NCBI GenBank assembly: GCA_049969615.1
Contig: JBMFOM010000037.1
Coordinates: 1-15,840, forward strand
Direction of reading: 5' to 3'
DNA length: 15,840 bases
Source: a candidate division WOR-3 bacterium
Lineage (GTDB): Bacteria; Hydrothermota; Hydrothermia; JBDRYB01
This document shows positions 1 to 15,840 of the stretch, in pieces. The notes under the pieces were generated by a model. The model did no database searches. It was not told where the DNA came from and worked only from the letters and a program-made list of their open reading frames with translations. The position numbers were made by a program, and so were the translations under genes. Each line of letters starts with the position of its first letter. Position 1 is the stretch's first letter.

Positions 1-578
1 AGCCATACCTTGTAAGCATCTCCGCCCCATGCCCCGACCTTGATCGGGTAAGCCGGGTCCGAGAGATCCATGACATAGAGATAGTTCACCAGGTAAAGCC
101 TTCTGTTCTCCGGGTTGATGAAGTAATCACTGGCGGAGTGAACCAGGGACAAAGCCCTATAGACAAATGTCGGATTCAGGGGATCAGAAATGTTCCAGAC
201 TGTGCCCCACTTTTCTCCGCGGTAGAGATAGTGGTCATAGACCTCAAGGGCCTGGTCAACTCCCCAGTCCGTGACCAGGGAATCAATCGCGTGAGGATTG
301 GAGGGGTCAGAGACATCAAGGATATCCGTGTAGTAGTCTCCCGCGTCGCTTGAGGCGTAGATGTAGCAGGGTGGGTAGAAAGCGACCTGGTAGACACTGT
401 AAAAGGAAGGACGCCACCAGGCTATCTTGGCAGGATTGGTCGGGTCCGAAATGTCAAAGATAAGCATCCACCAGCTGGCTATGAGCTCAACATTCAGGGT
501 TTCCTGAGGGGAGAATGGAGTGTAAAACCTTTTATTGGGGCTTCGGGAGGAAAGGGAAACGAGGATCATGGTCATCAT
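1..578 (-). CDS. LVIVD-repeat (beta-propeller) protein, probably secreted; 3' end runs off the window
   Basis: Absent from the ORF track (no stop codon in the window). Manual translation from ATG 578 is open to base 1: MMTMILVSLSS...LIFDISDPTNPAKIA...ILDVSDPSNPHAID...VWNISDPLNPTFV...YVMDLSDPAYPIKVG, i.e. four LVIVD-type D(I/V/L)SDPxxP repeats. Confidence 0.8.
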   Translation of the reverse strand, partial: MMTMILVSLSSRSPNKRFYTPFSPQETLNVELIASWWMLIFDISDPTNPAKIAWWRPSFYSVYQVAFYPPCYIYASSDAGDYYTDILDVSDPSNPHAIDSLVTDWGVDQALEVYDHYLYRGEKWGTVWNISDPLNPTFVYRALSLVHSASDYFINPENRRLYLVNYLYVMDLSDPAYPIKVGAWGGDAYKVW

Positions 579-638
579 GACGAAATCATGTTATGATTGA
601 TTATTCGTGAATTTTCAGACGAAACAAGCCCCTTCCCC

Positions 639-2558
639 TCAGGAACCATTCTCCTCACCTTTGATCTCACCCAAAACCATTCCAATGAACTCCTCCAGGT
701 TCATCGCTCCCATATCGCCCCCTCTCCTTTTCCTCACAGAAACCCTCCCGGATTCCGCCTCCCTCTTTCCCACGATCGCCATGTAGGGAACCTTCTGGGC
801 CTCGGCCTCCCTTATTTTGTAGGAGATTCGCTCTGGCCTAAGGTCAAACTCAGCGCGCAGGCCATTTGCCTTCAGTATTTCGGTTATTTTTGCCGCATAG
901 GAGTTGACCACCGAGACAACCGGCAGGACCGCGACCTGAACCGGCGCGAGCCAGAGGGGGAACGCGCCGCCATAGTGTTCCAGGAGGACGCCGAAGAAAC
1001 GCTCTATTGAACCCAGTATTGCCCTATGGATCATCACGACCCTGTGCTCAAGCCCATCCTGGCCGATGTAAGTGACATCAAACCTGGTCGGTATGTTAAA
1101 ATCAACCTGGATTGTCGTGCACTGGTGGCGCCTGCCCAAGGCATCGTGCAGTTGAATGTCTATCTTCGGTCCATAGAAAGCGGATTCTCCTTCCTGGATC
1201 TCGTATGACAGTCCCTCCGCCGTGAGGGCTTTTGCCAAGCCGTTTTCTGCGAGAACCCACCCCTCTTCATCTCCCATGTATTTTTCTGGTCTCTTCGGGT
1301 CCCTGACGGACAGGTCAACCTTATAGTCTTCAAAGCCGAATTTTCTGAGTATCCTCTTGGTCAGTTTGATCACTCCCCTCACTTCGTCAACGAACTGGTC
1401 CTGGGAGCAGAATATGTGCGCGTCATCCTGAGTGAAACCCCTGACCCTGAATAGTCCATGGAGCACTCCGGATCGCTCATACCGGTAGACAGTGCCCAAC
1501 TCCGCCAGCCTCATGGGGAGGTCCCGATAGCTCCTCTTTTTGGATTTATAGACCAGAATGTGCGCGGGGCAGTTCATTGGTTTTATGACATAGTCCTCGT
1601 CGTCCCGGTTGAACACATACATGTTTTCCCGATAAAAGCCCAGGTGGCCAGACATTTCCCAGAGCTTTGAGCGAAAGAGGTGAGGACTCCTTATGAACTC
1701 ATATCCCTCCTCCCTGTGAACCTCGCGCCAGTAGTCTTCAATTATCTCCCTGACTAGAGTGCCCTTCGGGTGCCATATAACGACCCCTGGTCCAGCCTCC
1801 TCATGGAAAGAGAAGAGATCCAATTCAACTCCGAGCTTTCGGTGATCCCTACGTTTGGCCTCCTCCAACCTTCTCAGAAACTCGGAGAGCTCCTCTTCAG
1901 TCGGGAAGGATACGCCGTATATCCTCTGGAGCCTAGGGCCATGCTCATCCCCTCGCCAGTATGCCCCTGATGCTGAGAGGACCTTTATTTGGCCTACTAC
2001 GCCGGTTGACGCTAGGTGTGGCCCCCTACACAGGTCAATAAAATCTCCTTGCCTGTAGAGGGTGACCCTCTTGTCCGGAATATCCCTCAGGAGTTCAACC
2101 TTGTATTTCTCTCCTGAGTCTGAGAACAGCTTTATCGCCTCATCCCTGTCCATTTCAATGCGTTCAACCGGCAGGTCTCGCGTGATTATCTCGCGTGCCC
2201 GGTTTTCTATTTCGGACAGATTATCCGGCGAGAATGTGGCATCGTCAATGTCAAAGTCATAGTAGAATCCCACTTCAATGGGCGGGCCTATCGCGAGCTT
2301 TACGTTCGGGAACAGCTCCTTGACCGCCTGCGCCAGTATGTGGGATGATGTGTGCCAGTATGCTTCTTTGCCGGCAGGGTCTTCAAAATCAACGAGATAT
2401 ACCTCTTCTATCCCCTCCGGGATGGGCGCGGAGAGGTCATATGTCCTGTTGTCGGCCCTGTATAGGAGCCCCTGAGCCCTGAATCCCAGGAGGTTTTCTC
2501 CCTTCCCAGTCTCGCCAACAACATTCCCCTTACTATCCTTTATTTTAACGTTGGACAT
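639..2558 (-). CDS. thrS: Threonine--tRNA ligase
   Basis: 639 aa. Editing domain HTSSH...DLCRGPH, RIYG, RDHRKLG; Zn ligands in KPMNCP, FTQDDAH and MIHRA; motif 2 YRYE; AFYGPK; C-terminal anticodon-binding domain (YKIREAE). Confidence 0.99.
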   Translation of the reverse strand: MSNVKIKDSKGNVVGETGKGENLLGFRAQGLLYRADNRTYDLSAPIPEGIEEVYLVDFEDPAGKEAYWHTSSHILAQAVKELFPNVKLAIGPPIEVGFYYDFDIDDATFSPDNLSEIENRAREIITRDLPVERIEMDRDEAIKLFSDSGEKYKVELLRDIPDKRVTLYRQGDFIDLCRGPHLASTGVVGQIKVLSASGAYWRGDEHGPRLQRIYGVSFPTEEELSEFLRRLEEAKRRDHRKLGVELDLFSFHEEAGPGVVIWHPKGTLVREIIEDYWREVHREEGYEFIRSPHLFRSKLWEMSGHLGFYRENMYVFNRDDEDYVIKPMNCPAHILVYKSKKRSYRDLPMRLAELGTVYRYERSGVLHGLFRVRGFTQDDAHIFCSQDQFVDEVRGVIKLTKRILRKFGFEDYKVDLSVRDPKRPEKYMGDEEGWVLAENGLAKALTAEGLSYEIQEGESAFYGPKIDIQLHDALGRRHQCTTIQVDFNIPTRFDVTYIGQDGLEHRVVMIHRAILGSIERFFGVLLEHYGGAFPLWLAPVQVAVLPVVSVVNSYAAKITEILKANGLRAEFDLRPERISYKIREAEAQKVPYMAIVGKREAESGRVSVRKRRGGDMGAMNLEEFIGMVLGEIKGEENGS

Positions 2559-2572
2559 TCAGACAGAACCAT

Positions 2573-2602
2573 ATTTTAATGTAGATGAAGGCTCTGGCGC
2601 AA
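2573..2602 (-). promoter_or_regulatory. Putative sigma70 promoter for thrS (TTGCGC-N18-TAAAAT)
   Basis: -35 at 2602-2597 and -10 at 2578-2573, 14 nt upstream of the ATG; no Shine-Dalgarno in between. Confidence 0.45.
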
Positions 2603-3051
2603 GGAAGAATCGCACAGACAACGCCGGGGCCATTCGCTTTGGTTTCGTCTGGTGGGCACATAAACATTGCCTCAACTTCTATGGCCAGGCTTTGTATCCG
2701 TGGCCGGTATACCCGCGCCCCGCGTGCGGTTCACTGCAATTCCAGCCAGGTCTCAAGCGCATCCCGCATATGCGGAATGACTATTGAACCACCAATAACC
2801 AGGGCCACGTCCTGAGTCTGGTCCTTGCTTCCTTCTCTGTCCAGAACCTATCAAAATCCTCTCTCTTCATAATCTGTCCTTTGGCAAATCTTAAGGCACG
2901 GGAGCAAACCAGTTCCACCACCCCAGGTCTTGCGGTTGTGGATGGCTTGGGTAAAGCTCCAGATCCCTCTTCCTATACAGGATCAAGCATCAGGGAGGCT
3001 AAAGGCTTCGGTTTCCCCAAGCACGGGTGGCCAAGAACCCCTTTCCAACCC

Positions 3052-4782
3052 TCACCCCCCGAACCCGTTTGTTATGGGCATCCTCCTGTCCCTGCCAAAG
3101 GCCCTCTCGGTTATCTTTATGCCCGGCGGGGCCTGACGACGCTTGTATTCCGATGAGTCAACCATGCGAACGACCCTCCTGACGACATCAGGGTCAAATC
3201 CCCTCCCGATTATCTCCGAGGGCGGCATATCCTCCTCTATATACAAATGCAATATGGGATCAAGGGTCTCGTATGGGGGAAGGGTGTCCTGGTCAGTCTG
3301 ATTTGGCCTGAGCTCGGCTGAGGGCGGCTTGGTGAACATCCTATCCGGGATCACAGGTCTCAAGGCATTCCTGAACCTGGCCAGCTTATAGACCAGGGTC
3401 TTTGAGACATCCTTGAGCGGTGCGAAACCACCGGAGAGATCACCATAGAGGGTTGCGTAGCCGGTGGAAAGCTCGCTCTTGTTCCCGGTCGTGAGAACCA
3501 GGTGGCCGAACTTGTTTGAGAACGCCATGAGCAGGTTGCCGCGGATCCTGGCTTGGATGTTTTCCTCGGTAATATCAGGCTCTTTGCCGACAAAGTGTGG
3601 GGCCAGGCAATCGAGGTATACCTGGAATAGGTTATCTATAGGAATCTCCGTTATCCTGACCCCAAGGTTCTTCGCGAGGGCAAACGCGTCCTCCCGGCTC
3701 TCTCTGGATGTGTAGCGCGAGGGCATGAACAGGCAAGAGACATTCTCGGGGCCTAAGGCGTCTGCCGCAAGGACAGAGACTAGGGCAGAGTCAATCCCGC
3801 CAGAGAGGCCTATCACGACACCCCTGAAGCCGTTTTTCCTCGTGTAATCGGAAACTCCGGTCAAAAGCGCGTTCCAGACCTCCTCTTCCAAAGAGGGAGG
3901 GTCGCTGACAAAACATAGAGTCTCATCGCGCTCGCGCGGGTCCGACGAATCAACAGTTATCTCCTCAACCAAACCAAGGGCCCCCCACCTGGTCTTCTGC
4001 TCCCTCCTTCGGGTGTCATGAACCCGGTGCCGGAGAACCAGGCCCGGATCAAGGTCAATGGTAAAAAGCCCCTCCCGGAACATGGGCGCACGGGCCACGA
4101 GTTCGCCATCCGGCCCGAAAACCACCGAGCCCCCGTCAAAGACCAGCTCGTCCTGGCCTCCGACAGAATTAAGATAGACCACAAAAACACCGTTGTCGGA
4201 AGCCCTAGTTGAGAGCATGGTCTCACGCTGGCGCCATTTTCCCATGTGATAAGGGGAGGCGTTTATGTTCAGGATGACCTCAGCGTCGCCAAGAAGGGAC
4301 TGATAATACAGGGGACCATCCGGATGCCAGATGTCCTCGCAGATGTTGACCCCTATCCTAACTCCACGGAAAAGATAAACGGGGAACCGCTCGCCCGGCA
4401 TAAAATAGCGCTTGTCATCAAACACGCCGTAGTTTGGCAGGAAGGCCTTATGATAGACATCAACGAGCTCGCCGTCGTGTATGATTGCGACCCCGTTGTG
4501 GATGTCGTCGGTCTTATCAACGAAACCAACTACCGCGAGGATGTCCTTGCCACTAGTGAAATCAACCAGCTCACGCAAGGCAGAAAGATTCTCCTCAATG
4601 AAATCCGGCCTCAGAAGCAGGTCCTCCGGCGGGTAACCTGTAAGGGTTAGCTCTGGAAACAGAACCAGATCAGAACCAAGGGCAAGGGCTTGGTCCAGGG
4701 TGGACTTCACGAGTTCAAGGTTGCCCTTTATATCCCCGACAGTTGGGTTGACCTGCGCGAGCGAAACCCTGATTAGCTTCAC
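3052..4782 (-). CDS. nadE: Glutamine-dependent NAD+ synthetase
   Basis: N-terminal nitrilase/glutaminase domain with E-K-C triad (FPEL, YHKAFLPNY, ICEDIW) fused to a synthetase domain (GLSGGIDS, ENIQARIRG, TGNKSE, GYATLYGD, PPSAEL, SEYKRRQ). Start is GTG 4782 or TTG 4788; GTG preferred because TAAACT lies 6 nt upstream. Confidence 0.98.
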   Translation of the reverse strand: MKLIRVSLAQVNPTVGDIKGNLELVKSTLDQALALGSDLVLFPELTLTGYPPEDLLLRPDFIEENLSALRELVDFTSGKDILAVVGFVDKTDDIHNGVAIIHDGELVDVYHKAFLPNYGVFDDKRYFMPGERFPVYLFRGVRIGVNICEDIWHPDGPLYYQSLLGDAEVILNINASPYHMGKWRQRETMLSTRASDNGVFVVYLNSVGGQDELVFDGGSVVFGPDGELVARAPMFREGLFTIDLDPGLVLRHRVHDTRRREQKTRWGALGLVEEITVDSSDPRERDETLCFVSDPPSLEEEVWNALLTGVSDYTRKNGFRGVVIGLSGGIDSALVSVLAADALGPENVSCLFMPSRYTSRESREDAFALAKNLGVRITEIPIDNLFQVYLDCLAPHFVGKEPDITEENIQARIRGNLLMAFSNKFGHLVLTTGNKSELSTGYATLYGDLSGGFAPLKDVSKTLVYKLARFRNALRPVIPDRMFTKPPSAELRPNQTDQDTLPPYETLDPILHLYIEEDMPPSEIIGRGFDPDVVRRVVRMVDSSEYKRRQAPPGIKITERAFGRDRRMPITNGFGG

Positions 4783-4823
4783 TGACAAAGTTTAAAGCTG
4801 GGGATTGTCCGCAATCCTCTTGG

Positions 4824-4907
4824 AAGGACTTAGAACCATTGCATCGGGTATGTCCAGTCTCCCCAGATGTTCAAATACATGATTCTGCGCGGGAAATGGG
4901 TTATAAT
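4824..4907 (+). repeat. Partial copy (promoter module only) of the dispersed intergenic repeat
   Basis: Ungapped manual alignment to the minus-strand copy near 10411-10494 gives about 65/84 identities; ends in ATGATTCTGCGCGGGAAATGGGTTATAAT. Confidence 0.85.
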
Positions 4908-4914
4908 TTATGAC

Positions 4915-5964
4915 TTGAAAACAAGAGAGGTTAAGGTTCGCGGTGTCGGAATAGGCCACGGCAATCCCGTCCGCGTCCAGTCCATGACATCCACGAGAAC
5001 CGAGGATGTCAGGGCTACGGTTGAGCAGATAAATGCCCTCCATCAGGCCGGAGCTGAACTTGTCAGGGTGGCTGTTCAGTCCGTGGCCGCGGTCAAGCAT
5101 TTCAAAGAGATACGCAAGGAGACAGACATTCCGCTCATAGCGGATGTCCACTTTGATCACAAAATAGCGATAATGTGCGCGGACGCGGGCGCGGACAAAA
5201 TACGGATAAACCCGGGCAACATAAGGGGGCCAGAAAAGGTGGAGGAGGTGATCAGGGCGCTCAGGGCCAACCGTGTTCCGGCCCGGATAGGCGTTAATTC
5301 CGGTTCCCTGGAGGAAGACCTCATTGAAAAGCACGGGGGCGTAACGCCCGAGGCGCTCGCGGAGAGCGCCCTGAGGTGGGCGGATTTCTTTCTGGAAAGG
5401 GATTTTGGAGATTTCCTCCTGTCGGTGAAGTCCAGCCGGGTCCCGGACACCGTGAGGGCTTACAGATTGCTCGCAAAGAAAACCCCTCAGCCCCTGCACC
5501 TAGGCCTCACGGAGGCCGGCCCTCCGTGGCCGGGTGCCATAAGGAGCGCGGTTGCCTTAGGGATTCTGCTTGATGAGGATATAGGCGACACGATAAGGGT
5601 CTCCCTCACAGGCGATCCGGTTGAAGAAGTCAGGGTAGCCTGGGAGATTCTCAGATCCCTTGAGCTAAGGGCTCGCGGCCCCATGATAATCTCCTGCCCG
5701 ACCTGCGGCAGGACCAGGGTTGACATAGTCCCAATCGTTCAGGAGATAACTGAGGCACTGGTAGACATAAAGGAGCCATTTCGTGTGGCTGTGATGGGAT
5801 GCGAGGTCAACGGCCCCGGAGAGGCCAGGGAGGCAGACTTCGGGGTTGCGGCGGGGCGCGGTTTTGGCTTAATATTTAGGAAAGGGCGTGTTGTGAAAAA
5901 GGTCAAGGTAGAGGATATTGCGCGCGCGCTTCTGGAAGAGATAGCCTCATCGGAGCGAGAGTAA
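4915..5964 (+). CDS. ispG: 4-hydroxy-3-methylbut-2-en-1-yl diphosphate synthase (GcpE/IspG)
   Basis: VQSMT, ADVHFD, RINPGN, RIGVNSGSL, HLGLTEAG, IGDTIRVSLT; [4Fe-4S] ligands SCPTCGR and AVMGCEVNGPGEA. The ORF is open from 4867, but the first 16 codons lie in or next to the repeat/promoter; likely start is TTG 4915 (MKTREVKV). Confidence 0.98.
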   Translation: MKTREVKVRGVGIGHGNPVRVQSMTSTRTEDVRATVEQINALHQAGAELVRVAVQSVAAVKHFKEIRKETDIPLIADVHFDHKIAIMCADAGADKIRINPGNIRGPEKVEEVIRALRANRVPARIGVNSGSLEEDLIEKHGGVTPEALAESALRWADFFLERDFGDFLLSVKSSRVPDTVRAYRLLAKKTPQPLHLGLTEAGPPWPGAIRSAVALGILLDEDIGDTIRVSLTGDPVEEVRVAWEILRSLELRARGPMIISCPTCGRTRVDIVPIVQEITEALVDIKEPFRVAVMGCEVNGPGEAREADFGVAAGRGFGLIFRKGRVVKKVKVEDIARALLEEIASSERE

Positions 5965-7191
5965 ATGACATACCTGTTGATTACCTTGCTGATTGGCGCC
6001 AGAGGGCCCTCAAGATGGGATGCCCTGCTCAGGCCATACCCGGAGGCCAGGGTTGACCCGAGAGAATACCGGCTTGGCCCCGGAGACAGCCTAAGGGTAA
6101 CCCTCTTTGGTTCGGTGTCTTATACGGTGGACATCACGGTGGATGTCTCTGGTTGGGTCCCCCTCTATGGGCCGGGCGTTTCCGCGGCAGGCCTAGCCAG
6201 CACCGAGGAAAGCGCCATTCCCGGATATCAGAGCCGTTCATCCGGCACATTTCTCGGAAAGAAATATCTTTCTGGACTTACAATGGCCGAGGCAGAGGAT
6301 ACCCTACGGGCATTCTATGGGTGTTTCTACCGGAAGACGGATGTCAACCTCAGTCTGGCATATCCCAGGGTAGTCTCGGTCAGCGTGGTAGGCCAGGTTC
6401 TCAACCAGGGCGTGATGGCCTGTTCGGCCGTTGAGAGGCTCTCTGATCTCATAGTGAAAGCTGGGGGCGCGACCGGCGGCGCTGATTTGACGGGAATCAG
6501 GGTCAGCATGGACGGACAAGAAAAGGTTTTCAACCTCTACAGGTATTTTCTGGACGGGGATAAATCCCAGAACCCATTGGTGGACAATGATATGACGGTC
6601 TTCATTCCTGCTTCAAAGAAGACCGTAGTCGTATCCGGAGCGGTTGGGCTTTTAACGATCTATTTCAACGACTCAACCAGTCCAGATGTGGTCAAGAGCA
6701 TTGAGGGAGGCAGAACGGTTAGGGTAACTTGGGAAGAGGGAGATAATGTTGAGCGAGCCATAAAAAAGGCTGGAGGCCTGATGTCCAGGGCTTCAGTGGA
6801 AGGAATAACCATTGTCCGCGGCGGGATAAGGATGGCCGCGAGCCTTCAGACAAGCCTGGAGCCGGGTGACAGGGTTGAGGTCCCGCGTATCCCATCTGAG
6901 GTCTATGTGCTAGGAGAGGTAAAACTGCCCGGCGCCTATCAGTATTCACCTGGGTTAACCTACATAGAGTACGTTAGCCTTGCCGGGCCAGGAGAAAGGG
7001 GCTACACAAAGAAATTCACGGTTGTAAAACCTGATGGGTCAAGGGTATCTGTCCGCCCACAGGATGAGGCAAAGGCCGGGGACAGAATAATAGTCAATAG
7101 GGTCGCGTTCCTTTGGTATGACGATTACCTGAGAGTTCTATCCGCTGTAACCACCATAATAGTAACATGGTTAACTCTGAGACGCTGGTGA
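5965..7191 (+). CDS. Polysaccharide biosynthesis/export protein with SLBB domains (Wza/KpsD-like)
   Basis: Poly_export motif EYRLGPGDSLRVTLFG; repeated SLBB units (VSVVGQV...IVKAGG, AIKKAGG...LEPGDRVEVP, VYVLGEVKLPG); C-terminal hydrophobic helix. ATG directly follows the ispG TAA. Confidence 0.85.
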   Translation: MTYLLITLLIGARGPSRWDALLRPYPEARVDPREYRLGPGDSLRVTLFGSVSYTVDITVDVSGWVPLYGPGVSAAGLASTEESAIPGYQSRSSGTFLGKKYLSGLTMAEAEDTLRAFYGCFYRKTDVNLSLAYPRVVSVSVVGQVLNQGVMACSAVERLSDLIVKAGGATGGADLTGIRVSMDGQEKVFNLYRYFLDGDKSQNPLVDNDMTVFIPASKKTVVVSGAVGLLTIYFNDSTSPDVVKSIEGGRTVRVTWEEGDNVERAIKKAGGLMSRASVEGITIVRGGIRMAASLQTSLEPGDRVEVPRIPSEVYVLGEVKLPGAYQYSPGLTYIEYVSLAGPGERGYTKKFTVVKPDGSRVSVRPQDEAKAGDRIIVNRVAFLWYDDYLRVLSAVTTIIVTWLTLRRW

Positions 7192-7217
7192 GGCGCGGAT
7201 CTCCGAGGCGCTGAGAG

Positions 7218-8945
7218 ATGGCTCTGGTGATCATTCTTTCCTCTATATCCTGGGATTATAAAACCCTGAATTACGACATAAGGCTCCTAGTTAGGCCTCT
7301 TGAACAGAGCATAGCCGGGGATGTTTCCCTGACCCTTGCCCTGAGGCCGGAAACTGACACCATGGCCTTTCACCTCACCTCCAACTACACGATTGACTCC
7401 CTGTTTCTGAATGGTGCCCTGGTCCCTTTCCTCAGGGATTCAGACACGGTCTTCGTTCCCATTCTCGCGCCGGTGGAAACATGCACCATCAGGGTATTCT
7501 ATGCTGGGCCCACCCGTGACCGCGGCATCCACTTTAGGGATTCCTCCTTCTTCAGTCTCGGTCAGTTCTATGACTCAAAGGCGTGGCTTCCGTGCAACGA
7601 TAACCCCAGCGCGAAGGCACCCGCCAGGCTCGCGCTGACAGGGCCATACGGCTGTTTCATCGCGTCCAACGGCACTCTAGACAGCGTTCGGGATTCAACA
7701 TATTTCTGGAGAGAAACTCATCCCGTTTCCCCTTATCTGCTCCTGGCCGCGGGTGGCCCATATGTTCGGCTTGACACCTCTTTTGCCGGAATACCCATTT
7801 ATTACTATGTGTTCCCGGACGACACGGCAAAAGCCAGGGTCTCATTCCAACATGTCCCGGACATGCTGAAATTCTACTCAGACAGGTTTGGCGAGTATCC
7901 GTTCCTGGACGAGAAGCTAGCATTTGTTGAGACAGAGGACCCCATAGGCATGGAGACCCAGACCTGCATAATGGTCGGCTCGCACACCATAACCGGTGAC
8001 CTCTCAATGGAATATGTATTCGCTCACGAGTTAGCTCACCAGTGGTGGGGCGATGCGCTGACGCCGGTCTCTTGGAAGGAGATATGGCTCTCGGAGGGGA
8101 TGGCTGTTTGGTCTGACTTCTCGTTCACTGAACATGTCTATGGCCCGGATAGCGCAATAGACAGGTGGCTCTGGGCGAGAGACCTTTATTTCTACGAGGA
8201 CAGCGCCTTGCCACCATATCCCCTCCGTGATCCCGACAGGTTCACAGGCGCGACGGTCTACTGCAAGGGCGCGTGGGTAATAAGGATGCTGAAATGGGTC
8301 ATGGGAGACAGCCTGTTCCAAGAGGGGATGAGATTCTATTACTCGACATACCGGGATAGTATAGTCAACACTGATGATTTTCGGAATGCCATGAGCTATA
8401 TCCTCGGAGACTGCCTCATTTGGTTCTTTTCGGAGTGGTGCGAGGATGTCGGTTATCCACGGGTGCAATATGACTGGTGGCAGGCCGGAGATACCCTGAC
8501 CCTTATCTTCAGGCAGGTTCAGGACCACGGACCCATGTTCTTTATGCCAGTTGAGGTAATGATGATCGGCGGGCCAGACACCGCCAGGGACACGGTTTTC
8601 ATGGGATATGGCTCTGACACATTCCAGCTGAACCCTGGCTTTCAGACCCAGGACCTGATAGTTGACCCAGATTGCAGGGTGCTCATGCGCGCGGAACGCG
8701 TCTGTGGTGCCACCGAGCGCGAGAATCCGGCCCCGAAAATCTTGGTCCAGACGACCGGCAAGGGCTTTATTCGGATTGATAACCACACATCATCACCCGT
8801 AGCCATCAGGATATATGATGCTACGGGCCGGCTCTGGGCAGTTCACCAGGCCAGACCCGGAACGAGCACGGCTAGACTGCCGGGCCCTGGTTTTTACAGG
8901 CTGATCTGGAATGGGGGTGCCATCAGCGCGATATCCCTCAGATGA
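7218..8945 (+). CDS. M1-family zinc aminopeptidase with T9SS-like C-terminal domain
   Basis: HEXXH-X18-E motif (HELAHQWWG...WLSEG), WLPCNDNPSAKA, VYCKGAWVIRML with catalytic Tyr, GME remnant of GXMEN; C-terminal IRIYDATGRL...PGFY. Confidence 0.92.
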   Translation: MALVIILSSISWDYKTLNYDIRLLVRPLEQSIAGDVSLTLALRPETDTMAFHLTSNYTIDSLFLNGALVPFLRDSDTVFVPILAPVETCTIRVFYAGPTRDRGIHFRDSSFFSLGQFYDSKAWLPCNDNPSAKAPARLALTGPYGCFIASNGTLDSVRDSTYFWRETHPVSPYLLLAAGGPYVRLDTSFAGIPIYYYVFPDDTAKARVSFQHVPDMLKFYSDRFGEYPFLDEKLAFVETEDPIGMETQTCIMVGSHTITGDLSMEYVFAHELAHQWWGDALTPVSWKEIWLSEGMAVWSDFSFTEHVYGPDSAIDRWLWARDLYFYEDSALPPYPLRDPDRFTGATVYCKGAWVIRMLKWVMGDSLFQEGMRFYYSTYRDSIVNTDDFRNAMSYILGDCLIWFFSEWCEDVGYPRVQYDWWQAGDTLTLIFRQVQDHGPMFFMPVEVMMIGGPDTARDTVFMGYGSDTFQLNPGFQTQDLIVDPDCRVLMRAERVCGATERENPAPKILVQTTGKGFIRIDNHTSSPVAIRIYDATGRLWAVHQARPGTSTARLPGPGFYRLIWNGGAISAISLR

Positions 8946-9823
8946 AAAACCACAGGCTCTCCCTGAGCGCGGCCGTTATTCTCTGGAGCACTTCATTCCC
9001 AGTGATAAAATGGGCGCTTTTTTACACGAATCCAGGCCCCCTTCTAGCTGTCCGGTTCATCATAGCGGGAATCAGCGCGCTCTCACTCTTCGCTATCCTG
9101 CAAAAGCCCTTTCCTTGGCACATACTGAGAAAGAAGGAAATATGGGCTATGGCCATATCAAACGCCATGGGTTTCGCGCTACAGTTCTTTGGCCAAGACC
9201 TCACCACAGCCTCAAAGGCCGCCCTTATCATAAACAGCTATGTTATCTCGGTTGCCCTCGTCGCGCCCATATTTCTAAAGGAAAGGATAAACCCCCCAAC
9301 TGGTGCGGGGGTTATCATAGGGTTCATCGGCGCTGGCATAGTGTCAACTGGACTCAACCCATCGTTCATGAGCAAGGGCAGTTTCGTGGGTGATCTGATG
9401 TGTGTTGGCGCGGCAATGGTCTATACCATATATATCGTAATCTCAAAGAGGCTGATTGACTCCGGCTGGGATGTCCTTGAAATCGCTTTTGGAACAATGG
9501 TCCTGACCGCGCCGCTCACCCTACCGTTCCTCTTCGTGGGCATCGGATCTTTTGGCTGGATGACCGCAGGTGTGGGGGCTTACCTAGGGATATTCTGCTC
9601 GCTTATTCCTTTCATATTTTACATATACAGCCTGCGCGGCATATCCGCAACCGCCTCCTCGGTGATGCTCCTCGGCGAGGTCGTCCTCGCGGTCTCCTGG
9701 AGTTTTATTTTCCTGCGTGAGAGATTGGGTGTGGCCGAATGGGCTGGCGCCGCCCTGGTTCTCTCAGCAATACTGTTGGTGGGGTTGAGAGGAAAAGAGA
9801 ATTCTGATAAAATGCTCTCGTGA
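8942..9823 (+). CDS. EamA/DMT family transporter
   Basis: 293 aa, about 10 hydrophobic segments in two EamA repeats (ILWSTSFPVIK, RF, FLKER; GDL, FLRERL). ATGA overlap with the upstream gene. Confidence 0.92.
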   Translation: MKNHRLSLSAAVILWSTSFPVIKWALFYTNPGPLLAVRFIIAGISALSLFAILQKPFPWHILRKKEIWAMAISNAMGFALQFFGQDLTTASKAALIINSYVISVALVAPIFLKERINPPTGAGVIIGFIGAGIVSTGLNPSFMSKGSFVGDLMCVGAAMVYTIYIVISKRLIDSGWDVLEIAFGTMVLTAPLTLPFLFVGIGSFGWMTAGVGAYLGIFCSLIPFIFYIYSLRGISATASSVMLLGEVVLAVSWSFIFLRERLGVAEWAGAALVLSAILLVGLRGKENSDKMLS

Positions 9824-9861
9824 CGGGATTCCTCAGGGTTTTACTCTTTGATTTTGGGGTG

Positions 9862-10386
9862 TTATCGCCAGCTCGCGTGAAAAGGCAATAGGTCTTCCTC
9901 TCTGGGCAACAAGTCCACCTTAACATCCCTTGCACCAGAGAGCTCAAGAGCCCTCTCAACCCATCCAGCTATGTTGTGTCGGTAGAGTTCCGGGAGATCG
10001 GGGCAACCGGCTAAACAGAAACGGACAGCGCTCGCGCCGTCTGGTGTGACAATTATCTTGCCAAAGTCGTGATAAAAACCCCATAGGGTATTTGTCCTCT
10101 TTACTATGAATGTGGGGCTGGCAAAGAAAAAAAGTAGCCTATGGGGACCACTGGCGGCTTTGTCAGCTGAATATCTCCCGGTCTCCCATGCTATGACCGT
10201 AGGTTCCAAGGCAAGGGCCTTTGCTATGCCCTCAAGCACATCGCAAAACGCGGGGACGGGATACCAGCTGTTTGAGTTAGGGCTCAGCGGCAGGCCCGCG
10301 CGCATAAATATCTCGCCCCACTTATCCCCCAGCTTCTCCTGGGTAAATGAGGCCAATTCTATCACATCGTAGCCTCTGACATTCAT
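9862..10386 (-). CDS. Hypothetical protein resembling DUF2378/TIGR02265 (V4R/H-NOX-like fold), 174 aa
   Basis: Start ATG 10386 with SD GGAGGTG (10396-10390). Motifs WYP, GRYSA, ASP..., LWGFYHDFG, GWVERALELSG..V.V and terminal W match my recollection of the family. The extra 70 N-terminal codons in the ORF track lie mostly in the repeat. Confidence 0.6.
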   Translation of the reverse strand: MNVRGYDVIELASFTQEKLGDKWGEIFMRAGLPLSPNSNSWYPVPAFCDVLEGIAKALALEPTVIAWETGRYSADKAASGPHRLLFFFASPTFIVKRTNTLWGFYHDFGKIIVTPDGASAVRFCLAGCPDLPELYRHNIAGWVERALELSGARDVKVDLLPREEDLLPFHASWR

Positions 10387-10410
10387 CTTCACCTCCCGGA
10401 TGAGCGTGAA

Positions 10411-10439
10411 ATTATAACCTACTTCCCGTGCAGGATCAA
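10411..10439 (-). promoter_or_regulatory. sigma70-type promoter TTGATC-N17-TATAAT
   Basis: TTGATCCTGCACGGGAAGTAGGTTATAAT on the minus strand, 24 nt upstream of the ATG at 10386. Confidence 0.75.
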
Positions 10440-10610
10440 GTGTTTGCGAGTTTAGGGAGACCGGACAGATCTGAGGCAATAGTTCTAAGTCTTTATGTTT
10501 TTTAGAGACCCCAGATTGAGCCGCGCCCGGGTTCCAAAGACAGGATAAAAATGTTATCTGGGTTGATCCCTTTATAATCCGAGACTTACAACCCATCGCG
10601 AGATCTGGGT
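10411..10610 (-). repeat. Full-length copy of the ~200-bp dispersed intergenic repeat
   Basis: Reverse complement aligns with 13778-13971 at about 140/191 aligned positions by hand (indels of 3 and 9 nt); 26-nt perfect block at 10502-10527. Confidence 0.92.
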
Positions 10611-10797
10611 GATCAGTGGTTCAGGTCCGGTGGAACTCCCTTATCTAGCCTGAGAACTATCGGGACCCCGGTCGGCCCTCGCACTGATTGACCGAGGAGC
10701 CAACCTGAGGGAGACAAAGTTGGCGCCCATATATCTCCAGCGCTACGAAGGGCACACAAAGCCTCCTTCTGTACCATTATCTCAAGAACCCGGGACG

Positions 10798-10824
10798 AAA
10801 AAGCCCCGGCTCAGGGCCGGGGCT
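10798..10824 (-). terminator. Rho-independent terminator
   Basis: Minus strand AGCCCCGGC-CCTGA-GCCGGGGCT-TTTT: perfect 9-bp GC-rich stem plus U tract, 23 nt after the stop at 10848. Confidence 0.8.
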
Positions 10825-10847
10825 GTTGGCTTCAGGGCAGGCAGATC

Positions 10848-11138
10848 TTATGCAGAAGGCGGCGCGGCCTGGGCGCTGAGCTCCTTGAAATACTTTATGC
10901 CCTCTATGAGGGCCCAAATCCACGCGCCCAGGGACGCGAGGATGGTTATGCCCAATGTGCAGGCCGAGAGCACGATACCGCCCACATAGAGGATGAGCTG
11001 GATTATCGCGTTCATCCGCGCCTTCTTGGCCTTGTCCGCGTCGTCCTTCACCCCAGCGGCGTAGATGAGACCGCCCACGCCTGGGATGATGATATTCAGT
11101 ATCAGCACCAATATGCCTCTTGTCTTTGGATCGTCCAT
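10848..11138 (-). CDS. Small membrane protein, paralog 1 (TM2-like or SPEC3/Stum-like), 96 aa
   Basis: Strong SD AGGAGGT at 11152-11146; motif LILNIIIPGVGGLIY...AIIQL...WIWALIEG; own promoter candidate and terminator. Confidence 0.85.
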   Translation of the reverse strand: MDDPKTRGILVLILNIIIPGVGGLIYAAGVKDDADKAKKARMNAIIQLILYVGGIVLSACTLGITILASLGAWIWALIEGIKYFKELSAQAAPPSA

Positions 11139-11169
11139 TTATCAAACCTCCTTTTTCAGGTTTTGGCAA

Positions 11170-11199
11170 ATTTTAATGGCTGAGGTCAAGCTGATGCAA
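11170..11199 (-). promoter_or_regulatory. Putative promoter TTGCAT-N18-TAAAAT
   Basis: Upstream of paralog 1; same architecture and flanks as 12032-12061. Confidence 0.45.
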
Positions 11200-11331
11200 C
11201 TATCTGAGAGGTAGGAATATGTGAGAGCTCAGGACCGGTTGTCAGCGCAAGCAAAATCCAGGAACCGTGGCGACAAGGAGCAATAGCACAAACGTTTCAT
11301 GTCTCCGCAAAGGGTCTTCACCTCAAAAGGC

Positions 11332-11595
11332 CTAGCCCTGGGAGTGCCGGTATATCTCAATCCCTTCAACTATGGCCCATATCCAGACCACAAAAACTGC
11401 AATGATTATGAAATACAGATACTTGTTGCAGGAGGCCATGATTACCGAAAACCAGAAGAGGCAAAGCTGTATAAGTGCCCTTATCCACACCTGTCTATCC
11501 CTCTGAAACCAGACCGAGTATACAAGGCCACCCAGGCCAGGCATCACTATGTTGAGGATGAGGATCAGCGCGGCCTTTGCCCTGGGGTCATCCAT
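11332..11595 (-). CDS. Small membrane protein, paralog 2, 87 aa
   Basis: MDDPRAKAALILILNIVMPGLGGLVY...ALIQL...WIWAIVEGI, clearly homologous to paralog 1; ATG abuts the upstream TGA. Confidence 0.85.
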   Translation of the reverse strand: MDDPRAKAALILILNIVMPGLGGLVYSVWFQRDRQVWIRALIQLCLFWFSVIMASCNKYLYFIIIAVFVVWIWAIVEGIEIYRHSQG

Positions 11596-12009
11596 TCAGC
11601 TTGATGTTTGCGAATGCTGGTAAATGGCTATCGCGTCAATTATGGCCCAGACATACATGCCAATGGGCGGTAGGAGAAGTATGAACACGAAAAGGTAAAG
11701 AACAGCGCCCAGACCCAGGGTGACACCGGTTATGATGGGAAGGGCGAAGAACGAACAGCAGACGAGGAGGACCAACGATCCGACGCTCACTATGAGCTGG
11801 GTGAGGCCGTTCTTGAAAAACCTTTCCGTGGAGGGGTCGGTCGTCTTCTGGGTCGCACCATAGATTATCCCGCCTATGCCGACCCCGGCGAAGCCCGTGA
11901 ACAGGGGAACCAGTATATTCACCAGCATGCAGATGAGGCCCATGGTGTTCTTGTTATCCTTAGCAGTGGGCTTCGCACCCTCTTCTGGCTTCTGTGTCTC
12001 TTCAGACAT
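11596..12009 (-). CDS. Small membrane protein, paralog 3 (more divergent), 137 aa
   Basis: LICMLVNILVP...GIGGIIYG...GLTQL...YVWAIIDAIAIYQHSQ; GGAG SD upstream; C-terminal IYQHSQ matches IYRHSQ of paralog 2. Confidence 0.82.
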   Translation of the reverse strand: MSEETQKPEEGAKPTAKDNKNTMGLICMLVNILVPLFTGFAGVGIGGIIYGATQKTTDPSTERFFKNGLTQLIVSVGSLVLLVCCSFFALPIITGVTLGLGAVLYLFVFILLLPPIGMYVWAIIDAIAIYQHSQTSS

Positions 12010-12031
12010 ATCGTTACTCCATCAGGGCAAA

Positions 12032-12061
12032 ATTCTAGTGGCTAGACTCCCACCGATTCAA
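12032..12061 (-). promoter_or_regulatory. Putative promoter TTGAAT-N18-TAGAAT
   Basis: Upstream of paralog 3. Confidence 0.45.
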
Positions 12062-12211
12062 CATTGATCTTTTCACAGTGTCATGCCATCCTGTCTGAGC
12101 GCGGCCATATCTAACCCGGAGGTTATTGATAATACAAGGATATACATTGCCGCGATAATCACCGCGTTCATGTATATGGAGCAGGCGCGCCGGTTCCGGA
12201 GGTCTTTCAGC

Positions 12212-12240
12212 TTGATCCATCCCGGTCCTTTCAATATCAT
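12212..12240 (+). promoter_or_regulatory. Putative dprA promoter TTGATC-N17-TATCAT
   Basis: Same -35 hexamer as the repeat-borne promoters, 17-nt spacer, -10 box 8 nt before the TTG start. Confidence 0.55.
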
Positions 12241-12248
12241 TTGGCACT

Positions 12249-13313
12249 TTGCGAGAATTAAGGGATTCGCTCGCGGAAAAGATAGGCCTTTTGGCCGTTA
12301 AGGGCCTTGGCCCGGTGCGCTACAGGAAGCTAATAGCCTCGTTCGGATCGCCGGGGGCCGTTTTCTCGGCTAGGGTCGCGGAGCTGGGGCCATTGGTTGG
12401 CGAAAAGGTTGCCCTTGCCATCAAGGTCTTTGATTTCTCAACCGTGGCCGATGACATCCTGTTCGTGGAGCAGGCCGGAATCCACGCGATTGGCTTCTGG
12501 GAGGCTGGTTATCCCACGCACCTCGCGCAGTTGGACGATGCCCCGGCCCTGCTTTTTGTGATGGGAGACCCCGGTATTCTCATGGAGCCAGGGGTCGCTG
12601 TTGTGGGAACGAGAAACCCCACCTCATACGGCCGAAGGGTCGCGGAGGAGTTGGGGGGTGCGCTCGGGAGGGCTGGCATAACCCTAATATCAGGTGGCGC
12701 CTTGGGCATAGATGGGATAGCGCACAGGGCCATCCTGAAAGCCGGCGGCAAGACTGTCGCGGTCATGGGTTCGGGCCACAGGCACCCCTCGCCCTCGTCC
12801 CATCTTGAGCTCTTCGCTCGGATAGCCGAGACTGGCGGCGCAGTGGTCTCCGAGTTCCTGCCGTCGGTAAAACCGGAACCAGGGCACTTTCCCGGCAGGA
12901 ACAGAATAATCTCTGGCCTCTCCTGGGCAACGGTAATTGTGGAGGGGGATGTTGATTCTGGCGCAATGATAACCGCAGGGCACGCCCTCAACCAGGGAAG
13001 GGATGTCTACGCTGTGCCCGGAAACATATTCTCGGATAAGAGCAGGGGAACCAACAGGCTCCTATCTCAGGGCGCCTATGTTTATACTGGCCCGGAGGTT
13101 CTCCTGGGCCAGGGAAGGGAAAGACCCTTGCCGGAAATAGACCCGAACGAGAAGCCAGTTTTTGACCTGGTAAAAGCAGAACCCATGCATGTTGATGAAA
13201 TAGCCGAAGCCCTGGGAATTGACGCGCCGCAAGCCCTTTCGGTCCTCCTCTCCCTGGAGATGAAGGGCGCGGTTAGGCAACTTCCGGGAAAGTTCTTCGT
13301 GAGGGAAAGATAA
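12249..13313 (+). CDS. dprA: DNA-processing protein DprA (Smf)
   Basis: N-terminal HhH-like VKGLGPVRY, YPTHLAQLDDAP, VAVVGTR, SGGALGIDGIAH, FPGRNRIISGLS, SGAMITA, VYAVPG, C-terminal winged helix (LLSLEMKG.V...PG). TTG start. Confidence 0.97.
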   Translation: MRELRDSLAEKIGLLAVKGLGPVRYRKLIASFGSPGAVFSARVAELGPLVGEKVALAIKVFDFSTVADDILFVEQAGIHAIGFWEAGYPTHLAQLDDAPALLFVMGDPGILMEPGVAVVGTRNPTSYGRRVAEELGGALGRAGITLISGGALGIDGIAHRAILKAGGKTVAVMGSGHRHPSPSSHLELFARIAETGGAVVSEFLPSVKPEPGHFPGRNRIISGLSWATVIVEGDVDSGAMITAGHALNQGRDVYAVPGNIFSDKSRGTNRLLSQGAYVYTGPEVLLGQGRERPLPEIDPNEKPVFDLVKAEPMHVDEIAEALGIDAPQALSVLLSLEMKGAVRQLPGKFFVRER

Positions 13314-13332
13314 ACATGAGGAGGTAAATGAT

Positions 13333-13752
13333 ATGGCCATGACAGAAGACGAAGTGCTGGAGCTCTGGGAGCAGATCTCCGGCTACAACTCCGACTGGGA
13401 TAGCATCATAATGGACCTCTTAGATGAGATTGACAGCATGCTTTCCCAGATGACCGTGACAAGGGAAGATGATGAATACGGCTCCTACAGTACAACGGAT
13501 GATTCCTCTCCGGACCTCCAGCATCTCAGGGATACCCTGGTTGATCTCAGGAAGATAATATCCAACGAGGTCAATTCTGCCCTAACCGGCGAGACAGTCA
13601 AGACCGAGCTGGCGGAGTTTTTCGCGAGGGCATCCGAAACGCTCCACCAAATTGAAACAAAGGTCTTTGAACTGCGGGAGCTAACAGGGGAGTTTGACAT
13701 CTACGAGATGGAGGAGGATATGTGGGAAGAGGAAGAAGGAGAGGAGGAATAA
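13333..13752 (+). CDS. Highly acidic helical hypothetical protein, 139 aa
   Basis: SD GGAGGT just upstream, 19 nt after the dprA stop; about 41 D/E versus 8 K/R; poly-Glu tail. Confidence 0.8.
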   Translation: MAMTEDEVLELWEQISGYNSDWDSIIMDLLDEIDSMLSQMTVTREDDEYGSYSTTDDSSPDLQHLRDTLVDLRKIISNEVNSALTGETVKTELAEFFARASETLHQIETKVFELRELTGEFDIYEMEEDMWEEEEGEEE

Positions 13753-13777
13753 CGCTCCTGCCCCGCAAGGTGTTGTA

Positions 13778-13971
13778 ACCGAGATTGAGTGGCAAGTTGT
13801 AAGCATTGAATTGTTAAGGAATCAGTCCAACTAAAAGATTGTTCATCCTATCCTTGGAATTCAGGCGCGGCTCAATCTGGGGTCTCTAAGGAACTAGGAC
13901 CACTACCTCTGGTATGTTCGGTCTTCCCGGATACACAAATAATTGATCCTGCGCAGGAAGTAGGTTATAAT
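13778..13971 (+). repeat. Full-length copy of the ~200-bp dispersed intergenic repeat
   Basis: Homologous to the reverse complement of 10411-10610; contains GGCGCGGCTCAATCTGGGGTCTCTAA (13864-13889), identical in both copies. Confidence 0.92.
13943..13971 (+). promoter_or_regulatory. sigma70-type promoter TTGATC-N17-TATAAT, probably giving a leaderless mRNA
   Basis: TTGATCCTGCGCAGGAAGTAGGTTATAAT; ATG lies 7 nt after the -10 box. Confidence 0.75.
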
Positions 13972-13978
13972 CTCAAGC

Positions 13979-15142
13979 ATGAAAAAGCTCCGGATAATTC
14001 AGTGTTCTGATGCATATTATCCCTTTCCCGGTGGCGTGACAGAGCACCTTCACCATCTTACACTTGCCCTCAGGGAGCGCGGCCACCATGTTGATATACT
14101 AACAGCCGGCTACGAGGGCGCGCCTGAGAGCGAGGAGGGGATCATTCGCGTCGGCAAGATAAAGATACTGAAGGCAACCAAAGCGTTCAATCTCACTCAA
14201 CTCACAATCACCCCAATTACCCCAAAGGTCGCTCAGAAGGTCAAGGAGGTCGTTCGGTCCGGCTACGATATAATCCATGTTCACGGCCCCTATGCGCCAA
14301 ACCTCCCATTTCTCGCGGCCAGGGCCTCGCTTTCTCCTGTTGTGGCAACCCACCATACGGCCTTTGTGGGTTTCAACTGGCACAAGCTGGGGCGGTTCGC
14401 CTTCCGGGGGCTTTCCAAGCGCATAGATGCTAATGTTGGTGTGTCACGGGTCGCTACGGACGAGATATTTCCATATTACCCGGGCCATAACTACTGCATA
14501 ATCCCAAACGGCGTTGACACGAAACGTTTCAGGCCGGATGTCCCCATGATTGAAAAACTCATGAGCATAAAGGGCCCGAAAATCCTCTATGTCGGCCGAA
14601 TGGAACCACGGAAAGGTTTTCCATATATACTGGAAGCGTTCAAGCTGGTGAAGATGGAGATTCCGGACGCTGTTCTCGTCGCCTGCGGAAAGGGACCGAA
14701 CCTGGAGCTATACAAGAAATCCGTGCCATCCGAGCTCAGGGATTCGGTTCTCTTTGAGGGTTTCGTGCCAACCGATCTCTTGCCTTCATACTACGCCTCG
14801 GTGGACCTCTACACCTCCCCCGCGGTAGGCGGCGAGACATTCGGCATAGTCCTCATTGAGGCAATGGCTTGCGGAACTCCGGTCGTCGCGAGTCATATCT
14901 CCGGATATGCGCAGGTCATAGAATCTGGAGTCAACGGCATTCTAACGGACATCTGGAACCCAGAGACCTACGCCGCGGATATCGTCAGGGTTCTTTCTGA
15001 CCGCGAGCTCTATGCCAGGCTTAGGCAAGAGGGCCTTCGCTCCGCGGACAGATACTCCTGGCCACGTGTGGCCGAGCAGGCCGAGGCCCTTTACTATAGG
15101 ATACTTGACGCTAGGGAAAGGGGTGTTCCCTGGTATTCATAA
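13979..15142 (+). CDS. GT4 family glycosyltransferase, PimA-like (phosphatidylinositol alpha-mannosyltransferase-like)
   Basis: PGGV, DIIHVH, IIPNGVD, YVGRMEPRKG, GGETFGIVLIEAMACG (EX7E), YSW. Substrate not certain. Confidence 0.88.
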   Translation: MKKLRIIQCSDAYYPFPGGVTEHLHHLTLALRERGHHVDILTAGYEGAPESEEGIIRVGKIKILKATKAFNLTQLTITPITPKVAQKVKEVVRSGYDIIHVHGPYAPNLPFLAARASLSPVVATHHTAFVGFNWHKLGRFAFRGLSKRIDANVGVSRVATDEIFPYYPGHNYCIIPNGVDTKRFRPDVPMIEKLMSIKGPKILYVGRMEPRKGFPYILEAFKLVKMEIPDAVLVACGKGPNLELYKKSVPSELRDSVLFEGFVPTDLLPSYYASVDLYTSPAVGGETFGIVLIEAMACGTPVVASHISGYAQVIESGVNGILTDIWNPETYAADIVRVLSDRELYARLRQEGLRSADRYSWPRVAEQAEALYYRILDARERGVPWYS

Positions 15143-15158
15143 TCGCTGGCCGGGCAGG

Positions 15159-15656
15159 CTACCTCACGACTAGCTTTCCCTTGAACACTGGGTAGGTCCC
15201 CGTACCTGCTCCTATAATCCAGATATAAGCCCCCTGTTCAAGGGGGATCCGGTTCTGGCCTTTCTCTAGGTTGCCGGAATATGCGAGCCTACCCTCAACT
15301 GAGTATATCCTTATTCCGAGATCGACCCTTGAATTGAACACGAGGCCGCCGGATACAGGGGAGCAGGTTATTCCGGAGCCGGGGAGGATGTCCTGCTCTT
15401 CAACGCCCGGCGGGCAAGCGTCGGTTATCGTGAGGGTTGGTGCTGTCGCAGTCGGCGAACAGCTTGCGCCCAGGGAAGGTGATGATGTGCTCGGGGAGGG
15501 GCGTCCACGGTCGGCGAGTAGGCCCGAATGCACCCAGGGTAGTTCCCGTCCTGGTCCAGCTTGAGCACGAGGAAATCGTCATTGCCGGCGCAGAAACTTA
15601 TATGTCGCTCCCGCTACCGCACAGCCTCCGTCAGAGGTCTGGATTATGGAGAGGGT
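15159..15656 (-). pseudogene. 5'-truncated, doubly frameshifted remnant of a secreted beta-propeller protein with T9SS-like C-terminal domain
   Basis: Stitching three frames gives SIIQTSDGGCAVAGATY / SFCAGNDDFLVLKLDQDGNYPGCIRAYSPTV / PSPSTSSP...CPPGVEE...IRIYSVEGRLAYSG...GAYIW...KGKLVVR*; frameshifts near 15599 and 15503. Confidence 0.75.
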
Positions 15657-15840
15657 GGTACCATTCCCCCTGAGTAGGCACCTGAAGTATTTCTATGTGG
15701 TGCCCTTTCATGGGCTTTGTTAAGCCCAAGTTTGACACCAAAACCCCATTTCTAGCTACCCCCATGTTCTGAGATCCGCATAAAATCAAGGTTTGGTTTC
15801 TTGGAATGGTCAGTTTTGGTCAAAAACATGGTGCCGACAT

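Follow-up and report, generated by a model that had tools for sequence, protein, structure and literature searches.

Three copies of a gene-free repeat lie within the window, the stretch of 15,840 nucleotides analyzed here, and each of them points toward a different gene. Copy A is of full length (13772..13974, + strand; model positions 2-202; nhmmer E 6e-53, and E 1e-44 with a sequence-only covariance model) and stands before a GT4 glycosyltransferase gene (ORF 13979..15142, +; Pfam Glycos_transf_1 7e-38, Glyco_transf_4 3e-25). Its left junction hexamer TTGTAA (13773..13778, +), which appears to be a decayed TTATAA, is located 21 nt past the stop of the upstream ORF and is followed by the 5' inverted-repeat arm CCGAGATTGAGTGGCAAG (13779-13796, +). 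The copy closes with a promoter (13943..13971, +; 10 of 12 in the promoter scan) consisting of the -35 hexamer TTGATC (13943-13948), a 17-nt spacer with the palindrome TCCTGCGCAGGA, and the -10 hexamer TATAAT (13966-13971). Because the ATG stands 7 nt past TATAAT, the GT4 mRNA is predicted to be leaderless or nearly so.

Copy B, likewise of full length (10408..10613, - strand; model 5-202; nhmmer E 2e-49), has TGATCA as its left hexamer (10615-10610, -), and its -35 (10439-10434, -) and -10 (10416-10411, -) were located by the promoter scan. It faces a DUF2378-like gene (9862..10386, -), which has a short leader with a GGGAGG Shine-Dalgarno sequence and an ATG at 10386-10384, 24 nt past TATAAT; a longer ORF reaching 10596 was rejected as an artefact that reads through copy B. 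Copy C is eroded at its 5' side (4824..4910, + strand; model 116-202; nhmmer E 1e-21), with weaker similarity extending upstream as far as the internal arm, and carries ATGATT (4879-4884, +), a 17-nt spacer and TATAAT (4902-4907, +). The first in-frame start of the following ispG (GcpE) gene (4915..5964, +; Pfam GcpE 3e-140) is TTG 4915, and since this start lies 7 nt from TATAAT, the ispG mRNA is predicted to be leaderless as well. The competence gene dprA is also present in the window (Pfam).

The relationship among the copies proposed in the initial annotation was reproduced by blastn (word size 7). Its end-to-end alignment of A and B at about 73% corresponds to 71.9% over 192 nt (13760-13985, +, against 10592-10404, -; E 6e-24), and the identical 26-nt block GGCGCGGCTCAATCTGGGGTCTCTAA was found again, as was the 27/29 terminal block. 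The suggested third copy of the last 84 bp, 4824-4907 (+), shares 76.2% with copy A over 84 nt, while 4824-4909 (+) shares 77.9% with copy B over 86 nt. All three copies possess the described ending with a conserved spacer, (T/A)TGAT(C/T)CTGCRCRGGAARTRGGTTATAAT, which the promoter scan reads in A and B as TTGATC, 17-nt spacer and TATAAT, and similarity ceases 0-2 nt past TATAAT, as had been noted. With regard to the three different genes, GT4 and IspG/GcpE are clear, whereas the DUF2378 match is weak and below the cut-off (E 0.0011, 19.3 bits vs 22.2 bits).

Extent and anatomy of the repeat family

The three window copies are members of one large genome-wide family, as the expectation of many more copies had anticipated: an iterated nhmmer profile with E<=1e-3 as the membership cut-off yielded 237 matches in the 2.06-Mb genome. 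Both ends are kept in 26 of them, only the 3' end in 151, only the 5' end in 44 and only the middle in 16, so that about 177 retain the 3' end; the break points of the partial copies are scattered, and a sharp class is absent. When the 23 nt upstream of all 1088 exact TATAAT sites in the genome were scored against the family consensus, the match counts were bimodal, with a background at 4-8, a trough at 14-16 and a second mode at 17-23 (124 sites), and the family is thus a discrete mode among these sites. The search of relatives proposed in the initial annotation returned no family member by DNA search in 30 genomes or by profile in 100 (two congeners, G001 and G002, plus 98 same-class genomes in 26 further families). 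Exact core or 5'-end patterns gave 0 matches in genome_contigs, metagenome_contigs and viral_contigs, and blastn against plasmids and phages gave no family match. The family appears to be lineage-specific, and its interior, at about 52-62% pairwise identity, suggests that it is old.

A full copy measures ~204 bp, harbors no genes and is laid out as TTATAA, CCCAGATTTTGCGGCAGG, an interior, an A-rich stretch, TTGATC, CTGCGCAGGAAGTGGGT and TTATAA T, in such a manner that the 3' end runs from the A-rich stretch through TTGATC and the 17-nt spacer to TATAAT. Next to the TTATAA at either end lies an imperfect inverted repeat (19/24; TTATAACCCAGATTTTGCGGCAGG vs TTATAACCCACTTCCTGC-GCAGG), both arms of which are terminal and the score of which was reached by 6 of 2000 shuffles. 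Among 17 full-length copies, pairwise identity amounts to 70% at the 5' end, 52-59% in the interior, 88% in the -35, 75% in the spacer and 92% in the -10, with similar figures across all copies (taking both sets together, 5' end 70-75% and interior 52-62%); both termini are therefore conserved above the interior. TGATC of the -35 is invariant at 99%. The checks against known IS ends and RNA families produced no match to the element, and an Rfam search of the window (E<=1) placed no family on it, with one chance-level match elsewhere in the window.

Faced genes, junctions and the probably ancestral -10 hexamer

The 166 -10 ends divide into 132 that face a same-strand ORF, 14 that face a tRNA gene and 20 that face neither, and hence the orientation of the copies relative to genes, a check that had been advised, is not random (146/166). 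Many of the served genes are housekeeping or tRNA genes; the 14 tRNA genes, out of 44 tRNA/tmRNA genes called, start 7-14 nt past TATAAT. A start codon occurs 5-10 nt past TATAAT at 89 of the 132 ORF-facing copies (ATG 53, GTG 24, TTG 12), with a spacing of 6 nt in 51, 7 nt in 14, 8 nt in 8, 9 nt in 9 and 10 nt in 6, which implies leaderless mRNAs; at 65 family members TATAAT lies 6-7 nt before ATG, GTG or TTG. These gene calls are crude and derive from our own ORF calls, so that errors are possible among both the 20 orphan copies and the start codons. On this reckoning, the family would front at least 146 transcription units, namely 132 protein-coding ORFs and 14 tRNA genes. Most target genes are predicted to be leaderless or are tRNA genes, owing to which the end of the element keeps a set distance from the start codon.

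Comparison with the congeners bears on the origin of the -10. At 14 of the 18 3' ends compared, homology to G001 sets in 0-4 nt ahead of the hexamer, and in no case earlier than that, although a stop at the -10 is partly expected at ordinary promoters too, since spacers are rarely conserved between species ~20% diverged. For copy A, homology to G001 resumes at 13962; for copy B, it ends at 10417 in the comparison with G001 and at 10416 in that with G002; and for copy C, homology to both congeners begins at 4901. The orthologous promoters of both congeners retain the -10 and are devoid of the core, and the copy B locus of G001 bears a TTGCAC-17-TATAAT of its own, the -10 of which is in the same place. 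Standing at the same place in congeners, the -10 hexamer is probably ancestral. The claim that the element delivers a promoter would thereby hold for the A-rich stretch, the -35 and the spacer, and fail for the -10.

The search for empty sites at orthologous loci disclosed two clean ones in G001, each with a single TTATAAT. At the GT4 locus, copy A is absent from G001:C77 and the gap is 20 nt as compared with 215 nt here: G001 reads stop, 21 nt, TATAAT, 8 nt, ATG, and this genome reads stop, 21 nt, TGTAAC, element, TATAAT, 7 nt, ATG. The second gap, C76:4787-4988, spans 203 nt here versus 11 nt in G001:C340, and the length match is exact only for GT4. At C12:20882, C52:10034 and the 5'-only C53:10713, the position of the element is taken in the congener by unrelated sequence of 30-84 nt, which gives these loci the look of replacement or of insertion plus deletion; a fourth comparable locus that is not clean, C64:7966, is ambiguous. 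In the head-to-tail copies at C53:8312 and C1:21124, each 3' end runs directly into the following 5' end, and one hexamer serves both; at C36:295, the shared hexamer instead has ahead of it a short fragment that opens with a second 5' end. Degenerate left hexamers are common; the last triplet of the left hexamer serves an incoming ORF (at least 70 aa) as its stop codon in 11 of 69 5' ends, as against 0-4 cases for other offsets, and the stop context AGTTCTAG at C53:10719 is identical in G002. The hexamer thus seems to belong to the target. As TTATAA is palindromic, inverted repeat and target-site duplication are inseparable, and the junctions are a candidate target-site duplication.

Proposed mechanism and rival explanations

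We consider it reasonably probable that the family is a lineage-specific, non-autonomous, MITE-like transposon-like repeat that lands on -10 boxes; the earlier suggestion of a MITE-like or repeatedly copied cassette draws support from copy number, non-random orientation, terminal inverted repeats, conserved termini, absence from the relatives searched and the two empty sites. The element would insert at TTATAA-like hexamers, and the sites tolerated in this compact genome would mostly be resident -10 boxes (TATAAT), as well as spots beside stop codons, leaving one hexamer copy at either end. With its 3' end would come the A-rich stretch and, downstream of it, a -35 spaced exactly 17 bp from the regenerated TATAAT, whereby the broken promoter would be rebuilt as a near-consensus sigma-70-type promoter and expression of the gene presumably kept. 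Since many genes would be leaderless, with the -10 located 6-7 nt before the start codon, the distance between element and gene would be fixed. The unselected 5' part would later erode by deletion and mutation, leaving a promoter core of 35-60 nt under purifying selection.

A search covering DDE_Tnp_1, Y1, DDE_3 and rve found no partner transposase and no element with matching ends: two DDE_Tnp_1 genes (C70, C82) lack the element ends, two short Y1_Tnp fragments (C73, C39) sit at contig ends and have no element motif around them, and DDE_3 and rve gave no matches. This result favors an alternative, rather unlikely as a whole, in which illegitimate or microhomology-mediated recombination carried copies of a favored promoter cassette from locus to locus, for instance from taken-up DNA of the cell itself, replacing old intergenic DNA. 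The anchors would be TTATAA(T) on the right and a TTATAA-like hexamer or stop codon on the left, and the terminal inverted repeat would be incidental. The three loci resembling replacement, the presence of dprA and the description of putative mobile promoters without a known vehicle (PMC3575422) agree with it. Against it stand the two cleanly inserted loci and the significance of the terminal inverted repeat; in addition, the 44 5'-only copies, many directly past stop codons, are not predicted, and the 5' end exceeds the interior in conservation despite having no promoter role, which fits a transposase-binding end. Copying from the TTATAA end that halts early, in a retro-type or one-ended manner, would explain the 3'-only excess as 5' truncation at insertion, and both the steady climb in model coverage from 68 matches at the 5' end to about 190 at the core/3' end and the many starting positions of 3'-only copies, densest near the core, are in keeping with it. 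It is nonetheless very improbable, for it predicts neither the 5'-only nor the 16 middle-only copies, inverted terminal repeats indicate a DNA transposon, and erosion plus selection on the promoter accounts for the same gradient.

Two further readings concern regulation and RNA. A global regulator or alternative sigma factor might bind the -35, the spacer palindrome and the -10, with the upstream 160 bp serving as a binding platform; the spacer (73-75% against 52-62% in the interior) encloses a perfect 12-bp palindrome, TGATC is nearly invariant, and housekeeping and tRNA genes abound among the targets. We hold this regulon to be improbable, given that the commonest spacer variants, GCACAGG and GCGCGGG, disrupt the palindrome, the congeners' promoters have the -10 without the core, the profile is empty in 100 relatives, and copies with the 5' part only or the middle only exist. 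Nor is the core needed by RNA polymerase, as about 91 further exact TATAAT sites without the core are followed by an ATG at 6-7 nt. Regulation is not exclusive of spread, after which a regulator could be recruited. A structured non-coding RNA or cis-regulatory leader is suggested by a second inverted pair in the 5' half of the element, whose arms of 15-17 nt (model positions 9-25 and 94-110) are reverse complements ~68 nt apart and change in step in copies A and C36. It is hardly credible, however, as the arm variants are mixed with inconsistent compensation, no consensus RNA fold was found for the element (-4.2 kcal/mol, 9 pairs, long arms outside the pairing), Rfam recognizes nothing on it, and transcription of the faced gene is predicted to start downstream of it.

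Comparison with known systems

Promoter-carrying mobile repeats are already known, and it is the scale and precision that are unusual here. Correia elements (CREE/NEMIS) of Neisseria, which insert at TA, resemble the MITE-like family in being small, gene-less and high-copy with terminal inverted repeats, a likeness by description, the element itself being absent from Rfam. According to the MITE review PMC10969869, which cites Black 1995 and Siddique 2011 for Correia promoters, they lie mostly just upstream of genes, and their sigma-70-type promoters can drive the neighbor. Unlike them, the present family resides in an uncultured hot-spring lineage, appears to use the resident -10 of the target and to add the -35 and spacer, ends 6-7 nt from the start codon, most targets being tRNA genes or predicted leaderless genes, and seems old, with most copies worn down to promoter cores.

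Putative mobile promoters (Matus-Garcia, Nijveen and van Passel 2012), some on known mobile elements and most without a known vehicle, share with it closely similar upstream sequences before unrelated genes in one genome (PMC3575422). That survey examined -150 to -50 from the start codon at 80% identity over 50 nt and found mostly pairs (PMC3575422), as opposed to about 177 members with a 3' end here. The present family would largely escape such a screen because its conserved core lies less than 50 nt from the start codon, the genes being, as predicted, leaderless, and its vehicle, with inverted-repeat ends, is visible, unlike that of most mobile promoters.

In both this family and IS hybrid promoters, a -35 at the element end is placed at the right distance from a flanking -10. 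The latter join an outward -35 in an IS end to a resident -10, usually as single activating events by full IS elements, whereas here a non-autonomous element occupies well over a hundred loci and appears aimed at the -10 hexamer itself. The family resembles REPINs, which RAYT (Y1) transposases mobilize, in the inverted pair of 15-17-nt arms ~68 nt apart in the 5' half of the element and in its many intergenic copies. Neither arm, however, is a REP-like palindrome by itself, a separate inverted repeat made by the outer ends (TTATAACCCA...) encloses the promoter half, and neither Y1_Tnp fragment of the genome has the element motif nearby. Deinococcus-Thermus and Actinobacteria also have leaderless genes whose -10 immediately precedes the start codon, as at the 65 family members; the literature treats that arrangement as a mode of translation initiation, while here a mobile element would exploit it.

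Size and anatomy of the family

The studied assembly (2.06 Mb in 203 contigs, 54% G+C, 98% complete), of which the window is one entire contig (C37), carries three window copies of the element in front of three different genes, as had been stated in the initial annotation: copy A (13772-13974, forward strand) precedes a GT4 glycosyltransferase gene, copy B (10613-10408, reverse strand) a weakly DUF2378-like gene, and the 5'-eroded copy C (4824-4910, forward strand) ispG. Alignment of 13760-13985 (+) with 10592-10404 (-) gave 71.9% identity over 192 nt, and the third copy (4824-4907, +) showed 76-78% identity to the last 84-86 nt of both others. The 26-nt identical block and the terminal block of 27 identities in 29 positions were both recovered, together with the common ending of all three copies, which consists of a -35-like hexamer, a 17-nt spacer and TATAAT. 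Only one ORF (9862-10596) spans a window copy, as an artefactual extension of the downstream gene.

An iterated nhmmer search seeded with copy A converged on a model of 204 positions and, at E<=1e-3, returned 237 matches in the genome, by which the expectation of many more copies was borne out. Coverage of the model climbs along its length: 68 matches include the 5' end and about 190 the promoter core. Both ends are kept by 26 copies, the 3' end only by 151, the 5' end only by 44 and the middle only by 16, contig ends having cut 19 of the 3'-only and 9 of the 5'-only copies; since a match occurs no more than 260 nt from 46 of the 406 contig ends, the repeat evidently breaks the assembly. The family proved to be discrete when 1088 exact TATAAT sites were scored for consensus matches among the 23 upstream bases, the background having its mode at 4-8 matches and a second mode at 17-23 matches comprising 124 sites, with few between.

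A full copy reads, in order, TTATAA, CCCAGATTTTGCGGCAGGCTGTAAGCC, a poorly conserved interior, the A-rich CACAAATAC, TTGATC, CTGCGCAGGAAGTGGGT and TATAAT. Its termini form an imperfect inverted repeat, TTATAACCCAGATTTTGCGGCAGG versus TTATAACCCACTTCCTGC-GCAGG, which agrees at 19 of 24 positions in register with both ends (a score reached in 6 of 2000 shuffles), and a third copy of the arm, inverted, is located at model positions 94-110. The spacer contains the perfect 12-bp palindrome TCCTGCGCAGGA, whose commonest variants are transitions at the central CG, and the invariant -35 includes GATC (for example, window 13944-13960); methylation or a DNA-binding protein could act at this GATC or at the palindrome of the core.

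Among 17 full-length copies, pairwise identity is highest in the -10 (92%) and the -35 (88%), lower in the spacer (75%) and at the 5' end (70%) and lowest in the interior (52-59%), with similar figures for all copies. Both termini are better kept than the interior, which gives them a resemblance to transposon ends, and the low interior identity indicates that the family is old. Being 204 bp long (below about 600 bp) and without coding capacity, the element has the size of a MITE, and its copies are dispersed, with presence or absence differing between relatives, as in elements of that kind.

Two other descriptions of the repeat were rejected. A division into two independent sub-elements (model positions 1-112 and 113-204) was given up as the break-point histograms contained no sharp class, and a structured RNA received no support from Rfam at E<=1 or from RNAalifold on 16 full copies, the consensus fold being negligible (-4.2 kcal/mol). 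The Rfam 15 covariance models, run over the whole window at E<=1, gave no match to the element; their sole match in the window, anti-hemB at 10795-10942 (-), is outside the element and at chance level (E 0.77; 20 bits versus a gathering score of 49.5). It overlaps a strong hairpin at 10802-10824 (-) that resembles an intrinsic terminator, with nine pairs, eight of them G-C, followed by a T run.

Genes faced by the promoter-like end

Genes were taken from crude ORF calls of our own (n=1948), by which the genome is about 90% coding, and from ARAGORN predictions of tRNA and tmRNA genes (n=44). Among the 166 matches that include the -10, a same-strand ORF lies ahead of 132 and a tRNA gene ahead of 14, neither being present for the remaining 20, so that 146 of the 166 -10 ends face a gene and the orientation supposed in the initial annotation holds across the genome. 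Expressed as a share, the element fronts about one gene in 13 (146 of 1948 ORF calls plus tRNA genes).

The tRNA genes served start 7-14 nt after TATAAT. For the 132 ORF-facing copies, the first in-frame start is found within about 11 nt of the hexamer in 93, behind a leader of about 12-60 nt in 32 and behind a longer one in 7. The distance from TATAAT to the start codon, determined for 139 same-strand ORFs, is 6 nt in 51 cases, 7 nt in 14, 8 nt in 8, 9 nt in 9 and 10 nt in 6, and the start codons at spacings of 5-10 nt are ATG (53), GTG (24) and TTG (12). A transcript beginning about 7 nt after the -10 would open on the start codon, and these genes are therefore predicted to be leaderless. 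In the window, the GT4 gene (ATG at 13979, +) and ispG (TTG at 4915, +) both start 7 nt after TATAAT and are predicted to be of the leaderless type, and the DUF2378-like gene (-) is preceded by a 24-nt leader that includes GGGAGG.

Judged by its sequence, the family 3' end qualifies as a predicted sigma-70-type promoter, with hexamers 16-18 bp apart and facing a gene. TTGATC-17-TATAAT of copies A and B reached 10 of 12 in the promoter scan, and among about 170 copies TGATC is conserved in 99% and TATAAT in 94-99%. The family core is absent from about 91 other exact TATAAT sites that are followed by an ATG at 6-7 nt (some 27 would be expected by chance, as an estimate), which implies that leaderless promoters are a property of the organism and not of the element.

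The dprA promoter in the window (12212-12240, +) reads TTGATC-17-TATCAT and is separated by 8 nt from a TTG start (12249). Its likeness to the family is limited to TTGATCC, and it gave no nhmmer match; its homology to the congener genome G001 extends from 12211, and the promoter, -35 included, is hence ancestral. TTGATC may be a usual -35 in the genus.

Empty sites, junctions and distribution

Comparison with the two congener genomes, G001 and G002, covered the window and a further eight contigs or parts of contigs. At 14 of 18 3' ends the alignment to G001 opens 0-4 nt before TATAAT, mostly 1-2, and never further upstream, the four exceptions being C12:10155, C12:3702, C76:2845 and C64:8133; G002 agrees at 8 loci. 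The G001 sites inspected have a -10 of their own in the same place and a different upstream half: the ATG of the GT4 gene is preceded at 8 nt by TATAAT and the DUF2378-like gene by TTGCAC-17-TATAAT, tRNA-Thr and the C76 gene are each preceded by TTATAAT, and TATCAT stands 6 nt before an ATG. The -10 is accordingly ancestral, and it is the sequence upstream of it that the element brings. The proposal that the element delivers a promoter thus stands for the upstream half and fails for the -10; with this and the other refinements described here, the feature is real and its interpretation as a MITE-like promoter cassette is supported.

Presence and absence are clean at two loci. Before the GT4 gene, 20 nt in G001 (C77) correspond to 215 nt in the studied genome, where the left hexamer TGTAAC lies 21 nt after the upstream stop, exactly at the position of TATAAT in G001; at C76:4787-4988, 203 nt correspond to 11 nt in G001 (C340), which has a single TTATAAT. 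Unrelated sequence of 30-84 nt takes the place of the element in the congener at C12:20882, C52:10034 and the 5'-only copy C53:10713, and C64:7966 admits two readings, so these loci are not clean. Only six loci could be aligned across a copy with a 5' end, because many flanks fall on different congener contigs, which reflects a poorly kept gene order.

Examples of such rearrangement were also seen in the window, where thrS, nadE and ispG are adjacent: they are on three contigs in G002, and thrS adjoins ispG without nadE in G001. The DUF2378-like gene is divergent from a tRNA gene pair in both congeners, but not in the studied genome. Several break points of gene order coincide with copies of the element.

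The left junction of 70 copies is TTATAA-like (T 86%, T 86%, A 73%, T 83%, A 81%, A 71%), and homology ends there. In the head-to-tail pairs C53:8312 and C1:21124, a 3' end is directly followed by the next 5' end with one hexamer in common, which is the outcome expected if one copy had inserted into the hexamer of another, older one; at C36:295, the shared hexamer is preceded by a short fragment opening with a second 5' end. For 11 of 69 5' ends, an incoming ORF of at least 70 aa (at least 119 aa in 7) terminates on the final triplet of the hexamer, versus 0-4 at neighbouring offsets, an imperfect control since the consensus itself has a stop there. The stop context of C53:10719 is also found in G002, and the hexamer at that site consequently belongs to the flank rather than to the element. 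Empty sites have one hexamer and filled sites two, which, TTATAA being palindromic, fits an inverted repeat and a target-site duplication equally. A copy-specific match between left and right hexamers is suggested by two cases (C108 and C76:3043), too few to count.

Outside the studied genome, the element was found in none of 30 relatives by DNA search and in none of 100 by a sequence-only covariance model of 16 copies, the 100 being the two congeners (86% and 95% complete) plus 98 genomes from 26 further families within the class. Pattern searches, which detect only exact matches and were run on collections that may omit the studied genome itself, gave no match to the core among species representatives (genome_contigs), to the 5' end or the core in metagenome_contigs, or to the patterns in viral_contigs; blastn against plasmids and phages gave none either. 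With CTGCATTATAAT, a sequence from two G001 promoters, no comparable high-copy motif was found in the congeners (three occurrences in G001, three in G002 and one in the studied genome). The best ThrRS matches in genome_contigs share at most 57% identity and are spread over several phyla.

In the contigs of one public DNA run, copy A is intact and no empty allele occurs. A contig from the run joins copy C to copy B (window 4880 to 10458, opposite strands), which points either to a chimeric assembly at the repeat or to a genuine inversion between copies B and C.

Spread of the element and comparison with known systems

Anatomy, copy number, orientation, spacing, an ancestral -10, absence from the relatives and two empty sites are established by the sequences compared; we infer transposition itself, a target preference and promoter activity. 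In the mechanism proposed, a MITE-like element would enter TTATAA-like sites, and in a genome about 90% coding the tolerated ones would be found mainly in -10 boxes and beside stop codons. Splitting a -10 box would as a rule abolish the promoter; the end of this element has an A-rich stretch followed by a -35 placed at exactly 17 bp from the regenerated TATAAT, and would thereby build a near-consensus promoter. Selection would then keep the 3' core and deletions would take the remainder, from which an excess of 3'-only over 5'-only copies (151 versus 44) and break points that are spread rather than clustered would follow. With somewhat less than even confidence, we suggest that the element is a -10-box-homing transposon which recognizes the TTATAA core of resident promoters and persists in a gene-dense genome by repairing the promoter it splits.

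A less likely explanation, which the non-clean loci with their unrelated congener DNA would allow, is that the element was copied by recombination and not transposed. No partner transposase was seen in the studied genome: searches of the 203 contigs for four families found two PF01609 (DDE_Tnp_1) genes (C70 and C82) and two short Y1 fragments of PF01797, none with the ends of the element, and no PF13358 (DDE_3) or PF00665 (rve) gene; all-against-all blastp of the ORF calls disclosed no multi-copy transposase. The IS on C82 (3907-6240, corresponding to L055:317-2650) is about 2.3 kb long, encodes a 499-aa transposase (DUF772, DDE_Tnp_1, DDE_Tnp_1_6) and has the inverted ends CTSAGATTATAAGSC, whose resemblance to the element arm (CYCAGATT...TAAGCC) is weak and loose.

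Other repeats were met in the course of the analysis. A second, younger family of about 190 nt (79-86% identity), which starts GAAACCCCTGATAAAGTAGCGATAA, occurs at C53:8092-8280, C64:78-266 and at least 40 other places; it is nested in some copies of the element (C56, C3, C2), lies directly upstream of promoter cores at C16:19438-19654 and C33:13036-13248, and has one copy within the C82 IS. A third repeat of about 118 nt (93-97% identity), found at C64:2007-2125, C70:1447-1572 and at least 15 contig ends, adjoins the DDE_Tnp_1 gene of C70 and probably marks one end of an IS that is at present multi-copy and interrupts the assembly. At 15218-15655 and 15719-15840 of the window lies a unit of about 105-155 nt with dozens of tandem matches in G002 (C1:210153-211257 and 221354-224027, for example) and in G001 (C309 and C365). 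Paralogous ORFs of the studied genome stand at contig ends (C184, C190, C58 and others), and the window contig itself ends inside the unit, which has the appearance of a satellite or of a large family of repeat-domain proteins. Beside a Y1 fragment, C39:149-420 contains three short hairpins with GC stems and AT loops, CCCCGAATAAATTCGGGG, CCCCGCAATAAATTGCGGGG and CCCCAGGATTTATCCTGGGG, which resemble REP or IS200-type ends and have no relation to the promoter element.

If the reading as a -10-homing transposon holds, a single parasitic family would have taken over the upstream half of about one third of the leaderless-type promoters and the promoters of about one third of the tRNA genes, placing a large share of housekeeping expression under a single -35, spacer and palindrome that one factor could control. 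It would constitute a large natural case of a mobile element rewiring bacterial promoters, with one imported upstream half common to some 146 transcription units of a 2-Mb genome, and landing on the -10 followed by promoter rebuilding would offer a transposon a route to persistence where about 90% of the DNA is coding. Screens that ignore the last 50 nt before the start codon would miss such families where genes are leaderless, and the core sequence is a candidate strong constitutive promoter for this uncultured thermophilic lineage.

Putative mobile promoters, families of similar promoter sequences in front of unrelated genes, have been catalogued (PMC3575422), an idea for which the element would provide a concrete vehicle. 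MITEs with outward promoters are established, the Correia elements and several others among them (reviewed in PMC10969869), and a thin literature search found no work linking MITEs, outward promoters and leaderless genes. With REPIN/RAYT systems the element has the pair of inverted arms in common, but the Y1 fragments on C73 and C39 are accompanied by no arm copy within 4 mismatches. The likeness proposed to the Correia elements (CREE) of Neisseria concerns the way of working. The element is therefore a known kind in an unusual variant, the end of which docks on the resident -10 of leaderless and tRNA genes.
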